In this document: positions 1 to 64,000 of the stretch, piece after piece | How the letters are laid out: each line of letters starts with the position of its first letter | Numbering within the stretch: the stretch's first letter is position 1 | IMG/VR virus record: IMGVR_UViG_3300042558_003926 | Location: 62,001-126,000 of that record | Direction: 5' to 3' (one strand) | DNA length: 64,000 nucleotides | Position numbers and translations under genes: made by a program | Notes under the pieces: generated by a model | Database searches by the model: none | The model's input: only the letters and a program-made list of their open reading frames with translations | Told to the model about the DNA's origin: nothing

Positions 1-54
1 CTCATCTTTGCACCAGATGCTGGAGGCGGAGGATCTAATAAACCTTCTAACTAA
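1..54 (+). CDS. 3' end of upstream gene (partial; ...LIFAPDAGGGGSNKPSN*)
   Basis: Frame 1 is open from the window edge to TAA at 52-54, 8 nt before the next ATG; product unknown. Confidence 0.5.
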   Translation, partial: LIFAPDAGGGGSNKPSN

Positions 55-62
55 TTTTTTAA

Positions 63-1616
63 ATGACAGTAGATTCGACTAAAATAGTAACTCTGGCTCT
101 TAATAATATGAAGCTGGATGAGTTAGTTCAGAACGACAGGACTAATGGTTCTAATAACCCGGATACACAGAGAGAACTAGGCGCTGGTCAGGATAAATCA
201 ACTGGTCTCAATTCACCCTTCATGTCGATCAATGGGTATAGTGTATCTAAGTATCTGGATTCGTTTTCTTTGGATCTTAGCGGATTTCTACCAATAATAA
301 GATTTTCCTTTACGCCGACCGAAACTGTGTTCATATCAGTAAACTACCCTAAGGACGGTGACATAGTTTCCACTTATATGAGATCCCCTGGTGATTTCTA
401 TAATCCCCTGAGAATGGATTTCAAAGTTCTAAGTGTTTCTGGTGATGTTTCAAGTAAGTATTCACCAAGCGGAACAGATTCTAATGGCACTACGTTTAGA
501 TTTCACATAGTTGCCGAAGCTTATATTCCGGGGTTATATTCCCCGAAGATTAAGTCTTTCAGTAAAATGAATTCAGCAGATGTTTTATTAGACGTTTCTC
601 AGGAATTAAATCTTGGATTTGCAACAAACGAGAAAACAACTAATGACTCTATGACGTGGATATGTCCTAATTATTCATATTATGACTTTATCCAGGAGGT
701 TTGTCTTAGATCGTACAAGGACGACGAGCAAAGTTTTTTTGACTGCTGGATAGATCCATATTACAATCTGAACTTCGTAAACATGGGAAGTCAATTTGCT
801 TTCGAAGGTGACCCTAAGCAGGAGGTTCTTATTATTCCTGGATATGCAGACGGTGGTCTAAAAATGGATTCAGCTATTCCAGGAACTCCAACCCCAAGTC
901 CAGCTAAAGTACCATTAGTAATAACCAACGCAATAGGAGCCGGTGTTACCCCCTTTTTCATAAATGGATACACGCTAACCTCAAGAGCAGGGAATAATAC
1001 CAATGAGTTTGGCTACATAACGGAGGTTGGCTTTTATGACGAAGAATCAGAGGAGGGAGGTTTAGATGGCAAATATGTTAAATATGAGATAGAAACGCAA
1101 ACAACGGATAATGTAAGACCCGGAGCTATACTTCAAAAAGGAAGAGCTAGAGATAATGAATACAAAAACGAAACGAGAAGGGAATGGTTTGGTGTTCTGA
1201 ATTATTCCCCTGACTTAAACGATGGGGTTCATCAGAACTATTATCATGCTACTGTTCAGAATACTATAAATATTAGCGATGTTTCTAAAATGACTTTGGA
1301 AGTAGAGCTTTCCTCGTATTTTCCTGGAATTATAAGAGGAATGGTTTTACCTGTTTCTATTTATGTTTTCGACGGTGGATTAAGACAGCAGAATTCAGGG
1401 AATCTCTCCAATAAAGATAAGAATACAGGACTCAATCCAACCATCGATAACTTCCTATCTGGAAGTTATGTTGTTACCGGAATGGAGGTTTATTGGTCTA
1501 AGTTTTCAGGTGGAATGAAGCAGAAACTTTCTCTATCTAAAAGGACGTGGACTGCTAACTCTTCCGGAACTATTCCGAAGGCTTTCCCTATTTCTATTCA
1601 AACGGGACAATTCTAG
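63..1616 (+). CDS. Baseplate hub protein (T4 gp27 / P2 gpD-like)
   Basis: 517 aa; hub-like W(I)CPN..YYDFI segment and C-terminal LSGSYVVTGMEV...QKLSLSKR; lies two genes upstream of the spike. Confidence 0.6.
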   Translation: MTVDSTKIVTLALNNMKLDELVQNDRTNGSNNPDTQRELGAGQDKSTGLNSPFMSINGYSVSKYLDSFSLDLSGFLPIIRFSFTPTETVFISVNYPKDGDIVSTYMRSPGDFYNPLRMDFKVLSVSGDVSSKYSPSGTDSNGTTFRFHIVAEAYIPGLYSPKIKSFSKMNSADVLLDVSQELNLGFATNEKTTNDSMTWICPNYSYYDFIQEVCLRSYKDDEQSFFDCWIDPYYNLNFVNMGSQFAFEGDPKQEVLIIPGYADGGLKMDSAIPGTPTPSPAKVPLVITNAIGAGVTPFFINGYTLTSRAGNNTNEFGYITEVGFYDEESEEGGLDGKYVKYEIETQTTDNVRPGAILQKGRARDNEYKNETRREWFGVLNYSPDLNDGVHQNYYHATVQNTINISDVSKMTLEVELSSYFPGIIRGMVLPVSIYVFDGGLRQQNSGNLSNKDKNTGLNPTIDNFLSGSYVVTGMEVYWSKFSGGMKQKLSLSKRTWTANSSGTIPKAFPISIQTGQF

Positions 1617-1650
1617 AAATTAGGATAAATATGAAAAATAAAATAACCTT

Positions 1651-3963
1651 ATGTCTTTAGGAGCAACCGATAGGGAAAGGAGTTTATTTCTTAAGGGATT
1701 TAAATTATCTAAACAGGGAAATTACGAGGATCCAACATACCTTGGATTTAAGATAGTATTTGACTTCGGTACACTACCTATAAGTCCGGAAGATGGTATT
1801 CCTCCTAGTCCACTGTTTAAGGACAGAAGCTATTTTTTTGAATCTGGTGGAGCTTTCGCAGCTTCCAATCCATTCTCACAACCTCAATATGATTATAGAA
1901 ATCCATCTGCAGATGGTATGGTCCAATTTTATTCAGCAGCATCCTATTTAGAACAAAGGGAATTTGATTTCGATTATGGTCCTAAGAGAGCTGATATGTT
2001 AAGACAGTTTAAGAACACCTTAGATAACATATTATCTAACTCTCCTTGGTTTTTCCAATCAATTTCTGGACTAGATCAGTTAGCTAAAGTTGCTAGACCG
2101 GGATACCAAGCGGAAGAATCCGGGGGCTCGTTTAATCCACAAAGAACAGCTGGTAAGACTTTGGAGATAACTACTCTGGAATCTTTAAATTTAAGAATAT
2201 CAGCTCTAGCCGATCTTTATAGTCAGGCTACATTTGACTATGATAACATGAGGGAATTGCTCCCTAGAAATCTTAGAAGATTTACCATGTACATTTTTGT
2301 ATCAGAGATTAGAAATTTCTTTAAGACATCTAGGTTGATTGGTTCATCAGCAGCACTAACAGCAATAGATAATGTTTCTACCCTTTTAGCTTCTGGGAAT
2401 AATCCCGGAAGTAGTTTGGGTGTTGCTACTACTGTAGCGGGAGAACAAAACCAAAATTTCAACGGCGGATCTTCATCAACAAATCCAGCTAGTTCATTTA
2501 ACTCTTTTGTTGGAAATATAGCAAATCAATCGGGATTGGATAATGATTTTTCTCTACTTCAAAATCAACAAGACCAATCGGGTATAAAGCCTGTTATTGT
2601 TTTTGAATGCAAAAATTGTGAGTTTGATTTTACTGAAAGCACCCCCATACCTAGTGATCTTAATATAGGAACAAGTGCTAACGCATCTACGAATAAATTT
2701 AAGATTCACATTGGTAGGGTAAGAATGAGAAGCCAATATCCAAACATTAGACAAGACGGTAAACCCCTTGTTCTTGGTGATAGTTGGGATGCCGCTAGGT
2801 CTTCGGTACAAAGAAATCCTGGAAGTATTGATGGTGCTCTTTCTATAGGGGGAGAGCTATTAACCAACTTTGTAAGTAATTCTCTTAATGATTTAGTAAA
2901 TGAAGGGGTGGCCAACTTAGCAGGAAACCTAGGAGGACTCAATAAATTGGTATTGGGTAATGCTTACAGTTTTAATCCTTCTGAGATATTAGCGGATCTC
3001 TCGTTTAATAGTGCTCAGAATTTTATAAATGGTTTAGATGGAGTTAATGCAGGGATAAGGGAAACTACGCTACCTAATCCACAAACTACTGGACTAGGAG
3101 GCCCACCGCAAAGGGTTTATAATAAACCATCTGGAGATGCTTATAACAAAGTTCCCGGTGCTGACCTTGGCGTCACGGAGAGAGTTTATCCAGCCCCGGG
3201 AGGAGATGCTTATAATAATGTTCCCGGGCAAGATCTTGGATCGCCCGAAAGAGTCTATCCAGAGCCAGAAGGTGACGCTTATAATCAAGTCCCTGGCCAA
3301 GAATTAGGAGTTCCTGGTAGGGTTTATCCCGAACCTAATGGTGACGCTTATGACACTGTTCCCGGAGCAGATCTAGGAGTTCCCGATAGAGTTTACCCCT
3401 CACCGGGGGGTGACGTTTATGCGAACGTTCCTGGACAAGATTTAGGTGTCCCTGATCGGGTCTATCTAGATTTTAATGACGATGTATATTCAAATGTTCC
3501 TGGAGCCGACCTCGGTGTACCGGAGAGAGTTTACGGAAAGGGATTGGGTGAAGACGTATACACAGATTCTCCAGTTCCTCAAAACTTAGGTAATAATAAT
3601 AATGTTTATCCGGTAAATCCTATACAGTCATCCGGACTAGAGGAGAGTAAGGTTTATTCCGACGAGGTTTCAGCTTCTACTGAAAATTTAGGAGGACCAG
3701 TTTATCCGGAAGAAGTGTCAATATCGTCTAGAGGTGAATTGAGAAGTCCGTCTAATACCTTTGATAGCACTCCTACCCCAGTGTATCCTCCGACTAAAGC
3801 CCCTGTAAGTTCAAGGTCCAGGGGGGAAATAGGAAAGGTTTATCCTCCTGTTACTGATGATTTTAAAATGGAGGGACCTATAGATTTAGGAAACCTAAAA
3901 CCACCTACAAAATATAATGTTAGTTTAGGACAGTTTAACCCAGATCCTACTAATTATGATTAA
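1651..3963 (+). CDS. Tail-tube-fold baseplate/tube-initiator-like protein with C-terminal 23-aa Pro/Gly repeats
   Basis: N-terminal FFQSISGLD and FECKNCEF segments resemble gp19/gp54-type tube folds; located between hub and spike; repeat-rich C-half. Confidence 0.45.
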   Translation: MSLGATDRERSLFLKGFKLSKQGNYEDPTYLGFKIVFDFGTLPISPEDGIPPSPLFKDRSYFFESGGAFAASNPFSQPQYDYRNPSADGMVQFYSAASYLEQREFDFDYGPKRADMLRQFKNTLDNILSNSPWFFQSISGLDQLAKVARPGYQAEESGGSFNPQRTAGKTLEITTLESLNLRISALADLYSQATFDYDNMRELLPRNLRRFTMYIFVSEIRNFFKTSRLIGSSAALTAIDNVSTLLASGNNPGSSLGVATTVAGEQNQNFNGGSSSTNPASSFNSFVGNIANQSGLDNDFSLLQNQQDQSGIKPVIVFECKNCEFDFTESTPIPSDLNIGTSANASTNKFKIHIGRVRMRSQYPNIRQDGKPLVLGDSWDAARSSVQRNPGSIDGALSIGGELLTNFVSNSLNDLVNEGVANLAGNLGGLNKLVLGNAYSFNPSEILADLSFNSAQNFINGLDGVNAGIRETTLPNPQTTGLGGPPQRVYNKPSGDAYNKVPGADLGVTERVYPAPGGDAYNNVPGQDLGSPERVYPEPEGDAYNQVPGQELGVPGRVYPEPNGDAYDTVPGADLGVPDRVYPSPGGDVYANVPGQDLGVPDRVYLDFNDDVYSNVPGADLGVPERVYGKGLGEDVYTDSPVPQNLGNNNNVYPVNPIQSSGLEESKVYSDEVSASTENLGGPVYPEEVSISSRGELRSPSNTFDSTPTPVYPPTKAPVSSRSRGEIGKVYPPVTDDFKMEGPIDLGNLKPPTKYNVSLGQFNPDPTNYD
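3133..3546 (+). repeat. Six tandem 69-nt (23-aa) coding repeats GD[AV]YxxVPG[AQ][DE]LGxxxRVYxxxx
   Basis: Read directly from the translation: GDAYNKVPGADLGVTERVYPAPG / GDAYNNVPGQDLGSPERVYPEPE / GDAYNQVPGQELGVPGRVYPEPN etc.; DNA copies are degenerate. Confidence 0.95.
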
Positions 3964-3965
3964 TT

Positions 3966-4667
3966 ATGGATAGCGAAAAGAGTTACCTCGGAAAAATAGT
4001 AGACATAAAAGATCCTCTTTACAGGGGAAGAGCCAAGATTACTGTCTTTGGAGTACTTGATGATATTCCAGTTGAGGATTTACCTTGGGCAGAGCAGATC
4101 TCTGGTCTCTCTTTCGGGGCAGATAGCGGGAGCGGTAACCTTTCTATACCTAGATTGGGATCTATAGTAGCCGTTCATTTTGAACAGAACAATTATTATA
4201 AAATGTACTTCCATTACCTTAAAGAGATTTCTCAGGATTTACTTGCTGAACTAAAGGAGGATAATTCTTACGATGGAACTCAATCTTTAGTTTATGATGG
4301 TGATGCACAACCTGGAACTCTTAAGTTAATATACACAAGGAAGAATGGCTTAGTATTTCAACTGGGAGACGCGACTATACAACTGGACACTCAAAATGGA
4401 GGAACTGATGCTGAAAAATTAAGGATAGTCCTCAAAATGAATGACGATGAGATAAGAATGGAAAAAAGCGGGGGTAAGCAAAAAGTTATCGTTAATTCAA
4501 GTAATATAGAATTAGGAGAAGCTGCCGTTGAAAAATTAGTTAAAGGTAATACATTCTTAACTCTATTTAATTCTCACACCCATCCAACTCCAGTGGGCCC
4601 ATCGGGAACACCAATTCCTACTATGGTTGATAACATTCACTTAAGTCAAGTTTCAAAAACTAAGTAA
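3966..4667 (+). CDS. Baseplate central spike (gp5/gpV-like OB fold, C-terminal HxH apex)
   Basis: YLGKIVDIKDPLYRGRAKITVFG...LPWA...IPRLGSIVAVHF OB-fold signature; C-terminal FNSHTHPT metal-binding tip motif; no lysozyme domain. Confidence 0.85.
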   Translation: MDSEKSYLGKIVDIKDPLYRGRAKITVFGVLDDIPVEDLPWAEQISGLSFGADSGSGNLSIPRLGSIVAVHFEQNNYYKMYFHYLKEISQDLLAELKEDNSYDGTQSLVYDGDAQPGTLKLIYTRKNGLVFQLGDATIQLDTQNGGTDAEKLRIVLKMNDDEIRMEKSGGKQKVIVNSSNIELGEAAVEKLVKGNTFLTLFNSHTHPTPVGPSGTPIPTMVDNIHLSQVSKTK

Positions 4668-4669
4668 TT

Positions 4670-6094
4670 ATGCCGGCTGACTGGAAAGGTTTTATAGATA
4701 GTTTCTCTGATTATTTAACATCTAAGGTAGAAAAAACACCGCAGAAAAATGCTGACAAGCTAATAGAGCTTTATTTAGATGCACTATCAAATAGAGCTAG
4801 ACCTTTGCCTGGAACTGCTCTATTTAACAAGAATGATCCTAAAGTAATTTCAGCCAAAGGAGCTTTAAAGGAGTCTTTTGGTAAAGCAATGGAGATGATG
4901 CTGAAAGACCCGGATCAGCAAAAATTATCATTCACTAATAAGAAGAAAGATAAATCTTTTTTTGATCCTGCCACTTTTGAAGCAGAACAATCTATACCTA
5001 CTGAGCCACCTTCTAGCTCAGACCCACTCCCTCAGATAGATCCTAAGTATTATGATGAGATTATAGCTAACTCTAGTCAGACTTTCTTTATTAAACAAAA
5101 GGATGGACCGAAGTCAAATAGGATCTTTGATTACAAAACCAGGGTCGATCTAACATTACCCGAGGGATATGGAATTCCTTTGTCCATATTCGGGAGTACT
5201 ATAGATGAGATTATATCAACTCTGAAAGCATACACATATCTACCCGGATTGCTTAAATTAATATCATACAGGAATTCCGGATATGATCTTGTACCCGATA
5301 TAAACAAAAAAGGAGTTGCTACTACATATGGCGAGCTAATTAGAGATTTTGTTAAATTGTATGCTAGAGGAGGTGACTATAGACAAATAGGTGACGCGTA
5401 CAGATCCGTAACAGGATCGAGTGATGAAAACCTTAGTGCTACCATAAATTCAGAGCTAGGCATCCTTATAAAGCTCTATGCTGACTATGAGCTAAAGACT
5501 TGGTTAGAGATAGCAAGACCTTACATAGAAAAAACAGCTAAGGATAAAGCAATAGCAGAAATAAAGAAATCCCAAAATATACCGGAATCTCAAAAGATAG
5601 AGGGTGAAGATGACGTAGTAAATCCGAATATAACCGATCAGTTAGCTACTATGATGATAGATTCAGAGAAGGATCCATATAGTATAATGGCAAGATCCCT
5701 AGTTTTATTTTGGACAATAGTAGGAACAGGAACAACGACTCTTTTTTCCGGAGCAACTGGAGTTCCGCCTTCTACTATAGCTATTCCTAATACATATCAA
5801 ATAGTTTTTCCTGGACTTCCTTTTATAGTTGCTAAGGGGTTTAAAAAGGCTTTTAATGTCGGGGTAAATCCTAAATTTATTCCGGAAATAACATTTTTAC
5901 AATATCAAATAAATCCCTCTGCTGCAATTAAAAAAATAGACGATGCGGGTAAGCTTTCAGCAAAAGCAACGTCCGCTGCTATAGCTGCTGTTTTTGCGAC
6001 TCATCTTCTTACTGTAAAATTTATTTACTTCGGACAGATACCTGCTGCACCTTCTCCTATCCCAGCTCCTTCCTTTGTTTTTGCAGTCTTTTAG
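4670..6094 (+). CDS. Hypothetical protein (probable baseplate/spike-associated)
   Basis: 474-aa ORF starting 2 nt after the spike gene; no recognised motif. Confidence 0.6.
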   Translation: MPADWKGFIDSFSDYLTSKVEKTPQKNADKLIELYLDALSNRARPLPGTALFNKNDPKVISAKGALKESFGKAMEMMLKDPDQQKLSFTNKKKDKSFFDPATFEAEQSIPTEPPSSSDPLPQIDPKYYDEIIANSSQTFFIKQKDGPKSNRIFDYKTRVDLTLPEGYGIPLSIFGSTIDEIISTLKAYTYLPGLLKLISYRNSGYDLVPDINKKGVATTYGELIRDFVKLYARGGDYRQIGDAYRSVTGSSDENLSATINSELGILIKLYADYELKTWLEIARPYIEKTAKDKAIAEIKKSQNIPESQKIEGEDDVVNPNITDQLATMMIDSEKDPYSIMARSLVLFWTIVGTGTTTLFSGATGVPPSTIAIPNTYQIVFPGLPFIVAKGFKKAFNVGVNPKFIPEITFLQYQINPSAAIKKIDDAGKLSAKATSAAIAAVFATHLLTVKFIYFGQIPAAPSPIPAPSFVFAVF

Positions 6095-6119
6095 AAATAT
6101 TTCTAGGAGTACTTTTAAA

Positions 6120-6148
6120 GGAACTTAATGATGGATATATAGTATAAT
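6120..6148 (+). promoter_or_regulatory. Putative middle promoter GGAAC-N18-TATAAT with nested late motif GATATATA (6134-6141)
   Basis: Same spacing as copies at 45253, 54016 and 60867. Confidence 0.6.
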
Positions 6149-6185
6149 TAACAGTATTTTTAATCACTTATAAACTAAAAAAAAT

Positions 6186-7346
6186 ATGAATTTTCCAAAT
6201 TCTGAAGAATTCGACTGGAACGTTTCCGGTAAATTTAAACCTAATGCTAGAATCAAAGCCCTAGATGGATCCAAAGTGTATTGTCATGAGCCTTACGCTG
6301 AGGAATTATATAAGAAATACGAATCAACCTATCACATGCTAGATGGCGGATCTAAGGACCTAGTTGAAGGATCGGTTTATAAATGTAAAGTCATGGACGT
6401 GTATTCTGACAAGGTACTTGCTCAGACTGGTTCAGGACAAACAATTTACATAGACCTTAAGAAGGAATTAAAAGATGCTATCAAATTAGGTATTGATGGC
6501 ATTACATTTAACATCGGTGAGGATGTTAATGCAAGAGTTAAAAAAGTCAACGGAGGTTTTAATGGATCCGTTGTTGAATATTACATCCACACGCTTCGAG
6601 CTGAATTATTTGACCAGATTAAGAAAGAAAGCAGTGCCTATCTTGTTAAGGTGGTTAGCGTAAATAAAGGAGGTTATATAGCCGATCTATCTGGAATTAA
6701 GTGTTTCCTACCAGGATCTCTTGCAGCAGCTAACAAGATAACAGATTTTGAATCCTATATTGGTAAGACACTTCACGTAATGATTGAAGGTTATGTCCCA
6801 GCTAAGGATATCTTCATTGTATCATATAAGAAGTATCTAAATAAGATAATGGATTCAAAGATCCAAGAGCTTGATCTGACTAAAAAATATAAAGGATATG
6901 TTACTGGTACATCTGACTTTGGTGTATTCGTTGAATGGGATAGCGTTTATACTGGACTTATCCATAAGACCGAGTTCCAAGACGAAAGCTATCTTTCCGA
7001 TCTTACTCCTGGTAGCGAGGTAGAATTCTACGTTAAGGAGATAAAGGAAAATAATAGATTAACTCTTACCCTGGATAAACCATTGGAAAGAAATATAATT
7101 CTACAGGATCTTGAAAATAGAATTAAAGAGGGAACATCTGATATCTATGAATCTAAAGTTAAGCATAAAAGAAAAAATGGTGCTTTAGTTGAAATAGAAT
7201 CTCTAGGTCTTATGGCTTTGGTTCCACAGGACAGATTAGGAAAAAAATCAGGAGCTGTTAAACCCGGTGATATATTGACCGTGACTCCGTACGAGGTTGA
7301 TCCTCTATCTGGAAAAATATTTGTTCAACTAGTAGATGTCGGATAA
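6186..7346 (+). CDS. rpsA: Ribosomal protein S1-like protein (about 4 S1/OB domains)
   Basis: S1 repeats: VVSVNKGGYIADLSGIKCFLPGS, YKGYVTGTSDFGVFVEWD..YTGLIHKTE, VKPGD.LTV; N-terminal EEFDW as in Bacteroidota bS1. Confidence 0.85.
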   Translation: MNFPNSEEFDWNVSGKFKPNARIKALDGSKVYCHEPYAEELYKKYESTYHMLDGGSKDLVEGSVYKCKVMDVYSDKVLAQTGSGQTIYIDLKKELKDAIKLGIDGITFNIGEDVNARVKKVNGGFNGSVVEYYIHTLRAELFDQIKKESSAYLVKVVSVNKGGYIADLSGIKCFLPGSLAAANKITDFESYIGKTLHVMIEGYVPAKDIFIVSYKKYLNKIMDSKIQELDLTKKYKGYVTGTSDFGVFVEWDSVYTGLIHKTEFQDESYLSDLTPGSEVEFYVKEIKENNRLTLTLDKPLERNIILQDLENRIKEGTSDIYESKVKHKRKNGALVEIESLGLMALVPQDRLGKKSGAVKPGDILTVTPYEVDPLSGKIFVQLVDVG

Positions 7347-8742
7347 TAGAACACAGGTTGATAAACTGCATGCTCTTAGTTCTTCTGTTATAGGATTTGA
7401 GTTTGAGTTCTACACCAATCTTTTAAAAGGTAGGGCAGCAGAATCTTTATCTAAGCTTTTAAAGAAAAAAGTAGAGGTATCTGAAAAATACCATTCGAAT
7501 ATTCCGGTTGATGCTAACAATTTTAAGCTAGAACCGGATTATTCAGGTGGGAGTAAAATGATGGAGTTTATTACCGGTCCTTTGCCATATAACGAGGCAA
7601 TTACCATACTGATAAAGACTCTAAAATGGATAGATGAGAATGGATGGACCACCGATAGGTGTGCTTTCCAATTCTCCGTTAGTTTCGATAAGTTCAGAAG
7701 AGACGTTAAAGACAGAATGGAGAATCTCGATAAGCTTAAGTTTATATTAGGTTTGGATGAGCCATTCATATATTCTAAATTTGGTAATAGGGAAAGAAAC
7801 GTATATGCAAAATCTATAAAGAGAGTAGTTCCAATCAATAGATTTTCTATACTAGAGAATATAAGCACAATAGATCCTAAGATGTACAAAGTTCCTAACG
7901 ATAAGTACTACGGGGTTAATTTCACAAAGATTCCTCAGGGATATTTGGAATTTAGATATCTTGGAAATCGTGATTATCAGAAGAAAAGTAAGGACATTAG
8001 AGAAATCATCGACTATATTATCCTCTATCTTTATGATTTATTGAGTCATAGAATATCCGGATACAATAAGGAAGATTTAGCATCATTACAGAAGATGATG
8101 TCCAAATACTCTAAAGTTGTTAGATCCTTTAGTAATCCTGATTTTTTCTTTAAGGCATTCCCAGATTTTCACGTATTTATAGATCTTAAGGGATTTGATG
8201 AAAATGTTAAAACTTATTTTCCGGTAATAAGGGATAAGATATTCGATTTAATAGTTGAAGGAAATATAACTTCGTGTTATTTTAATTATGATACTACAAC
8301 TGGAAGATATCAAATAAAGGAAGCTAGATGTAGAAATTCATTTGAGTTATCCAATTTGGATCTGATCCTTTGTGATATAAAAAATGCGGTTATTAAAAAT
8401 TGTAATATCTACAATTGTGAGATTAAAAAATCATCTTTGGAGGATTCTTATATCTACAGTGGAACTAAAGTCATATCATCTAAGGTAAAATCTACGATAG
8501 TTGATTTTTCCAACGAACTTAAGGATTGCTTTATAGACTGCGAGGGGAAGAACATTAATTGTAAAATAATCGGTGGTGTTTTAAGAGCTGGTAATATTGG
8601 GGAGAATTCCGATATAAGCAAGGAAACAATGAAAGTTAAAAATCCGGCAGATCAGAGACTTGCTAGATTCGTTACGGATAAAAGATTAAAGGATCTCAAC
8701 GATAGATATAATAATCCGAAGTTCGGTAATATGAACTATTAA
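7336..8742 (+). CDS. Putative amidoligase-family (COOH-NH2 ligase) protein with C-terminal beta-helix
   Basis: GFEFEF, LEPDYS, MEFITGPL, KYYGVN and YLEFR motifs; C-terminal ILCDIKNAVIKNCNIYNCEIKKSSL pentapeptide-like repeats; overlaps the S1 gene by 11 nt. Confidence 0.65.
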   Translation: MSDNRTQVDKLHALSSSVIGFEFEFYTNLLKGRAAESLSKLLKKKVEVSEKYHSNIPVDANNFKLEPDYSGGSKMMEFITGPLPYNEAITILIKTLKWIDENGWTTDRCAFQFSVSFDKFRRDVKDRMENLDKLKFILGLDEPFIYSKFGNRERNVYAKSIKRVVPINRFSILENISTIDPKMYKVPNDKYYGVNFTKIPQGYLEFRYLGNRDYQKKSKDIREIIDYIILYLYDLLSHRISGYNKEDLASLQKMMSKYSKVVRSFSNPDFFFKAFPDFHVFIDLKGFDENVKTYFPVIRDKIFDLIVEGNITSCYFNYDTTTGRYQIKEARCRNSFELSNLDLILCDIKNAVIKNCNIYNCEIKKSSLEDSYIYSGTKVISSKVKSTIVDFSNELKDCFIDCEGKNINCKIIGGVLRAGNIGENSDISKETMKVKNPADQRLARFVTDKRLKDLNDRYNNPKFGNMNY

Positions 8743-8756
8743 AAAAATCTACTCAG

Positions 8757-9533
8757 ATGACCCAAGAAGAATTAGTACAGGAAATACAAGACGCTCTTTC
8801 TTTTAGTTGTGCTTTACCGTATCAGCTTAACGTGCAGGAAATTGAAAGAATTATAAACAGAGCCAAGGCTTGGTTTTATGATAATTACCAATATGCTGCA
8901 GAGGAAAGAGTTTTTGTTCTTTCGAATTCTTTATTTCAACACCCTGAGTTTAAAAGAACTAGACAGATCCAACTTCCTAAAGCCATAGTGGCTGTTTATG
9001 AAGTTAGAGAACTAGGTGGTTCTGGGATATCCGGAAACCCAGACAGGGATTTCAGCGATTCCAAGTTGCTTGGATCTGAACTCCTATTATCTCCATTTGT
9101 TGGAGATAATCTTGTTTATAGAACGGTAATGTATTCATACTTCGATTTAGCTAAGGCCTATCTATTGAATACCTATGCCTTTAAATATAATAAAAATACA
9201 AAATTCTTAACCATATTAGGTAGAGATCCAAATAGATCCGGAAAGGGACAATTAGCTCAAGGATTTGGAGTTGGTGGTATAGACGTTTCTGTTAGATGCT
9301 TCGTTGCAATACCGGATGAATATCTATATGACGATGAATTATTCGTAAGATACTGTATAGCTAAATGTAAAATAGCTCTTTCCCAAATGCTGGGCGTATT
9401 TTCTTATAATCTTCCGGGGGGAGTCCAGATTAATGCTGGAGAAATCGGAACTCAGGGAGCAACTGAACTCCAGGAAGTTATGGATATGATCAACGGAGAG
9501 AATACTCCTTCATATTTCTTGCAGTGGAACTAA
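8757..9533 (+). CDS. Neck protein (T4 gp13-like)
   Basis: C-terminal RYCIAKCKI...NLPGGVQINAGEI...G..EL signature of gp13-like proteins. Confidence 0.8.
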   Translation: MTQEELVQEIQDALSFSCALPYQLNVQEIERIINRAKAWFYDNYQYAAEERVFVLSNSLFQHPEFKRTRQIQLPKAIVAVYEVRELGGSGISGNPDRDFSDSKLLGSELLLSPFVGDNLVYRTVMYSYFDLAKAYLLNTYAFKYNKNTKFLTILGRDPNRSGKGQLAQGFGVGGIDVSVRCFVAIPDEYLYDDELFVRYCIAKCKIALSQMLGVFSYNLPGGVQINAGEIGTQGATELQEVMDMINGENTPSYFLQWN

Positions 9534-9537
9534 TCTC

Positions 9538-9566
9538 GATATATACATGGAAACACTTTTTCCATG
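9538..9566 (+). promoter_or_regulatory. Late promoter motif GATATATA followed by a hairpin (CATGGAAA/TTTCCATG) covering the gp25 start codon
   Basis: Motif at 9538-9545; inverted repeat at 9546-9553 / 9559-9566. Confidence 0.55.
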
Positions 9567-9935
9567 AGAGAGATTTATAATAGAGACCCCGAGGATCCGG
9601 AGTACAATCCTTATCAGTTAGAAACAACAGATCCTGTTGAAATCTGCATAGGTCAGATTAAAATGCTCTTGCTCACAAATAAGGGTGAAGTTCTAGGTGA
9701 TCCAAAATTTGGATTGAATATGGAGGATCTTGTTTTTAATCTAAATCTTTCTGAATCGAGTATTAAAAAAGAGATTGATTTATACCTTAATGTATATGTT
9801 CCTCTATTCAGAACTCTAGGCGGATCATATGAACTTAAATTTTTCGTTGGTAAGCTAAGAGATATTGCTACCCTTGATTTTAAATTACCTCAAAATGGGG
9901 GACTTAGTCCCGCAGTTACACTAAGATTAACATAA
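9564..9935 (+). CDS. Baseplate wedge gp25-like (GPW/gp25)
   Basis: QIKMLLLTNKGEVLGDPKFGLNMEDLVF matches the gp25 motif LLT..GE....P.FG. Confidence 0.85.
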   Translation: MREIYNRDPEDPEYNPYQLETTDPVEICIGQIKMLLLTNKGEVLGDPKFGLNMEDLVFNLNLSESSIKKEIDLYLNVYVPLFRTLGGSYELKFFVGKLRDIATLDFKLPQNGGLSPAVTLRLT

Positions 9936-9942
9936 GATAGAT

Positions 9943-11670
9943 ATGAACATTTTTAGAAAAAATAATATACTCATAAATGGACTCTTGGGAGATACGTTCA
10001 ACTTCCTACAGTCTACTTATAACCAGACCGCTAATGTTTTTACTGTTGCTTCAGCTTGGGGACAGATACTTTTTGTTTTACAGAACATTTCACAGTTGAT
10101 ACTTTATTTTATAGAAGATTCCATAACGGAACTAAATATACAGGAAGCTACAAGGGATTACTCGGTTAGAAGTTTAGCTAGAATTGCTGGGTATGATCCA
10201 GGAAGAGCCAGAGCAGCTCAAGGAGAAGTTTCCCTTAAGTGGAATGCAAGAGAAAGTGGAGTCGGCGGTGGAGCAGTTATTATAACAAGCAACTCGCAGA
10301 TTCGATGCGAACAGAACGGAAAGGTTTATTCTCTTAGATTCGCTAGTCCTGAGGTAACTATTCCTCTAGTTAGAGGAAATTCACTAAGGACTAAGATAGC
10401 CCAGGGTACTTTTAGTAATGCAATAGTTACTGGAACTGGATTAGCTCTGCAAAGTTTTAACTTGCCTTCTGTTTCCGGAGCTTATGTAGATCAATTTTAT
10501 GTTGATGTGTATGTTAATGAAGAGAAATGGAGAATGTATGATTCTCTATATGATATACCTCTAAATGGAAAGGGGTATTTGGTAAGAGGGGGGATCTCGG
10601 AAGGACTGGATGTTTATTTCGGGAACTCTAATTTCGGATTAATTCCTAGGAGGGGATCAAGAATAAGAATAGAATATCTCCAAGGCAGTGGTCTTTCAGG
10701 TAACGCATCATCTGCTCCTAACCGTCCTTTGACATATAAATTTGTTACCTCAGGAACGGACCTTTTTGGAAGTGAGGTAGATCTGAATCTTTATATAGAT
10801 ATAACTAATGAGATAGATCCTTCATTTGGATCTAATCCGGAAACAACTAATCTAATCAGGCTGGTGGCACCTAAGACGAGTAGATCTTTCGTTTTTGCTA
10901 ATGCTGACAATTATGAGATCTTCTTAAATAAACTAGGAATATTTTCTCAAATACAAGCTTTCTCTACATTTGATGATGAATATCTAGATGATGATAATGT
11001 TGTTTATCTTTATCTAGTTCCTGATATTACTTTAAACATATCAAGCAACGAGGATTACTTTAATGTTGCCACCTCAGAATTCCTACTAACTCAGGACCAA
11101 AAGATCGCCATATTGAATCTAATTGAGGATTCCGGATCTATGATAGCAACAACTGTTGTTAAGATAGTTGAGCCTGTAATAACCAAATTCGTAGCTAATG
11201 CGATAATAACAATTTTTGAAGGATCCGATCCAGCGACGATAAAACTTAATATCAGAAAGAAAATATCGGAGTATATGCTTAATCTAAAAAGAAGGGATCG
11301 CATACCAAAATCTGATATGATAGCTCTTATTGAATCTGTAGATGGTGTAGATTCCGTTTCTTTCTATTTTGTTGGCCAAGCAAACGAACAAAACCAAACC
11401 CTAATCCAGAATCTTCCTAATGTTTCACAAGATCAACTTGATGAAGTTATTGGGATGGATCAATTTGGTGATATAATCATAGGAAGGAATCAATTAGTTA
11501 TTCTAAGAGGTGGATGGAAGGACAGGAACGGTACCACATACACCGAAGGTATAGTTGAAGGGAGACCTGGTCCATTGAATATAACTATTTCTTCTATAGT
11601 ACCCAGAAGCTTTAGAATGGAACTTAATGCCAGCAACAAGGCGACAATAATAAAAGGAAATATAAACTAA
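9943..11670 (+). CDS. Baseplate wedge gp6-like (baseplate J family)
   Basis: ATRDYSVRSLARIAGYDP, VYFGNSNFGLIP..GSRIRIEY and GSNPET..IR..AP motifs; follows gp25. Confidence 0.85.
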   Translation: MNIFRKNNILINGLLGDTFNFLQSTYNQTANVFTVASAWGQILFVLQNISQLILYFIEDSITELNIQEATRDYSVRSLARIAGYDPGRARAAQGEVSLKWNARESGVGGGAVIITSNSQIRCEQNGKVYSLRFASPEVTIPLVRGNSLRTKIAQGTFSNAIVTGTGLALQSFNLPSVSGAYVDQFYVDVYVNEEKWRMYDSLYDIPLNGKGYLVRGGISEGLDVYFGNSNFGLIPRRGSRIRIEYLQGSGLSGNASSAPNRPLTYKFVTSGTDLFGSEVDLNLYIDITNEIDPSFGSNPETTNLIRLVAPKTSRSFVFANADNYEIFLNKLGIFSQIQAFSTFDDEYLDDDNVVYLYLVPDITLNISSNEDYFNVATSEFLLTQDQKIAILNLIEDSGSMIATTVVKIVEPVITKFVANAIITIFEGSDPATIKLNIRKKISEYMLNLKRRDRIPKSDMIALIESVDGVDSVSFYFVGQANEQNQTLIQNLPNVSQDQLDEVIGMDQFGDIIIGRNQLVILRGGWKDRNGTTYTEGIVEGRPGPLNITISSIVPRSFRMELNASNKATIIKGNIN

Positions 11671-11671
11671 G

Positions 11672-12202
11672 ATGCAAAGTTATTCACCTTTTTTCGGAGA
11701 AAAAGATAAGAGTGTAAATTATACAGTAAATGGGGTTAAACCAGTAACTACTAATACTACTTTTTATAACTCTAAAGATATTTACGATACACCAGAGCTA
11801 GCTTCCAGTAGATCTAATAGTATTGGATGCTCTGGCTATAGAACTGCGATAGTTAACGCTAACGGCCAATATAAATATTCACCTTGCTCAACAATGGAGG
11901 AATATAAAAAAATAATGAAAGAATTACCTAAAGTTACTGTAGAAAGAAGGTATTATGATTTTGATCCCGGTCAAAACATATATGATATTAGAGATACGCT
12001 GAATGATAATCTATACAATGGATTTGATTATCAGAATCAACTTATGAAAAAGAGTTTATCTAATGTTATTTACAGGGATCCAGTTAAAGCGGGAATTCTA
12101 GTTTATTTTGAAAGAGTAGTTTACGCACTCATAGAAACAACCAAACAAATTAGAAATTTTGCTAATTACACGGTAAATAAAAACAATAAAAGAGTTTTCT
12201 AA
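11672..12202 (+). CDS. Hypothetical baseplate-region protein
   Basis: 176 aa, tightly packed between gp6 and the next gene; contains an IGCSG...YSPC motif. Confidence 0.6.
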   Translation: MQSYSPFFGEKDKSVNYTVNGVKPVTTNTTFYNSKDIYDTPELASSRSNSIGCSGYRTAIVNANGQYKYSPCSTMEEYKKIMKELPKVTVERRYYDFDPGQNIYDIRDTLNDNLYNGFDYQNQLMKKSLSNVIYRDPVKAGILVYFERVVYALIETTKQIRNFANYTVNKNNKRVF

Positions 12203-12205
12203 GTA

Positions 12206-15200
12206 ATGGCAGATTCTAGATTAAAATTTTTTAACAAGCAGGGAAATCCTTTAAATTTAGATTATATCGGACCAACCGGACCAACCCCGCTTGATGCTAA
12301 ATTTACATACATAACGAATTCATCAGGAGCACCAAATCCTGGTGATTTGGATATAACTGATTATACAACATACTACGAATTCCTCTTTAATGAGAATGAC
12401 CTTAATACATTCAATCTGGTTTCTTGGTACAATGAGATCGTAGACTACCTATCAAAGGGAGCGGAGGTATTTTTAAATGGAGATGTGATAGGAGCTAAAA
12501 GCTTTAGAGCTAAAATTTCTTCGATTAGCATCTCAGGTGGACAAATATCAGTTAATCTTCTAAAAGATTATTATCAGGGTCAAAGTATAATAAGTGTCGG
12601 TAATCAGATTTATTTCACGACGACATATAAAAATAGACCAGGAGGATATTTCAAGGGTAATATTTATTTCGATCCGGTTTCAACATCCCTATACGAGAAT
12701 GAGCAGATATTTATAGTCCAGGAGCTTTATAACGTCACAGCATCCCAGATGCAATATGGTCTTCCCCATGCTGGATTTACCGGTGCAACATCTGGTGCAA
12801 CGTGGAGAAGTCGATGGTATAATGATAACTACGGGGAAACCGATGTTACTGATATCATATTTACTTATTCTATTGAGGATCAATTAGAAGGCGGAGACGG
12901 AGAACCCCTTATTGTTAATTATCCCAATATGACCTTCTCTGTGGATTTATCCGCATCGGATTATTATGCTAATGGATATCTAAATACAACTAGTGTTAAT
13001 TCCTCAGCACTTGGAATAAACGTAGCTCTAAATGGGTCGGATGAAGCTGAAAGTGTTTATGAGAGAAAACTAATTATAGACGACATCTCTTCAGGAACAC
13101 CAGAGAAAGTTTTAGAGATAGATTTTTATGGTCAAATAATAGGAGAGGATGAGAGATTTAAAGTGATGCTCCAAAATTTCGGAAGAGCCTTCTACAAAAG
13201 CGATTCTGTTATTTTGAGAGATCACGATCCGGATGAACCTTTACCAAACTATCTGGAGATAAACGAAAAAAGAAAAGAGCTTCTTATTGCTGGAGATGAG
13301 ATATTCCCATATATGGGGAGTTATAAAGGACTTATAAATGCAATCAAATTCTTCGGGTACCAGGATTTAAGAATCAAGGAATATTGGTTAAATCTAAATT
13401 ACAATTCGATAAGTAGCGAATCTCCGATACAGCAGAACAAGCAATTTCTTGATGTAATAAGGGCTCAACAGAAAGGTGGCTATTCCATGTCTTACCAGGT
13501 TGGAGACATCTTAGATAACGAAAACTCTGGAAAATATAGGCTCGTACAGACTTATGGTCCTAATGCTAATGGTGAATATGTACTTGACGTTTCTTCTGAA
13601 GAAACACTAGTTCCGAGCAGAACCTACAAGAAAACATCATTATTTGGTCTTTATTATGATTTAAATAAGGTTACTCAAGAATTCGATGAATATGGATACC
13701 CTGTAGTTGTAGATGCTTTTAAATTTACACAGGAGGAGGTTCTCCTTAAAATATTCGCTCTCAAGGAAAGATTAAAAAGAGATTATCTTCCTTTAAATGC
13801 AAGAATAGTTGATATTACTGGAGAGGGAGTATATTTTACCGTCTATAATACTAGATCCTGGACTGATATCATGGAAAGATCCGATATTGAATCTGGATTT
13901 GCCTTTGATTTTTATCCGAATCCCGACTTTGGATTTTTGGAGGATCTTAGAAACTTTTCTCTTCGACCGCAGGTAGATGATTTACAATCACCAAGTTCAT
14001 ATAACAACTATTATACAGCGGATGTTAATTTCATAGGAGGAACCGGAAGTGCTATATCATTTACCGGAGATTTTCCGTATGGATTTACTGGACCTAATCC
14101 GACTATTACAATTAATGCAGGCAAGACCTACCAGTTCGATGTTATTGATAGTGGGGACTATGGATATGATTTTGTAATTACGACTAATCCTTCTTACACA
14201 CAAGTAGATCCATTAGGTATACAGAATAATGGCGCTACCGGCGGGGAATCTATTATTTGGTATGTTGATCCGGAACAGACCGGAACTATGTACTATTATT
14301 CTTCGGCTAATGGACCTTTGATGAGTGGAGAAATAAATATTCTACCCTCTACGATATCCGATTTGGGTAATATTGTGGATCCGCTAGATTCTCAACAAGT
14401 TCATACACCAGCTCAGAATGCATCGTTGGTAACCGCTATAGGAAATTTCTATGACTTAAAACAGAACGGTAAAATATTAGAACTGGGGGATGGTAAGTAT
14501 GATCCTCCAGCTTATATAGATCCGGACACCGGGGAGTTATATCAAACTCCTATAGGTATGCCTGTTATATTGGAGCTTATCCCCGATGTGTGGACATGGG
14601 ACGAGATGAACATCAGTTGGTCATCGGTTATTATTCCGGCTTTTAAGGTGGGAGATTCGGTTCAGGTTAAAGCAGCAGGAACTTATTTCGGAGTATTCGG
14701 TACGGTTACTCTAGTAAATTATTCGACGGGTCAATATAGCGTTTTCCTCGATCCACCATACAGCACTACTGTCATTTTTGATGAAGCGGATCTTTATTCA
14801 ACAAATCAACAATATTTACTCCTTACATGGGGTAATGTCGATTTCTCTAATATGATGGAGATAGAGTGGATATTAAACAAGAGCGCAACACAGAGTGGAA
14901 CCCCTTATTATTTTGAATTTAGAGGACCTATAGCGGACTTTTATAAGCTCGCTCACTTCATACCCCACACCGGAGAATATCGTGTAACGTGCAACGTTTA
15001 TGACGCATTCAATTTTAAGAATACCGTAATAAAGGATGCCATTATAAAGGTACAACCTAAGGTTATAGACATAGATACTTGGACTAGATACAGAGAGGTT
15101 GAGTTTTATGAATGGGAGAACGTAGACAGAAGCTGGAACGATTATTCTTCAATCTGGGAATATCCAGCAGAGGGTGAAAGTATTGAGGTATTAGAGAAAA

Positions 15201-16411
15201 AAATACCATCTGAGATTCTAAAATTTGCTGCATATGGAAACAAATCGGAGGAAGGACAGAGTGTTCTAGTAAAAACCGAGCTAGATCCTGTTGGCGCAAC
15301 TGGTGGAATTACATTTACCCAGAGCATCATAAACATTTCGGAGATTTATTCGTTACAAATTTTTGCTGGTCAATATGGATCAGCAACCATAGCGACATCA
15401 TCACCTCATGGTCTATCTGACGGAGATGAAGTAACGATAATTGGAAGTATTCCACAAATCAACGGTAGATGGGTTGCTGGGGTTACTGGATCCGCTAGTA
15501 CTTTTAAAATCCAGACGGTTCTCGAAAATTCGTGGAGTGGGGTTGTTTCTTTAACCTCACCTACTAGATATTCGGTAGACGGCACAATTTATACCGCTCA
15601 GAAAATGACTGGTGCGGGTTCGATTTCCATAGAAGTAGGTGGAAGAGAAATTGGATATAGTGAGTGTGGAGATTCATTATATCATAGCGCTAATTATATA
15701 ACTTCAGCAGTAAATAAGCTAGTAACATACCCTGACTATTATGCTTCTTGTACCGACCCCACCGCAGATCCTGTAACTATAACCATATATGCTCCTGATT
15801 CTCTAGGAGCGGACCAGAATGGGGTTTCTTTAAATCCTATACTCACCGGATCTCTCTCTTTGGTGTCATCCAGTACCGGATTAACCGGAGGAGTTAGTCC
15901 GGTGGAGACGTACGTTGAATGGTCTGAGAATAGCTCGACATACCCGAACGATAACCTGAAATACTGGGGAACTAAAAATCTGGACTGGCAGATATTTAAT
16001 GATGCTACATGGGAGGATGGATACGCACACAGCTGGTATGATTTTGAGTTCAATAATGATTGGTTAGGTGGATATGAAATACATTCGATCTTACCGGGTG
16101 ATTATTTAAAGGTAACGACGGGCAATACAACCTTCCCCTTCCCTACTGGTATAACTTTTTCATCCGGTGCCACTACATTGCAGGATGTTGCCGATGAACT
16201 AAATAATTCTGGAGAATCTCACATAAATAACTTCTGGTACAGACCAATACCATCGGATGCTGGATCTCTAAGTACACTAAATCCTCCGATTAATGTTTCA
16301 GTAGCAACCGTAGGAGTTTCTGGGAGTACTGCATCAGTTCCTCCTTCAGCTATAGGCGGAAGTTCGTTATTGATTCCTGGATTCGGATACACCGGACCAA
16401 CAGGACCATAA
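12206..16411 (+). CDS. Large baseplate wedge protein (gp7 / P2 gpI-like segment plus accessory domains)
   Basis: 1401 aa; YMGSYKGLINAIKFFGY..LRIKEYW resembles the gp7/gpI motif; PKD-like GEYRVTCNVYD segment; position after gp6. Confidence 0.6.
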   Translation: MADSRLKFFNKQGNPLNLDYIGPTGPTPLDAKFTYITNSSGAPNPGDLDITDYTTYYEFLFNENDLNTFNLVSWYNEIVDYLSKGAEVFLNGDVIGAKSFRAKISSISISGGQISVNLLKDYYQGQSIISVGNQIYFTTTYKNRPGGYFKGNIYFDPVSTSLYENEQIFIVQELYNVTASQMQYGLPHAGFTGATSGATWRSRWYNDNYGETDVTDIIFTYSIEDQLEGGDGEPLIVNYPNMTFSVDLSASDYYANGYLNTTSVNSSALGINVALNGSDEAESVYERKLIIDDISSGTPEKVLEIDFYGQIIGEDERFKVMLQNFGRAFYKSDSVILRDHDPDEPLPNYLEINEKRKELLIAGDEIFPYMGSYKGLINAIKFFGYQDLRIKEYWLNLNYNSISSESPIQQNKQFLDVIRAQQKGGYSMSYQVGDILDNENSGKYRLVQTYGPNANGEYVLDVSSEETLVPSRTYKKTSLFGLYYDLNKVTQEFDEYGYPVVVDAFKFTQEEVLLKIFALKERLKRDYLPLNARIVDITGEGVYFTVYNTRSWTDIMERSDIESGFAFDFYPNPDFGFLEDLRNFSLRPQVDDLQSPSSYNNYYTADVNFIGGTGSAISFTGDFPYGFTGPNPTITINAGKTYQFDVIDSGDYGYDFVITTNPSYTQVDPLGIQNNGATGGESIIWYVDPEQTGTMYYYSSANGPLMSGEINILPSTISDLGNIVDPLDSQQVHTPAQNASLVTAIGNFYDLKQNGKILELGDGKYDPPAYIDPDTGELYQTPIGMPVILELIPDVWTWDEMNISWSSVIIPAFKVGDSVQVKAAGTYFGVFGTVTLVNYSTGQYSVFLDPPYSTTVIFDEADLYSTNQQYLLLTWGNVDFSNMMEIEWILNKSATQSGTPYYFEFRGPIADFYKLAHFIPHTGEYRVTCNVYDAFNFKNTVIKDAIIKVQPKVIDIDTWTRYREVEFYEWENVDRSWNDYSSIWEYPAEGESIEVLEKKIPSEILKFAAYGNKSEEGQSVLVKTELDPVGATGGITFTQSIINISEIYSLQIFAGQYGSATIATSSPHGLSDGDEVTIIGSIPQINGRWVAGVTGSASTFKIQTVLENSWSGVVSLTSPTRYSVDGTIYTAQKMTGAGSISIEVGGREIGYSECGDSLYHSANYITSAVNKLVTYPDYYASCTDPTADPVTITIYAPDSLGADQNGVSLNPILTGSLSLVSSSTGLTGGVSPVETYVEWSENSSTYPNDNLKYWGTKNLDWQIFNDATWEDGYAHSWYDFEFNNDWLGGYEIHSILPGDYLKVTTGNTTFPFPTGITFSSGATTLQDVADELNNSGESHINNFWYRPIPSDAGSLSTLNPPINVSVATVGVSGSTASVPPSAIGGSSLLIPGFGYTGPTGP

Positions 16412-16437
16412 TTTATTTTCTTAAGCTTTTAAAGCTC

Positions 16438-16445
16438 GATATATA
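16438..16445 (+). promoter_or_regulatory. Late promoter motif GATATATA
   Basis: Intergenic, 15 nt before the ATG at 16461; recurrent motif. Confidence 0.65.
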
Positions 16446-16460
16446 AGAAGATTAAATTTT

Positions 16461-18206
16461 ATGGCAGACGAAGTATTACCAATAAAACAGGGAGACACAA
16501 TTTATTTTTACGATACCACTGTCGGTGACGTGGCTTCATATTCATGGCAATTCACAGGGGGAACACCATCTACTTCTACAAGTCCAAATGAATATGTAAC
16601 ATTTAACGGAACTAACGAAGGTGGTTATTCAGTATCATTCAACGTTACCTCTTCTTCTGGTATTACTGTAGGAATTACGAAAGATAATATTATATCTGTT
16701 AGTCCAGAAACCATATCTTCCGCATTTACACTTGGGTCCAGTAGTAGATTAATGAGTCAACAGCAAACATACACATCCGGAGCAACAGCTAGTAGCGGCA
16801 TAGCAAATTATGCATGGACAATTCCTGGACTAGGATCAACTTCAGGGTCAAATAAGACATCGGTTTCATATACGGCGAATGATTGGTATAGCATATCTGG
16901 TACTTATTTAGGCGCGGTTAACAGTTCATATTTAGCAACATCAACTTTAAGCATTAGTAGTAATGTACCAAATACATCATCAACTAATCAGAATGTAACA
17001 TATTATAAAATGGGACCAGCTGAGATATACGATCTTGATGACGTCGGATTAACCGGTCCTTACTATACACCGACCATTTCTACTAGAAACTCGGGAGATT
17101 TGGGAATAGGCGGATCCTCTATAGTGGTAAAAATAGACCAATCCTCTAGTTGGAGCGGAATGAAATTTGATAATCAATACACGCATTCAAGTGATGAGGT
17201 TCTGTACTTCTACCCTAACACGGTGGATGTGTCTGGAGGAAGTTCGGCTACACCAATCAGAACACGGATTATACTTAACAAATCCCAATTAGATATCGAG
17301 GGAGCATCCTACACGGAAACCCCTACAGAATTTACATCAGGAAGCTACATTTTGCCTTCCGGTATATTAAATATATTTGATTATACTTTCTATATAACCG
17401 ACTACACTACCACCTCACCGAATGTTCTAACAAATTTAATAAACGTGAGAGGGTGGGATCAAGATTCTGTCGCTGAGCTACTGAAAAACACCTATTATAA
17501 ATCGGCTTCATCAAAATATATTGAGACCGTGAAGTCTTCATCAATATACGGACAGGAATTGCTCAAAAATGCAGAATACGGGTATGATTGGACTGGAGGA
17601 TATGATGCCTCATCTCCAACTTCACTAACTGGAGTTATAGTTCCATCGTCTAAATTCTTTGATGATTATTTGGGTAAAAGTGGTGAAGTATCAGTATCAC
17701 TATGCATTGACGTATATGATGAATCGGAATCACTATTAGATTCTCTTAAATCTGATATTTCAGTAGCTGGTGCTACCGGAAACTCTCCAGATGGATACTT
17801 AGTTACCTCTCAAGATAGTGTATATGGATCTCTTAGAGGAATAGCATGGCATCTTCAGTCAGCAATAAATCTTAGCAGTTTTTCAGATAATATCATAATA
17901 GAGAGTAGTACTAAATTTATCCCTGATTTTTCGAATAGCAATCTTAATTTTTATGGAATAAGGGTTTCTATAGTTGATCCTTATAGCTCAACTTATGATG
18001 CTAATATTGGATGGATAGAAATATATTGGGATCCTACATATGTCGACCAATTACTAGGTATAGGAGGGGATCGTTTAGTAGATGTTCCATTCAGTAATTC
18101 CACTCCTAATACCGACAGCTTTAGTGGTCTTCCCGAAAAAATAGGAAAATTTACAAGCCCACAAAGTACAAAAAGAGGGTGGAGTATAGGAGGAGCTGTT
18201 GCTTAA
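16461..18206 (+). CDS. PKD-domain virion structural protein
   Basis: GDTIYFYDTT.G..ASYSWQFTGGTPSTSTSPN..VTF...GGYSVSFNVT is a PKD repeat; Ser/Thr-rich. Confidence 0.7.
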   Translation: MADEVLPIKQGDTIYFYDTTVGDVASYSWQFTGGTPSTSTSPNEYVTFNGTNEGGYSVSFNVTSSSGITVGITKDNIISVSPETISSAFTLGSSSRLMSQQQTYTSGATASSGIANYAWTIPGLGSTSGSNKTSVSYTANDWYSISGTYLGAVNSSYLATSTLSISSNVPNTSSTNQNVTYYKMGPAEIYDLDDVGLTGPYYTPTISTRNSGDLGIGGSSIVVKIDQSSSWSGMKFDNQYTHSSDEVLYFYPNTVDVSGGSSATPIRTRIILNKSQLDIEGASYTETPTEFTSGSYILPSGILNIFDYTFYITDYTTTSPNVLTNLINVRGWDQDSVAELLKNTYYKSASSKYIETVKSSSIYGQELLKNAEYGYDWTGGYDASSPTSLTGVIVPSSKFFDDYLGKSGEVSVSLCIDVYDESESLLDSLKSDISVAGATGNSPDGYLVTSQDSVYGSLRGIAWHLQSAINLSSFSDNIIIESSTKFIPDFSNSNLNFYGIRVSIVDPYSSTYDANIGWIEIYWDPTYVDQLLGIGGDRLVDVPFSNSTPNTDSFSGLPEKIGKFTSPQSTKRGWSIGGAVA

Positions 18207-18218
18207 AATTAATAAAAT

Positions 18219-21200
18219 ATGCCAAGTTATAATATAGCCATAAATCAGATAGACACAGACAACGAATTCTTCGTTTGGGGATGTGGACAGGATCTAAGAA
18301 GATTCAACGGTTCATCTTGGGAGTATTATAATTATACAAACTCAGCAGTCCCAAGCTCGTCTCCCTATTATTTAGATACTAGATCGATTTCTATAGATCC
18401 GGAAGAAAAGGTTTGGTGTGGGGTTGCTCAAGGACCAACTGCCGGACTAAATGAAGTTGCAGTTTTTTATGTGAATTCAAATGATGTCTATGAAGGCCAA
18501 AGTTGGAATTTTTCTGATCTTGGAACTTTTAATGAACCTCAGGAGATTTCTCATATTTATGCTTCCCCATTTGGTGATGATATACTGGCTTTTTCTACTC
18601 CTTTGAATGGTGTAGGTGGAACAGGAGCATCCGGATACGTATCTAGTGAAATAACTGGGGTAACCGGGGGAAGGATGTTCTATCATTTAAAGGAAACAGA
18701 CGAATGGAAAGAAACTGCTCCCGATTACATATGGCCTCATGTTTATGACATAAAAGCTAAAGGATATGACGGTAAGGATTATTTTTATTATTTCGGAACA
18801 GCAGAGGGCCTTTTTATAATTCCACAGGGAACATTAGAATACGCTACTTTGATTGGTGGGGAAAAATATCTTGAACAGGTAACCGTCTATAACACTAAGA
18901 CTAGCGGTATTATCTCAGACTACATCTACAGCTTAGATTTAGACGAGGACGGTAATTTATGGATAGGAACCGATATAGGATTATCATTCTTTGATGGATA
19001 CCAATTCTGGAATTATCCAGTTTCCACCGGTCCGATAACAAAAGTTGTTTCTAGACCTAACGGTCATGTTTTTTATGCCTCGGGAGATGGAGAATTGTCG
19101 CAAGGAACTGGCATATGGCATTTTAATGGAACCACTCACACCCAATTCAACTCTTCGAATTCTAGCATACCCGATAATAATGTTCTTGATATTAAATTGG
19201 TTAATAGAAACATAACTCAAAGCGGACTAACCGTTTATGAGAATTCTCTTTGGGTTCTGAGTGTTAATGAAATATCTGCTTTTAATTATGACATTCCCCA
19301 CGTATATGGATCTTCTAAATATGAGGGTGCTACTGGATGGAATTTCACCTATTTTACAGGAACGGGAGGAACCGGTGCTCCTTTACCAAAAGTAGATAAG
19401 TACACTTGGCTATATCCAGATTGGAGGATATATCAGGATGATTATTTAGCTCTTAAATTTCCAGGATTGGATCCTAGAAATTTATTTTTAACTACCGAAT
19501 TAAAAGCAATAGCAGATGGAAGAGCCGGAAAGCAAGCATATTGGGATAATTGGCCAATAGCTTCTTATGAAGAATCCATTCTGGTAGAATCCATAACAGG
19601 TCCGGATTGGAATTCTGCTATACAAGTGGTTCAGCAATCTAGTGCGGGTGTTACTGGTTATGTAAACATCACCTCATCAACATCGATATCAACTAAAGAT
19701 GGAATTAAATACTACGTTGGTGGTTATATAACTGGTGATATTGTGGCTATTTTTGGGTATTATAATGATTCGGGATTAGCTACTCTTAGCCAAATAAATC
19801 CAACTATAGGAGGATCGACCGATCCCGGTATAGACGACTACAGTTCTTTAGACAACGGTAAAATGGGATTCATAGTTTCATATAACGAAAAAGGTAATGT
19901 CGATTCGATACTTCCTTTTAGAGGATATAAAACAGAAATTCAGGATCTTGCTCCATCACCAGATGGAGACTTTATAGTTGCTACTGGTATATTCGATAGA
20001 TTCATAGAAAGCGGTCCTTATGTTTGGGATTCCAAAGAGGGTGAGGTTGTTTTAAGGGGTGGACCCACTGGTGCTCCTTCGGGGGTTACCACGAGGAATG
20101 TTCAGGGCTTAACATCTGGTTCATATTCATGGATTTATCAGAGTTCAATTATAGTTACCGAAGATTGGGAGTATCTACCCGGAGACTTTGGACAGACTTC
20201 TACCAAATTTGATTTAGGATTTAATGGATCTTCTGAATGGGAAAACATATACCAGATATACGTAAATTACGATTCGCTGGGTTCGAATTTATCCGCTTTC
20301 ATGGATCAGGTAGTGACAGCTAATTCTATTTATTTAGATAATTATTCTTCAGACTTTGCTATTTATAGAATAAATTCTATTAGCACTTTACCAAATAATC
20401 CTACTGGGTTGCTTTTTAATGTCACATACTCTGATTTCCAAGCAGCTGGAGCCGTTTCTGGACCATTTTCTCAGATCAGCGGGGATACATTTTCTCTTCA
20501 ATTCTATGATTCGTCAATAAATTCATATCCTCTAGTAACGGATCTTTATTCCAGATCTACAGTTTGGAATGCTAATAATTACTTAGCTAATTCCATATTT
20601 GTTGCAAAAATAGGGTCTGACTTGGGTAACACCTTTACTTTTACTGATTTAGCAGCTACTGGGGATTATAATAGAAATATAAGGAGTTCTTATAGAGGAC
20701 TTTCGTTCAGAAATTTCCCAGGGAGATACTTTTTAAATTCTAATCTGGGGGATATAAAGGAATCTAAATTGGATGTTACGAAATACTCAGTTAATCTAGG
20801 TTTAAGATCTACTCCATATTTTACAATCGGGTCTTCTACTGCGGATCTTAGCACTCTAAGAAATGAATGGAACAGAACGAATGACTATACAACAGCTCCT
20901 AGCCTTATTTTAGGATCGACTACCGACATTTCGCAGAACTGGACGTATGATTCCATATTATCTTATGTTAGATTATCAGCGGATGATCTAGCGTTAATAT
21001 CAGCATCAACTTCCCAAAGCGTATATCCTGGAATCGGTCCGACCTCTGCAGATAGAGAGATTAAATCTGTCAGATCTATACAAGATAATAACTCGACACT
21101 AATAACCGGTGTTTCAAATAAGAACTTTAATTTTGGCGGAATCGGGATAACTGGAACAACCAATGTGTATACACCTTTTTATGAGATATTGTCCCCTGAT

Positions 21201-22295
21201 GGATATGGGGTAACCGGAGGATTTTTAAACGGAACTACCGGATCTGGTTCCTATCCAGTTGCAGCAAAAGATGAATCTGCATATTATGTTACTTCGATTT
21301 TTGGAACTGCTGGTACTTATTTTGGAAACAATTTCTCGTCTGGTCTAACATCTGGAACTAATTTTTTAACTGCAAAGATAACAGATCAAGGTACAACATT
21401 AGAATCCTTTAATAATTACATCGGATTGGATCCTAGCGGTATATCTCTGGAAAACTCATGGGCCCTACCAAATGATAATTATCTGATAAACTACAGAGAA
21501 ACTACTGGTGCTACCTCATATTCTGTTGGGTTACTTAAAACAAACAGACTCAATAAAAATCTAGATTTACAAAAAATCAGCATAGAAGAAGATAATTCCG
21601 TAGATCAGAATATTAGTCTCACATCAACAGTGGACGATTCCGGAAATATATTCATGTCAGGTTTTAATTACGGAGTAACCGGATCTGGTTTTATCTCAAC
21701 AAATCAGAACAGCGGATTTTCTTTCATTGCTAAACAATACGTTCCTGAGTTGGGAATAAATTTAGGAAATATTATATCTAGACCCGGATCTGGAGCATGG
21801 ACATGGTGTGACGTTCATTCTACAGATAAGGGAATGCAGATACCCCTTCTTTCTACTGTTATTTTTAATAATTATGCTTCAGACATTTATGGGAAGCAGA
21901 ACAACAAGTGGATATTATCAAATTCGCAAACTGGAGAGGAAATACTAAACGTAAAAAGTACCCCTTATTTTATATTCACATTCTCTGAGGCAGGAAACTA
22001 CACTATCTATAATCAGGTAGAAGATTCTTTCGGAAACGTTTATGCAATTACTAAACCCGGATTTATAGAGGTAGTTAATCATAAGATTAAAAAACCTGAA
22101 GATAAGAATCCGGACTATGTTGATTCGTTTGATTATGGTCAGCCTGAGCCTTTTGCTGGAAGAGATAGCCAGGCATTAAAATTATCTAAGGATCTAGCAG
22201 AAGAGCAAAGAAAAATAATGGAGGGTAATAACCCTCCAATAGGAACTGGATTGGTGATACCAAATAATCCTGATGCTACTTTTAGAGAAGACTAA
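18219..22295 (+). CDS. Beta-propeller (Reg_prop-like) plus PKD virion protein, probable receptor-binding/baseplate appendage
   Basis: SDYIYSLDLDEDGNLWIGTDIGLSFFDG and NSSIPDNNVLDI propeller blades; C-terminal FTFSEAGNYTIYNQVEDSFGN PKD-like. Confidence 0.65.
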   Translation: MPSYNIAINQIDTDNEFFVWGCGQDLRRFNGSSWEYYNYTNSAVPSSSPYYLDTRSISIDPEEKVWCGVAQGPTAGLNEVAVFYVNSNDVYEGQSWNFSDLGTFNEPQEISHIYASPFGDDILAFSTPLNGVGGTGASGYVSSEITGVTGGRMFYHLKETDEWKETAPDYIWPHVYDIKAKGYDGKDYFYYFGTAEGLFIIPQGTLEYATLIGGEKYLEQVTVYNTKTSGIISDYIYSLDLDEDGNLWIGTDIGLSFFDGYQFWNYPVSTGPITKVVSRPNGHVFYASGDGELSQGTGIWHFNGTTHTQFNSSNSSIPDNNVLDIKLVNRNITQSGLTVYENSLWVLSVNEISAFNYDIPHVYGSSKYEGATGWNFTYFTGTGGTGAPLPKVDKYTWLYPDWRIYQDDYLALKFPGLDPRNLFLTTELKAIADGRAGKQAYWDNWPIASYEESILVESITGPDWNSAIQVVQQSSAGVTGYVNITSSTSISTKDGIKYYVGGYITGDIVAIFGYYNDSGLATLSQINPTIGGSTDPGIDDYSSLDNGKMGFIVSYNEKGNVDSILPFRGYKTEIQDLAPSPDGDFIVATGIFDRFIESGPYVWDSKEGEVVLRGGPTGAPSGVTTRNVQGLTSGSYSWIYQSSIIVTEDWEYLPGDFGQTSTKFDLGFNGSSEWENIYQIYVNYDSLGSNLSAFMDQVVTANSIYLDNYSSDFAIYRINSISTLPNNPTGLLFNVTYSDFQAAGAVSGPFSQISGDTFSLQFYDSSINSYPLVTDLYSRSTVWNANNYLANSIFVAKIGSDLGNTFTFTDLAATGDYNRNIRSSYRGLSFRNFPGRYFLNSNLGDIKESKLDVTKYSVNLGLRSTPYFTIGSSTADLSTLRNEWNRTNDYTTAPSLILGSTTDISQNWTYDSILSYVRLSADDLALISASTSQSVYPGIGPTSADREIKSVRSIQDNNSTLITGVSNKNFNFGGIGITGTTNVYTPFYEILSPDGYGVTGGFLNGTTGSGSYPVAAKDESAYYVTSIFGTAGTYFGNNFSSGLTSGTNFLTAKITDQGTTLESFNNYIGLDPSGISLENSWALPNDNYLINYRETTGATSYSVGLLKTNRLNKNLDLQKISIEEDNSVDQNISLTSTVDDSGNIFMSGFNYGVTGSGFISTNQNSGFSFIAKQYVPELGINLGNIISRPGSGAWTWCDVHSTDKGMQIPLLSTVIFNNYASDIYGKQNNKWILSNSQTGEEILNVKSTPYFIFTFSEAGNYTIYNQVEDSFGNVYAITKPGFIEVVNHKIKKPEDKNPDYVDSFDYGQPEPFAGRDSQALKLSKDLAEEQRKIMEGNNPPIGTGLVIPNNPDATFRED

Positions 22296-22297
22296 AT

Positions 22298-23053
22298 TTA
22301 AGATCCCGGATTTTTCTCCTCCCAATCATCAAACGTTTCCTCAATAATTTTAACTATCGGATCTCTTACTATATCAGAAACATCGAATTTCATTGTACCG
22401 ATATCTGGCTTATTCTCAAATAATCTAACTACTAGATCGAGTGATGAAAGTTTAGAGTTTTTCATATCGATCTGTTTAGTGTCTCCTGTGATGATCATTT
22501 TAGTATCCGTACCGATTCTTGTCATGGTGGATCTCATATTCTTCCTGGTAATGTTTTGAGCCTCATCCACTATAATAATAGCATTATCGATCGATCTTCC
22601 TCTAATGTATGCTAGTGGAAGTACCTCTATAAACCCTTGATCTAGCATTATTTGCGTTGTACCTTCGCCTATTAATTTATAGAAGTTATCTAGGAATGAT
22701 ATAGTAAAAGGAAACATTTTTTCTTTTAGATCTCCCTTTAAGAATCCAACCTCTTCTCCCTCTAAAACTGTTACACTTTTTACAAGTATTATTTTTTTAA
22801 ATCTGGGATCACTTTTTAGAAGTTTTAAAGCCTGAGCGCACGCTACATACGTTTTACCAGTTCCTGCTGGTCCAGCAGCTATGGTTATCTTGTTATTGTT
22901 AATTAAGCTGATTAAATTTTTCTGGTTCTCGTTTTTATACTTATACTCAACCTTAATTTTCTGAACATCAAATCTAGATGAACTTTGTGGTTGATATCCA
23001 GGAGGAAATGTCTCATAGAATTCGTCGTCTGTTATTCTTCTCTTTCTAGCCAT
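22298..23053 (-). CDS. phoH: PhoH-family ATPase
   Basis: GPAGTGKT Walker A; GFLKGDLKEK, LAYIRGRS, IIVDEAQN, TRIG, GDTKQID, DIVR. Confidence 0.95.
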   Translation of the reverse strand: MARKRRITDDEFYETFPPGYQPQSSSRFDVQKIKVEYKYKNENQKNLISLINNNKITIAAGPAGTGKTYVACAQALKLLKSDPRFKKIILVKSVTVLEGEEVGFLKGDLKEKMFPFTISFLDNFYKLIGEGTTQIMLDQGFIEVLPLAYIRGRSIDNAIIIVDEAQNITRKNMRSTMTRIGTDTKMIITGDTKQIDMKNSKLSSLDLVVRLFENKPDIGTMKFDVSDIVRDPIVKIIEETFDDWEEKNPGS

Positions 23054-23238
23054 TCGGTTTTTATTTTTTATTTTTTAGTTAACATCAACCCATAATAATT
23101 TGGACTGAAAAAATCGTAAATATTTTAGTGATTTCGGGAAATAAAACATCTTTTTTGCAGTTAAAGATATGTCTTTAAGATATTTATTAAGGAGTTTAGA
23201 TATTTGTCCCGTCATATTTAAGTGTTGTCTGTGACAAG

Positions 23239-23246
23239 GATATATA
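23239..23246 (+). promoter_or_regulatory. Late promoter motif GATATATA
   Basis: Intergenic, upstream of the structural operon starting at 23277. Confidence 0.65.
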
Positions 23247-23276
23247 TTTCGCTTTTAAAACAAACAACTAACAAAA

Positions 23277-24182
23277 ATGGCAACTGTAAACATTAATGAA
23301 ATTTTAGGCTCGGATTCGATTTCCGGATCGAGAGTAACCATTAACTCCAATTTCTTGACTCTTCAAAACTGGATAAATGGATATGTTAACGTATTTGGGA
23401 TCGATACTGTTAATGGAATTTTAGATCTCACTGGTGCTTCCACCGGTAGGGTTTCAGCTAAGATTGGTAAATTCGATTCTGTGTCTTTACCTTCAACCGG
23501 GGTTTCTACCGCATCGATTAATAATCTAGGACAGGCATCATTTGCAAGCGTTCAGACAACAACATTAACCGCATCCGGAGCTGTTACCGCTTCTTCGTCT
23601 ATTACATTTGGTACTTCATCGGTTTTTGTTGCCGGCGGAACCTCAAGCTTTAATGGACCTTTAAATGCAAATGCAGCTTTGTATTTAGGAACACAAGGAC
23701 ACGTAGTTAGTCAAAATACAACTTATGCAAGTGGTGCAACCGCAGGAACAGCATTCCCGATTAACACTGCCGGTGGAGGTGGACGATACACATCAGTAAA
23801 CTCTCCTTATGCTATAACTGGTCTAGAGGATGTTATTTATGCTGAGTGTGGTCCAACCGGATTCTATATGAAAGTTGTGGATGGTACATCTCCAGTAGGT
23901 GGTACTCTCCCTAACTTACCACAGGGGACTAGAGTTACTATAGTAAACACTTCTGCAGCTACTGGATATATTCGTACAGGGGTAACAGGATCTAGTAGCT
24001 ATTACACTGGATTTAATACCGCTTCTACTTATGGGGGATTTTCTACTACTGGTATAGTTATACCGCAGAGTAAAGCTTATAGATCTTCTATTACTTTACA
24101 ATGGGAACCTAGAGTTGCTCAAGGACAGGCTACTCAAAATGGATCTTGGGTGGTTATCGGATCAGCTAATATGACGGTGTAA
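23277..24182 (+). CDS. Short fibre-like virion protein
   Basis: N-terminal EILGSDSISGSRVTINSNF anchor related to the fibre N-termini at 35537-40473; Gly/Thr/Ser-rich. Confidence 0.55.
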   Translation: MATVNINEILGSDSISGSRVTINSNFLTLQNWINGYVNVFGIDTVNGILDLTGASTGRVSAKIGKFDSVSLPSTGVSTASINNLGQASFASVQTTTLTASGAVTASSSITFGTSSVFVAGGTSSFNGPLNANAALYLGTQGHVVSQNTTYASGATAGTAFPINTAGGGGRYTSVNSPYAITGLEDVIYAECGPTGFYMKVVDGTSPVGGTLPNLPQGTRVTIVNTSAATGYIRTGVTGSSSYYTGFNTASTYGGFSTTGIVIPQSKAYRSSITLQWEPRVAQGQATQNGSWVVIGSANMTV

Positions 24183-24203
24183 TTATAAAATTATAAAAAA
24201 TAA

Positions 24204-26402
24204 ATGGCAAAGACACCTTTTATAAGGCCTTTACAGATACAAGGAGGAACATTTTATACATTCTCTTCATCAGCGGAGGATCTATCATTTACGTTTAATA
24301 ATTCGGTAAATAAATTTAGATTTTCTAAGTTTGCTCTACTGAATATTCCAGATATAGATAACAGCGCTAGCTCTTATGATAATATCATCAGATTAAATGG
24401 ACCGGACAGCGCATTCTTAGATTGGGCTAACAACACACAGCAGATCATAACAGGAAATGCAAACGTTGATTTTTCCCAAAGTTTTCAGAGCTACTGTTTA
24501 AACCTAGAGAGCACAGTTATTAGTACTGATGATTACAACTCAGATTTAAAGCAGAATGTTTCCGAGAGAGTATTTTTTAAATGGCTTAGAGAAATTGGAG
24601 CCATTAGATTTAGAGCTGCTAATAGCAGTGAAGTAGTTCCCACGTTAGACCAGAACACAGTAACCACAGTAAATGGATTACCAGTTACTGAAAAAAGATA
24701 TGTAGAAGGAGACGCAACAGCAGGAACTACCGGAGCATATGGTATGACTGGTGCTTCTTATAACAGAGTCATTCAGTATGTGGGTAACCTTGATATAGTT
24801 AATTCCGTAAAGAATTCAACAAATACATATTCGGAGGTCTATGTTTATATTCCTACTAAGGACGGTAATACACCTTATGTTTTATTCAAGAACATAGTTG
24901 ACCAGAACTATTATCCAGATTATCAATGGTCGAATGACCCTAGTAATCCTTTGAATGATGAATATCTTTTTGGTAGAAATTATGATGAGGTTAATCCTAG
25001 CGGGTTAACAACATTAGCTATATTTGATGATGATGTTTTAGGATCTCCGGTTTCTACTTATTTTGATACTGGTGTTAGCGGTGCAACAGCTTCGGGTAAT
25101 TGGTACTCGCCAAGAGACACGGCCAATACATATTTTACAGATCCTTCATTCGTAGATCCATCTAACTACGTTCTTACAAAGAGTGATAACTCACAGAGTC
25201 TTACGTATGTTAGAAGTAAACTTGACTCAGTAGGTATAGATTTCGATCCGAACTCATACCAAGAGATATTGTCTGATCCTAATATCTCTACTCTGGAGGA
25301 ATTTAATTCAACTTCAGCTGCTGCAGATTTTGAATTTAATGCGGTTCTGATATACTACGATGTCTACGATCCGGCTAATCCTAATGACGTTGCTACCAAT
25401 CTTTATGGTGTACTATTTTTAGATGATGTTAATACATCGAGTGGTGATATTTTTATACCACGCTTACAAAAGAATAGACCTAATCCGGTAACCAAATTAA
25501 ATGGGAATTCATATGGATTTAAGATAAATCTTAAATTCGATACAGATGTAGATCAAACCGGGGTAGAACAGGCTATCAACGATTATTCTCCATTCTCATT
25601 GTCCATGTTTATGGACTCGATGAATGTTCTACAGGATGCGAGCTCGACATTAAATAATACTGTAGTTCAGTTTATAGATGTAAGTGAGAGAGTTTCTAAT
25701 TTAGAGACTCTAGTTCTTTCGACTGAGACATCTTTAGACTTAAGCGCAAGGATACTTTCTTTAGAGCAAACAATAGCTGCTAATCAGGCTCTTTTCAATA
25801 ACACGCAGGCTGTTATGGGTCTGATTAATCAAAATTATGACCTTGTAAGAGCTTTAATAAATAACCAAACTAGCATAGAGGTATCATACAATTTAGATCT
25901 TCTAAAGCAAGGTACTGGTATACTTCTAGATAGAAGCGTTCCTAATGAGGTTACGGTTAAAAATGCTAGTCAGGATTTTAATATAGGAGCAAATTCAGGA
26001 AGGGGTACTTTGACACAAACCGGAAACAATGAAATTTCTCTCTTAGAATTTTCCAATTATTTTAAGCATGTGAATAACGGGAATCCTATTACTCTTACCC
26101 AGGACATGACTATACGGATCAAGGATACCAATAAATGGAAAACTGGACAGAGATTTAGACTCTCGTTCGGAGATCCAATATATCCTGGCAATTTTCTAAT
26201 AAAGATATTGACAGATTATCAGGGGCTTTATCCTGTATCTAGTCCTAGCGGAATAGCTTATTCCACTAATATCATCACTTTAGATGATACAATTTTATCG
26301 GGTGAATCCTATATACCGGTATTGGATATAGTTTGTATTGACGACCAGAATTTGAAATTTCAGGTTGATATAATAGGAAAAAGCTTGACAAATAACAATT
26401 AA
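24204..26402 (+). CDS. Virion structural protein with central coiled coil
   Basis: 732 aa in the structural operon; heptad region ERVSNLETLV...ARILSLEQTI. Confidence 0.55.
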   Translation: MAKTPFIRPLQIQGGTFYTFSSSAEDLSFTFNNSVNKFRFSKFALLNIPDIDNSASSYDNIIRLNGPDSAFLDWANNTQQIITGNANVDFSQSFQSYCLNLESTVISTDDYNSDLKQNVSERVFFKWLREIGAIRFRAANSSEVVPTLDQNTVTTVNGLPVTEKRYVEGDATAGTTGAYGMTGASYNRVIQYVGNLDIVNSVKNSTNTYSEVYVYIPTKDGNTPYVLFKNIVDQNYYPDYQWSNDPSNPLNDEYLFGRNYDEVNPSGLTTLAIFDDDVLGSPVSTYFDTGVSGATASGNWYSPRDTANTYFTDPSFVDPSNYVLTKSDNSQSLTYVRSKLDSVGIDFDPNSYQEILSDPNISTLEEFNSTSAAADFEFNAVLIYYDVYDPANPNDVATNLYGVLFLDDVNTSSGDIFIPRLQKNRPNPVTKLNGNSYGFKINLKFDTDVDQTGVEQAINDYSPFSLSMFMDSMNVLQDASSTLNNTVVQFIDVSERVSNLETLVLSTETSLDLSARILSLEQTIAANQALFNNTQAVMGLINQNYDLVRALINNQTSIEVSYNLDLLKQGTGILLDRSVPNEVTVKNASQDFNIGANSGRGTLTQTGNNEISLLEFSNYFKHVNNGNPITLTQDMTIRIKDTNKWKTGQRFRLSFGDPIYPGNFLIKILTDYQGLYPVSSPSGIAYSTNIITLDDTILSGESYIPVLDIVCIDDQNLKFQVDIIGKSLTNNN

Positions 26403-26419
26403 AAACAAAGTTACCTAAA

Positions 26420-29400
26420 ATGGCAGGAACACAAAATAGTATTAGCTCTTTATTAGCTCAATTCCTAAGACTCCAGAAGAACTCTCTTGAAATAATGAAC
26501 GGTCTTACTGAGGCTACTGTTTCCACAAACGAGACTGTTAGCATAGAGGTTCTTGACGAACAGGGACTTCCTAAAAATGCTAATGTTCCATCTTACGGAT
26601 ATCTAAAAAGCCAAATTGATCGATTGGATAATAATGTTAAAGCATTAGCCGGGATAGGAGAAACATCAGCAACAGTTAGAAACCCCGACGGGACATATTC
26701 ACAGGTTTTCAAATCCGCTACTTTAAAAGAACCGCCAAGAATAACTAATCTGACAGTACCTAGTACTTTCAGCGTTAAAGATAATTGGTTTTTCGAGAGC
26801 TTTCTTAATCCACTTCTTTATATTAACGTTAATGTAACTGGACAGGTTCAGGATCTTGCTGATAGAATAGTAGTAAAAAGAATTATAGCAAACACAGAAA
26901 CAGATGAACAGAAGCAATATTTCGATCTTCAGCTTAAGGGAAGGAATGATCTATCTTACGATCAATTCATTTCATTATTGGGAGATAATGGCATTGGTTA
27001 TTTCGTTGATGAGGATATAATTCCTCTCCCTCTAAGAACTATCAGATACATCGGTGGTTTTTCGGTACTGGGTTACTATGATGACACTCTGACAACAACC
27101 GATCAGTTTGGAAACCAGGTCCAACAATTAAGAAGAAACTATAAATTGGATAAGTTAACTTATACTGATACCGTTTCTGGAGTACCTGACGGAAAAACAT
27201 TGGATATTAGGGACGTAATAACAACGGAGGACGGGAGTAGATACCAGGTAACCTCGGTTGATTCTAATCAGTCTTCTATCCAAGTTAAAAGAGTATCCGG
27301 TTATCAGCCAATACAGATTGGAGCTAACGTTTTAACCATATCTTCTCCTGATTTTGGGGCTAGAAACGTCCAGGTAAATGTTGGATTTAACGAGAGACAA
27401 GGGGTTTTCTTTAAAGGAATAGATGATAACTTCAATATTGTAAGTGCTATATGGTCGACCGGTATAATTTTCTGGAGCAACGAACTTAGAACAAAAAATT
27501 CCAACGGTGAGGTATTAACCCTGGAGAACTACTACCTTAATGAGGTTTCTGACTTTGGTAAGATATTTCTAGGTGCTGCTAAGGAAAAACCAATTCCTGC
27601 AATCCAGGGATTAACTCCGGATGCTCCTTTAGTCACAGCTAATAGTTTTAAAGTAGTTCAAATAAACAAACAGCTAACCCAATCTGTTTCAGCTCAAACT
27701 GTAGAAAGCAAGCTTAATGCTAAAAGCTCTTTAAAAAGTGAGATTTCAGCATTAGATGCTGCTATAAATGATGCACAGGCACAACTAAATATTGGACTTA
27801 GCCAAACAACAACTACTTCTAATACTTCGGGATCAACTACAAATAAATCAATTGCAGCTAGTGTTACTACATCTCCTCCTGGAGTAAATAGTGATTCAGT
27901 AAAGGCAAATCTTAACAACCTAGTAAATGAGAGAACAAAGAAGGTTCAGCTCTACTCTTCTCTGGTTGAGGAGGTCAGTACTTTAACTAAGGACGTTCCG
28001 CAAGTAGTAACTGCACCTAAGTATAGAGTTAGAGGATTCTGGCCAATGCCTGCTGCAAAAGAGGATCCAAATACAGGTAGTCAGAGTGTAATCCAATTTT
28101 CCGTTAGATATAGATATCTAAGCGATAGTGGATCAGCACAGCCATCCGATCAGATAGAATTTGTTGATAACGACGGACAGAAAAAAAGCGCATCTTTTTC
28201 TAACTGGACCGAATATAAGACGGACATCAGAAAAAAGGTCTATAATACAAATAAGGGTATTTACGTTTGGGCAGACGAGATCACCTCAGATTCTGACGTT
28301 CAGAACATAAACCAGTTGGATATTCCAATTACCAAAGGTGAAAGATTAGAGATACAGATAGCATCGATATCCGAAGCTGGATGGCCATCTAATTCTCTAG
28401 CTTCAGGATATTCGGAGTCAGTAATTATATCATTCCCAGACGACCTTAGTGTGAATGGTATTTCTGATACTGTTGTCAAAAACAACCAGGATGTTGCTGT
28501 GGTTGAAGTACAGAAATCTTTGGATGCTCAGGGTCTTCCGATTCACCTTTCACAACAGTTTACAGAAAATGGTAAAACATATGTTCATGATTCAACTAGT
28601 ATAGCCAGTGGATTTTATAATTCAAGCGGACTGGTAGTTAGTTTATTTGATAAAATGCAGGAGATGCAAAATCAGATACTTCTACTAACAGCTCAGCTTA
28701 ACAATGCTAAAGGGGTACTGGAAGTTTATGTTGTTGATTCCACTAATAATAAGATTAAGGTATCTAAAGGATCTTTAGTTAAGATTAATGCTGGTTATTA
28801 TAGCGATATATTTACTAACCCATTAACTACAGATGCTGGTAAAATATCATCGTTTACATACAATGTTCAACTCTATAACGCACAAGCTTCATTAGTAGAA
28901 CTAGCTTCTTTAATTCCAGGAGGACTTGCTGTTAAGGCTCCTTCTACTGTTTCTCCTAACACATATCCTGTAGGGTATGATGATAATTTAAGATATGGAG
29001 ATTGTCCTATATCTATAACATCGCTTACCCTTAGTGACAGCTCTATAGAAGATAATACTTATTTTAGACAAGCACCACCTTTTGCTTCATCTAGTGCATA
29101 TTCTCAATACGTCTATCCGAGATTTAAAAGTGTTGGTTATGATCAGGATCTTTATAACGGAGGAACAACCAACTCTTCCAGCTTTACAGCCATTTATGAC
29201 ACTAACTACGCATACGATGGATCAATATCTGGAACTATAAATTTTGGTATTAGCGGAACATATCCGCAAAACGGTACGATCATGATACCATATGATCCAA
29301 CTGCTACGCCTGGAATAGTTTCGGGTGCTACTGCTTCTAATATATGGATAGGAACATTTAGCGGAACTACAGGTGGAACTCCAAATGGTGGTGGACCTAT

Positions 29401-30028
29401 CTCTGAATTTTGTATAGATATAAACCATCCTTATCTTGTATCTATAGGAGAAAGTTATTCTTTTGTTAATTACGGAGATCTAGCTAAGCCCTACGCTGCT
29501 AATACTAAGGTGTATCCACCCTTTAGACACACACAAACATTCTGGGGTGATACCACATTAGATTACTACTGGGCTCAGCAATCATACAGAGTACCTTCAG
29601 CATTTGCTACAGGAGCTACTGCTTCAAGAGATGATAGAATGTATGCAGATAAGCTAGGATTTACCTCAAATGACGAATATTTGATAGGTAAATTCTCCTG
29701 CGGGGCATATTTGTATTTAGGTCCAACCACATCTTCTTCTGTTCAAGTAGATGGCAGTACATCCTTATCTACGAGAGCTCTTGCAGACGGTGAAACTAAT
29801 GCCATAAATATACCTCTAATTTTCCAATTTAGAGCGGTTGATAAAGCGGGTTTCATTGGAGGATGGAGAAAATCGGGTACACTATCCAATATTACTTATA
29901 CTAAAAAACTAGGTATTGATATACAGGTTAAAAACGAGGACATATTCTCATTTGATGTTCAAATAAGCGGATCATATAAGAATGATACCCTCGTTGCTCC
30001 TAATTTCGATAGTGGAACTACTAGTTAA
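26420..30028 (+). CDS. Large virion structural protein with coiled coils
   Basis: 1202 aa; Thr/Ser/Asn-rich; coiled-coil segments; operon context. Confidence 0.55.
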   Translation: MAGTQNSISSLLAQFLRLQKNSLEIMNGLTEATVSTNETVSIEVLDEQGLPKNANVPSYGYLKSQIDRLDNNVKALAGIGETSATVRNPDGTYSQVFKSATLKEPPRITNLTVPSTFSVKDNWFFESFLNPLLYINVNVTGQVQDLADRIVVKRIIANTETDEQKQYFDLQLKGRNDLSYDQFISLLGDNGIGYFVDEDIIPLPLRTIRYIGGFSVLGYYDDTLTTTDQFGNQVQQLRRNYKLDKLTYTDTVSGVPDGKTLDIRDVITTEDGSRYQVTSVDSNQSSIQVKRVSGYQPIQIGANVLTISSPDFGARNVQVNVGFNERQGVFFKGIDDNFNIVSAIWSTGIIFWSNELRTKNSNGEVLTLENYYLNEVSDFGKIFLGAAKEKPIPAIQGLTPDAPLVTANSFKVVQINKQLTQSVSAQTVESKLNAKSSLKSEISALDAAINDAQAQLNIGLSQTTTTSNTSGSTTNKSIAASVTTSPPGVNSDSVKANLNNLVNERTKKVQLYSSLVEEVSTLTKDVPQVVTAPKYRVRGFWPMPAAKEDPNTGSQSVIQFSVRYRYLSDSGSAQPSDQIEFVDNDGQKKSASFSNWTEYKTDIRKKVYNTNKGIYVWADEITSDSDVQNINQLDIPITKGERLEIQIASISEAGWPSNSLASGYSESVIISFPDDLSVNGISDTVVKNNQDVAVVEVQKSLDAQGLPIHLSQQFTENGKTYVHDSTSIASGFYNSSGLVVSLFDKMQEMQNQILLLTAQLNNAKGVLEVYVVDSTNNKIKVSKGSLVKINAGYYSDIFTNPLTTDAGKISSFTYNVQLYNAQASLVELASLIPGGLAVKAPSTVSPNTYPVGYDDNLRYGDCPISITSLTLSDSSIEDNTYFRQAPPFASSSAYSQYVYPRFKSVGYDQDLYNGGTTNSSSFTAIYDTNYAYDGSISGTINFGISGTYPQNGTIMIPYDPTATPGIVSGATASNIWIGTFSGTTGGTPNGGGPISEFCIDINHPYLVSIGESYSFVNYGDLAKPYAANTKVYPPFRHTQTFWGDTTLDYYWAQQSYRVPSAFATGATASRDDRMYADKLGFTSNDEYLIGKFSCGAYLYLGPTTSSSVQVDGSTSLSTRALADGETNAINIPLIFQFRAVDKAGFIGGWRKSGTLSNITYTKKLGIDIQVKNEDIFSFDVQISGSYKNDTLVAPNFDSGTTS

Positions 30029-30046
30029 TAAACTAAAAAATGATTT

Positions 30047-33000
30047 ATGTCCGGAGCTAAACTTTTTGATTTTAACTCTTCTTTTTCTGTAACTAGAACA
30101 AATCCGAGACTGACTGGGAATTTTAAAATAACCCTGGATTCAGCTGGAAATATTGCATTCAATTCAATGAATGCTAACGGTATATTAAGTAATGACAGAT
30201 ATAAGAAATTTAATATAACAGGGCAAAATACCTTTGCCCAGGACATATACCAGTATTTTAACGAGGGAAATCTTTCTAACGAAATAGTTTTTCAAATCGG
30301 TAGATTTACGAACGGGCAAGCTCAGGCAGCTACGAAATTTGATGAACAGTATGATTTCTTTTATGCGAGCGGGGCTTCTGCTTTACCAGATAAAAATTAC
30401 TCCGAGAGTTTTAGCTACTTTGCCCCTCTCTGGATAAAAAACGAAATACCAGATTACTTTGTAATATTAAAGGTTCCTGGACCTATGAACTACCCATATT
30501 CAACCAATCAGACTTCTATATCTCCTGGAGTTAAATATAAGGTAGTCCAAAACTATACAAGCAGTACTGATTTTACTATATCATATGGAGTAGATCAATC
30601 AGGTAATCCTGTAGAATATGCGGATGGTGATATCTTTACTGGGACAAATCAGGCAACATCATATAGCATTCTTGGAGGCACTGGATCGGTTGTTATTTTT
30701 AGTGAACTAGCTAATCTAAATTTTGTTAATGACGTAGAGACAACATTTAAGGAAAAAATACTTCCTAATTGTTCGGTAGTTCAGACTTATGACTTATCTG
30801 AAAATAGCAGGATTGGAAAATACATCAGAAAGATATTTAATGACCCTAATTTTTCCAATTCTCCTATAGAGATAAGTTGGGGACCTAATTCATATAGCTA
30901 TTATAGGGGGATTTCCGTTGCTGATGGAGTTTTTACTAAAAAGGGAGAGATACTTTCCCCATACCTTTCTAAGGATGATTCGGATTCTATGATAGACTTT
31001 GAATCCTATATTACTAATGGATTTTACAGAAATAATATTATATGCCCAAATCTTTTAAATCTTGAGTTTGCCTTTAATGATTTAGATTCAGATGAGTATA
31101 CCATTAATAGGTATATGGGATTTTATGTTTCAAGAAACGATATAGCAAGCCTCAGATTAAACGGAGATTTCTTTTATGAGTATCGAGATCTTAGCGGAAA
31201 TAATGATTTACCTAAGCCAACGAGAAATGCCTTCGGTTATTACTACGATACAACATCATACGGGGTAACCTCAGATAGTGGAATAAGACTATTTTATGAG
31301 AACGCATCTGGGTTTGTTCCTGGATCCAATGACGTAAATTTATATGATCCGAGTAAGCTTTATTATCTAACCGATAAGAATTCTAATTTCTATAGTCTTA
31401 AAAGAGACGAGGGATACACTAGTCCTGGTGGAAATTCGCCGGATTATAGCTATGGTCCTTTTGATTATACGACTGGACAATTCTCAGCAACTGGATCAAC
31501 GGGTGCAACTGCTGGATCATTAGTTATTCAGAATAAGAAAACAGACCTATTAAATTTTACCGGAATTAGTGATAAAGTTGCAAGCATACCCGGATCTATT
31601 CCCACTGTCCCTGGCAGATCTTCTTTAGAGGTTGAATTTCTAAAATCTTATGATTTATCTGGACAGATAACATTTAAAATATACTGGCCTAATGGATACT
31701 ATAAGGAAGGACCAAGAAGATATGATATAGCTCAATCTACGGATCTTTCTTCGATTATACAATGGATAGATGGGTCATATTACAGTAGCGGAAATACACA
31801 CTTTTTTAATGCAGTTGCTTCGGAAACATCATCTATTGCATTATCTCTTTCCAATTTAGCAGATGCAATCAATTCTGCAACATGGGATGCTGGAACTAAT
31901 CTATCGTCTGCTGTCATTAGACTTAAGGATTATGGAACATACGGTAATACATCATACAGCGTTAGTGTTTTTGATAATTACTCTTACTTCGAATCAAACT
32001 TCCAGAAAGAATGGAATAATACATCAGCATATTCTATAGATGGTATAGTTATCTACAATGGATACTATTATCAAGCAAACACGGCAGTTTCCGTTCCTTC
32101 TCCTGGCAATTTTAACGATTCCCCTGATGTATCCAACGATTGGGATAATTATATCACTTTTTCCAACTCGGGATATCTTAAGATTAACGGACAGGACGCA
32201 TCAACTATAAATGGTCTGGTTTATTTTGAAGGCGGAACTAGTTTACCTAATAATAGAATTCTATTCCCTTCAACTTATGAAGGGTTTGTTAGTGAGGGTG
32301 ATTTTGTTTTAACTAAGACCGGTAAAACTAAAATCTCCAGCATTAGCAAATATGTCGATGATCCAATAATAGACGCTGACACCAAAAAGATTACTGGGTT
32401 TAATAATTATTCATACCTTAGAGTTGCTGTTCTGGAGGATGAAGATTCTATAGTAGATCTTGGGTCCGATAAGTCTTTTAACGTTTATAAATCCTCTATT
32501 TTATATTTGGGAGTGTTTAGTTTTTTTGATACTAAGGAATTTGATTTTGATTTTCTTAGTTCAAATTATGGATACACTCCAACATCCGAGACCTATAAAT
32601 ACTTCCAAATCCAACCGGGAGCATCGGGGTCAATACTACCTAATATACCCTATATAATAAAGCAGGGGCAAATATCATACGCTAATTCCCTTTATTCGCA
32701 AGGGAGTATTTTCTATGGCGCTACTGGATATGGATTCTTTGATAATGCAAATCCTAACCAAAATGACCCGGTTGTTGTGTTCCCCGCGGAATATTCAAAG
32801 ATAGCATATAGTTCTATCCCAACTACATATTCTACAATCGACTATAACGACGATTTAAACGCATTTAATGGATTTATTGGAATACAAGGGATAGATACTA
32901 ATCCACTTCCAAGTACGGCAACTAAGATACAGGTATTCAATAAGGGAAAATTAAATACCGAATATGAATATCTTAATGAAAACTATACGCCCACTAGGGC

Positions 33001-35533
33001 AAATTTATCTAGAATAGTTCCTTTTATTAACAAATGGGGATACTCATCAGGAACAGATGCCAGAGGGAATCTATATAGACTTAATTCGAGTCCAGCATTT
33101 ACTCCAACTAATTTTTCACCAAGTTTGGATAGGGATTCTGCAGATCCAAGATACGTAACTCATGAGTGGTTTTTACTGGAATCCCCACCTAGACAATTCC
33201 CTGTCGATAATATGCAGGATCAGAATAGCTATCTTCCGCAGAAAATAGATTTGAATAAAGCGAGGAGCGCAGACCCGAATGATTATCTTTATCTTTCGTC
33301 ATTTTTTACGGTTGAACCTTCCGACTATGCCTCCAATTTTAGGGACCTTACCTCTTATACAAAAGAGCTATTTACTCCATTCGTTTATAATGAATCTTCA
33401 GGGTTTTATGAAACCCTATTTAGAGGAATTAAAGTTGTTCTTAAGAAGAGATCTTCTTTAACTAACACCGAAGCAAATTCTCTTGATAAATACATTCCTT
33501 CCTATAGAGGATATGAAAAATATAAGTTTGCAGCTGTAATTAGGGTGGTAGAGGAAGACGATACACTAATACAGGAACCAGTTTCATATGAGATAATAGA
33601 AAACACACAGCAACAATTCATTTTATTTGTGTGTTATGTTTTGATGGATGATTATAGATCATTCACATTGGGTCACACTGGTTCAACCGGAGGAAATCCT
33701 ATTTTAGACTATACCCTACTTTATTCTCTTAGCAACAAGGAAAAATTAAATTATCCGATAGCTAATGGTGATAGTTATTATTCAATAGATGATATTAAAC
33801 TAAGCTGTGGATTAGATTTATCTCTAGCATCCGGTAGTATAGTAAATCAGACATTATATCCAGGAATAATATATTCCATAGAGAATCCGCTTTATGATAC
33901 AGATCTAAGAGAGGAGATTGGTGTTTATTATCAAGAAAATTCACCAGGTGCAACATCAGGTCCATCCCCCACAGGGAAAGGCAGTTTTTATGTAACCGAC
34001 ATTGCTACTACCTATCCTTGGCCTACCGGTGTAGCCAAAAACTTTCTTGAATTCGGAAAGGTTGCTACAGGATCTGCTCCTTATACGTTTACCGTACCGT
34101 TCTCCACGTCTAATCCAGTAACCGTCCCAGTAGGACCATCATCGCTATATAAAGGGGAGCCGGTTTTCCAAGTAGAGGGGGGAGAAGGATATTATGACTT
34201 TATAATGAGAAGAACTTCAGCTTCCGATGTAGCAAAAAGAGTTAATAGTGGATCGCCTTACGTTTCATATAAAACCTACATTTGGGATTCTGAAACTTCA
34301 ACTACAACCGTATCTGATAATTCATTTGAACTGTACTTACAAAAACCTACGAGAGTAATAAAAGGCAGGGGATCAAGAGCGGTTAAATTTTTTGGAGGTC
34401 CTATGACAATAGGAGATTACAATCCAACGTCATATATTATAGAGAAAAACCAGAATTTGCCTTCTACTCTTTTAAGGTATTCCGGAGGCTATTCGCCTCT
34501 ATTTAGAAAGATAATTCACTTTGATAAGGATAAAACCGATACTTTATATGGGGATTCTACGATAGATCTTTCTTTTAGAAACTGTAACTTTGCTCCAAAT
34601 AAACAATACTTTGGAATCTCTAGAAATCTTTCTTTTACTAAGGTTTCTCTAAATAATAATATATTAAATCCGACAGAGAAACTTCCCGAAGGAGCAGTTT
34701 ATCCTCTGGTTGGACAAACCCCAATATCTACTAAGAACTTTAATGTATTCTCGTCATCATGGGATCCTGGATATTATCAGAGGTTCCTAAATTCAACTAA
34801 TTTCACTTCAGTTGCGGGAACTAGATCGATGAAAGAATATAAGACTTTTCTTGGGTCCAAAATAATGAAGACCCCGGATATCATATCTTTAGGAAACTAT
34901 ATAACTCTCCAAATATCTAGGGATTCCGGTAATGTTAATTCAAATGCAATTAACCAGAACATATCGAGTTATATAAAATCAATCCAGTCCATAACTCCAA
35001 CAAATTCAACTCAGGGAATAGGTTCAGTTGGTCCTTATCTTTCTGGGGTTGATTATGATAAGATAGATCCAGGGATATTTAAAGACGCAGAGATAATTTG
35101 GCAATATTTCCCTTTATCTAAACAAATAAAGGGAACAATAAGATTAGATAGAATGTTAAGGAGATATCTTCTTAATTCTGGGATAAAGCAAGTTTTTATT
35201 GATAATATGATATCCGAATTTGGTGTTGGAGATCCAGATTCAATAAATGACGATGTTAATAATTATATAGATATTAACGTACTTCCTCTATATCAAGGAA
35301 ATTCATTCGATCTATTTGTTAGTAAAAGCTCATCAAACGATGACGGATTTTATACGAACGATCTTATACTGAGGGGTGATATAGTTTCTTCCGATAAATT
35401 TAAACTCGGATATTACCCAGAGCCAAATTATAAACTAACTAAACAGACTAGTCTAATTTATAACTTTGAGTACAACTTAGAAGGAAACTATAACTATTCT
35501 ATGCTGTTTAATCTAGGAATAAATAAAATATAA
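30047..35533 (+). CDS. Very large virion structural protein with a CBM5/12-like W..Y module
   Basis: 1828 aa; EWNNTSAYSIDGIVIYNGYYYQAN...W resembles carbohydrate-binding module 5/12 repeats. Confidence 0.55.
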   Translation: MSGAKLFDFNSSFSVTRTNPRLTGNFKITLDSAGNIAFNSMNANGILSNDRYKKFNITGQNTFAQDIYQYFNEGNLSNEIVFQIGRFTNGQAQAATKFDEQYDFFYASGASALPDKNYSESFSYFAPLWIKNEIPDYFVILKVPGPMNYPYSTNQTSISPGVKYKVVQNYTSSTDFTISYGVDQSGNPVEYADGDIFTGTNQATSYSILGGTGSVVIFSELANLNFVNDVETTFKEKILPNCSVVQTYDLSENSRIGKYIRKIFNDPNFSNSPIEISWGPNSYSYYRGISVADGVFTKKGEILSPYLSKDDSDSMIDFESYITNGFYRNNIICPNLLNLEFAFNDLDSDEYTINRYMGFYVSRNDIASLRLNGDFFYEYRDLSGNNDLPKPTRNAFGYYYDTTSYGVTSDSGIRLFYENASGFVPGSNDVNLYDPSKLYYLTDKNSNFYSLKRDEGYTSPGGNSPDYSYGPFDYTTGQFSATGSTGATAGSLVIQNKKTDLLNFTGISDKVASIPGSIPTVPGRSSLEVEFLKSYDLSGQITFKIYWPNGYYKEGPRRYDIAQSTDLSSIIQWIDGSYYSSGNTHFFNAVASETSSIALSLSNLADAINSATWDAGTNLSSAVIRLKDYGTYGNTSYSVSVFDNYSYFESNFQKEWNNTSAYSIDGIVIYNGYYYQANTAVSVPSPGNFNDSPDVSNDWDNYITFSNSGYLKINGQDASTINGLVYFEGGTSLPNNRILFPSTYEGFVSEGDFVLTKTGKTKISSISKYVDDPIIDADTKKITGFNNYSYLRVAVLEDEDSIVDLGSDKSFNVYKSSILYLGVFSFFDTKEFDFDFLSSNYGYTPTSETYKYFQIQPGASGSILPNIPYIIKQGQISYANSLYSQGSIFYGATGYGFFDNANPNQNDPVVVFPAEYSKIAYSSIPTTYSTIDYNDDLNAFNGFIGIQGIDTNPLPSTATKIQVFNKGKLNTEYEYLNENYTPTRANLSRIVPFINKWGYSSGTDARGNLYRLNSSPAFTPTNFSPSLDRDSADPRYVTHEWFLLESPPRQFPVDNMQDQNSYLPQKIDLNKARSADPNDYLYLSSFFTVEPSDYASNFRDLTSYTKELFTPFVYNESSGFYETLFRGIKVVLKKRSSLTNTEANSLDKYIPSYRGYEKYKFAAVIRVVEEDDTLIQEPVSYEIIENTQQQFILFVCYVLMDDYRSFTLGHTGSTGGNPILDYTLLYSLSNKEKLNYPIANGDSYYSIDDIKLSCGLDLSLASGSIVNQTLYPGIIYSIENPLYDTDLREEIGVYYQENSPGATSGPSPTGKGSFYVTDIATTYPWPTGVAKNFLEFGKVATGSAPYTFTVPFSTSNPVTVPVGPSSLYKGEPVFQVEGGEGYYDFIMRRTSASDVAKRVNSGSPYVSYKTYIWDSETSTTTVSDNSFELYLQKPTRVIKGRGSRAVKFFGGPMTIGDYNPTSYIIEKNQNLPSTLLRYSGGYSPLFRKIIHFDKDKTDTLYGDSTIDLSFRNCNFAPNKQYFGISRNLSFTKVSLNNNILNPTEKLPEGAVYPLVGQTPISTKNFNVFSSSWDPGYYQRFLNSTNFTSVAGTRSMKEYKTFLGSKIMKTPDIISLGNYITLQISRDSGNVNSNAINQNISSYIKSIQSITPTNSTQGIGSVGPYLSGVDYDKIDPGIFKDAEIIWQYFPLSKQIKGTIRLDRMLRRYLLNSGIKQVFIDNMISEFGVGDPDSINDDVNNYIDINVLPLYQGNSFDLFVSKSSSNDDGFYTNDLILRGDIVSSDKFKLGYYPEPNYKLTKQTSLIYNFEYNLEGNYNYSMLFNLGINKI

Positions 35534-35536
35534 GGA

Positions 35537-37108
35537 ATGCCAATAACTAATATCCAGTACATAAACAGCGGAGACGATGAATCGGAATTTATAGATAAGG
35601 TAAATCATAATTTCGATGAAATTATAGAAGCCCACGGAGGATCACAGGGTATCGTAGGTCCGACAGGTTCTATAGGAGCATTTGGCGATTCTGGTATAGG
35701 TGGACCTACGGGTGTATCTGGTCCTAGAGGCACCAGATGGTTTGCTCAATCAACACAACCTTCGGGGAGTGGTAACACTGTAATTGAAGGTGATTTTTGG
35801 GTAGAGACCTCATCGGGTGACATCTATGAGTTTACTGAAAGTGGGTGGACAGATACTGGATATTCAATATCCTCGGGATCTTCCATTTTTACCACCGTAC
35901 AATCATCCCAAATTGCTGGTGGCACGGGTAACTCTGTTTTATTAAATCAGGTCCTTCCTGAAAATTATGTCTTTATTCTGGCAGACGTAATACCAAGCTC
36001 GGGTGTTTTAAATGAAGGTCTTTCTAAATTTGTCATATCATCAGATACTACTGTAAATGATTCTCCACTCCTTGAATTTTCTAGAACTGATTTAGAAAAT
36101 GGTACGATATCGGATTACTCCTTACATCCAACTTTTGAGTGGCTAAATTTTTCATCCACTAATAGAGGAATGCTATTACAGATCCCCGGAGGAGCTTTTT
36201 ATATTGGAGCTTCGGGTGGATTCCAATCTATAGCTAATGCTCTAACAATAACATCTTCTACTAGCAGATTTGAGGTTAACTATGGTACAACTTCGGGATC
36301 TGGAATATATTCAACCGGTGGAATCAATATAAATTCACCTGCTGGTACTTTCGAATTTATTAGTCCATATTTTAATGTAACTGGACCTTCTGGCTCAATG
36401 AACGGACCGGTTATTTCATCTATGCCCTCATCTCCTTCTTCGAGTCTTCCTTATTCGGTATATCTTTACTCCGGAGGTTTATCGGCAACTGGGGATTCTT
36501 TAGTTACTAGTAGATTGGGCGATACTTTTGATAAGCTATCACATAACGTATATCATATTTCTTTAGAAAATTCACAAGGGAAGGAATTTTATATAGATAC
36601 CAAGGGAAAAATTCTGACGAGGAAGATATATTCTCCCATAACATATGGCAGTGTGTATTCTTCAGCTACTGGGACAGTTGGATCTAATCTGGTTAACTGG
36701 TATACTATTACTCCCCCGTTTTCATTAACTGGAATAAGATTGACAAGTGGAAACACCATGGTTCTTACACCTTATTCCATACCAACAAGTAGCTATATTG
36801 GAATAGGGATTTCTAATATAGTTTCGAATGGGCTGGGTACTACTGGAGGAATACAAAACAACGAGTCTATAGATGTTAGTGTTTATTTTTCCCCAAATTC
36901 AACTCAGACGAATTATTCCGATGGAATAAAATACATCGGAAAAAACACATCAGCTATAGCGAGTACCACTAATGTGGTTACCCTTCCTTTTAATGCTAGA
37001 TCTATAGATTTTACTATATCTAGAGGTGTTACTGGATCTTCCACAACTAGCGTATATTATAGGGCTTATGGTCCTACCGGAGGAAGTGGAGGATCTTTTG
37101 TTCTTTGA
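35537..37108 (+). CDS. Collagen-like tail fibre, paralog 1
   Basis: INSGDD...DKVNHNF anchor, Gly-X-Y run (GSQGIVGPTGSIGAFGDSGIGGPTGVSGPRGTRW), GDFW...GDIYEF. Confidence 0.75.
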   Translation: MPITNIQYINSGDDESEFIDKVNHNFDEIIEAHGGSQGIVGPTGSIGAFGDSGIGGPTGVSGPRGTRWFAQSTQPSGSGNTVIEGDFWVETSSGDIYEFTESGWTDTGYSISSGSSIFTTVQSSQIAGGTGNSVLLNQVLPENYVFILADVIPSSGVLNEGLSKFVISSDTTVNDSPLLEFSRTDLENGTISDYSLHPTFEWLNFSSTNRGMLLQIPGGAFYIGASGGFQSIANALTITSSTSRFEVNYGTTSGSGIYSTGGININSPAGTFEFISPYFNVTGPSGSMNGPVISSMPSSPSSSLPYSVYLYSGGLSATGDSLVTSRLGDTFDKLSHNVYHISLENSQGKEFYIDTKGKILTRKIYSPITYGSVYSSATGTVGSNLVNWYTITPPFSLTGIRLTSGNTMVLTPYSIPTSSYIGIGISNIVSNGLGTTGGIQNNESIDVSVYFSPNSTQTNYSDGIKYIGKNTSAIASTTNVVTLPFNARSIDFTISRGVTGSSTTSVYYRAYGPTGGSGGSFVL

Positions 37109-37114
37109 TATATA
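37107..37114 (+). promoter_or_regulatory. Late promoter motif GATATATA
   Basis: Overlaps the stop codon of fibre 1, upstream of 37136. Confidence 0.6.
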
Positions 37115-37135
37115 ATGTAGTAAAAAAAATAAGAA

Positions 37136-38803
37136 ATGTCTGAGCTAAAACTTCTAAGGATAGAGGACGGGGATTCTCAAAAAAATATCTCTGATAAGGT
37201 GAATTACAATTTCCAGGAAATTGTAGCTTATGGCGGAGGTCCATATGGGAGGATAGGCTCTGAAGGACCTCAGGGATTTAAGGGATCAGTGGGTCCTACT
37301 GGATCATATGGTGATCCCGGATTAAGAGGATCTATATGGACAATTGGTCCATGTCAACCTAGTTCAGGAATTAATGGAGATTACTGGATGGACACTGATG
37401 ATAGCAATGCGGTTTATGTCTTTTCTAGCGGTGGGTGGTCTTTATATGGTGTATATGCTTCATCGAATGATCTATTTGATGTCATAGGGCCAATAAGTAC
37501 TTCGTCAGGTTTATCCACAAAATATGGATATTTCCTATCTTCGGGTTCTCCTATATCATACACTATGGTTCTAAGTGATGCCACTATATCCAGTGGATCT
37601 TCAACTTCACCTAATCCTGTACCAAATCCACAATATTCTAAAATGGTATTGTCTATTTATGGCAATGATTCTAGTAAGAATATTATGGAGTTTAACAAGG
37701 GATTGTACCAATCATCAGTTTCATATAGTTCTAGTACTCCAAAATTTTACTGGCTACAGGGTGCTACTGCGGAAAGAGGATCATACGGGTTAGGATTTAA
37801 AAACGGGGGAAAAACTGGATTCAGAACTACTGCAGATACCCTAATACAATCTACATCAGGAGCGGTGGAGTTCAGCTCTACCGGTATAAACATAAATTCA
37901 TCTTCTACTAACGATCAGCTTGTATTTAACCTATCTAACGGGATAACATTTAATACCGGTACTGGAACAGCGTATTTTTCCGCTAGTAATTTTTCTTATG
38001 ATGGAAGTAAATTTACCCTTCCCCTTCAACTTAGATTACAAACAAATTCTAATTTACCGTCCCTTACCATACAATGTGATAAGTTTTATGACAGTGGTAT
38101 TAGATATTATTACGCAGGTCCCAGCACATCTCTTGCAACCTTAATGAGTGTGAGACAAACTCAGAGTATTATAAACTTATTTTGGGTCTACGGGAATGGA
38201 TTAACGTATCTTTACAGGAGGGTAAACTCAATTCAAAACACACAATCGTTGGTCTCTACGGTTAATTCCACCGTTAGCGGAGTTACTATAGACTGGATAA
38301 CTCTAATACCTACTGTTGCCACTTCGGTCGGGACGGGTAATTACGTTTGGGTTAATAGAGGAACCGATATCTCTACTGCCAGATCAACCTCAACGGGTAA
38401 TCAGAGAGGAGTTTGTCTATGGACTCCAGCAACAGGAGGAACCGCTGGAATATACAATAAAGGTTGGCTTAACCTATTAGAGAATGGGGAGGCTATAAAT
38501 TTAAGAGTTCATGCTAACAACCCATCTTCTACAGGGGAGCTTTTCCGATATGTTGGCTTAAACACATCGGAGAATCAGGCTCTTGCACCCAATAACACCG
38601 CAGCATCTAATTACTCTTATGCAGATTTAACCGGAACTAGTTTTGTTGGCGCATCAACAATAGATTTTACAATAGTTAATATACAAGGGACGGGAGGAAC
38701 ATCGGGAGCAAGGAGATGGTTTAAGGTTTATTATTCAGCATGGGGAGGTGGATTAACAGGAGCCAAATGTGGAGTTTTATCAACATATAATGCTACAGCT
38801 TAG
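37136..38803 (+). CDS. Collagen-like tail fibre, paralog 2
   Basis: IEDGDS...DKVNYNF anchor; Gly-X-Y run ending GLRGSIW; GDYW. Confidence 0.75.
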   Translation: MSELKLLRIEDGDSQKNISDKVNYNFQEIVAYGGGPYGRIGSEGPQGFKGSVGPTGSYGDPGLRGSIWTIGPCQPSSGINGDYWMDTDDSNAVYVFSSGGWSLYGVYASSNDLFDVIGPISTSSGLSTKYGYFLSSGSPISYTMVLSDATISSGSSTSPNPVPNPQYSKMVLSIYGNDSSKNIMEFNKGLYQSSVSYSSSTPKFYWLQGATAERGSYGLGFKNGGKTGFRTTADTLIQSTSGAVEFSSTGININSSSTNDQLVFNLSNGITFNTGTGTAYFSASNFSYDGSKFTLPLQLRLQTNSNLPSLTIQCDKFYDSGIRYYYAGPSTSLATLMSVRQTQSIINLFWVYGNGLTYLYRRVNSIQNTQSLVSTVNSTVSGVTIDWITLIPTVATSVGTGNYVWVNRGTDISTARSTSTGNQRGVCLWTPATGGTAGIYNKGWLNLLENGEAINLRVHANNPSSTGELFRYVGLNTSENQALAPNNTAASNYSYADLTGTSFVGASTIDFTIVNIQGTGGTSGARRWFKVYYSAWGGGLTGAKCGVLSTYNATA

Positions 38804-38805
38804 AT

Positions 38806-40473
38806 ATGAAATTTAATACTAAACAAATATTCCAGGGAGATTCTAAGAATGACGTAGTTGACAAGATTAATTATAATTTTGATCAAATACTTTCATTCGG
38901 GGTTGGCCCGGATGGACACGGAGGACCTAGGGGAGCTACCGGCATATTTGGACCTGCGGGTAAAAAAGGAGCAACGGGATTGAGCGGTTCTAGAGCTAAT
39001 AGATGGGATTCTGGTAGCAATCAGCCTTCCAATTCTACACAATACGATCTGTGGATAAATGACAATGGAGATCTTGATTCGTATAGTGCAACAGGTTCTT
39101 GGAATTTTACTGGATTTAACTTTTATAATTCCCTATACTTTAAATTATATAATTGGATTCAAGGACCAGCTGGTGTTACTGATAAGTATGTTATTGGATT
39201 TAAAGATACACTAACCGCTTCTAGCTATTCTTTTGTTGTAGGCGACAGCTCCTTATCTACATCAGATTCTAATCCGAATAAATCTAAGCTAATAGTTTCT
39301 ACAGGGGATCAAATAACTAGACCGATATTTTCTTTTGAAAAATCCGGATCATCTGCTACTGGATTTCCTTCATTCTATTGGGAGTCATTGGGCAATTCAA
39401 ATAATTTAATCCTAGATTCATACGGGAATTTGAACATTGTCTCATATCTTTCCCTCCGTGTTACTACTGCAACTAGCGGAAGAATACTATTGGATTCAAC
39501 TAAGACAGTGATTAATTCGCAGAGCAGATCATATTTTACCGGGAATGGGGATTTAAGTTTTAATACAAATACGACTGTTGGGTCGGGGTCACCTTTTTTG
39601 GTAAGTGCAAGTGGGTTTGATATCACCAGTACGGAATTTTTATCATTCCCTAATTTTTATATAAGAACATATAACTTTGGATCCACCGGTGGATATGCTC
39701 TAAACTCCTCTCCTTCGACCGTCATCAATGACGGCGGTATAAGATTAGAGGTTTTGGATTCTAAGGCAGATAGGGTTTTTCAATTTAAGGATCTTTCTGG
39801 ATCTTCAGTTTTATCTGCTAGACCGGTATCAACACTTTCCACTGCAGGGGATATGGGACAGATCATATTTGGTTCAACTGGATCATCTGCTGGAGCAACT
39901 GCTGGACCTTATTCATATCACGTATCCAAAGCTAAACTTCTAAGGTATGCAACAACAAATACAAGTGCAAGAAGCTATCTTTCTTCTTGTTCGGCCACAT
40001 CTACTAATGTTAGAAACGTATTTGAACTTACATCAACTGCTTTTGATAGTAGTGTTATAGTCATAACTCCTACCTCATTTAGCGCTTTAACTAATTTTGT
40101 TTACATAGGAATACCAACTGCACCGGGAAGCACTCTTAGTAACGTGACTATATCATCCCATGTTAACACATATAGGATAATTCTAGATGACATTAGTTCT
40201 ACTTCACTTCAATATTACTTAAGAGGGATTGTATATTACTACTGGACATCTAACAATACGGGTTGCTATAAATTTGCTGACTTTAACACCGACGAGACTT
40301 GTCGATTTGTTGATCTTACATACATACCCCCCGCTAATTCTTATAATGCAAATCCCAGGATTTTTTATAAGACATGCTCCGGAACAAGCGGATATTTAGA
40401 TCTGGGAGAAGTATATGCGATAACTTCACCACCGGCATCAACAACGGGTTCAGGAGGATCCTCATCATCTTAA
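38806..40473 (+). CDS. Collagen-like tail fibre, paralog 3
   Basis: IFQGDS...DKINYNF anchor; Gly-X-Y run ending GSRANRW. Confidence 0.75.
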   Translation: MKFNTKQIFQGDSKNDVVDKINYNFDQILSFGVGPDGHGGPRGATGIFGPAGKKGATGLSGSRANRWDSGSNQPSNSTQYDLWINDNGDLDSYSATGSWNFTGFNFYNSLYFKLYNWIQGPAGVTDKYVIGFKDTLTASSYSFVVGDSSLSTSDSNPNKSKLIVSTGDQITRPIFSFEKSGSSATGFPSFYWESLGNSNNLILDSYGNLNIVSYLSLRVTTATSGRILLDSTKTVINSQSRSYFTGNGDLSFNTNTTVGSGSPFLVSASGFDITSTEFLSFPNFYIRTYNFGSTGGYALNSSPSTVINDGGIRLEVLDSKADRVFQFKDLSGSSVLSARPVSTLSTAGDMGQIIFGSTGSSAGATAGPYSYHVSKAKLLRYATTNTSARSYLSSCSATSTNVRNVFELTSTAFDSSVIVITPTSFSALTNFVYIGIPTAPGSTLSNVTISSHVNTYRIILDDISSTSLQYYLRGIVYYYWTSNNTGCYKFADFNTDETCRFVDLTYIPPANSYNANPRIFYKTCSGTSGYLDLGEVYAITSPPASTTGSGGSSSS

Positions 40474-40496
40474 AAATAAAATAAATTATATCGAGC

Positions 40497-40760
40497 ATGA
40501 CAAATTTAACCAACAAAGAGAGAGAAGAAATTCTCAATATATCTAAAAATTTTGTGGAGATACATCAGAGAATAATGAAAATAGAGGAGAGGATTAAGGA
40601 GCTAGAATCGGAATCCTCGGTTCTTATAGGAGAGTTGGAATCTTGCAGGGATAGGGAATTTCGTTTCGTTTCGGAACTCTCTGATAAATACGGAGAAGGG
40701 ACATTAGATCCTCTGACTTTAAGGTGGGAGATTGCCACTGAAAAAAAAGAAATAGTTTAA
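40497..40760 (+). CDS. Small coiled-coil protein
   Basis: 87 aa; heptad pattern; LSDKYGEGTLDP motif. Confidence 0.6.
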   Translation: MTNLTNKEREEILNISKNFVEIHQRIMKIEERIKELESESSVLIGELESCRDREFRFVSELSDKYGEGTLDPLTLRWEIATEKKEIV

Positions 40761-40761
40761 A

Positions 40762-41595
40762 ATGGAAAAGATTAAAAAAGTTCTAGATTTTGTAACATCT
40801 AGAGGATTTATGCTAATAGCAATAGTAGTTTTGATTCTGCTTTTTTTAAGACAGTGCGGAGTTGCTAACGATGCAGAGAAAGAGGCCAAAAGGGAACATA
40901 ATAATTATTTAGCTTCGATAGATTCTGTTAGAACAATCAAAAAAGAAAGGGATCATGCAATATACGAGAAATCAGCTTTCCAGTTAAAAGTTAGCGAGCT
41001 TACTCAGGAGCAAACTGATCTAATTAAAGATCTAGGTCTTAAGAGTAACGGAAGAGGAACAACACCCAAGACTGTTATCCAATATGTTGTTGAATACAGG
41101 GAGGTTGTTAAAAATATACCTTCCACGGTGGATAAAGATCCTGACGGTAGCGAATCGATTACTTTTTTACATAATCCTGAACTAAAGGGGAAGAATAAAT
41201 TAAAGATAGCGGGTAAAGTTCCATATTCGGTTAATATATTGAGAGATTCAACAGATTCAACAAAATATTTCGCGGAAATAATACCCGGAGGAACAACTCT
41301 GGATATAGAGCAAAGTATTGATATAGTTACTGGGGTTTATATGGAGCCAAAGTCTAAAAGAATAATGACAAGGGTAAGTACAACATTTCCTAATTTAACT
41401 TTTAGTGAGATCAATTCTTTTGATATTACAGACAGTCCGGAAACAAGACAGCTAATGAAATCTGCTAGAAAACAATTTGGTCTGGGATTAAATCTTGGAT
41501 ATGGTCTTAACATGGGTACTAATGGAATAAATCCGGGTGTTTATGTTGGGATTGGTCTTCATTACTCTCCTAGATTTTTGCAATTTGGAAAATAA
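40762..41595 (+). CDS. Membrane-anchored coiled-coil protein with C-terminal amphipathic beta-hairpin (spanin-like candidate)
   Basis: N-terminal hydrophobic helix FMLIAIVVLILLFLRQC, coiled coil, C-terminal QFGLGLNLGYG...GVYVGIGLHY. Confidence 0.5.
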   Translation: MEKIKKVLDFVTSRGFMLIAIVVLILLFLRQCGVANDAEKEAKREHNNYLASIDSVRTIKKERDHAIYEKSAFQLKVSELTQEQTDLIKDLGLKSNGRGTTPKTVIQYVVEYREVVKNIPSTVDKDPDGSESITFLHNPELKGKNKLKIAGKVPYSVNILRDSTDSTKYFAEIIPGGTTLDIEQSIDIVTGVYMEPKSKRIMTRVSTTFPNLTFSEINSFDITDSPETRQLMKSARKQFGLGLNLGYGLNMGTNGINPGVYVGIGLHYSPRFLQFGK

Positions 41596-41603
41596 ATTAA
41601 AAA

Positions 41604-43916
41604 ATGGCTTTTACTACAACATCTAAATTTGTTCAGATTACTCCCTTTCTACTAATGGAGTACATGTATGCTGATGAGCCTACCCCTGAATCCTATTTCG
41701 TAAATACAGGATCAACCACGGTGGGCTATGAAAAACTTGTGAATGGATATCTAAGTAATGACATCCAGATTTTCAACCCTGGTGTTGATTATTCAATCAC
41801 TCATAATACTTCAGATGATAGTGTTGTTAGAATAAGCGAATCCTCTTTTGTTACCCTGGATTCAAATCTCATAATACCTTTTAACGATTATAGTGACGAG
41901 CTAACTAATACATCAAGTCTTCCGGTAACATTTCCCTCGAACTTATTAGTTGTTTATGATTCGGTAAGGTACCACATCAGAGCGGGATATAATTTGAATA
42001 ATATAGACGGCGTTGTCATGTCTATAGAATACCAGGATCAGGATCTATCATATGTTACTGTTTCTCAAATAGTAATTAAGAAAGGGACACAACAATTCTA
42101 TGTTTTAAATCCAAATCCTATAAACATAGGAGCAAATATTTACGACAAATACTTCGAGATTAAAATCCCTAATCTGAAAGATATGGGGGATAAATATCTA
42201 GCTGCTTCATCTACTTTTAAACCGCAGACTCTGGCTTCTTTAATAAGTAAAAGCGGGGATGGATTTGTATATGGTGCTCCTATTAGAATTAGTGCATGGC
42301 AGATTCAGAACACTGTCGATTTCAACGGATACGAAAGATATAACACCGCTAAAATATCTACTCTATCTTTAGAGCAGGAAGATCCTTTCGCTAATATAGG
42401 AGCAACAATAAAGGAATCTGATCAGGGACAATTCTTTGAATATTATGCAACTGATAACGAGGGATTTGTTGAGGATTTCATTCTTTTTCAAAACTCAATA
42501 GGGAATGGTTACTATATAAGCCACGAAATAGAGGTTCTTGAGCAAATTGGAGCAGCTTTGATAAAAACTTCACAGTTTCAGTCAATCCAGACCACAGCAT
42601 ATGACTCACCTAATTATTATAGGCCAATCGTTAAAAATGCCGGAGTTGCTGTTAGCTTTATGCTAAGATATACTATGTCCTTAATAAACAGTGTGGATCA
42701 ATCTAGAATTACCAGAATCTCCACTTACACTTCAAATAGTCCTTCTCAGTGGGGTACAACTATAACTCCTTTACAACTTAGCAATTTCCCGCAGGTTCAG
42801 AAGATATACAATAGAGTTTATGATCAGCCTCAAATTAATGTTTCAGGAGGATCTATGAACATTAGACCTAAGGAGATAGTTAAATACGTAAACGTTTTTG
42901 TCGATCAGAATTTTGTTACCGCAACAGTGAGCAATCTAAAATTTGCAAACAATAAATTAAGTTCAGAAAAAGGTGCTGGAGAAACTATAGCGTACGGAAC
43001 CGGTAAATTGACATTCTCTATATCTCCATTTGATAACTTCTATAAGTTCTCGTTTGTAAAAAGCGGACCGTCGGGAGACCCTGTTCAAATAGACCTTAGT
43101 AATTCGGGTAAATTTAATATCTCATTTGTCAATTCAAATGGGAATAAGATACAGGTTCCCGCACTAGATGATAAAAATTTAGCGGATCCGGTTAAGGGAG
43201 AATTAGCTTTCAAAATAGATGAATCTACATCAACACAGATTCTCCAACTGACAGATAGAAGATTCTTTGTTACCAACGGAACTACAGTAAACCCGGGGGT
43301 TAAAAGTGTTACTGATAGTACCAAAAAGAAAGTTGCAGCAGGAAAGAATGCTCTAGAAAATACAATTCAGGCTGTGGTACAAGCAAGGAGAGCACAGGCT
43401 AATGCTATAAAGGGCTCAAATGTAGTAGTTTCCCCTTCTACCGATAGTGTGCTTGGATCTGTTAATAACACAAATTCTGTTATGTATTGGGGCTATTGGA
43501 AGAAGGAAGGTGAGGAGGATTTTGTAACCGGAGCAACCGGAGATGCTTCGGTTTCTACGTTTACCTCAGGAACTAGTGGTAGCGGATTCATAGGAACTCT
43601 AGAATCACCAGCTACACCTTCGGTTAAATCTATTAAGCCTGCTTCAGGAACATCAGGAACTGCTTCGGTTGGAACACCTACTTCGGCTCAAACAAATCAA
43701 GTTCTAACTGGGGCTGCACTCATAGCAGCTCTAAGCGCTGAAATGGCAGGATATAAAGCTATTGGATGGAAGGATGCCATGATTGTTGATTACTTCTTAA
43801 TCCCAGGAAAGGCTGGAAGGATCAAATATCCAAATATAACTGTTGATGCTGTTATCAAGGCGGGTGACGGCATACTTGCTCCAGGAACAATTGACGACTT
43901 GAAAACAAGAAAATAA
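41604..43916 (+). CDS. Hypothetical structural protein
   Basis: 770-aa ORF in the structural operon; low-complexity C-terminal linker. Confidence 0.55.
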   Translation: MAFTTTSKFVQITPFLLMEYMYADEPTPESYFVNTGSTTVGYEKLVNGYLSNDIQIFNPGVDYSITHNTSDDSVVRISESSFVTLDSNLIIPFNDYSDELTNTSSLPVTFPSNLLVVYDSVRYHIRAGYNLNNIDGVVMSIEYQDQDLSYVTVSQIVIKKGTQQFYVLNPNPINIGANIYDKYFEIKIPNLKDMGDKYLAASSTFKPQTLASLISKSGDGFVYGAPIRISAWQIQNTVDFNGYERYNTAKISTLSLEQEDPFANIGATIKESDQGQFFEYYATDNEGFVEDFILFQNSIGNGYYISHEIEVLEQIGAALIKTSQFQSIQTTAYDSPNYYRPIVKNAGVAVSFMLRYTMSLINSVDQSRITRISTYTSNSPSQWGTTITPLQLSNFPQVQKIYNRVYDQPQINVSGGSMNIRPKEIVKYVNVFVDQNFVTATVSNLKFANNKLSSEKGAGETIAYGTGKLTFSISPFDNFYKFSFVKSGPSGDPVQIDLSNSGKFNISFVNSNGNKIQVPALDDKNLADPVKGELAFKIDESTSTQILQLTDRRFFVTNGTTVNPGVKSVTDSTKKKVAAGKNALENTIQAVVQARRAQANAIKGSNVVVSPSTDSVLGSVNNTNSVMYWGYWKKEGEEDFVTGATGDASVSTFTSGTSGSGFIGTLESPATPSVKSIKPASGTSGTASVGTPTSAQTNQVLTGAALIAALSAEMAGYKAIGWKDAMIVDYFLIPGKAGRIKYPNITVDAVIKAGDGILAPGTIDDLKTRK

Positions 43917-43919
43917 GAT

Positions 43920-44468
43920 ATGTTATTAAATCCGAAACAAAATAGTTTTTTCTTTCAGTTTCCCAAAGGATTCTTTCCGGAAATCATAGTTGAGAAGTAC
44001 TTACCTTATCTTAAAAAACAACCGATTCCGTACGACAGCCTTTCTCAGTATGTTAATAGCACTATTCAGACTATAAGCTTTCCTAGTTTACAATTGGATT
44101 CTGTAGAGCAGGTTAGACCGCTAGGTAAAAAGATCACTTATAAAGGATCTACACCGATACAGGATCTATTTAGTAAGGATCTTACGGTTCAGTTTAGATT
44201 AGTGGATGGCTTCATCAATTATTTTATATTACTAGATACGATTCTGTGGTATGTTAATTTTGCACAAGAGCAAGTTTTTATCCAGAATTTACCTTTAAGA
44301 ATTATGGATAGTGAGGGAAATATAGTTGTATCCGCTACTTTTCAACAAGCTATAATATCATCATTCTCGGAACTTCAATTTGCTTATACCGCTAATGCAG
44401 CTCAGGATGCTAATTTTACCATGGGATTTAAGTTCAACTACTTAGATGTAAAATTAGAAGCTAAGTAA
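43920..44468 (+). CDS. Tail-tube-fold protein (gp19/gp3-like)
   Basis: 182 aa; IQTISFPSL...DLTVQFRL...SFSELQF...FTMGFKFNY pattern typical of tube/terminator folds. Confidence 0.5.
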   Translation: MLLNPKQNSFFFQFPKGFFPEIIVEKYLPYLKKQPIPYDSLSQYVNSTIQTISFPSLQLDSVEQVRPLGKKITYKGSTPIQDLFSKDLTVQFRLVDGFINYFILLDTILWYVNFAQEQVFIQNLPLRIMDSEGNIVVSATFQQAIISSFSELQFAYTANAAQDANFTMGFKFNYLDVKLEAK

Positions 44469-44476
44469 GATATATA
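44469..44476 (+). promoter_or_regulatory. Late promoter motif GATATATA
   Basis: Immediately after a stop codon, upstream of 44495. Confidence 0.6.
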
Positions 44477-44494
44477 GATCAAATAAGGAAAGAA

Positions 44495-44734
44495 ATGAAA
44501 AAGTATTCAGAATTACAGGAACTAAACGAGATGAAATACGGTCAGCCACTTTTCACAGAAAAGGATCGTATGAAAAATCTATTGGTAGCAGCATCAGGGA
44601 ATGACCAAAGAGTTTTAAATGATCTAGTTAACTGTTTAACTGACGAGCAGATGAAGAAGTGCTACGATAAGCTTTCCCAAGTATATGGTTATACTGGAAG
44701 CACTGGTCAAAAAATAGTTCCACCTAGTCTATAA
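44495..44734 (+). CDS. Small putative internal head protein (CTS-like N-terminus MKKYSELQELNE)
   Basis: N-terminus resembles the T4 IP capsid-targeting sequence; late motif upstream. Confidence 0.5.
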   Translation: MKKYSELQELNEMKYGQPLFTEKDRMKNLLVAASGNDQRVLNDLVNCLTDEQMKKCYDKLSQVYGYTGSTGQKIVPPSL

Positions 44735-44739
44735 TTTTA

Positions 44740-45450
44740 ATGAATTTAGTCGGAATAGATTTTTCGATCAACTCGCCAGCTTTCTGTTGTCTTAAAGATG
44801 GTGTATACACATGGGGTTCTGTGACCAGATCCGAGCGATCCAAAGAATCCCTAATCAAGAACACAAAGAAGCCATATTACTGGTTAGACTGTGACCCAAA
44901 TTTTACTCTGGATTTTATAGAGAAACAAGATTTACCTGAAGACTATAGCGGAAGAGAAAGAATGAAGATAGGGTACTTTTTAAGCATCGTAGATGGACTT
45001 TGGGACAGCATTAAGGGTATAATGGGTAATTCAGATTTTAGTGTGGCTATGGAGGGTTTAAGCTTCTCTTCGAACGGAAACGCACTAATAGATATTTCGA
45101 TGGCAACATCTTTGCTAAGAGAAAGAATAATCAGAGAGGTTGGTGTGGATTCGTTTTACGTTTTCTCTCCAACCAGTATAAAAAAGTTTGCATTAAAGGG
45201 CAATGCTAAAAAAGATGAGCTTTACGAAGCTCTATGTAATTTTAAAGAGGACGAAACAAATTTAGAGGTATTTACTAGAATGTTAGCAACCAACAAGGAA
45301 GAATGGGTAACTAAAGCCAAACAGGTCAATAAACCCATTGATGATATTGTTGATGCAACTTGGATTAATTTGTATTTAAAAAAGGAATTAGAGGGAATTT
45401 ATGAAATTAAGAGAAAATTGGAAACCGAAAAAGCTTCTCCTACGATCTGA
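44740..45450 (+). CDS. RuvC-like Holliday junction resolvase
   Basis: VGIDFS (D), AMEG (E), PTSIKK..G.AKK and DDIVDA (DxxD) RNase H-fold motifs. Confidence 0.8.
   Translation: MNLVGIDFSINSPAFCCLKDGVYTWGSVTRSERSKESLIKNTKKPYYWLDCDPNFTLDFIEKQDLPEDYSGRERMKIGYFLSIVDGLWDSIKGIMGNSDFSVAMEGLSFSSNGNALIDISMATSLLRERIIREVGVDSFYVFSPTSIKKFALKGNAKKDELYEALCNFKEDETNLEVFTRMLATNKEEWVTKAKQVNKPIDDIVDATWINLYLKKELEGIYEIKRKLETEKASPTI
45253..45281 (+). promoter_or_regulatory. Putative middle promoter GAAAC-N18-TAGAAT inside the resolvase gene
   Basis: Same spacing as three intergenic copies; upstream of the gp32 leader. Confidence 0.5.
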
Positions 45451-45514
45451 TATCTTCGGAATCGTTATAAATAAAAAATCACGCAACGTTATAAATCTTA
45501 GGGATGGACCATAG
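45401..45514 (+). CDS. Putative 37-aa leader peptide MKLRENWKPKKLLLRSDIFGIVINKKSRNVINLRDGP*
   Basis: Translated by hand; GAGGG 5 nt upstream of the ATG; absent from the ORF track (<60 aa); ends within the structured leader. Confidence 0.4.
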   Translation: MKLRENWKPKKLLLRSDIFGIVINKKSRNVINLRDGP

Positions 45515-45555
45515 ATCCAATCCCTCTTATTGTGGGCTATCCAATCGTCCTAAGA
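45496..45555 (+). promoter_or_regulatory. Structured RNA leader of gp32 (alternative hairpins / possible pseudoknot)
   Basis: TCTTAGG/CCTAAGA outer stem; AGGGATGGA can pair with either TCCAATCCCT or TCCAATCGTCCT; followed by about 50 nt of A/T tract. Confidence 0.55.
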
Positions 45556-45607
45556 ATTGGAACAAAAATAAAAATTTAAATAAAAACTAAAATTAATTTA
45601 AAAAATC

Positions 45608-46582
45608 ATGAGCAATTTAGACATTTTTAATTTGGACGCAGAGTCATTTGTAACAAAGACTAACCAAGCAGGAGGATCGAAAGATCTTGAATTTTACAAG
45701 CCTTATCCAGAAGATGGAAAGGATGGAGTTTATAAATCATTAATCAGATTTATCCCTAATTCAGAAAACCCAGCAAAATCCAAAATCCACAAATACTATG
45801 TGTATTTGAACGACCCAGTAAGTGGAAATGGATTTGCAGTAGATTGTCCTTCAACAGTTGGTAAAAAATCTATTCTTAAGGACCTTTTCTGGAAATTGAA
45901 AAATTCACATTCAGCAGCTGATCAAGAATTGGCAAAGAGTTTTTCTAGAAAGGAAGATTTCTATTCACTAGTTCAAATCGTACAAGATAAGAACAACCCA
46001 GATTTAGAGGGAAAAATTATGATCTTTAAGTTTGGAAAGAAAATAAATGAAATGATTGAGGCACAGCTTCAGCCAGAGTATGGCGATGCTTGTAATCCTT
46101 ACGATCTTTTCGAAGGTAGAGAATTTGCTATCAGTGTAAGAAAAGTTGGTGAGTGGAATAACTACGACCTATGTTCATTCGTAGGTGAAAGAACACCAAT
46201 TAAAATCGAGGGATCACAAATGAAGAAAAACCAAGAGGATATGAATAAAATCTTGGAATACTTAAAGACAGGTCCTAGAAATCTATCATCTTTCGATTAC
46301 AAAGATTGGGATGACGAGGTAAACGATAAAGTTATGGCGGTAATCAGAAATACTGTACCAGAGCAAAGAATCGTAAACGAGATAGTAGGAGCTGTTTCTT
46401 CCGCACCTTCTAAACCAAATCCGGTTCAGCAGCCGCCAGTATCTACCCCTAGCTCATCTTCGCAAATGTTAGAAGAAGTTTCTAACACTAAAGTCGGAGG
46501 ACAAACACCGAAAGAGACCTCGTATGAAGCTCCTTCTACGTCGTCTTCTACATCATTAGATGATCTTTACGCAGATCTTTAA
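45608..46582 (+). CDS. Single-stranded DNA-binding protein (T4 gp32-like)
   Basis: LIRFIP, DCPSTVG, GKIMIFKFGKKI, NPYDLFEGREF, WNNYD; acidic tail LDDLYADL. Confidence 0.9.
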   Translation: MSNLDIFNLDAESFVTKTNQAGGSKDLEFYKPYPEDGKDGVYKSLIRFIPNSENPAKSKIHKYYVYLNDPVSGNGFAVDCPSTVGKKSILKDLFWKLKNSHSAADQELAKSFSRKEDFYSLVQIVQDKNNPDLEGKIMIFKFGKKINEMIEAQLQPEYGDACNPYDLFEGREFAISVRKVGEWNNYDLCSFVGERTPIKIEGSQMKKNQEDMNKILEYLKTGPRNLSSFDYKDWDDEVNDKVMAVIRNTVPEQRIVNEIVGAVSSAPSKPNPVQQPPVSTPSSSSQMLEEVSNTKVGGQTPKETSYEAPSTSSSTSLDDLYADL

Positions 46583-46596
46583 TTAAAATTATAAAT

Positions 46597-46629
46597 TGGG
46601 GGCAAGTCTCTGGGCTGCCCCCATTTTTT
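46597..46629 (+). terminator. Intrinsic terminator after gp32
   Basis: TGGGGGCA...TGCCCCCA stem followed by TTTTTT. Confidence 0.75.
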
Positions 46630-46634
46630 ATATT

Positions 46635-47699
46635 ATGGAGATATCAAAGGTAGAATCTTTAGTAAGAGAAGTTCTTACTAGACAATTTCCAGGTAATCCC
46701 GGAAAGCAGATAGTTTACAAAGCTGGAAACAGACTTAATGTATCCTGTCCGTATTGTGGGGATTCTAATGACTCCAGAAAGAAAAGGGGTAATTTTTACC
46801 TAGATACGTTAGCTTATAAGTGCTATAATGGTGGATGTGGTATCTATAAGGATTCTATAAGTTTCTTTAAGGATTTCTCCGTATATTCAAAATTATCCAG
46901 CAACGAAAAAAGTGAGATTAGATCAATACTAGATGAGAATAGAGGGAAGAGAAGAAGCGTGTATGGTAATATCGACATTTCTCTATTTTTCGAGAATGAT
47001 ATAAACGAAATTCTGATCAGCAGATCTGATTTTATGGAAAAGCTAGGTCTTCGTAATGTTTTCGGATCTACCATACAAAGATACATCCAGAGGAGACATC
47101 AGAAAATGGATAATCGATTTGCTTGGGATGCCAAGAAAGAAAAGATATTTTTATTCAATCTTACACCTGATGATAAGATAATTGGTCTACAGGTAAGAAA
47201 TATGCAATCAGTTAAAGGAAGTTCAAAGTATCTAACATATAAGCTGAGCGGAATATATGAAAAACTTCTTAGAGTTACCGACGAGGAAACTTTAAACCGT
47301 GCTAGAGAGGTTGATCCAATCTCCCATGTTTTTAATATAGGGACCCTGGATTTCAGCTCCCCTATTACTGTTTTTGAAGGACCAATGGATTCCTGGTTTT
47401 GGAACAATTCAGTAGGACTATGCTCCATAGAAAATAAGTTTCCGTTTGAGGTTGAAGGAGTTAGATATTGGTACGATTGGGATAGAGCTGGCATAGAAAA
47501 AAGCATGGACTTACTAAGTAAGGGGGTTTCTGTTTTTAATTGGGGAAAATTCTTAGAGGAAAATAACATAACAAAAAATAGAAAATGGGATTTGAATGAC
47601 TTGGTCGTTCATCTCAGATCAACCGGAAAAAAGATAAAGAGATTGGAAGGTTATTTTACTGATGATATATTAGACTTAAGATATTTTATCAATGAGTGA
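46635..47699 (+). CDS. DNA primase (T4 gp61-like)
   Basis: Zn ribbon CPYCGDS...YKCYNGGC; TOPRIM VFEGPMDS and YDWDRAG; WDLND. Start reassigned to ATG 46635. Confidence 0.9.
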   Translation: MEISKVESLVREVLTRQFPGNPGKQIVYKAGNRLNVSCPYCGDSNDSRKKRGNFYLDTLAYKCYNGGCGIYKDSISFFKDFSVYSKLSSNEKSEIRSILDENRGKRRSVYGNIDISLFFENDINEILISRSDFMEKLGLRNVFGSTIQRYIQRRHQKMDNRFAWDAKKEKIFLFNLTPDDKIIGLQVRNMQSVKGSSKYLTYKLSGIYEKLLRVTDEETLNRAREVDPISHVFNIGTLDFSSPITVFEGPMDSWFWNNSVGLCSIENKFPFEVEGVRYWYDWDRAGIEKSMDLLSKGVSVFNWGKFLEENNITKNRKWDLNDLVVHLRSTGKKIKRLEGYFTDDILDLRYFINE

Positions 47700-47931
47700 G
47701 GATGAAATAAATAAAAGAATAGAGGAATGGGAATCTAGCATAAATGTAGAGCTAAAGCCCAAACTTAAATACCCGCTCAAAATAATAGAATCGAATATTC
47801 TAAACGTGGATGTTGAATTTGTAGAACCCTCAATAGATCCACCTAAGGAAAAGACTAAGAAATCTTCCACCCAATCTTTTAAAGTGGTGGACATTTCAAA
47901 AAGAAAAAACAAAAACAAAAAACTATTCTAA
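47692..47931 (+). CDS. Small hypothetical protein
   Basis: 79 aa; overlaps the primase end and the UvsY start (translational coupling); basic C-terminus. Confidence 0.55.
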   Translation: MSEDEINKRIEEWESSINVELKPKLKYPLKIIESNILNVDVEFVEPSIDPPKEKTKKSSTQSFKVVDISKRKNKNKKLF

Positions 47932-48377
47932 TGTCAAGTTCAGAGAAAGCAGATTTTAATAAGTTATTCGAGATCGAAAGGTCCGAATGGAGGGAGAAAG
48001 TACAGGTCCTAGCGTTGGAGATGAAGGACATTAGGACTCTTGCTAAAGCACAGGTTGACTTATTCAGTCAAAGACAGGTACTTTTAGAGTACAGCTATAA
48101 GCTGGCTTCAATAGTTTCTAAATTAAATTCCAAATACAGAACGGAAAAATCTAGAAAATTAAAGGAGTACTCAGAGAAAAGTGACATTAGATACGGTGCA
48201 AATGAAAAAACGGTTCTGATCGAGGGAGACATTAGCGAGATAACAGAGAAGATTGAGCTAGTTGAGGGTCACCGAAAATTTATCGATCAAACAGTACAAA
48301 CATTAGATCATATGCTTTATGGTATTAAATCCAGAATATCTCTGGAAGAATATCTACGAGGATCTACTGTAAAATAA
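47931..48377 (+). CDS. uvsY: Recombination mediator UvsY-like
   Basis: 148-aa all-helical protein (...LIEGD...TLDHMLYGIKSRI) directly upstream of UvsW, as in T4-like phages. Confidence 0.65.
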   Translation: MSSSEKADFNKLFEIERSEWREKVQVLALEMKDIRTLAKAQVDLFSQRQVLLEYSYKLASIVSKLNSKYRTEKSRKLKEYSEKSDIRYGANEKTVLIEGDISEITEKIELVEGHRKFIDQTVQTLDHMLYGIKSRISLEEYLRGSTVK

Positions 48378-48386
48378 AATATATTT

Positions 48387-49925
48387 ATGTTAAGATTTCA
48401 AGTTTCGGAGGATCAGCAATGGATGATATTAGTAGAGGCTCTTGACGAGGTAGAGAAAAAGCAGATAGACATTTCATTAACACAAAAAATTCATAACTTC
48501 TATTTCCATCCTCTCGTTAAGAAGAAGATATGGGACGGAAGCATATGCTTCATAGAGAAAAAAGGAGGCATGTGGAAAATCCCGATAGGATTATGGAGGG
48601 AAGTACTAGAAATAGGTGAAAGATATCAAATAGAGATATCGATTAAAGGTCTAGAGGATATTATACTCAATAGCATTTCATTAGAGGATTTTACACAATG
48701 GGTTAATGATTTCTTCAAGGATGGGATAGGAGGGGATATTAATAAAAAACCAAGAGACTATCAAATAGAGACAGCCTGGAAGATTATTAGGTATAGATAT
48801 TCAGTTTCCGAGGTGGCAACATCATCAGGAAAGACCTTAATATCATTTATGATCTTTGCATACTTGAAATCTAAAGGGCTGATTCGAAAGTTTCTAATGA
48901 TTGTTCCTAATACAAATCTTGTTTTCCAAGGTAGCGACGATTTCGTAGATTATGGATTAGATAGGCTCGGAGTAAAAATTCAGCAGATAGGGGGAGGAAG
49001 CAAAATAAGAGAAGGGTGCGATCTAATAATAGGAACCTTCCAATCTCTGGTTAAGCAGGAATCTGATTTTTATGAGGGCATAGATGCAGTTTTTGTTGAC
49101 GAGGCACATCACACTAACAGTATGTCCATAAAGAAAATTGTAGCACATTGCATGGGATCTAAGTGGAGATTCGGTTTAACTGGAACACTAACGAAAAAAG
49201 GAACCGCTGATTATCTCACTATACAGCAATTTTTAGGTCCTCTGGTTGTAGAAATTCCACCGAGCTTCCTTTTTGATAACAATTATGCTACCCCGGTTTC
49301 GATTCGTGTTATTATTATGGACTGGCTTGAACCCGAATATAAGGATAAGCTAGCCGAACTTAAAACAAACTCAAATAATATTGAGGGGAATGAAATATAC
49401 AATATAGAGAGAAAACTTGTTGTTGAGAGCAAGAAAAGATTGAATTATATTGTTGATTTTATAAGTAAAGGATCTAAGAATTCCCTGGTCCTTTTTCAAT
49501 CAGTTAAAGACGAGTACGGAAAACAGATATGGAATCATCTGAGAGAAAAAAACAGGGACAAGGAGGTTTTTTATGTTGACGGTGACACCAGTGAGAATTT
49601 AAGGGAAGAATATAAGTCAAGAATGTCAGCAGGGGAGAATAAGGTTCTGGTAGCAACATATGGCACATTTTCTACGGGGATATCAATAAATAACATCCAT
49701 AATATTTTCCTAGTGGAGTCATACAAAAGTGAAATCCTGATCAAGCAGAGTTTAGGTAGGGGTATGAGAAAAATGGAGGGGAAAGAAAAGGTAAATGTCA
49801 TCGATTTCGTTGATGATTTTTCTACCGGAAAATACCAGAATTACCTTCTAAAGCACAGCAGGGAGAGAATCGAGATCTATAAAAGAGAATTATTTGAATA
49901 TAAGATCTACAATATAAAACTCTAA
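48387..49925 (+). CDS. uvsW: SF2 DNA helicase UvsW
   Basis: WDGSI, PRDYQ, ATSSGKT, DEAHH, GLTGT, TYGTFSTGISI, QSLGRGMR. Confidence 0.92.
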   Translation: MLRFQVSEDQQWMILVEALDEVEKKQIDISLTQKIHNFYFHPLVKKKIWDGSICFIEKKGGMWKIPIGLWREVLEIGERYQIEISIKGLEDIILNSISLEDFTQWVNDFFKDGIGGDINKKPRDYQIETAWKIIRYRYSVSEVATSSGKTLISFMIFAYLKSKGLIRKFLMIVPNTNLVFQGSDDFVDYGLDRLGVKIQQIGGGSKIREGCDLIIGTFQSLVKQESDFYEGIDAVFVDEAHHTNSMSIKKIVAHCMGSKWRFGLTGTLTKKGTADYLTIQQFLGPLVVEIPPSFLFDNNYATPVSIRVIIMDWLEPEYKDKLAELKTNSNNIEGNEIYNIERKLVVESKKRLNYIVDFISKGSKNSLVLFQSVKDEYGKQIWNHLREKNRDKEVFYVDGDTSENLREEYKSRMSAGENKVLVATYGTFSTGISINNIHNIFLVESYKSEILIKQSLGRGMRKMEGKEKVNVIDFVDDFSTGKYQNYLLKHSRERIEIYKRELFEYKIYNIKL

Positions 49926-49935
49926 TTTAAACGGG

Positions 49936-49943
49936 GATATATA
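49936..49943 (+). promoter_or_regulatory. Late promoter motif GATATATA
   Basis: Intergenic, heads the 49962-54015 cluster. Confidence 0.65.
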
Positions 49944-49961
49944 CATAAAAAGTTTTGTCTG

Positions 49962-50507
49962 ATGAAAATTAAGAAATTTGATTCCTTTGTATCCGAAAGT
50001 TTAAATGAAGACTCGTCACATTACGAGGGCAAAAACAAATTTAGCAAATGGCTAAGGGGAGTAAATGATAGGATTAAGTCCGAAGTGGACGATTCCAAAT
50101 TTTATTCTAGATATACAGACCCAAATACTGATAAATTTGTAGCTGCAAACAAGGCCACGGCTTTAATACCCGGAGCTTTTAGATTAATCATAGGAGCAGG
50201 TGCTGCTATATCAGACTTCTTTACAAAAGGGGATAATAAGGACACAGTATCAAAATACTCCAAAGAAGATCTTAGTAATAAAAAGGAAGAGATCATAAAT
50301 AAATGGGAGCAGGACAATATTAAATCAGATACAACAGAAGCTGACGCAGAAAAATTTTATAAATCTGGTGTTATCAAGGGTAAAAAATTCTTTGGACCCG
50401 ATTATGACCCGGTAAAACCCAAAAACAAGGACGAAGAAATCTACACTGATTATATAGATGGTGTGATGGAAAGATATTACAAAAGAACATCCAAATATGC
50501 CAAATAA
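49962..50507 (+). CDS. Putative internal head protein (MKIKKFDSFVSESLNE)
   Basis: CTS-like N-terminus; one mildly hydrophobic segment. Confidence 0.55.
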   Translation: MKIKKFDSFVSESLNEDSSHYEGKNKFSKWLRGVNDRIKSEVDDSKFYSRYTDPNTDKFVAANKATALIPGAFRLIIGAGAAISDFFTKGDNKDTVSKYSKEDLSNKKEEIINKWEQDNIKSDTTEADAEKFYKSGVIKGKKFFGPDYDPVKPKNKDEEIYTDYIDGVMERYYKRTSKYAK

Positions 50508-51426
50508 ACTGATGGATTTCTCAGGATTCTCCAGAGTGTTTGAAGGCGGAGCAGCTATAAAATCATCTAGGAGTATTAGAGAGGACGAGTTTCCTAAAAC
50601 ACTGGATAGCATAAAATCTATTTTATTTCCCATCCTAGGTATAAATCCAACCAAGGAGGGATCTCAATATCTTGTAATCGGTAGTATTGGGAAAAAGAAA
50701 AATCCGGAGGATACATCAGGAGATCTTGATATAGGATATGACAGCAGCTGGTTTTCTAGAGAACATGGGATCACTGCTAAGGAGTGTTCATCTGAGGTTT
50801 ATAAATTGGTCTCTCAGGATCTTCCTGAAAAATTAGGATTCGACCCGGAAATAAATCATATGAAGGGATTAAGCATAGTTAGTTTAGGCTGGCCAATCCA
50901 GGGTGATTTTAGTAAAGGGATAGTTCAGTTAGATTTAATCCCTGTATCCAGCATGGATTGGGCTAAATTTATTTATTATTCACCTAATTATAAAATAGCG
51001 GAGAGCAAATATAAATCGGCTCATAGAAATTGGTTATTGACAGCAATACTAGCATCAAGAAGAAGAATAATTAAGGTAGACCCGGATGGACAGGTATTGG
51101 ATTATGATTCTCCTGTTCTAATGCTCAGCGATGGTTTATTCTGGCACACAAAGTCATATGCAGGAAAAATTAAGTCCAGGTTAAAGAACCCTAAAAAAAT
51201 AGAGGGAAGCGAGAGATTTGTTACCAGGAATCCACAAGAATTTATAGATTTTACACTGGGGCCAGGGTATACTCCGGAGGAGGTAAAAACATTCGAGCAA
51301 GTATTTTCTATAATTAGCGATCCTTCTTTTGAATTATATGGTAATCTGGAGGAGATTAAGGATAAATTTAAGGAATATCTAGAAAGAACCGGTTTAGAGG
51401 TTCCGTCCGAAATAAATAGAATTTAA
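50497..51426 (+). CDS. Pol-beta-superfamily nucleotidyltransferase
   Basis: IGSIGKK...SGDLDIG (GS..DxD) plus a third Asp in VQLDL; leader MDFSGFSRVFE|GG. Confidence 0.75.
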   Translation: MPNKLMDFSGFSRVFEGGAAIKSSRSIREDEFPKTLDSIKSILFPILGINPTKEGSQYLVIGSIGKKKNPEDTSGDLDIGYDSSWFSREHGITAKECSSEVYKLVSQDLPEKLGFDPEINHMKGLSIVSLGWPIQGDFSKGIVQLDLIPVSSMDWAKFIYYSPNYKIAESKYKSAHRNWLLTAILASRRRIIKVDPDGQVLDYDSPVLMLSDGLFWHTKSYAGKIKSRLKNPKKIEGSERFVTRNPQEFIDFTLGPGYTPEEVKTFEQVFSIISDPSFELYGNLEEIKDKFKEYLERTGLEVPSEINRI

Positions 51427-51459
51427 TAGATATAATATACATTACTAAAAGAAGAAGAT

Positions 51460-53466
51460 ATGTCAGGAATAAGTCATCTATACGACATCTATAATAAGAA
51501 GGGGAAGGATTTTGTAGAAAAGCTTTTCAATTCTTATGTGACCGTTAATGAAAAAATGGACGGGTCAGCATTTGTGTTCGAGAGAGACGTAGAGACTGGC
51601 AAATTTATTTTTTATAAAAGAGATCAAAGAAATCCTATTACTATGGTGGATAGGACTTTAATGAAGTACTACGAAAAACCTATATTGTATATAGAAGCTC
51701 TACCTGCACATATTATTAAGGAAATTCCTAGAGGATGGAGATTTGGCTTGGAATACTTTTCAAATTCCAGTCCGGTAGAGATTGCTTACGATAGAGTTCC
51801 GAAGAATAATCTGATACTCTCCTATGTTAAGCCTAAAGGTGATTCGGACGCTGAGCAGATTACCGATAAAGAAAATCTTGATATGTGGGCTGATTTGATA
51901 GGAGTCGAAAGACCCCCTATAATTTTTCAGGGTATTCTATCTAAGGAGCAGAAAGATAAGATTCTAGATTTCCTTAGAACTCCATTTGATGAGCTTGTTA
52001 ATGAATATAAAACCAAGAGTTTTGTTAGGTTCATACTTAGTGTTCTTAATCCAGAGATAGAGAGCAGCGCACTAAACGACGATCTAGATAAGCCGATAGA
52101 GGGAATAGTATTTAGATTTAGCTCCGATGCAGATAAGGATAATGGAGGCGAGATTCTACTTTCTAAAATGGTGGATCCGGTATTTACAGAGATGGCCAAA
52201 TCTAAATCTAGTAAAAAATCAGAACAAAAACCTAGTGATTTTCTAGGAATCACAATCCTAGATGTGATGAATTTCATTCTGGACAAGGGAATAGAAAGCT
52301 TTAGAGTTAATGGAGATTCAGAGGATGAAAGATACATCTCCTTCATATCAGATGTTTTTTCTAAATTCTTAGAAGAATATGGATACAAATATAAAGGATC
52401 AGACTTTCAAGAGCCAGACTATCTAAAGAAAGATGAATTTAGGTTAAACCGTGATATGATCCGGGATCCTAGAGTTATGAAATGGATCGAAGAGGATGAT
52501 TCTTACGAATCGCTATTTAAGCTCATTTTGAATTCATTCAGGAAGATTAAGAAAAGGGCCGGCGGAATTATAACTCCCGGTATAATCGACCAATTTAATA
52601 TGCTGGTTTCTGATATAGATGGTGTTGTCAGAAAAAAGAAATTAGTTAAGGCTAATGAATCTGATATACCTTCATTCTTAGACTTTAAAAAGAATAATCT
52701 ATCGGCTGGAAATCTCGATCACCTAACTCTAGAAGGTGATGAAGCTGATGAAAATTTCGATGACCACTTTTATTCTTACAATGACTTCATCACTGCTTTA
52801 GAAACTATTGATTCTGTAGATAAGCCTAAAGTTGAAACCAAGCCGATAGACGATGAATCATTTAAGAGTGATCAGAAAGTTAAAAAGGGAGATTTACAGA
52901 AAGTAAATCTTATAGTTGGTAGATTCCAGCCTTTCCACAACGGACACATGAAAATGGTGGATGTTCTGATGGATAAGAACGGACTTCCATCGATAGTGGC
53001 AGTGGTTCATCCCGGGCATAACAAATCTGGTAATTCTCCATTCGATTCAACATTGGTTTCCAAGTATATGGAAAGCTTAATAAATGAAGCACCTCAAAAA
53101 ATACAGGGATATTTTATTGTCAATAGAGGACTTTTGGGTCCAATATGCAGTCGTGCTAAAGAACTTGGATATCTTCCAGTTTCCATTGGAAGCGGAGAGG
53201 ATAGATCGGAGGATTACAATAAACAATTTGACTTCCTAAAGAAATTAGGATCAGACTTCCCTGAATCTATAGAATTAGTAGAAACCCCAAGAAAAAATAG
53301 CGGGAGTGAAATAAGAGGATACTTAGATAACGAGGACTTTTTAGCATTTAAGAAATCAGTTCCTCAGTCAGTATCTTCTTTCTATCAGCAAATGGTTTCT
53401 TCTAAGAAAGGAAGAGGTATTTCAGAGAGCTTGGAAGTGGAAGACCTAGAAAAGAAAAATAAATAA
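51460..53466 (+). CDS. Fusion of an RNA-ligase-like (KxDG) domain and a HIGH-class cytidylyl/adenylyltransferase domain
   Basis: EKMDGS (motif I), FGLEYF (III), EGIVF (IV), SKMVD (V); C-terminal GRFQPFHNGH, GEDR and SGSEIR. Confidence 0.75.
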   Translation: MSGISHLYDIYNKKGKDFVEKLFNSYVTVNEKMDGSAFVFERDVETGKFIFYKRDQRNPITMVDRTLMKYYEKPILYIEALPAHIIKEIPRGWRFGLEYFSNSSPVEIAYDRVPKNNLILSYVKPKGDSDAEQITDKENLDMWADLIGVERPPIIFQGILSKEQKDKILDFLRTPFDELVNEYKTKSFVRFILSVLNPEIESSALNDDLDKPIEGIVFRFSSDADKDNGGEILLSKMVDPVFTEMAKSKSSKKSEQKPSDFLGITILDVMNFILDKGIESFRVNGDSEDERYISFISDVFSKFLEEYGYKYKGSDFQEPDYLKKDEFRLNRDMIRDPRVMKWIEEDDSYESLFKLILNSFRKIKKRAGGIITPGIIDQFNMLVSDIDGVVRKKKLVKANESDIPSFLDFKKNNLSAGNLDHLTLEGDEADENFDDHFYSYNDFITALETIDSVDKPKVETKPIDDESFKSDQKVKKGDLQKVNLIVGRFQPFHNGHMKMVDVLMDKNGLPSIVAVVHPGHNKSGNSPFDSTLVSKYMESLINEAPQKIQGYFIVNRGLLGPICSRAKELGYLPVSIGSGEDRSEDYNKQFDFLKKLGSDFPESIELVETPRKNSGSEIRGYLDNEDFLAFKKSVPQSVSSFYQQMVSSKKGRGISESLEVEDLEKKNK

Positions 53467-53472
53467 ACAGAA

Positions 53473-54015
53473 ATGAATAAATTCGTAACCAAATTTAGCG
53501 ATTTTAGTTTTCATATGAACGAGAGCGACGGATTCGGTACTTCTCCATTCTTAATGAAAAAGGAATCCGATATCTACCATTATTTCTTTAATCTAGATAA
53601 AGAAAGCGGAGAGACAGACGCATACCATTTAATTATCGGTAAGTATTCTGATCGTGAAGTAATCGAAGGGCCTAAAAATTCTTATTGCGTTCTAACGATA
53701 AATGAGATATCACCAGAAATCCTGGAAGACATTGCAGCTGATAAGGAAGATATTCCTAAGATGAATTCACAGAAATTTAAAATGGGATCTGGCGAACTAT
53801 CAAGATTGATGAAGTATGTTTACAAGTGTGTAAATGATTATCTCCAGATTAATCCAAAAGTTATTAGAATATATGATGAGGTTCAGGATAACTTAGTCTA
53901 TGACGGAAAGGGCTCATACCTAGAATATATGAAATCGATATCTCTTTCTGAACTTGGTACCAATTGGGCAGTACAAGAGGGATCGTCAAAAATGACCTTA
54001 ATTATCAGCAGATAA
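53473..54015 (+). CDS. Putative internal head protein (MNKFVTKFSDFSFHMNE)
   Basis: CTS-like N-terminus; no other motif recognised. Confidence 0.55.
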   Translation: MNKFVTKFSDFSFHMNESDGFGTSPFLMKKESDIYHYFFNLDKESGETDAYHLIIGKYSDREVIEGPKNSYCVLTINEISPEILEDIAADKEDIPKMNSQKFKMGSGELSRLMKYVYKCVNDYLQINPKVIRIYDEVQDNLVYDGKGSYLEYMKSISLSELGTNWAVQEGSSKMTLIISR

Positions 54016-54044
54016 GAAACTTTTTATAAATACATAGGTATAAT
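54016..54044 (+). promoter_or_regulatory. Putative middle promoter GAAAC-N18-TATAAT
   Basis: Intergenic, 22 nt before the Hc1-like ATG; also contains TATAAATA. Confidence 0.65.
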
Positions 54045-54066
54045 TACAAATTAAAAATAAAACAAA

Positions 54067-54243
54067 ATGGAAAAATTCGAACAGATTAAAGCTCTAATCG
54101 AGCAAACACAAGGAGACGTTGAGAAATTCTCAGCTAAAGGAAATTCAACTGCAGGAACTAGAGTAAGAAAAGCTATGCAGGAGTTAAAAAACTTAGCTCA
54201 AGAATTAAGAGTTGAAATCCAGGAGGCAAAAAATAAAGCTTAA
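54067..54243 (+). CDS. Histone H1-like (Hc1-family) nucleoid protein, Bacteroidota type
   Basis: Translated by hand (58 aa): MEKFEQIKALIEQTQGDVEKFSAKGNSTAGTRVRKAMQELKNLAQELRVEIQEAKNKA; KGN.AGTR.RK signature; missing from the ORF track. Confidence 0.85.
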   Translation: MEKFEQIKALIEQTQGDVEKFSAKGNSTAGTRVRKAMQELKNLAQELRVEIQEAKNKA

Positions 54244-54261
54244 TCACTAAAAAATTATCAA

Positions 54262-54498
54262 ATGAGCTATTGGGTAGTTAAAACCAAATTCGAATCTGGA
54301 GAGGTAAAAAAGAATGGGGATCCAGTTTATAAAAAAGCAGAATTTCTAGTTGCGGGTGACTCTGTCATCGAAGTAGAAAAGAAAGTTGCAGAGTATATGG
54401 ACGGCACCATCGGAGGCTACGAATCTTTCCAGGTTACAAAAACCAAAATCGAAGCCGTTATATACGACAAAAACAAATATGAAGAACAACTCCTCTAA
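54262..54498 (+). CDS. DUF4494-like protein
   Basis: W..K.KFE.....G..K...FLV.GDS..E.E pattern and TKIEAV resemble Bacteroidota DUF4494. Confidence 0.6.
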   Translation: MSYWVVKTKFESGEVKKNGDPVYKKAEFLVAGDSVIEVEKKVAEYMDGTIGGYESFQVTKTKIEAVIYDKNKYEEQLL

Positions 54499-54730
54499 AT
54501 CCGCTGAAACCAGTTTCTATGCTCCACCACAATCTCCAATTGCAATACAGCCCGGTGATACCGGATTCAAAACTGTAGGTAAGGGATATAATAGATTTAT
54601 CTGGACATTTGCGGACTGGCAGAAGGGGAAGAAGAAGATTATAGATCCTGATACCAATTGGGATCTGGCTTCAAAACCAATCACCCAGAAAGAATGGGAC
54701 AAAAAACAAAAAGACCTATATTTAAAATAG
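54479..54730 (+). CDS. Small hypothetical protein (83 aa)
   Basis: ATG at 54479 is in frame with track ORF 54386-54730; overlaps the previous gene by 20 nt. Confidence 0.55.
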   Translation: MKNNSSKSAETSFYAPPQSPIAIQPGDTGFKTVGKGYNRFIWTFADWQKGKKKIIDPDTNWDLASKPITQKEWDKKQKDLYLK

Positions 54731-54741
54731 GTCTTTTTTTT
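54708..54741 (+). terminator. Intrinsic terminator
   Basis: AAAAAGACCTAT / ATAGGTCTTTTT stem with T-run; late motif GATATATA follows at 54742-54749. Confidence 0.7.
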
Positions 54742-54764
54742 GATATATAGAATAAAGAAATTCT

Positions 54765-55535
54765 GTGGTTAAAATATTATCATTTAGCGAATATTTATTT
54801 GAAAGCTCGTCTCAGACGAGCAATGATTTAATTAATAGTTTTAAAAATGCCATAAAAACTACTCAGGCAGAAGAATCACCACGAGGGAGTAATAAAGGTC
54901 CTAAAGTCGAACCTTTACTGAAAGGAGTTGGTGCTGCCCCAGGTGCACCCTGGTGTGTAGCTTTTGTTCATGGTGTTCTAAATAAAACCAAATTTAGCCA
55001 GGATATTAAAAGCCAGATACCTAAAGATGCGGCGGTTAAATACCACTGGGAAAGAACCAAGGCTAAAAAAATCACATATAAACCAGGGATGGATCCTAAA
55101 AACATTCTGCCTGGTATGGTTTTTTGTTATCTAAGTAAGGATAAAAAAACTGGTACATATCCGGGACACGGTCACACTGGAATAGTTTTAAGTGTGGATA
55201 AGGAGAAAAGAGAATGGACTGGAATAGAAGGTAATACTAATCCACTTGATGGCGGTAGAGAGGGATATGGAACTTTTATAGTTACCAGAAAAATTGATGA
55301 TCCCAGTATATCCAAGGACAAAAAGGATCACCCATCTAAACCACTCGGATTTATTGATTATTTTTCCTCTCATAGAAAAAATCCGGAGTTTACTAAAACA
55401 TTCTCAGAAAACCTAAAGAGATTAAGAGACGATCTTCGACCAAAAACAAATAAAGAGATAGCTTATCTTAAGGCTAATCCAGGAGTATTAAAGGATTACG
55501 AGAATAACTATAATAACAGAAATAAAAGCAAATAA
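54765..55535 (+). CDS. CHAP-domain peptidoglycan hydrolase with CTS-like leader
   Basis: E..RGSNKGP.V, APWCVAFV (Cys), GHGHTGIV (His), IEGNT; GTG start; leader KILSFSEYLFE. Confidence 0.85.
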   Translation: MVKILSFSEYLFESSSQTSNDLINSFKNAIKTTQAEESPRGSNKGPKVEPLLKGVGAAPGAPWCVAFVHGVLNKTKFSQDIKSQIPKDAAVKYHWERTKAKKITYKPGMDPKNILPGMVFCYLSKDKKTGTYPGHGHTGIVLSVDKEKREWTGIEGNTNPLDGGREGYGTFIVTRKIDDPSISKDKKDHPSKPLGFIDYFSSHRKNPEFTKTFSENLKRLRDDLRPKTNKEIAYLKANPGVLKDYENNYNNRNKSK

Positions 55536-55536
55536 A

Positions 55537-55905
55537 ATGCCAGCAAGAAGCACAGCACAGCAGAGATTAATGGGTCAGGCATACGCTATAAAAATAGGAG
55601 CAATGGAACCTGAAGATTTAAATCCTAGATACCGAGCAGAGATTTTAAAGATTGCTAAAGGTATGACTAAAGATGAGCTTAAAAAATACGCTGAAACTAG
55701 ACAAAAAGGGCTTCCCCACTATGTTGACGAGTCGGAAATGAGTACATCATTGGAACCTATTCCATCTGACACCATGCCCAAATTTAATCCACATGGCCCG
55801 GGAAAAATAGTTCCATTCCTAGATCCCGATGCTAAACAAAAGAAGAAGGGGAGGGGTAACCTACAAAACCTTAAGGATTATAGAGATTGGATCAATCAGA
55901 AATAA
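55537..55905 (+). CDS. DUF3008-like protein
   Basis: MPARSTAQQRLMG.AYA.K...MTKDELKKYAET.QKGLP. Confidence 0.65.
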   Translation: MPARSTAQQRLMGQAYAIKIGAMEPEDLNPRYRAEILKIAKGMTKDELKKYAETRQKGLPHYVDESEMSTSLEPIPSDTMPKFNPHGPGKIVPFLDPDAKQKKKGRGNLQNLKDYRDWINQK

Positions 55906-55908
55906 TTC

Positions 55909-56496
55909 ATGTCTAGATTTCCCTCAAATCCAAAGATAGGGCAGGCCTTCCTTCCAAATCAGACTAATTTATATGTTTGGGGTGGACATCAATGGGTTCC
56001 AGGAACGGGAGTTTATGGATCTTTCTATGATATCCAGGACCAAACAGCCTCGGCTAGTACCGCAACCCCTATGATATTCAGGACTACTGATTTTTCTTAT
56101 GGTGTTTCTATTAAAGCTGACACTAGCGGGAATTTAACAAGAATATCTCCAGAGCACCCAGGAAGATATAATATTCAATTTTCTGCACAATTAGATAGGG
56201 TATCCGGATCTGGATTGGTCCAGGTTGACATATGGCTTAGAAAAAATGATGTTGATGTTCCATGGACAGGTACTAAAGTAACTCTTTCCGGTAATTCTAA
56301 TGCTTCCAAAATTGTTGCTGCTTGGAATTTCTTCGCCCAAACCCAATATGATTCGGACTACTTCCAGCTGATGTGGAGAACGACAGATGTCAACATACAT
56401 ATAATCTCGGAACCTGCAAACTCTGCACAACCCAATCCCGCAGCGTATCCTGGTATTCCTTCGATCATTCTCACCGTAAATCAAGTAGGATTCTAA
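55909..56496 (+). CDS. Small fibre/decoration protein with a C1q/TNF-like jelly-roll domain
   Basis: N-terminal FPSNPKIGQ...YVWGGHQW; YGSFYD, GRYNIQFSAQL, DIWLRKND, DYFQLMW, PSIILTV. Confidence 0.55.
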   Translation: MSRFPSNPKIGQAFLPNQTNLYVWGGHQWVPGTGVYGSFYDIQDQTASASTATPMIFRTTDFSYGVSIKADTSGNLTRISPEHPGRYNIQFSAQLDRVSGSGLVQVDIWLRKNDVDVPWTGTKVTLSGNSNASKIVAAWNFFAQTQYDSDYFQLMWRTTDVNIHIISEPANSAQPNPAAYPGIPSIILTVNQVGF

Positions 56497-56509
56497 GAAT
56501 ATATAGATT

Positions 56510-56923
56510 GTGAAACACGTTGTAAACTTTGAGGAATACGATCCAGCTGACGAGTATAAATTAGATTCTCGTAGATCGATTAATTTGGATAGAATAAGAA
56601 AATCCAGAGAATATAAAAGGATCATAGATCTTGGTTTTGAAGAGGAGACATCACATCAGCAGGATCTAAATAACACCATGAAGTTTATTAGAACCGAGAA
56701 CAAGCAAAGAGAGAAAGGACATGGTGATGTTTTTTATACAATACACCCGACCGGAACAGTTAGAAGATATAACCCTATAAGATCTAAAGAGACACCAGAG
56801 GGAAGCGGAAATGATATCAAGAAATTCATCGAACCGTTTAAGAGCATAGCAGATTACAAAAAAGGTTTGAACTATCTCTGGCAATATCTTAAGAGAAAAG
56901 AAGATAGAGGAGATTATAGATAA
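56510..56923 (+). CDS. Hypothetical protein (MKHVVNFEEY leader)
   Basis: GTG start preceded by GAATATATA (56497-56505); CTS-like N-terminus. Confidence 0.55.
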   Translation: MKHVVNFEEYDPADEYKLDSRRSINLDRIRKSREYKRIIDLGFEEETSHQQDLNNTMKFIRTENKQREKGHGDVFYTIHPTGTVRRYNPIRSKETPEGSGNDIKKFIEPFKSIADYKKGLNYLWQYLKRKEDRGDYR

Positions 56924-56928
56924 TAAAT

Positions 56929-57159
56929 ATGTGTGATTGTGGAGGATATAGCGTTACTGAACCTCTAAATCCCAGAAGGGGAGCAAAGGAGGTTAGCCAA
57001 ATAGACAACAAGTGGATTCTGGATAATCTAAACAGGAAACTTTTGGTTCAAGGTCCCATCTACGATATATACAATGATATTATAGGTTACATAACAAAGA
57101 ATGAGGATGGTAACACGGTTAGAATCTTCACCCATAATATCAAACAAATATTAGATTAA
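56929..57159 (+). CDS. Small hypothetical protein
   Basis: 76 aa; MCDCGG start; tight gene packing. Confidence 0.55.
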   Translation: MCDCGGYSVTEPLNPRRGAKEVSQIDNKWILDNLNRKLLVQGPIYDIYNDIIGYITKNEDGNTVRIFTHNIKQILD

Positions 57160-57163
57160 ACTT

Positions 57164-57634
57164 ATGTTTTATCCAACAGGAAATACAACCAAAGGAAGAT
57201 GCCTAGTCTGCATGGAGGACGAGAAACCAGAAATTGCAGAAGCACTAAACGAGTGCAACGAATCTTGCGTGACCGAGTGCATGGGAAAATGGTTAGAAGA
57301 GAAAAACTACTGCGTTGAAAAATGGCAGCTTAAGGAGTATCTTAAAGAAATGGGATGCAACGAGGATAAGATCATGGAGGATATGGGTGCTGCTCCAGCT
57401 CCTACCGCTGCTCCAGCCCCAGGACTTGCAACATTAGGTAATGTCCCAGGTATGGGTAATCCAACTCCTCCTTCCAATGATGGAACTAATGCTGGTTTTT
57501 ATGATTCAAGCAAAACAGGAAGCGGTGATAAATTTACCACATTAACTGCAGGGACTGCAGCTGCTAAGAAGAAAGGCAAAAAGGGTAAGAATCTTATATC
57601 TTATATGGATTTTATAAGGAATAGAAAAAAATAA
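57164..57634 (+). CDS. Hypothetical Cys/Glu-rich protein with low-complexity tail
   Basis: 156 aa; LNE/LKE/ME sites; C-terminal NLISYMDFI. Confidence 0.55.
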   Translation: MFYPTGNTTKGRCLVCMEDEKPEIAEALNECNESCVTECMGKWLEEKNYCVEKWQLKEYLKEMGCNEDKIMEDMGAAPAPTAAPAPGLATLGNVPGMGNPTPPSNDGTNAGFYDSSKTGSGDKFTTLTAGTAAAKKKGKKGKNLISYMDFIRNRKK

Positions 57635-57641
57635 ATCAGGG

Positions 57642-57724
57642 TGTCATTTTGACAATTCAATTTATAAAAAACACGGGGAAAGAAGACATTTAGTCTTCTT
57701 TTTTTGTGTGGAACTGTTTTTGTA
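57642..57724 (+). promoter_or_regulatory. Putative sigma54-like promoter (TGGAAC-N5-TTGT, 57709-57723) with upstream palindrome TGTCA-N3-TGACA (57642-57654)
   Basis: Exact -24/-12 spacing, two mismatches to TGGCAC-N5-TTGC. Confidence 0.4.
57671..57709 (+). terminator. Hairpin / intrinsic terminator
   Basis: AAAGAAGAC-ATTTA-GTCTTCTTT plus T-run; extendable by G:U pairs to ACAC/GTGT. Confidence 0.65.
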
Positions 57725-57750
57725 CTAAGATGAATAAAAAATAAAAAATC

Positions 57751-58131
57751 ATGAACACAAAAGAATTTAGAAACATGTTTCCAACAATTTTATCATCTAC
57801 ACTAAACGATTCCATTTTAGATAGCATCATATCTTTAAAATCTGGGGTATCTAAGAACTCATACAAGACGGAGGTAATAGATGGAAACCTTAGAATAGAA
57901 TTTCCTTTGCCTGGTTTATCTAAGGATGACATCTCGGTTTCTTTTGAAAGCGGTAAGCTTATCCTAGAGGTCAAGAAATCAGGGAATTGGTCGCTGGAGG
58001 GTAAGAGCACCTATTTGGTGTCGGAGTCATTCGACCCGGAAGGAGCTTCAGCGGAAATGAAGAATGGTGTTCTTGAGGTAAAAATTCCGGAAAGATCTAA
58101 AACTGGATCAAAAAAGATAACGATCATCTAA
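57751..58131 (+). CDS. Small heat-shock protein (Hsp20/alpha-crystallin)
   Basis: LPGLSKDDISVSFESGKLIL...SAEMKNGVLEVKIP. Confidence 0.9.
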   Translation: MNTKEFRNMFPTILSSTLNDSILDSIISLKSGVSKNSYKTEVIDGNLRIEFPLPGLSKDDISVSFESGKLILEVKKSGNWSLEGKSTYLVSESFDPEGASAEMKNGVLEVKIPERSKTGSKKITII

Positions 58132-58165
58132 TTTATTAAATTCCGAAATTTTTTAGTTTTTCCGT

Positions 58166-58173
58166 GATATATA
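58166..58173 (+). promoter_or_regulatory. Late promoter motif GATATATA
   Basis: Intergenic, upstream of 58209. Confidence 0.65.
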
Positions 58174-58208
58174 AATGACAATTTTAAAACTAAAATAAAA
58201 TAATTATC

Positions 58209-59498
58209 ATGGCAAGACCAGTATTAAATTTCGCAGATTTCTTGATCGAGTCTGCAAGAATGATCAACGAGGGATATAGCTTTTCTGAAGCTATGGAATC
58301 ACTAAACGCATTTACCCAAACTAAGGGAATGAGTCTTTCAAGCGGAAACCAGAAAACTTATGTGAAGGAAGCTCTAGCAAATATTGAATTAATGGCTAAA
58401 CAAAACTCGGTAAGTCCTGAGACTGTAGTTACTGCTTTAGGTGATGCTTTGGGATCAATAATTTCAGATTCTATTGAAACTAAGAATCTAAAACTTTATT
58501 TAGACAATTGTGGAGTAGTTTCCAATAAATTAAAAATTACAGGGGTAACGGCAGGATCTGTAAAATGTGATGCTATACCATCAACTTCAGTGGAAGCTGC
58601 TAAGAAAAATGGAAACAAGGTACTTTTAACTGATCTTCTAACATCAATTAATTTAGCTAATGCAGAGGCAAGAAAATCTAAGACTTATGCTAAACAGAAA
58701 AAAGCTGGTAAACCTTTCGAACTTAACGTAGATAAGGAAGGTAATCTGATTGATGGAAGTTATGACAAACAGATATTTATAACTAATACATCTGGGTCTA
58801 CAAAATTCGAATGGAAGCTAAATACATTCTCTAATCCAGTAACACCGGCACAGGATGATTTTTCTTACGGGTCTGATTCTGTTGAACTGAACACCGCCGA
58901 TAATGGAATAGCTAATGATGTTGGATATGTAAATCTTGTACTCTATTCAGTAGAGAGTATTGCTGATGGTAAAACATCCTATAATGTTACTGACGTTGTG
59001 CCTGTAACAATTCCAACTAAAGCACCAGATAGCGAGAAGAAAATTGAGATCACAGACTATAACGGTGCATATTTTTCTCAGGGTAAATATGAATTAACCG
59101 AAACTGGTAAAAAAGCAATCTATGCTGCTATCCAGCAAAACTTTACCTCAATCAAAGAAGTAACGATAAATGGTTATGCTTCTAAAGAGGGAACAGTAGA
59201 GGTTAACACGCAACTATGTAAAGATAGAGCAGCCGAAGCAGCAAAATTCATTAAAACTTTATCTAAGGATGCAACAGTTACTGCTTCGGAAACTGCAAAT
59301 ATCCAGCCAGCTGATAACACGGACAAAAAGGAAGCTTGGAGAAAAATATCATTAGATATAAAAGGTACATCCGTAATTCCGGGTGATGTTAAAGATGTCA
59401 TAAAATTCATAAGTCAGGACGATACGATTTATTCAGAAGATTATACTCTTCGTCAGACGATATTCCAGTTTGCTATTGAGATAGACACTGAAGGTTAA
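58209..59498 (+). CDS. OmpA C-terminal (peptidoglycan-binding) domain protein with CTS-like leader
   Basis: FSQGKYELT..GK, INGYASKEG..VNTQLCKDRA, WRKI; leader VLNFADFLIE...INE; no signal peptide. Confidence 0.7.
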   Translation: MARPVLNFADFLIESARMINEGYSFSEAMESLNAFTQTKGMSLSSGNQKTYVKEALANIELMAKQNSVSPETVVTALGDALGSIISDSIETKNLKLYLDNCGVVSNKLKITGVTAGSVKCDAIPSTSVEAAKKNGNKVLLTDLLTSINLANAEARKSKTYAKQKKAGKPFELNVDKEGNLIDGSYDKQIFITNTSGSTKFEWKLNTFSNPVTPAQDDFSYGSDSVELNTADNGIANDVGYVNLVLYSVESIADGKTSYNVTDVVPVTIPTKAPDSEKKIEITDYNGAYFSQGKYELTETGKKAIYAAIQQNFTSIKEVTINGYASKEGTVEVNTQLCKDRAAEAAKFIKTLSKDATVTASETANIQPADNTDKKEAWRKISLDIKGTSVIPGDVKDVIKFISQDDTIYSEDYTLRQTIFQFAIEIDTEG

Positions 59499-59510
59499 AA
59501 TAATAAAACC

Positions 59511-59550
59511 CACAAAAAAGGGAATCCTTAAAGATTCCCTTTTTTTTGTG
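59511..59550. terminator. Bidirectional intrinsic terminator
   Basis: CACAAAAAAGGGAATC-CTTAAA-GATTCCCTTTTTTTTGTG between convergent genes. Confidence 0.85.
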
Positions 59551-59561
59551 AGAGATTGTTT

Positions 59562-60005
59562 TTATTCGATGGTGATTACAACGTAGTATGTTTCCCCGAT
59601 TTTAACCTGTTCTACCCAGAAATTTTTAGGAGTTCCGTATAATTCGAAGTAGTTCCCAAATTCGGGTCTTTGAATTGTTTTAATGGCACTTCCTGAGAAA
59701 AAGCTTGCTTCCAAGGAATTAACCAAATCGAAATCTCCATAAAGACGGCTGTTGATGTGGCCTTGTCCTTTAATGAATTCCTGACCCTTTGCGTAATTGA
59801 TGGCTCCTTCTTTTAGAGATGGATCTAATGTGAAATTAGTTCCGTAGTGGTTTTCCAAAGCAATCTCTACCGAGTCTTGGATCTGTTTCATTTTGTCAGC
59901 TGGTTTATTATTACCTGTACCGTTACCTGCAAAAGCAGTGCTGAAGAAAAAAGTAAGAGCGATTACCAATCCTGTTACTTTGCTGAAGATGTTTTTTGTT
60001 TTCAT
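59562..60005 (-). CDS. Secreted/periplasmic hypothetical protein
   Basis: Sec signal peptide MKTKNIFSKVTGLVIALTFFFSTAFA|G. Confidence 0.7.
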   Translation of the reverse strand: MKTKNIFSKVTGLVIALTFFFSTAFAGNGTGNNKPADKMKQIQDSVEIALENHYGTNFTLDPSLKEGAINYAKGQEFIKGQGHINSRLYGDFDLVNSLEASFFSGSAIKTIQRPEFGNYFELYGTPKNFWVEQVKIGETYYVVITIE

Positions 60006-60036
60006 AATTTCTATTTTTTTTAATTGATTTACATTT

Positions 60037-60044
60037 CAAATATA
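60037..60044 (-). promoter_or_regulatory. Bacteroidota primary-sigma -7 element TATATTTG
   Basis: Reverse complement of CAAATATA matches TAnnTTTG; 31 nt upstream of the ATG at 60005. Confidence 0.55.
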
Positions 60045-60155
60045 GAACACTAATACGAGGGAAAAAAGAAAAACTGTAATTTTTTTTAAAAAAATCCTCT
60101 ATACGTGCGTGCGCTTTTATTTTTAATATACGCATCGGTTTATTATCTTTATAAT

Positions 60156-60554
60156 ATGGAAATTAAACGAAGAGAGATCCTTATACAGGAAGAGTACATT
60201 AGCTCCCCGTGGAAAATGCTTGTTTGTTGCATTCTTCTAAATCAAACTAGCAATAAGCAAGTTAGACCGATTTTAAGCTCCGTATTTGAACTTATTCCAA
60301 ATCCCATATCTGCATCTGGGGTTGATCTTAAAGTCTTAGCAGAGGTCATAAAAACAACCGGATTTCAGAACATTAAAGCATCCAGAATAAAGAATCTCAG
60401 CCAAAAATGGAATGCTGGTTTTTCCGACGTATCAGAGCTCCCGGGAATAGGAAGATATGGGAAAGATTCATGGGAGATATTCGTAAATGGGAGAAGAGAC
60501 ATTTCTCCTACAGACAAGAAGCTTATTAAATATCTAGAAGATACTACTTTTTAG
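60156..60554 (+). CDS. MBD4-like HhH-GPD DNA glycosylase (stand-alone catalytic domain)
   Basis: LIQE...PWKMLVCCILLNQTS, LPGIGRYGKDSWEIF, PTDKKL..Y; start reassigned to ATG 60156. Confidence 0.8.
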   Translation: MEIKRREILIQEEYISSPWKMLVCCILLNQTSNKQVRPILSSVFELIPNPISASGVDLKVLAEVIKTTGFQNIKASRIKNLSQKWNAGFSDVSELPGIGRYGKDSWEIFVNGRRDISPTDKKLIKYLEDTTF

Positions 60555-60846
60555 GTTTTGCCTTTTCTCTGAAGGAACCCTTGATGTAATCTGTTACCTC
60601 TGACCCAGATCTTGTCTTTTCTTTTAGAAACTTGTTGAAAGCTTCGGATTTCCCCTCTTTATCCAGAAACATATTTACCTCCGCTGCTTCATACATTGCA
60701 TCAATAACTTCTGGCATTTGCGGATTTGCTGATGTGTAGTTTCTGGAATTTACCTTCACTTCACTGGCCTGACCTGGAACATCAACGCTTCCGGGTGAAT
60801 CTATCCACTCAAATAGGAAATTGTCGAAATTTTTTAAATTTTTCAT
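60544..60846 (-). CDS. Putative internal head protein (MKNLKNFDNFLFE)
   Basis: CTS-like N-terminus; GAATATATA on the minus strand at 60854-60862. Confidence 0.6.
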   Translation of the reverse strand: MKNLKNFDNFLFEWIDSPGSVDVPGQASEVKVNSRNYTSANPQMPEVIDAMYEAAEVNMFLDKEGKSEAFNKFLKEKTRSGSEVTDYIKGSFREKAKPKK

Positions 60847-60866
60847 CTAATAGTATATATTCACCC

Positions 60867-60895
60867 GGAACATAAGAAAGATAGATGAATAGAAC
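60867..60895 (+). promoter_or_regulatory. Putative middle promoter GGAAC-N18-TAGAAC
   Basis: Intergenic, 22 nt before the polymerase ATG. Confidence 0.55.
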
Positions 60896-60917
60896 AAATA
60901 AGAAAATCGCTTTTTAA

Positions 60918-62324
60918 ATGATCATAGACATAGAAAATAAGGGAAGTTATCTAAAAGTATCCCACTTTAACGAAGAGGGAGAATTGGCTTTTTTAGAAGT
61001 TCCCATTAAGGAGGAGGACAGATTTATTTGGGAGAAGTGCAGTCCTAATGATCCAAAAAGGGACAAAGAATGGACGAATTGGACAGGAGAGGCGGTAAAG
61101 AAAACGAAGACCGAGAAATACAATAAGTATAGAATGGCTCAGATACTTATAGATTCTCCCGAAGAATTGACCAAACCCCTTTGGGAGTACCAGACCCCTA
61201 GAAAATACTTTGTCGATATCGAGGTTGAGATAACGGAGGATATGGCAGCAGCTTTAGATACAGAGAATGCAAGAAATCGGGTTCTTTCTATAGGGATTGC
61301 TACAGACAAGAATAAGATAATAGTTCTTGGTCTTGATCCGCTAACACCAGAACAGCAAGCTAGTATCTACAAGAAGATAAATTCATACTTTGAAAGAACC
61401 GGTGACGAATGGTCGTTTAAATACAAACAGTTTCCATCAGAGTATGATATGCTCTACACATTTTTTAGAGAGCTTGGTCCTCGTATGCCAGTAATAACCG
61501 GTTGGAACTGGTTAGGGTATGACTGGCCTTATTTATTAAATAGAGCTAAAAGAATAGGAGTTGACCCTAAGATGATTTCCCCTGGAAATTATCTGATAGG
61601 GAAAGCACAGTTACCTATGCACTTACTCATGGTCGATTACCTTGAGATCTATAAAAAATGGGACAGAGTTATTAAGATTAAGGAAAGTAATAGATTAGAT
61701 TATGTTGCCGATAAGGCTGTTGGATTCAAAAAGATAGAATACAATGGAACTCTTAGAGATCTATACCAATCGAATTTTGAGGACTTTATTTATTATAACG
61801 CAGTTGACTGTGCGTTGGTTCATTATATTGACACCAAGCTTAAAACCATGCAAACTTTCTTTAAGATCGCAATGATCTCGGGAGTGGAAATAAACCGTGC
61901 TCTTTCCCCTGTATGGTCTACCGAAATTATGATGCTTAGAAAATTCTTGGATCGGAAGCAAGTTTTTACCGACGAAAGGAAGGAAGAAGTACACGTTAAA
62001 TTTGCGGGAGGTTACGTAAAGGAACCAACCAAAGGATTACATGAATGGATAGCTTGTTATGACTTTGCTTCTCTTTATCCAAACACCATGGTTCAATGGG
62101 GAATCTCTCCAGAAGTTTACAAGGGAAAGAATCCAGCAAATCCAAAAGAAACCTGGTCTAAAACAGCATCTGGAGCATATTTTGGCGGTGAAGACGAGAA
62201 CCCGATATTAAGAACAATCATTAAAGATCTTTATTCCAGAAGGAGGAAAACTAAAGACCGAATGCTAGAGCTACAGATCGAAATTGACAAGCTAGAAAAG
62301 TTATTAGAAAAAGAAAAAAATTAA
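60918..62324 (+). CDS. Family B DNA polymerase, N-terminal subunit (exonuclease plus motif A) of a split enzyme
   Basis: DIEV (ExoI), GWNWLGYDWPYL (ExoII), YNAVD (ExoIII), GGYVKEP, DFASLYP; ends in the fingers; lacks KxxxNSxYG and YGDTDS. Confidence 0.88.
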   Translation: MIIDIENKGSYLKVSHFNEEGELAFLEVPIKEEDRFIWEKCSPNDPKRDKEWTNWTGEAVKKTKTEKYNKYRMAQILIDSPEELTKPLWEYQTPRKYFVDIEVEITEDMAAALDTENARNRVLSIGIATDKNKIIVLGLDPLTPEQQASIYKKINSYFERTGDEWSFKYKQFPSEYDMLYTFFRELGPRMPVITGWNWLGYDWPYLLNRAKRIGVDPKMISPGNYLIGKAQLPMHLLMVDYLEIYKKWDRVIKIKESNRLDYVADKAVGFKKIEYNGTLRDLYQSNFEDFIYYNAVDCALVHYIDTKLKTMQTFFKIAMISGVEINRALSPVWSTEIMMLRKFLDRKQVFTDERKEEVHVKFAGGYVKEPTKGLHEWIACYDFASLYPNTMVQWGISPEVYKGKNPANPKETWSKTASGAYFGGEDENPILRTIIKDLYSRRRKTKDRMLELQIEIDKLEKLLEKEKN

Positions 62325-62356
62325 CGCTCTAAAGCCTCCGATCTCCAGGGTCTTTT

Positions 62357-62364
62357 GATATATA
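62357..62364 (+). promoter_or_regulatory. Late promoter motif GATATATA
   Basis: Intergenic, upstream of the dUTPase gene. Confidence 0.55.
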
Positions 62365-62416
62365 AAAAACCCGGTGGATTTAGGCCTAGACACAAACCTA
62401 GTCAAAAATCACAATT

Positions 62417-62896
62417 ATGGCAAATATAGACAACCAATGTAAAGATCTTCTCGTTGAGAATGACTACGTAACGTCCACACACCACCTGGAGAAGTTGATG
62501 TCCCTTCAGAAAAACACCCAAGAGAGGGTTTATGGTTACAAGTTTGATGACCTTACCCTCGGAGAAATTAAAGACTTTTGGCTTTGGAACACCAGAGCTA
62601 TCGAAGACGAAATATCGGAGGCATATGATGCCTTAGGTGGAGTATCTAACAATGGCGAGACATCTATAGGCAACGCAGTATGGAAACCATGGAAAAGCAA
62701 CCATAAGAAGGCTTATGAAATGAAAATATCGGATTTATCCGATGACGATGTAAAAGAATTAAAAATGGAGTTAGTAGACATTCAACATTTCATATTCAAC
62801 ATGATGGCTTCCGTTGGCATGACCGCTGAGGAGCTTTATAATTATTACCTCTCCAAAAACAAGGAGAACATCAGAAGACAAGAAAACAATTATTAA
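62417..62896 (+). CDS. All-alpha dUTPase/dCTPase (T4 gp56-like)
   Basis: EDEISE, WKPWK, MELVDIQHF, Y..KNKEN..RQ. Confidence 0.8.
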   Translation: MANIDNQCKDLLVENDYVTSTHHLEKLMSLQKNTQERVYGYKFDDLTLGEIKDFWLWNTRAIEDEISEAYDALGGVSNNGETSIGNAVWKPWKSNHKKAYEMKISDLSDDDVKELKMELVDIQHFIFNMMASVGMTAEELYNYYLSKNKENIRRQENNY

Positions 62897-62915
62897 TTAA
62901 AATTAAAAGTTAACT

Positions 62916-63899
62916 ATGGAGGAATTATATTCTTTACCTGAGCCTATTTTACAGGAAAACAAAAATCGTTTCGTTTTATTTCCTATCGAACATCATGACA
63001 TCTGGGAAATGTATAAGAAACAACAGGCTTGCATCTGGACTGCAGAAGAGATCGATTTAGCTCAGGATTTGAATGACTGGAGAAATAAGTTAACTGACGA
63101 TGAGAGATACTTCATCAAAAATGTTTTAGCCTTCTTTGCTGCTTCTGATGGTATAGTAAATGAAAACCTAGCTGAGAATTTTGTTTCCGAAGTTCAATAC
63201 ACCGAGGCTAAGTTTTTCTATGGATTCCAAATTATGATGGAAAACATACATTCGGAAACATACTCATTACTCATAGATACGTACATCAATGACCAGGAGG
63301 AGAAAGCCAGATTATTCAATGCTATAGAAACAATTCCCGCGGTGAGAAAAAAAGCGGAATGGGCTCTTAAATGGGTAGATTCACCAAACTTCCAAGAAAG
63401 ATTAGTTGCTTTTGCTGCTGTGGAGGGTATATTTTTTAGTGGATCTTTCTGTTCTATTTTCTGGCTTAAAAAGAGAGGACTTATGCCTGGTCTTTCGTTC
63501 TCCAACGAGCTAATTTCAAGAGACGAAGGTATGCACTGCGATTTTGCAGTTATGCTACACAACAATCATCTTGTAAATAAAGTTAGCGAAGCTAGAATCC
63601 GTGAAATCATAATAAGTGCTCTTGAGATAGAGAAGGAATTTATTATCGAGTCTTTGCCTATTAGATTGATTGGGATGAATTCGGAGTTAATGAAGCAGTA
63701 TCTGGAATTCGTTGCAGACAGACTCTTAGTTGATCTAGGATGTTCTAAAATGTACAACTCTGAAAATCCATTTGATTTCATGATGAATATTTCACTTCAG
63801 GGAAAGACTAATTTCTTCGAGAAAAGAGTTGGTGAATATCAAAAAGCTGGTGTAATGAACAAGTCAGAGGACGCTTTCGATTTCGATGCTGAATTTTAA
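62916..63899 (+). CDS. nrdB: Ribonucleotide reductase class Ia beta subunit
   Basis: [54 protein letters not shown]. Confidence 0.97.
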
Positions 63900-63918
63900 A
63901 AATAATAATCTAAATTAA

Positions 63919-64000
63919 ATGTTTGTAATAAAAAGAGACGGTTCTAAGGAACCCGTTAGGTTTGAAAAAGTTTCTAATAGAATTAAAAAAATGACTTATG
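63919..64000 (+). CDS. nrdA: Ribonucleotide reductase alpha subunit, N-terminal ATP-cone (partial)
   Basis: MFVIKRDGSKEPVRFEKVSNRIKKMTY ATP-cone start directly after nrdB; runs off the window. Confidence 0.85.
   Translation, partial: MFVIKRDGSKEPVRFEKVSNRIKKMTY

What the first reader, a model, noticed from the sequence alone, without database searches (positions are those of the whole stretch)
45401..45607. Unannotated RDGP-stop leader peptide overlapping mutually exclusive RNA structures upstream of gp32
Seen: a 37-codon ORF (45401-45514) ends ...VINLRDGP*. Its last codons (CTT AGG GAT GGA CCA TAG) form the 5' arm of a structure that can pair with either TCCAATCCCT (short hairpin) or TCCAATCGTCCTAAG (long hairpin). 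The loop CCATAG can also pair with TTGTGG (pseudoknot-like). An A/T tract then leads to the gp32 ATG, and a middle-promoter motif at 45253 lies upstream. Known: T4 gene 32 is autoregulated through a leader pseudoknot plus an unstructured tract; arrest peptides end in RAGP (SecM), RAPP-like motifs or Pro-stop (TnaC). Inference: a ribosome-stalling attenuator coupling SSB synthesis to translation status, possibly layered on gp32 autoregulation.
Basis: partly seen in the sequence, partly recalled or inferred. Interest (0 to 1): 0.68.

Follow-up and report, generated by a model that had tools for sequence, protein, structure and literature searches.

The report
Conserved short ORF upstream of gp32
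The 37-codon reading frame in front of this jumbo phage's single-strand DNA-binding (gp32) gene is a real, translated, lineage-specific mini-gene built on the start of a lost sugar-isomerase gene; its R-D/A-G-P-stop end looks like known ribosome-arrest motifs, but nothing yet links it to control of gp32.

Summary
The ORF (45401-45514, ...LRDGP-TAG) exists, but its first 50 nt lie inside a RuvC-like gene.

**It is coding.** In nine distinct close relatives the frame, ATG and stop position are kept. Substitutions fall on third codon positions. dN/dS is 0.10 for the last 15 codons and 0.23 for the overlap part.

**Origin.** The ATG is the start codon that more distant relatives use for an intact gmhA (phosphoheptose isomerase) gene between the RuvC-like gene and gp32. 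Other clades carry neutrally decaying gmhA stubs (dN/dS 0.54-1.05). Only this clade turned its stub into a selected 37-38-residue peptide. A profile search of 1.84 billion proteins found no other relatives.

**RNA.** Covariation supports local hairpins at 45442-65, 45500-25 and 45540-61.

**Leader.** The 46-nt A/U tract evolves about three times slower than synonymous sites. It resembles the unstructured half of the T4 gene 32 operator.

**No expression platform.** There is no terminator, and no helix masks the gp32 start. A modelled stalled ribosome leaves gp32 start accessibility unchanged. No promoter motif was found at 45253.

**Verdict.** The ORF is a real small gene overlapping the gp32 leader. 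A stalling attenuator is possible (about 0.3) but unshown.

The parts
44469..44477 (+). Phage promoter-like motif GATATATAG. It is the nearest upstream copy and probably drives the 79-aa ORF, the RuvC-like gene and the short ORF on one transcript.
   Evidence: ATATATA occurs 96 times in the genome. Of these, 75 are intergenic and 51 lie within 60 nt of an ATG on the same strand. The site is listed at window 44470.
44740..45450 (+). Upstream 236-aa gene, a RuvC-like Holliday junction resolvase. Its last 50 nt overlap the short ORF.
   Evidence: phrog_159 at 3.5e-15. It lies upstream of gp32 in 123 of 161 related loci.
45401..45514 (+). Short ORF of 37 codons, MKLRENWKPKKLLLRSDIFGIVINKKSRNVINLRDGP-TAG, in the +1 frame of the RuvC-like gene.
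   Evidence: Frame, ATG and stop position are kept in nine distinct relatives. dN/dS is 0.23 (codons 1-17), 0.68 (18-23) and 0.10 (24-38). The same ATG starts gmhA in relatives.
45442..45465 (+). Hairpin H0 around the RuvC-like stop codon (ACGAT/ATCGT plus an inner extension). It lies in the hypervariable linker codons of the short ORF.
   Evidence: The stem covaries: two pairs changed on both sides and 100% of cells are paired. The loop is the fastest-evolving stretch at 1.62 substitutions per column. Equivalent hairpins with other sequences occur in distant relatives (read directly).
45466..45482 (+). Invariant block TATAAATAAAAAATCAC inside the ORF. It carries a nucleotide-level constraint. 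It may be a variant promoter (NATAAATA) and/or the 5' arm of helix P1.
   Evidence: 0.18 substitutions per column, with none at the five synonymous sites of ATA AAT AAA AAA TCA. (G/C)ATAAATA sites lie at promoter-like distance from other genes. Function is inferred.
45479..45535 (+). Candidate helix P1, TCACG (45479-83) with TGTGG (45531-35), enclosing H1.
Evidence: Predicted by RNAalifold. All cells are paired but nearly invariant, with one G-U to A-U change.
45500..45525 (+). The 5' arm is the codons Arg-Asp-Gly and the loop holds the Pro codon and the stop.
   Evidence: 86% of cells are paired and two pairs changed on both sides.
45540..45561 (+). Hairpin H2, TCCAAT-N10-ATTGGA, directly 5' of the A/U tract.
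   Evidence: 98% paired. A-U changes to G-C in four sequences, plus one C-G to U-G.
45562..45607 (+). 46-nt A/U-rich, G-free leader tract with UUAAA and UAAA repeats, ending at the gp32 start. No Shine-Dalgarno sequence.
   Evidence: 0.46 substitutions per column against 1.29-1.34 at gp32 third positions. It is one of three such tracts in the genome. A related RGAAAC-plus-A-rich leader is kept across clades of 66-77% gp32 identity.
45608..46582 (+). gp32-family single-strand DNA-binding protein gene (324 aa).
   Evidence: PF08804 at 1.3e-12 and phrog_224 at 1.6e-35.
46598..46629 (+). Intrinsic terminator-like hairpin GGGGGCA...TGCCCCC followed by a T-run, after gp32.
   Evidence: Read directly. 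The hairpin plus U-run was aligned to a terminator in an Rfam sub-threshold match.

Best explanation
The feature is a genuine, translated, lineage-restricted small gene that overlaps the long 5' leader of gp32. It is not a classical attenuator.

**Shown**
- The ORF uses the start codon, and about the first eight codons, that related phages use for a gmhA (phosphoheptose isomerase) gene. That gene sits between the RuvC-like gene and gp32 in those relatives.
- In this clade gmhA is gone and a 37-38-codon frame remains.
- Since that loss, the peptide has been under purifying selection as strong as that on intact gmhA. Stubs left in other clades decay neutrally.
- The frame runs through a covarying hairpin whose codons are free to change. 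It then crosses a 16-17-nt block frozen at nucleotide level.
- It ends in R-D/A-G-P-stop, in the loop of a maintained hairpin.
- Downstream lie a second covarying hairpin and a strongly conserved 46-nt A/U tract that reaches the gp32 ATG.

**Inferred**
- The hairpins plus the A/U tract are the gp32 leader. [quoted passage not shown]
- The frozen block may hold a gp32-proximal promoter.
- The ORF's 3' end overlaps the leader in the way T4 segG (ORF32.1) overlaps the gene 32 pseudoknot.
- The product, a very basic 37-residue peptide (net charge about +7), most likely acts as a small protein of the replication/recombination module. No expression platform couples its translation to gp32.
For: **Coding selection**
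- Fitch counts by codon position are 2/4/18 for the last 11 codons plus stop (P=3.6e-5). In the overlap they are 6/11/20 in the ORF's phase, which is 20/6/11 in the RuvC-like phase.
- The control spacer gives 21/25/22 and gp32 gives 13/4/129.
- dN/dS is 0.10, 0.23 and 0.68 by segment.
- Controls: intact gmhA 0.16-0.21; stubs in three other clades 0.54-1.05 with no periodicity.

**Origin**
- The +1 frame from an ATG 46-55 nt before the upstream stop is open in nearly all relatives. It is a 197-204-aa SIS protein in several of them.
- That protein matches solved GmhA structures at 7e-71.
- Profile comparison aligns only residues 1-8 of the short peptide.

**Orphan status**: the profile search of 1.84 billion representatives finds only the family itself.

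**Structures and leader**. Typical promoter-motif-to-ATG distances in this phage are 11-32 nt, against at least 93 nt of leader here.

**No platform**.

**T4 parallel**: PMC535899.
Against: - The C-terminal R-D/A-G-P-stop is unique in the genome and resembles proven arrest cores. A plain small protein has no need for it.
- The stop codon sits in a maintained hairpin directly upstream of a gene whose T4 homologue is translationally controlled, which hints at a cis role.
- AlphaFold gives no confident fold (pLDDT 66, pTM 0.30).
- No homologue with known function exists.
- Translation is inferred from substitution patterns in only nine sequences. No RNA or ribosome data could be obtained.
Confidence: 0.5

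Rival explanations
1. Cis-acting arrest (leader) peptide. Ribosomes translating the ORF on the polycistronic RuvC-like-to-gp32 transcript pause at R-D/A-G-P-stop. The pause is either SecM-like (Gly in the P site, Pro-tRNA in the A site) or at termination after Pro. The parked ribosome melts P1 and H1 at the 5' edge of the gp32 leader. This would change gp32 output, for example by removing a nucleation structure for gp32 autorepression, by shielding the mRNA, or by blocking Rho as TnaC does.
For: - Arg34, Gly36, Pro37 and the stop position are invariant, with synonymous changes at Arg, Pro and the stop. RAGP is exact in 2 of 9 sequences.
- The most constrained part is the C-terminal 15 residues, the part that would lie in the exit tunnel.
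- RAGP supports arrest in several contexts. Asp at the Ala position is partly tolerated in RAPP peptides, and RAGP-like strings are avoided in proteomes (PMC12992588).
- NSP-stop and NAP-stop peptides of Bacteroidota stall with the stop codon in the A site (PMC10987492).
- The host is probably Bacteroidota.
- The motif is unique in the genome. The peptide is an orphan, as leader peptides usually are. The stop codon lies in a maintained hairpin.
Against: - There is no terminator.
- gp32 start accessibility is unchanged by a modelled stalled ribosome in seven clade members.
- The alternative long hairpin is unsupported.
- C-over-G enrichment after the stop is only at the 90th-97th percentile, a weak rut candidate.
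- The SecM upstream determinants (F..WI..GI) are absent.
- The RDGP variant, found in 7 of 9 sequences, is untested in the literature read.
- The N-terminal half is also under peptide-level selection.
- A gp32-proximal promoter inside the ORF would make most gp32 mRNA lack the ORF's start.
- The motif is absent from all other clades of the family.
Confidence: 0.3
2. Non-functional relic. The ORF is just the leftover 5' end of the lost gmhA gene. It stays open by chance and by constraints on the overlapping RuvC-like gene, promoter and hairpins.
For: - It shares its ATG with gmhA of relatives.
- Several other clades carry such relics of 41-106 codons that evolve neutrally.
- The block ATAAATAAAAAATCA is constrained at nucleotide level.
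- The hairpin codons vary freely.
Against: - Third-position bias and dN/dS of 0.10 lie in the part downstream of the RuvC-like gene. No such signal appears in the adjacent spacer.
- In the overlap, the substitution pattern fits the ORF's frame better than the RuvC-like frame.
- An in-frame indel occurs in the fastest-evolving segment.
- RNA or DNA elements do not give a 3-nt periodicity.
Confidence: 0.07
3. The conserved frame is read as a C-terminal extension of the RuvC-like protein through a +1 frameshift, or the periodicity comes from an antisense ORF (45388-45486, minus strand).
For: - The ORF is in the +1 frame of the RuvC-like gene and overlaps its last 17 codons.
- The antisense frame shares its wobble positions with the ORF and is open across it.
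Against: - No slippery site is conserved: CCGAAAAAGC in the window is GTGAAACAGC in L009.
- The ATG is invariant and is a proven gene start in relatives.
- The antisense frame has no conserved start. Met is missing in the window and in L014, and the TTG is lost in L087.
- The antisense frame has stops just upstream in L011 and L086, and needs more amino-acid changes than the sense frame.
- The antisense frame cannot explain periodicity at 45487-45514.
- All neighbouring genes are on the + strand.
Confidence: 0.05

Closest known systems
T4 gene 32 translational operator (5' pseudoknot plus more than 40 nt of unstructured UUAAA/UAAA tract including the start site), and T4 ORF32.1/segG, whose 3' end overlaps the pseudoknot (PMC535899; PMC3014915)
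   Same: - The downstream gene is a gp32-family SSB.
- The leader is unusually long.
- A structured element (H2, with P1/H1) directly abuts a 46-nt A/U tract with UUAAA and UAAA repeats that runs into the ATG.
- The tract is under strong nucleotide-level selection.
- The slot between the upstream replication/recombination gene and gene 32 is a variable-cargo site. A cargo ORF's 3' end overlaps the structured part of the leader.
   Different: - No pseudoknot could be shown, only hairpins.
- There is no Shine-Dalgarno sequence (Bacteroidota-style initiation).
- This gp32 lacks the T4 N-terminal KRKST motif: it starts MSNLDIFNLDAESF, and the T4 motif is recalled from general knowledge.
- Autorepression is untested.
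- The overlapping ORF is a 37-codon peptide, not a homing endonuclease.
SecM / RAPP-type arrest peptides (core RAGP, RAPP, RGPP) (PMC10951299, PMC10951233, PMC12992588)
   Same: - The C-terminal core is R-A-G-P in two clade members and R-D-G-P in the rest.
- Arg and Pro are invariant.
- A hydrophobic residue precedes Arg.
- The ORF is short and lies upstream of a regulated gene.
   Different: - Pro is followed directly by a stop codon.
- The SecM upstream determinants are absent.
- The peptide has no signal or TM segment.
- The downstream gene is not a Sec/YidC component.
- No start-masking helix is opened by the stalled ribosome.
[quoted passage not shown]
   Same: - Pro is conserved as the last residue before the stop.
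- Residues a few positions upstream are conserved.
- The likely host phylum is the same (Bacteroidota).
- C-terminal Pro is otherwise depleted in this phage's proteins (5 of 348).
   Different: - The motif is R-D/A-G-P, not N-S/A-P or the TnaC pattern.
- The stop is UAG or UAA (RF1-type), not UGA.
- No ligand or secretion logic is apparent.
- The element is phage-encoded.
- Only a weak rut-like C-rich patch follows the stop.
Small ORFs born from remnants of decayed genes (pseudogene exaptation)
   Same: - It reuses an ancestral start codon and translation-initiation region.
- The rest of the peptide has no detectable homologue.
- It is young and clade-restricted, yet under purifying selection.
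   Different: The sister lineages are unusually well controlled. They show intact gmhA, several stages of neutral decay, and this single exapted version at the same genomic slot.

Membership tests
SecM/RAPP-like arrest peptide | C-terminal core R-A-(G/P)-P with essential Arg and Pro | tested here: inconclusive
   RAGP in L009 and L086. RDGP in the window and six other distinct sequences. Arg, Gly and Pro are invariant. Asp is only shown to be partly tolerated in RAPP contexts.
SecM/RAPP-like arrest peptide | Arrest-essential region N-terminal to the core (SecM F150xxxxWIxxxxGI) | tested here: not met
   The peptide reads ...IVINKKSRNVINL before RDGP, with no F/WI/GI pattern. A different conserved upstream segment (INKKS.N.IN) is present.
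SecM/RAPP-like arrest peptide | A stalled ribosome unmasks the start region of the downstream gene | tested here: not met
   P(unpaired) of the gp32 start region is 0.56 free versus 0.54 with 45494-45524 forced single-stranded. Six relatives behave alike.
SecM/RAPP-like arrest peptide | Ribosome stalling demonstrated (toeprint, peptidyl-tRNA) | not testable with these tools
   No sequencing runs could be obtained. This needs in vitro translation.
TnaC-type / Bacteroidota Pro-stop termination arrest | Conserved Pro immediately before the stop, with the arrest depending on the stop codon | tested here: inconclusive
   Pro-stop is invariant in nine sequences and the stop varies TAG/TAA. Dependence on the stop cannot be tested here.
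TnaC-type / Bacteroidota Pro-stop termination arrest | Rho loading site next to the stop, or a Sec-related downstream gene | tested here: not met
   C minus G over 46-78 nt is only at the 90th-97th percentile. The downstream gene is an SSB.
Transcription attenuator (trp type) | Intrinsic terminator between leader ORF and gene, with a competing antiterminator | tested here: not met
   No terminator-like site lies in 45451-45607. H2 is followed by an A-run. The alternative long hairpin has no comparative support.
T4 gene 32 autogenous translational operator | Downstream gene encodes a gp32-family SSB | tested here: met
   PF08804 at 1.3e-12 and phrog_224 at 1.6e-35.
T4 gene 32 autogenous translational operator | At least 40 nt of unstructured A/U tract with UUAAA/UAAA repeats that includes the start site | tested here: met
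   45562-45607 is 46 nt, G-free, and has two UUAAA and several UAAA. Mean P(unpaired) is 0.66. It evolves at 0.46 versus 1.3 substitutions per site.
T4 gene 32 autogenous translational operator | RNA pseudoknot directly 5' of the tract | tested here: inconclusive
   Hairpins H1 and H2 are supported. The loop-to-upstream pairing that would make a knot (TCTTAGG/CCTAAGA) is only 82% paired with broken pairs, and it would leave no linker between the stems.
T4 gene 32 autogenous translational operator | gp32 binds the leader and represses its own translation | not testable with these tools
   Needs footprinting and reporter assays.
GmhA (SIS-domain phosphoheptose isomerase) | SIS fold with the GNGGS...DA.HF motif | tested here: not met
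   The window ORF shares only residues 1-8 with the relatives' GmhA and has no Pfam hit. It is a derivative of the gene's start, not a member. The relatives' gene is a member.

The most novel reading that the evidence does not exclude
This would be a phage-encoded nascent-peptide arrest element. The R-D/A-G-P-stop peptide, born from the start of a lost gmhA gene, parks ribosomes on the structured 5' domain of the gp32 leader in a Bacteroidota jumbo phage. It thereby tunes SSB synthesis, for example by dismantling the nucleation structure for gp32 autorepression or by protecting the polycistronic mRNA. I found no report of an arrest peptide in a virus of bacteria, and none tied to a replication protein.
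Probability: 0.25. Interest if true: 0.8.

Novelty: new variant of a known kind. Interest (0 to 1): 0.55.

Why it matters
The case is unusually clean. A protein-coding mini-gene arose from the stump of a lost gene, and sister lineages show the intact gene, neutral decay and the selected stump at one genomic slot.

The product carries a motif, R-A/D-G-P followed by a stop, that is known to jam ribosomes and is avoided in proteomes. It sits on the leader of the SSB gene, the classic example of translational autoregulation in phage T4.

If the peptide stalls ribosomes, arrest-peptide regulation would extend to phages and to DNA replication proteins, in a host phylum whose translation initiation is atypical. 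If it does not, it remains a tractable example of de novo small-protein birth. It also marks the gp32 leader of this large, uncultured phage family as a candidate T4-like operator without a Shine-Dalgarno sequence.

Tried and rejected
- **DNA search against phage records.** blastn of the locus gave no match. Only distant protein matches appeared, to huge phages, Lak phages and cyanophages.
- **Rfam.** Nothing at gathering score in the window, and only chance-level hits near the locus.
- **Single-sequence folding.** Not better than shuffles.
- **The search for homologous proteins.** I replaced it with an exact look-up and a profile search of all representatives.
Counted and not above controls.
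- **H-type pseudoknot from H2-loop pairing.** Rejected as unsupported, and sterically strained with a zero-length third loop.
- **Antisense ORF as the source of the periodicity.** Rejected.
- **+1 frameshift extension of the RuvC-like protein.** No conserved slippery site.
- **Nucleotide homology of the spacer to the gmhA body or 3' end.** None beyond an 11-nt ATAAAAAATCA match to the start of the post-gmhA leader in L021, z=1.7.
- **Rut-like C-rich region after the stop.** Weak.
- **Stalled-ribosome refolding.** No effect on the gp32 start.
- **AlphaFold of the peptide family.** Low confidence and uninformative.
- **TAG recoding.** Rejected. The standard code fits (TAA 228, TAG 68, TGA 52), there is no suppressor tRNA, and the stop is TAA in three clade members.
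- **ORF 45504-45590 (28 aa).** Its ATG is lost in L009 and L086 and the spacer shows no periodicity.
Full report
**Setting.** The window is bases 62001-126000 of a 289,651-bp virus record rated complete. GC is about 36% and nearly all genes are on the + strand. The standard genetic code fits: stops are TAA 228, TAG 68 and TGA 52, and no suppressor tRNA is present. Only 9% of genes have a Shine-Dalgarno-like motif, and upstream regions are A-rich around -12. One relative was binned with a Saprospirales MAG. A Bacteroidota host is therefore likely, but this is inferred.

The local gene order is tail tube, a 79-aa ORF, a RuvC-like resolvase (44740-45450), gp32 SSB (45608-46582) and a primase.

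**Checking the observation.** The 37-codon ORF at 45401-45514 ending LRDGP-TAG is there. The short hairpin, the duplicated ATCCAATC and the A/T tract are all present.

On its own the 181-nt region folds no better than shuffles (z=-1.13). No Rfam family matches.

The 'middle promoter' at 45253 is GAAACAAATTT inside the RuvC-like gene. It matches neither the sigma-70 scan nor the phage's own promoter-like motif GATATATA. That motif occurs 96 times; 75 copies are intergenic and 51 lie within 60 nt of an ATG. The nearest upstream copy is at 44470.

The exact peptide already exists as a gene call on 25 public contigs.

**Relatives.** gp32 searches of viral, metagenome and genome collections gave 161 loci of 66-100% protein identity. 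In 123 of them the RuvC-like gene lies upstream, with a spacer of 40-690 nt.

The +1 frame opening at an ATG 46-55 nt before the RuvC-like stop is consistently the long open frame. In several clades it is an intact 197-204-aa gene. That gene carries a SIS domain and matches solved phosphoheptose isomerases (GmhA) at 7e-71. Other clades carry shortened versions of 41-106 codons from the same ATG.

The window's ORF uses that ATG. A profile comparison aligns only residues 1-8 with GmhA.

**The ORF is coding in its own clade.** Nine distinct sequences form the window's clade, with 83-94% nucleotide identity in the flanking genes. All keep the ATG, the frame and the stop position, through a one-codon indel. 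All end in L/F-R-D/A-G-P-stop.

Parsimony counts by codon position:

| Region | Pos 1 / 2 / 3 | Note |
|---|---|---|
| Last 11 codons plus stop | 2 / 4 / 18 | P=3.6e-5 |
| Overlap part, ORF phase | 6 / 11 / 20 | same sites read 20 / 6 / 11 in the RuvC-like phase |
| Remaining spacer | 21 / 25 / 22 | control |
| gp32, first 100 codons | 13 / 4 / 129 | control |

dN/dS estimates:

| Sequence | dN/dS |
|---|---|
| ORF codons 24-38 | 0.10 (P=1e-7) |
| ORF codons 1-17 | 0.23 |
| ORF codons 18-23 (hairpin linker) | 0.68 |
| Intact gmhA in relatives | 0.16-0.21 |
| Stubs in three other clades | 0.54-1.05, no periodicity |

So this clade, and only this clade, has kept its stub as a selected peptide.

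An antisense ORF shares the wobble phase. It lacks a conserved start, has stops in two members and needs more amino-acid changes. A profile of the peptides finds nothing else among 1.84 billion representatives. AlphaFold gives no confident fold.

**Nucleotide-level elements inside and after the ORF** (substitution rates, pairing):

| Element | Coordinates | Evidence |
|---|---|---|
| H0 hairpin at the RuvC-like stop | 45442-65 | stem covaries; loop runs at 1.62 subs per column |
| Invariant block ATAAATAAAAAATCAC | 45467-82 | no change even at synonymous sites |
| H1 hairpin | 45500-25 | 86% paired; two pairs changed on both sides |
| H2 hairpin | 45540-61 | 98% paired; A-U to G-C in four sequences |
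| A/U tract | 45562-45607 | 0.46 subs per column vs about 1.3 at gp32 third positions |

- **Invariant block.** It may be a variant NATAAATA of the promoter motif. It may also be the 5' arm of an invariant helix with TGTGG at 45531-35.
- **H1.** Its 5' arm is the codons Arg-Asp-Gly. Its loop holds the Pro codon and the stop.
- **A/U tract.** It is one of three such tracts in the genome. Some form of it, RGAAAC plus an A-rich run, persists across all clades.
- **All local helices together.** Covariation exceeds all 500 shuffles, with the usual caveat that the sequences are related.
These do not exceed the controls.

**Mechanism.** The leader has the layout of the T4 gene 32 operator: a structured element followed by more than 40 nt of unstructured UUAAA/UAAA RNA that includes the start site. 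T4 also shows a cargo ORF (segG) whose end overlaps the structured part (PMC535899). That parallel is an inference.

For an attenuator, an output stage is missing:
- There is no terminator.
- A ribosome modelled on the ORF's end leaves the gp32 start equally accessible in seven clade members.
- The C-rich patch after the stop is only a weak rut candidate.

On the other side:
- R.GP-stop is unique among 878 small ORFs. RAGP and RDGP are absent from the proteome, and C-terminal Pro is rare at 5 of 348 genes.
- RAGP is a proven arrest core and Asp is partly tolerated at the Ala position in RAPP peptides (PMC12992588).
- Bacteroidota have Pro-stop termination-arrest uORFs (PMC10987492).

I put about 0.5 on a trans-acting small protein that merely overlaps the gp32 leader. 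I put about 0.3 on a cis-acting arrest peptide. The remainder goes to a relic, a frameshift extension or other readings.

**Limits.**
- The clade has only nine distinct sequences.
- Translation is inferred from substitution patterns.
- Host assignment is indirect.

Noticed in passing
window 6135, 9539, 16439, 23240, 37108, 44470, 49937, 58167, 62358 and about 50 more sites in G000: A strong phage-specific promoter-like motif, GATATATA(G/A/C), sits 11-32 nt upstream of start codons. Many sites are only 11-14 nt away, which implies leaderless or near-leaderless mRNAs. Relatives outside the clade have this motif 65-100 nt upstream of gp32.
   Followed up: partly
L021:2345-2938, L023:2329-2931, L068:2297-2899, L035:2646-2909, L020 and L043 clades, L061:2468-2932: The slot between the RuvC-like gene and gp32 is a variable-cargo site. 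It holds intact gmhA (phosphoheptose isomerase), gmhA truncated inside the SIS motif region, neutrally decaying 81-106-codon remnants, or an unrelated 149-154-aa gene.
   Followed up: yes
G000:C1:146574-147065 (L165:275-766), outside the window: The phage genome encodes a full-length tmRNA (Rfam RF00023, 85.5 bits, E=1.6e-33). ARAGORN predicts the tag EEVELAVAA. This ribosome-rescue RNA sits in the same genome as a Pro-stop ORF. Any link is speculative.
   Followed up: partly
G000:C1:2-700, outside the window: An array of at least 17 copies of a repeat containing GGTTCATCAGG lies at the left end of the record.
   Followed up: no
window 45608-45637 and all related loci: The first 10 codons of gp32 (ATGAGYAATTTAGACATTTTTAAT...) have a lowered synonymous rate (0.80 vs 1.34). 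They are nearly identical at nucleotide level across clades of 66-77% protein identity. The constrained start region therefore extends into the coding sequence.
   Followed up: partly
window 45397-45410 with 45593-45606, and 45385-45404 with 45605-45632: The start region of the short ORF is complementary (12 of 14, all A/U) to the gp32 start region. The MFE of the polycistronic RNA pairs the two. This may be chance in A/U-rich sequence.
   Followed up: no
about 45-60 nt upstream of the gp32 ATG in nearly all loci (window 45558-45566, GGAACAAAA): A conserved RGAAAC(A/T) element opens the A-rich gp32 leader in almost every clade, at a variable distance from promoter-like motifs. Its function is unknown.
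   Followed up: no
L058, L071, L074, L082, L141, L144 (about 60-85 nt upstream of the gp32 ATG): In these clades gp32 has GATATATAG followed at once by a hairpin TCTAAG-N16-CTTAGA, with CCTAGG/CTTAGG and TCTAGG/CTTAGA variants. This looks like a 5'-terminal stem-loop on the gp32 mRNA, then an A-rich leader with AGGA-like motifs.
   Followed up: no
window 46598-46629: A classical intrinsic terminator (GGGGGCA...TGCCCCC plus T6) follows gp32. The primase gene most likely starts at the ATG at 46635 rather than the TTG at 46596.
   Followed up: no
L164 (CALAZP010000190.1): A 64-kb contig carrying a relative of this phage family (gp32 67% identical) is binned in an uncultured Saprospirales MAG. Together with the lack of Shine-Dalgarno motifs, this points to Bacteroidota hosts.
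   Followed up: partly

Follow-up and report, generated by a model that had tools for sequence, protein, structure and literature searches.

A predicted nucleic-acid end-repair operon in a huge T4-related phage, with an N-terminal leader resembling the T4 capsid targeting sequence

The analysed window is a 64,000-nucleotide stretch of DNA from the IMG/VR virus record IMGVR_UViG_3300042558_003926. It gave no megablast match to known phages. The phage is T4-related, with gp32, a UvsW-like helicase, a family B polymerase of T4 type and a baseplate wedge protein. Two plus-strand genes are considered here, referred to as A (309 aa) and B (668 aa, one uninterrupted ORF, so the fusion it encodes is real). 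The operon and its features are as follows; in the motifs below, a slash marks the proposed processing point.

49936..49943 (+), promoter-like motif GATATATA heading the operon
49962..50507 (+), ORF181, unknown function, with a T4-CTS-like N-terminus (MKIKKFDSFVSE followed by S)
50497..50544 (+), predicted leader of A (residues 1-16, ending VFE before GG)
50497..51426 (+), A, predicted Pol-beta-superfamily nucleotidyltransferase of an uncurated viral family
51460..53466 (+), B, comprising the next four features
51460..52194 (+), B residues 1-245, predicted ligase-type covalent nucleotidyltransferase domain (K32, E214, K236)
52195..52638 (+), B residues 246-393, predicted all-helical domain
52639..52890 (+), B residues 394-477, predicted disordered acidic linker with conserved short motifs
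52891..53412 (+), B residues 478-651, predicted HIGH-superfamily nucleotidyltransferase, NMNAT/NadM-like
53473..54015 (+), ORF180, unknown function, with a looser CTS-like N-terminus (MNKFVTKFSDFSFHMNE followed by S)
54067..54243 (+), 58-aa Hc1/HctA-like histone-like protein, a conserved neighbour
54262..54498 (+), 78-aa protein
54708..54738 (+), terminator-like hairpin closing the transcription unit

The window contains 11 copies of GATATATA, all on the plus strand and all within the 6.5% of the window that is intergenic, as a rule 23-100 nt before a start codon. The copy at 49936-49943 lies 26 nt before ORF181, which overlaps the start of A by 11 nt; the motif therefore heads the operon and not A itself. 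The same motif lies before the orthologous operon in the related locus L006, before the B homologue in locus L001 and before an A homologue in locus L007. The preliminary description called this motif late; however, it also heads the RuvC-SSB-primase-helicase operon, and the label is unproven. Sigma-70 promoter scans were at chance level. The closing hairpin has a 12-bp stem followed by a T run, directly before the next GATATATA at 54742.

No Pfam, PHROG or NCBIfam hit was obtained for ORF181 or ORF180. The L006 orthologue of ORF181 (38% identity) keeps the leader as MRIKSFNGFINE followed by S, and that of ORF180 is 66% identical and sits in the same position. The histone-like protein gave a weak NCBIfam HctA hit, while its L006 orthologue and a copy beside the split HIGH/A cluster in locus L010 both carry Pfam Hc1. 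The protein at the position of the 78-aa protein in L006 carries DUF4494, a correspondence that rests on position and similar size and N-terminus only.

The three nucleotide-transfer folds named in the preliminary description were recovered by structure prediction, and their catalytic motifs are present and conserved. In A, residues G62, S63, D76, D78, Q144 and D146 of the GS, DLD and QLD motifs are at least 90% conserved in 84 homologues. The AF2 model has a pLDDT of 94.2, with the leader disordered (below 50). Foldseek matched it to TdT, Pol mu/beta, CutA, TUT7 and Cid1 with probability 0.8-0.98; the best viral match was gp65 of Agrobacterium phage Atu_ph07 (TM 0.70/0.77). The family is almost purely viral and comprises 495 clusters at 50% identity. 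None of the 84 members matched the RlaP model PF10127 at E up to 1.

In B, EKMDGS lies at residues 31-36, EGIV at 214-217 and the motif V Lys at 236. Pfam RNA_ligase (PF09414) matched at E 6e-4, only 20.4 bits against a cut-off of 27. However, Foldseek placed T4 Rnl2 first (E 2e-7), followed by Trl1, Pab1020 and REL1, with no DNA ligase in the top 50. The match to full-length Rnl2 spans 370-385 columns and so extends into the all-helical domain (pLDDT about 85-95); no OB domain is present. The HIGH domain, with GRFQPFHNGH at 487-496 and SGSEIR at 614-619, matched Pfam CTP_transf_like and PHROG 395/3041. A family profile against PDB gave MJ0541 NMNAT at E 5.8e-9, and Foldseek gave archaeal NMNAT with TM 0.69-0.70. 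Single-sequence PDB searches gave nothing useful, and neither DUF6267 nor the small ligase-like alignment gave a PDB match.

The resemblance to NMNAT raises the possibility that the main role of the module is NAD+ restoration against NAD-depleting defences, with the ligase and A as accessories. The closest sequence and structure relatives of the HIGH domain are archaeal NMNAT and NadM, both motifs are of the NMNAT type, and one relative, P0244, also has a Nudix domain, as NadM does. In contrast, the NMNAT equivalog models scored only 28.7 bits against 127 (NF002243) and 20.7 against 181.2 (TIGR01527), and the stretch aligned to the part of archaeal NMNAT that probably binds nicotinamide is not conserved in B's own clade. 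Furthermore, no NadV/Nampt partner was seen among the window proteins scanned or the genes listed for the five clade loci, and the domain is persistently fused to a ligase or to A. We consider this reading very unlikely.

Gene order and domain fusions tie A, ligase-like domains and this HIGH domain together as one functional unit. The order helicase-ORF-A-B is conserved at 65% identity (L006) and at 43% identity (loci L008/L009), locus L003 keeps a remnant of A before B, and L010 has a split HIGH/A cluster. In the jumbo phages Phosso and Atu_ph07, a ligase-like gene overlaps the A homologue. The proteins flanking the module in L005, L008 and L010 gave no Pfam family. At least 10 of 32 long members of the A family carry the B-type HIGH domain. 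Among individual relatives, P0286 combines HIGH, A and a ligase-like domain, and P0327 combines A with Pfam RNA_ligase; adjacency or fusion to a ligase-like domain was also seen in P0389. P0302 combines HIGH, a CCA-adding enzyme, a PNK-like kinase, HD and A, and P0318 combines HIGH, a CCA-adding enzyme and A. This points to nucleic-acid end repair, most likely of RNA, although no healing enzyme (kinase or phosphatase), tRNA gene or Rfam family was found in the window.

A DNA substrate is a possible alternative: a Pol X-like enzyme would add a few (ribo)nucleotides at nicks, gaps or ends of the incoming or replicating genome, and the Rnl2-like ligase, which prefers a 3' ribonucleotide, would seal them, much as in bacterial LigD-type ribo-patch repair. 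The position directly after the UvsW-like helicase, near SSB, primase, RuvC and PolB, is conserved in divergent phages. The structural neighbours of A include TdT, Pol mu and Pol beta as well as NCLDV Pol X (TM 0.47-0.49; E 0.028), 8 of 84 members gave weak DNA_pol_B_palm hits (best E 0.009), and the Hc1 protein is a conserved neighbour. However, TM-scores to Pol mu/beta are low (0.32-0.39), no DNA ligase is among the top 50 structural matches of B, and relatives are fused to a tRNA CCA-adding enzyme. This alternative appears doubtful.

The preliminary description further proposed, as little more than a guess, that these enzymes are packaged in the capsid and proteolytically matured. Comparative data support this idea for the nucleotidyltransferase. 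Its leader reads MPNKLMDFSGFSRVFE followed by GG (residues 1-18). Family members either start M/GGNA or carry a leader of roughly 10 aa such as MKTFKQFLAE/GGNA, with MKSFKQFVKE, MITFKQFIQE and similar variants. Of 121 family representatives, 22 start M/GG and 75 have a short leader ending in Glu directly before GG; 20 of those leaders have the pattern aromatic-x-x-aromatic-aliphatic-x-E. A further 20 internal domain copies are preceded by E/GG, 19 of them with the h-x-E pattern, so conservation of EGGNA at internal domain starts does not argue against a cleavable leader. Overall, Glu occupies P1 in 95 of 99 non-leaderless cases. T4 IPII and IPIII start MKTYQEFIAE, as read from the T4 genome; in that leader, residues 4 and 7 target and residues 8 and 10 direct gp21 cleavage (PMC9026906), and the family leaders resemble it at these positions. 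The leader of A in the window is a 16-aa variant, F8..F11..V14-F-E16, with two extra residues compared with the T4 pattern.

The same N-terminal motif opens four other proteins of the window: ORF181, the CHAP protein, ORF429 and ORF176. Only 0.08 such proteins were expected, and 0 of 5000 composition-preserving shuffles reached four, although AT-rich codon bias at gene starts could inflate K/F/N/I/E-rich N-termini. Orthologues keep the motif. The only experimental hint comes from Atu_ph07 gp65, a 22-24% identical homologue identified by exact mass match, which was found in virion preparations with 10 unique peptides and 36.8% coverage. However, these particles were only PEG-purified, and the list also holds RecA-like, SSB, terminase and RNR proteins.

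In contrast, B has no N-terminal tag. Its linker (20 D+E and 11 K+R, pLDDT below 50) carries KANE at 397-400, SFLDFK at 405-410 and LTLE at 421-424, which the preliminary description likened to prohead-protease or targeting signals. KANE and SFLDFK sit in a conserved h-x-E/S site (about 398-401) and a conserved aromatic pair (F406-x-D-[FY]409), and Y438-N-D-F-I-T-A-L-E446 is also conserved. LTLE is not conserved even at 70% identity, and bare [LI]xE sites occur at background frequency (0.92 per 100 aa) and carry no information on their own.

It remains possible that the enzymes act only in the cytoplasm of the infected cell, like the T4 Rnl1/Pnkp/RlaP repair proteins, and that the N-terminal motif is a by-product of AT-rich gene starts or a signal for something else. 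The missing tag on B, the location of the operon in the replication and nucleotide-metabolism module, the presence of GATATATA before replication operons and the absence of the ligase-like gp66 from the Atu_ph07 virion list, itself containing obvious contaminants, fit this view. The leader polymorphism falling exactly at E/GG, the close match to the four functionally mapped T4 positions and the excess of tagged window proteins speak against it, and we regard it as unlikely.

Our preferred reading, held at a probability of about 50%, is that the operon 49936-54738 encodes a nucleic-acid end-repair kit, at least part of which is built to be loaded into the prohead and delivered with the genome. 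A would be a template-independent, 3'-end-adding nucleotidyltransferase, from which a gp21-type prohead protease would remove the leader after Glu16, leaving a mature N-terminus GGAAIK; leaderless relatives would obtain the same N-terminus by simple Met removal. Cleavage, packaging and injection are inferred; no prohead protease gene lies in the window, and a tblastn search with T4 gp21 could not show whether this clade has one. After a host nuclease cuts RNA (most likely tRNA), A may restore lost 3' nucleotides and the Rnl2-like 3'-OH/5'-P ligase domain may seal the break, while the HIGH domain may supply or activate an adenylylated phosphate compound, which could be NAD+ from NMN or an adenylylated end.

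A more speculative and rather improbable possibility is that the HIGH domain is not an NMNAT but directly adenylylates a phosphorylated polynucleotide end, using NMNAT chemistry on a 5'-phospho-nucleotide still part of a chain, and hands the ligase a pre-activated AppN end. This would explain why the two domains are fused in many phage protein clusters, why the same HIGH domain is fused to A, and why the ligase motif I Lys can be lost (16 of 241 family representatives). This Lys is lost in 14 of 176 proteins with HIGH and 2 of 65 without, which is no clear signal, and the sequences are not independent. On this reading, the whole kit (A, ligases, HIGH, and in relatives a CCA-adding enzyme, kinase and HD) would be cut out at h-x-E/GG sites by the prohead protease and injected as a pre-emptive repair system.

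Phage RNA-repair enzymes and T4-type capsid-targeted proteins are each known, but neither repair enzymes carrying the capsid tag nor an Rnl2-HIGH fusion is described in the papers that could be searched. If the tag works as in T4, huge phages would deliver nucleotidyltransferases and ligases together with the genome, and damage inflicted by host nucleases could be mended before any phage gene is expressed. The analysis also identifies a large viral Pol-beta family without a curated model and supplies a simple sequence rule, h-x-E/GG, for predicting processed and packaged proteins in uncultured phages.

Among known systems, the T4 internal proteins IPI/IPII/IPIII and Alt (capsid targeting sequence, gp21 cleavage, injection) share with members of the A family a short N-terminal peptide with aromatic residues three apart, then an aliphatic residue, then x-Glu; here, however, the leader of A is a 16-aa variant and the proposed cargo is a set of nucleic-acid enzymes instead of small anti-restriction proteins or an ADP-ribosyltransferase. 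T4 Rnl2 is the best structural match of B over both domains and shares motif I (KxDG), motif IV (EGxV) and the motif V Lys, but B is fused to a HIGH domain. Archaeal NMNAT/NadM adenylyltransferases share the GRFQPF(H/T)xGH motif, a second SxxxxR motif and the predicted fold, whereas B fails the equivalog cut-offs, has no NAD-salvage partner among the window proteins scanned, and is always fused or adjacent to a ligase or to A. RlaP, e.g., T4 NrdC.11 (PMC12776372, PMC7824862), is likewise a Pol-beta-fold enzyme genomically tied to RNA ligases and adds one or two NMPs to damaged RNA 3' ends before ligation, the role proposed for A; however, by DSSP on the model A has strands at residues 190-243 followed by helices, whereas RlaP is described as an NTase domain plus a helical domain. 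Finally, relatives such as P0302, P0318 and P0244 (1636-1802 aa) string several enzymes together, as do the polyvalent proteins of phages (PMC5512222), with which they share the concept of delivery with the DNA at the earliest phase of infection; the window genes, in contrast, are separate small proteins with no MPTase or MuF hub domains, and the proposed processing sites are h-x-E/GG.

Two ORFs, A and B, were identified on the + strand within a tight operon, organised as follows.

49936: GATATATA motif, + strand
49962-50507: ORF181, which overlaps A by 11 nt
50497-51426, + strand: A, 309 aa
51460-53466, + strand: B, 668 aa
53473-54015: ORF180
54067-54243: 58-aa Hc1/HctA-like histone-like protein
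Following this gene: 78-aa protein whose counterpart by position in the related contig L006 carries DUF4494
54708-54738: terminator-like hairpin

The window splits into two modules. Positions 1-44.5 kb comprise a baseplate and tail module, while positions 44.7-64 kb comprise a replication and nucleotide module with RuvC, gp32-like SSB, primase, UvsW-like helicase, the operon described here, a CHAP protein, Hsp20, family B polymerase, MazG and RNR beta. The family B DNA polymerase ORF (60918-62324) is only 468 aa long and covers the exonuclease domain plus the start of the polymerase domain; in LR756500 the matching ORF (L001 10007-13365) is followed by a DUF7487/restriction-endonuclease-like ORF, which suggests a split polymerase gene with an inserted mobile element. 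No close relative was found among deposited phages. The nearest are the 460-735 kb metagenomic phages LR7565xx and the Prevotella Lak megaphages, at about 30-37% protein identity.

The GATATATA motif occurs 11 times in the window (6134, 9538, 16438, 23239, 37107, 44469, 49936, 54742, 57064, 58166 and 62357), always on the + strand and always in intergenic positions, usually 23-60 nt before a start codon. It also recurs before the orthologous genes in related contigs, so it is a real regulatory element of phage promoter-like type. The preliminary description had labelled this motif as late. However, it precedes not only baseplate and tail genes but also the RuvC-SSB-primase-helicase and MazG-RNR operons, and a late assignment is therefore not established.

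Protein A had no Pfam, PHROG, NCBIfam or PDB sequence hit, although an exhaustive search identified 495 clusters at 50% identity, and the family is almost entirely viral. In an alignment of 84 sequences, G62, S63, G65, D76, D78, Q144 and D146 were conserved at 90% or more. The AlphaFold model was confident (pLDDT 94.2, pTM 0.88), with only residues 1-17 disordered. The solved structures that resemble it are polynucleotide 3'-end enzymes of the Pol-beta superfamily, namely TdT, Pol mu, Pol beta, CutA, TUT7 and Cid1, albeit with low TM-scores of 0.25-0.39. Among predicted viral structures, the best match was an uncharacterised protein of Agrobacterium jumbo phage Atu_ph07 (TM 0.70/0.77). None of the 84 members matched RlaP (PF10127), the known ligase-associated Pol-beta family, whereas a few gave weak Pol-beta palm hits.

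The model of protein B has three ordered parts and a disordered linker at residues 394-477. Residues 1-393 matched full-length T4 Rnl2 best (E 2e-7 to 1e-6, 370-385 columns); the other matches were all RNA ligases (Trl1, Pab1020 and REL1), and no DNA ligase appeared in the top 50. In 241 family representatives, the motif I Lys (residue 32 of B) was present in 225, replaced by Q, N, M or R in 15 with the rest of the motif kept, and could not be read in one; no explanation for this replacement was found. Residues 478-651 matched archaeal NMNAT and NadM, with E 5.8e-9 for the family profile against PDB and a TM of about 0.7. However, NMNAT equivalog models scored far below their cut-offs, and the stretch of B's own clade that aligns to the part of archaeal NMNAT likely to bind nicotinamide is not conserved. 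The fusion is widespread, with 693 hits for B itself and 191 hits for the 31% identical LR756500 homologue, many of the latter lacking the HIGH domain or carrying further C-terminal regions. The preliminary description of three nucleotidyltransferase domains is confirmed, and its fold calls and the idea of a coupled three-enzyme module are supported.

The linkage of the three domains is evident from gene order in related contigs and phages. The order helicase-ORF-A-B is kept at 65% identity in L006 and at 43% identity in L008/L009, while L003 keeps only the N-terminal half of A before B. In L010, a stand-alone HIGH protein and A lie two genes apart, beside an Hc1 gene. The Hc1/HctA-like protein is a conserved neighbour of the module in two divergent arrangements (L006 9615-9794; L010 391-567) and could be a DNA-condensing protein packed with the genome. 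In L001 and L005, A is missing, and a second ligase-like protein (L001 4704-5969; L005 4722-5996) directly precedes B instead; this second family, with EKLDG near residue 60 and EGIV near the C-terminus, has no Pfam model. In the cultured jumbo phages Phosso and Atu_ph07, a ligase-like gene overlaps the A homologue next to the primase/helicase.

The preliminary description also proposed that these enzymes are processed and packaged in the capsid. Bare [LI]xE sites were at background frequency, and the LTLE segment of the B linker, suggested there as a protease or targeting signal, is not conserved. In contrast, the N-terminus of the A family shows a distinct pattern. Of 121 representatives in which the conserved GG(N/K/H/A)A motif could be located, 22 begin with Met directly before GG, and 75 have a short leader ending in Glu directly before GG, with hydrophobic-x-Glu present in 74 of them. 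Twenty of those leaders follow the stricter pattern aromatic-x-x-aromatic-aliphatic-x-E, for example MKTFKQFLAE, MITFKQFIQE and MKSFKQFVKE. In addition, 20 of 21 internal domain copies have Glu directly before GG. Both routes, Met removal or cleavage after Glu, would give the same mature N-terminus. The leader of A itself is a conserved 16-aa variant, F-x-x-F-x-x-V-F-E.

For comparison, T4 IPII and IPIII begin MKTYQEFIAE; these 10 residues are the capsid targeting sequence (CTS), in which residues 4 and 7 direct targeting and residues 8 and 10 direct processing by gp21 (PMC9026906). Inside the window, four further proteins carry the motif within their first 16 residues, against an expectation of 0.08, and 0 of 5000 shuffles reached four. 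Together with ORF180, which fits the pattern more loosely, the window proteins with a T4-CTS-like leader other than A are as follows.

11672-12202: ORF176, F/Y-x-x-F/Y-aliphatic-x-E pattern
49962-50507: ORF181, same pattern
53473-54015: ORF180, looser fit
54765-55535: CHAP-domain protein, same pattern as ORF176
58209-59498: ORF429, same pattern as ORF176

In most of these proteins the leader is followed by Ser, and they are candidate capsid-internal or ejected proteins, including a peptidoglycan hydrolase. The motif is kept by the L006 counterparts at 5523 (the ORF181 orthologue) and 10306, by the second ligase-like protein of L001 and by the neighbours of A in L010. B has no such N-terminus, but its linker holds three conserved features: an h-x-E site before Ser (ANE before S here and IQE, LAE, LKE or IRE before S in relatives), an F-x-D-[FY] pair found throughout the family and, in B's clade, Y-N-D-F-I-T-A-L-E. 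Capsid targeting, which is inferred, is the best available reading for A and for several of its neighbours, while it remains open for B.

An experimental hint comes from phage Atu_ph07. By exact mass match to Supplementary Table S5 of PMC6102473, its A homologue is gp65, which was detected in particles with 10 unique peptides and 36.8% coverage. However, the particles were PEG-purified, the list includes clear non-structural proteins, and the adjacent ligase-like gp66 is not listed. Next to the A homologue lie twelve consecutive genes, gp53-gp64 (MF403008.1 39484-51377), mostly encoding proteins of about 30 kDa. Eleven of them (all but gp64) are linked by pairwise similarity as one paralogous family, and all twelve were detected in the published virion proteome.

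Domain fusions further tie the three enzymes together and bear on their substrate. At least 10 of 32 long A-family proteins carry the B-type HIGH domain. Among the relatives, P0327 is A plus Pfam RNA_ligase, and P0291 and P0294 are A plus DUF6267, by profile search a family separate from the second ligase-like one, which also contains a KxDG motif. P0286 is HIGH plus A plus the second ligase-like family (residues 492-914). P0302 combines HIGH, a CCA-adding enzyme, DUF5661, a PNK-like kinase, HD and A; P0318 combines HIGH, a CCA-adding enzyme and A; and P0244 adds a Nudix domain. In these last three giant multi-enzyme proteins (1636-1802 aa), which carry one or more A-type domains, the A domain is preceded by h-x-E directly before GG, as if they were polyproteins cut by the prohead protease. 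RNA repair is favoured over DNA repair because of the RNA-ligase fold and the CCA-adding/kinase/HD fusions. However, the constant position in the replication module and the Pol X likeness of A keep a DNA role possible. The syntax of these fusions and gene orders is that of RNA end-healing and sealing systems as described for jumbo phages (PMC7824862), and RlaP biochemistry offers a direct precedent for a ligase-associated Pol-beta enzyme that restores lost 3' nucleotides (PMC12776372).
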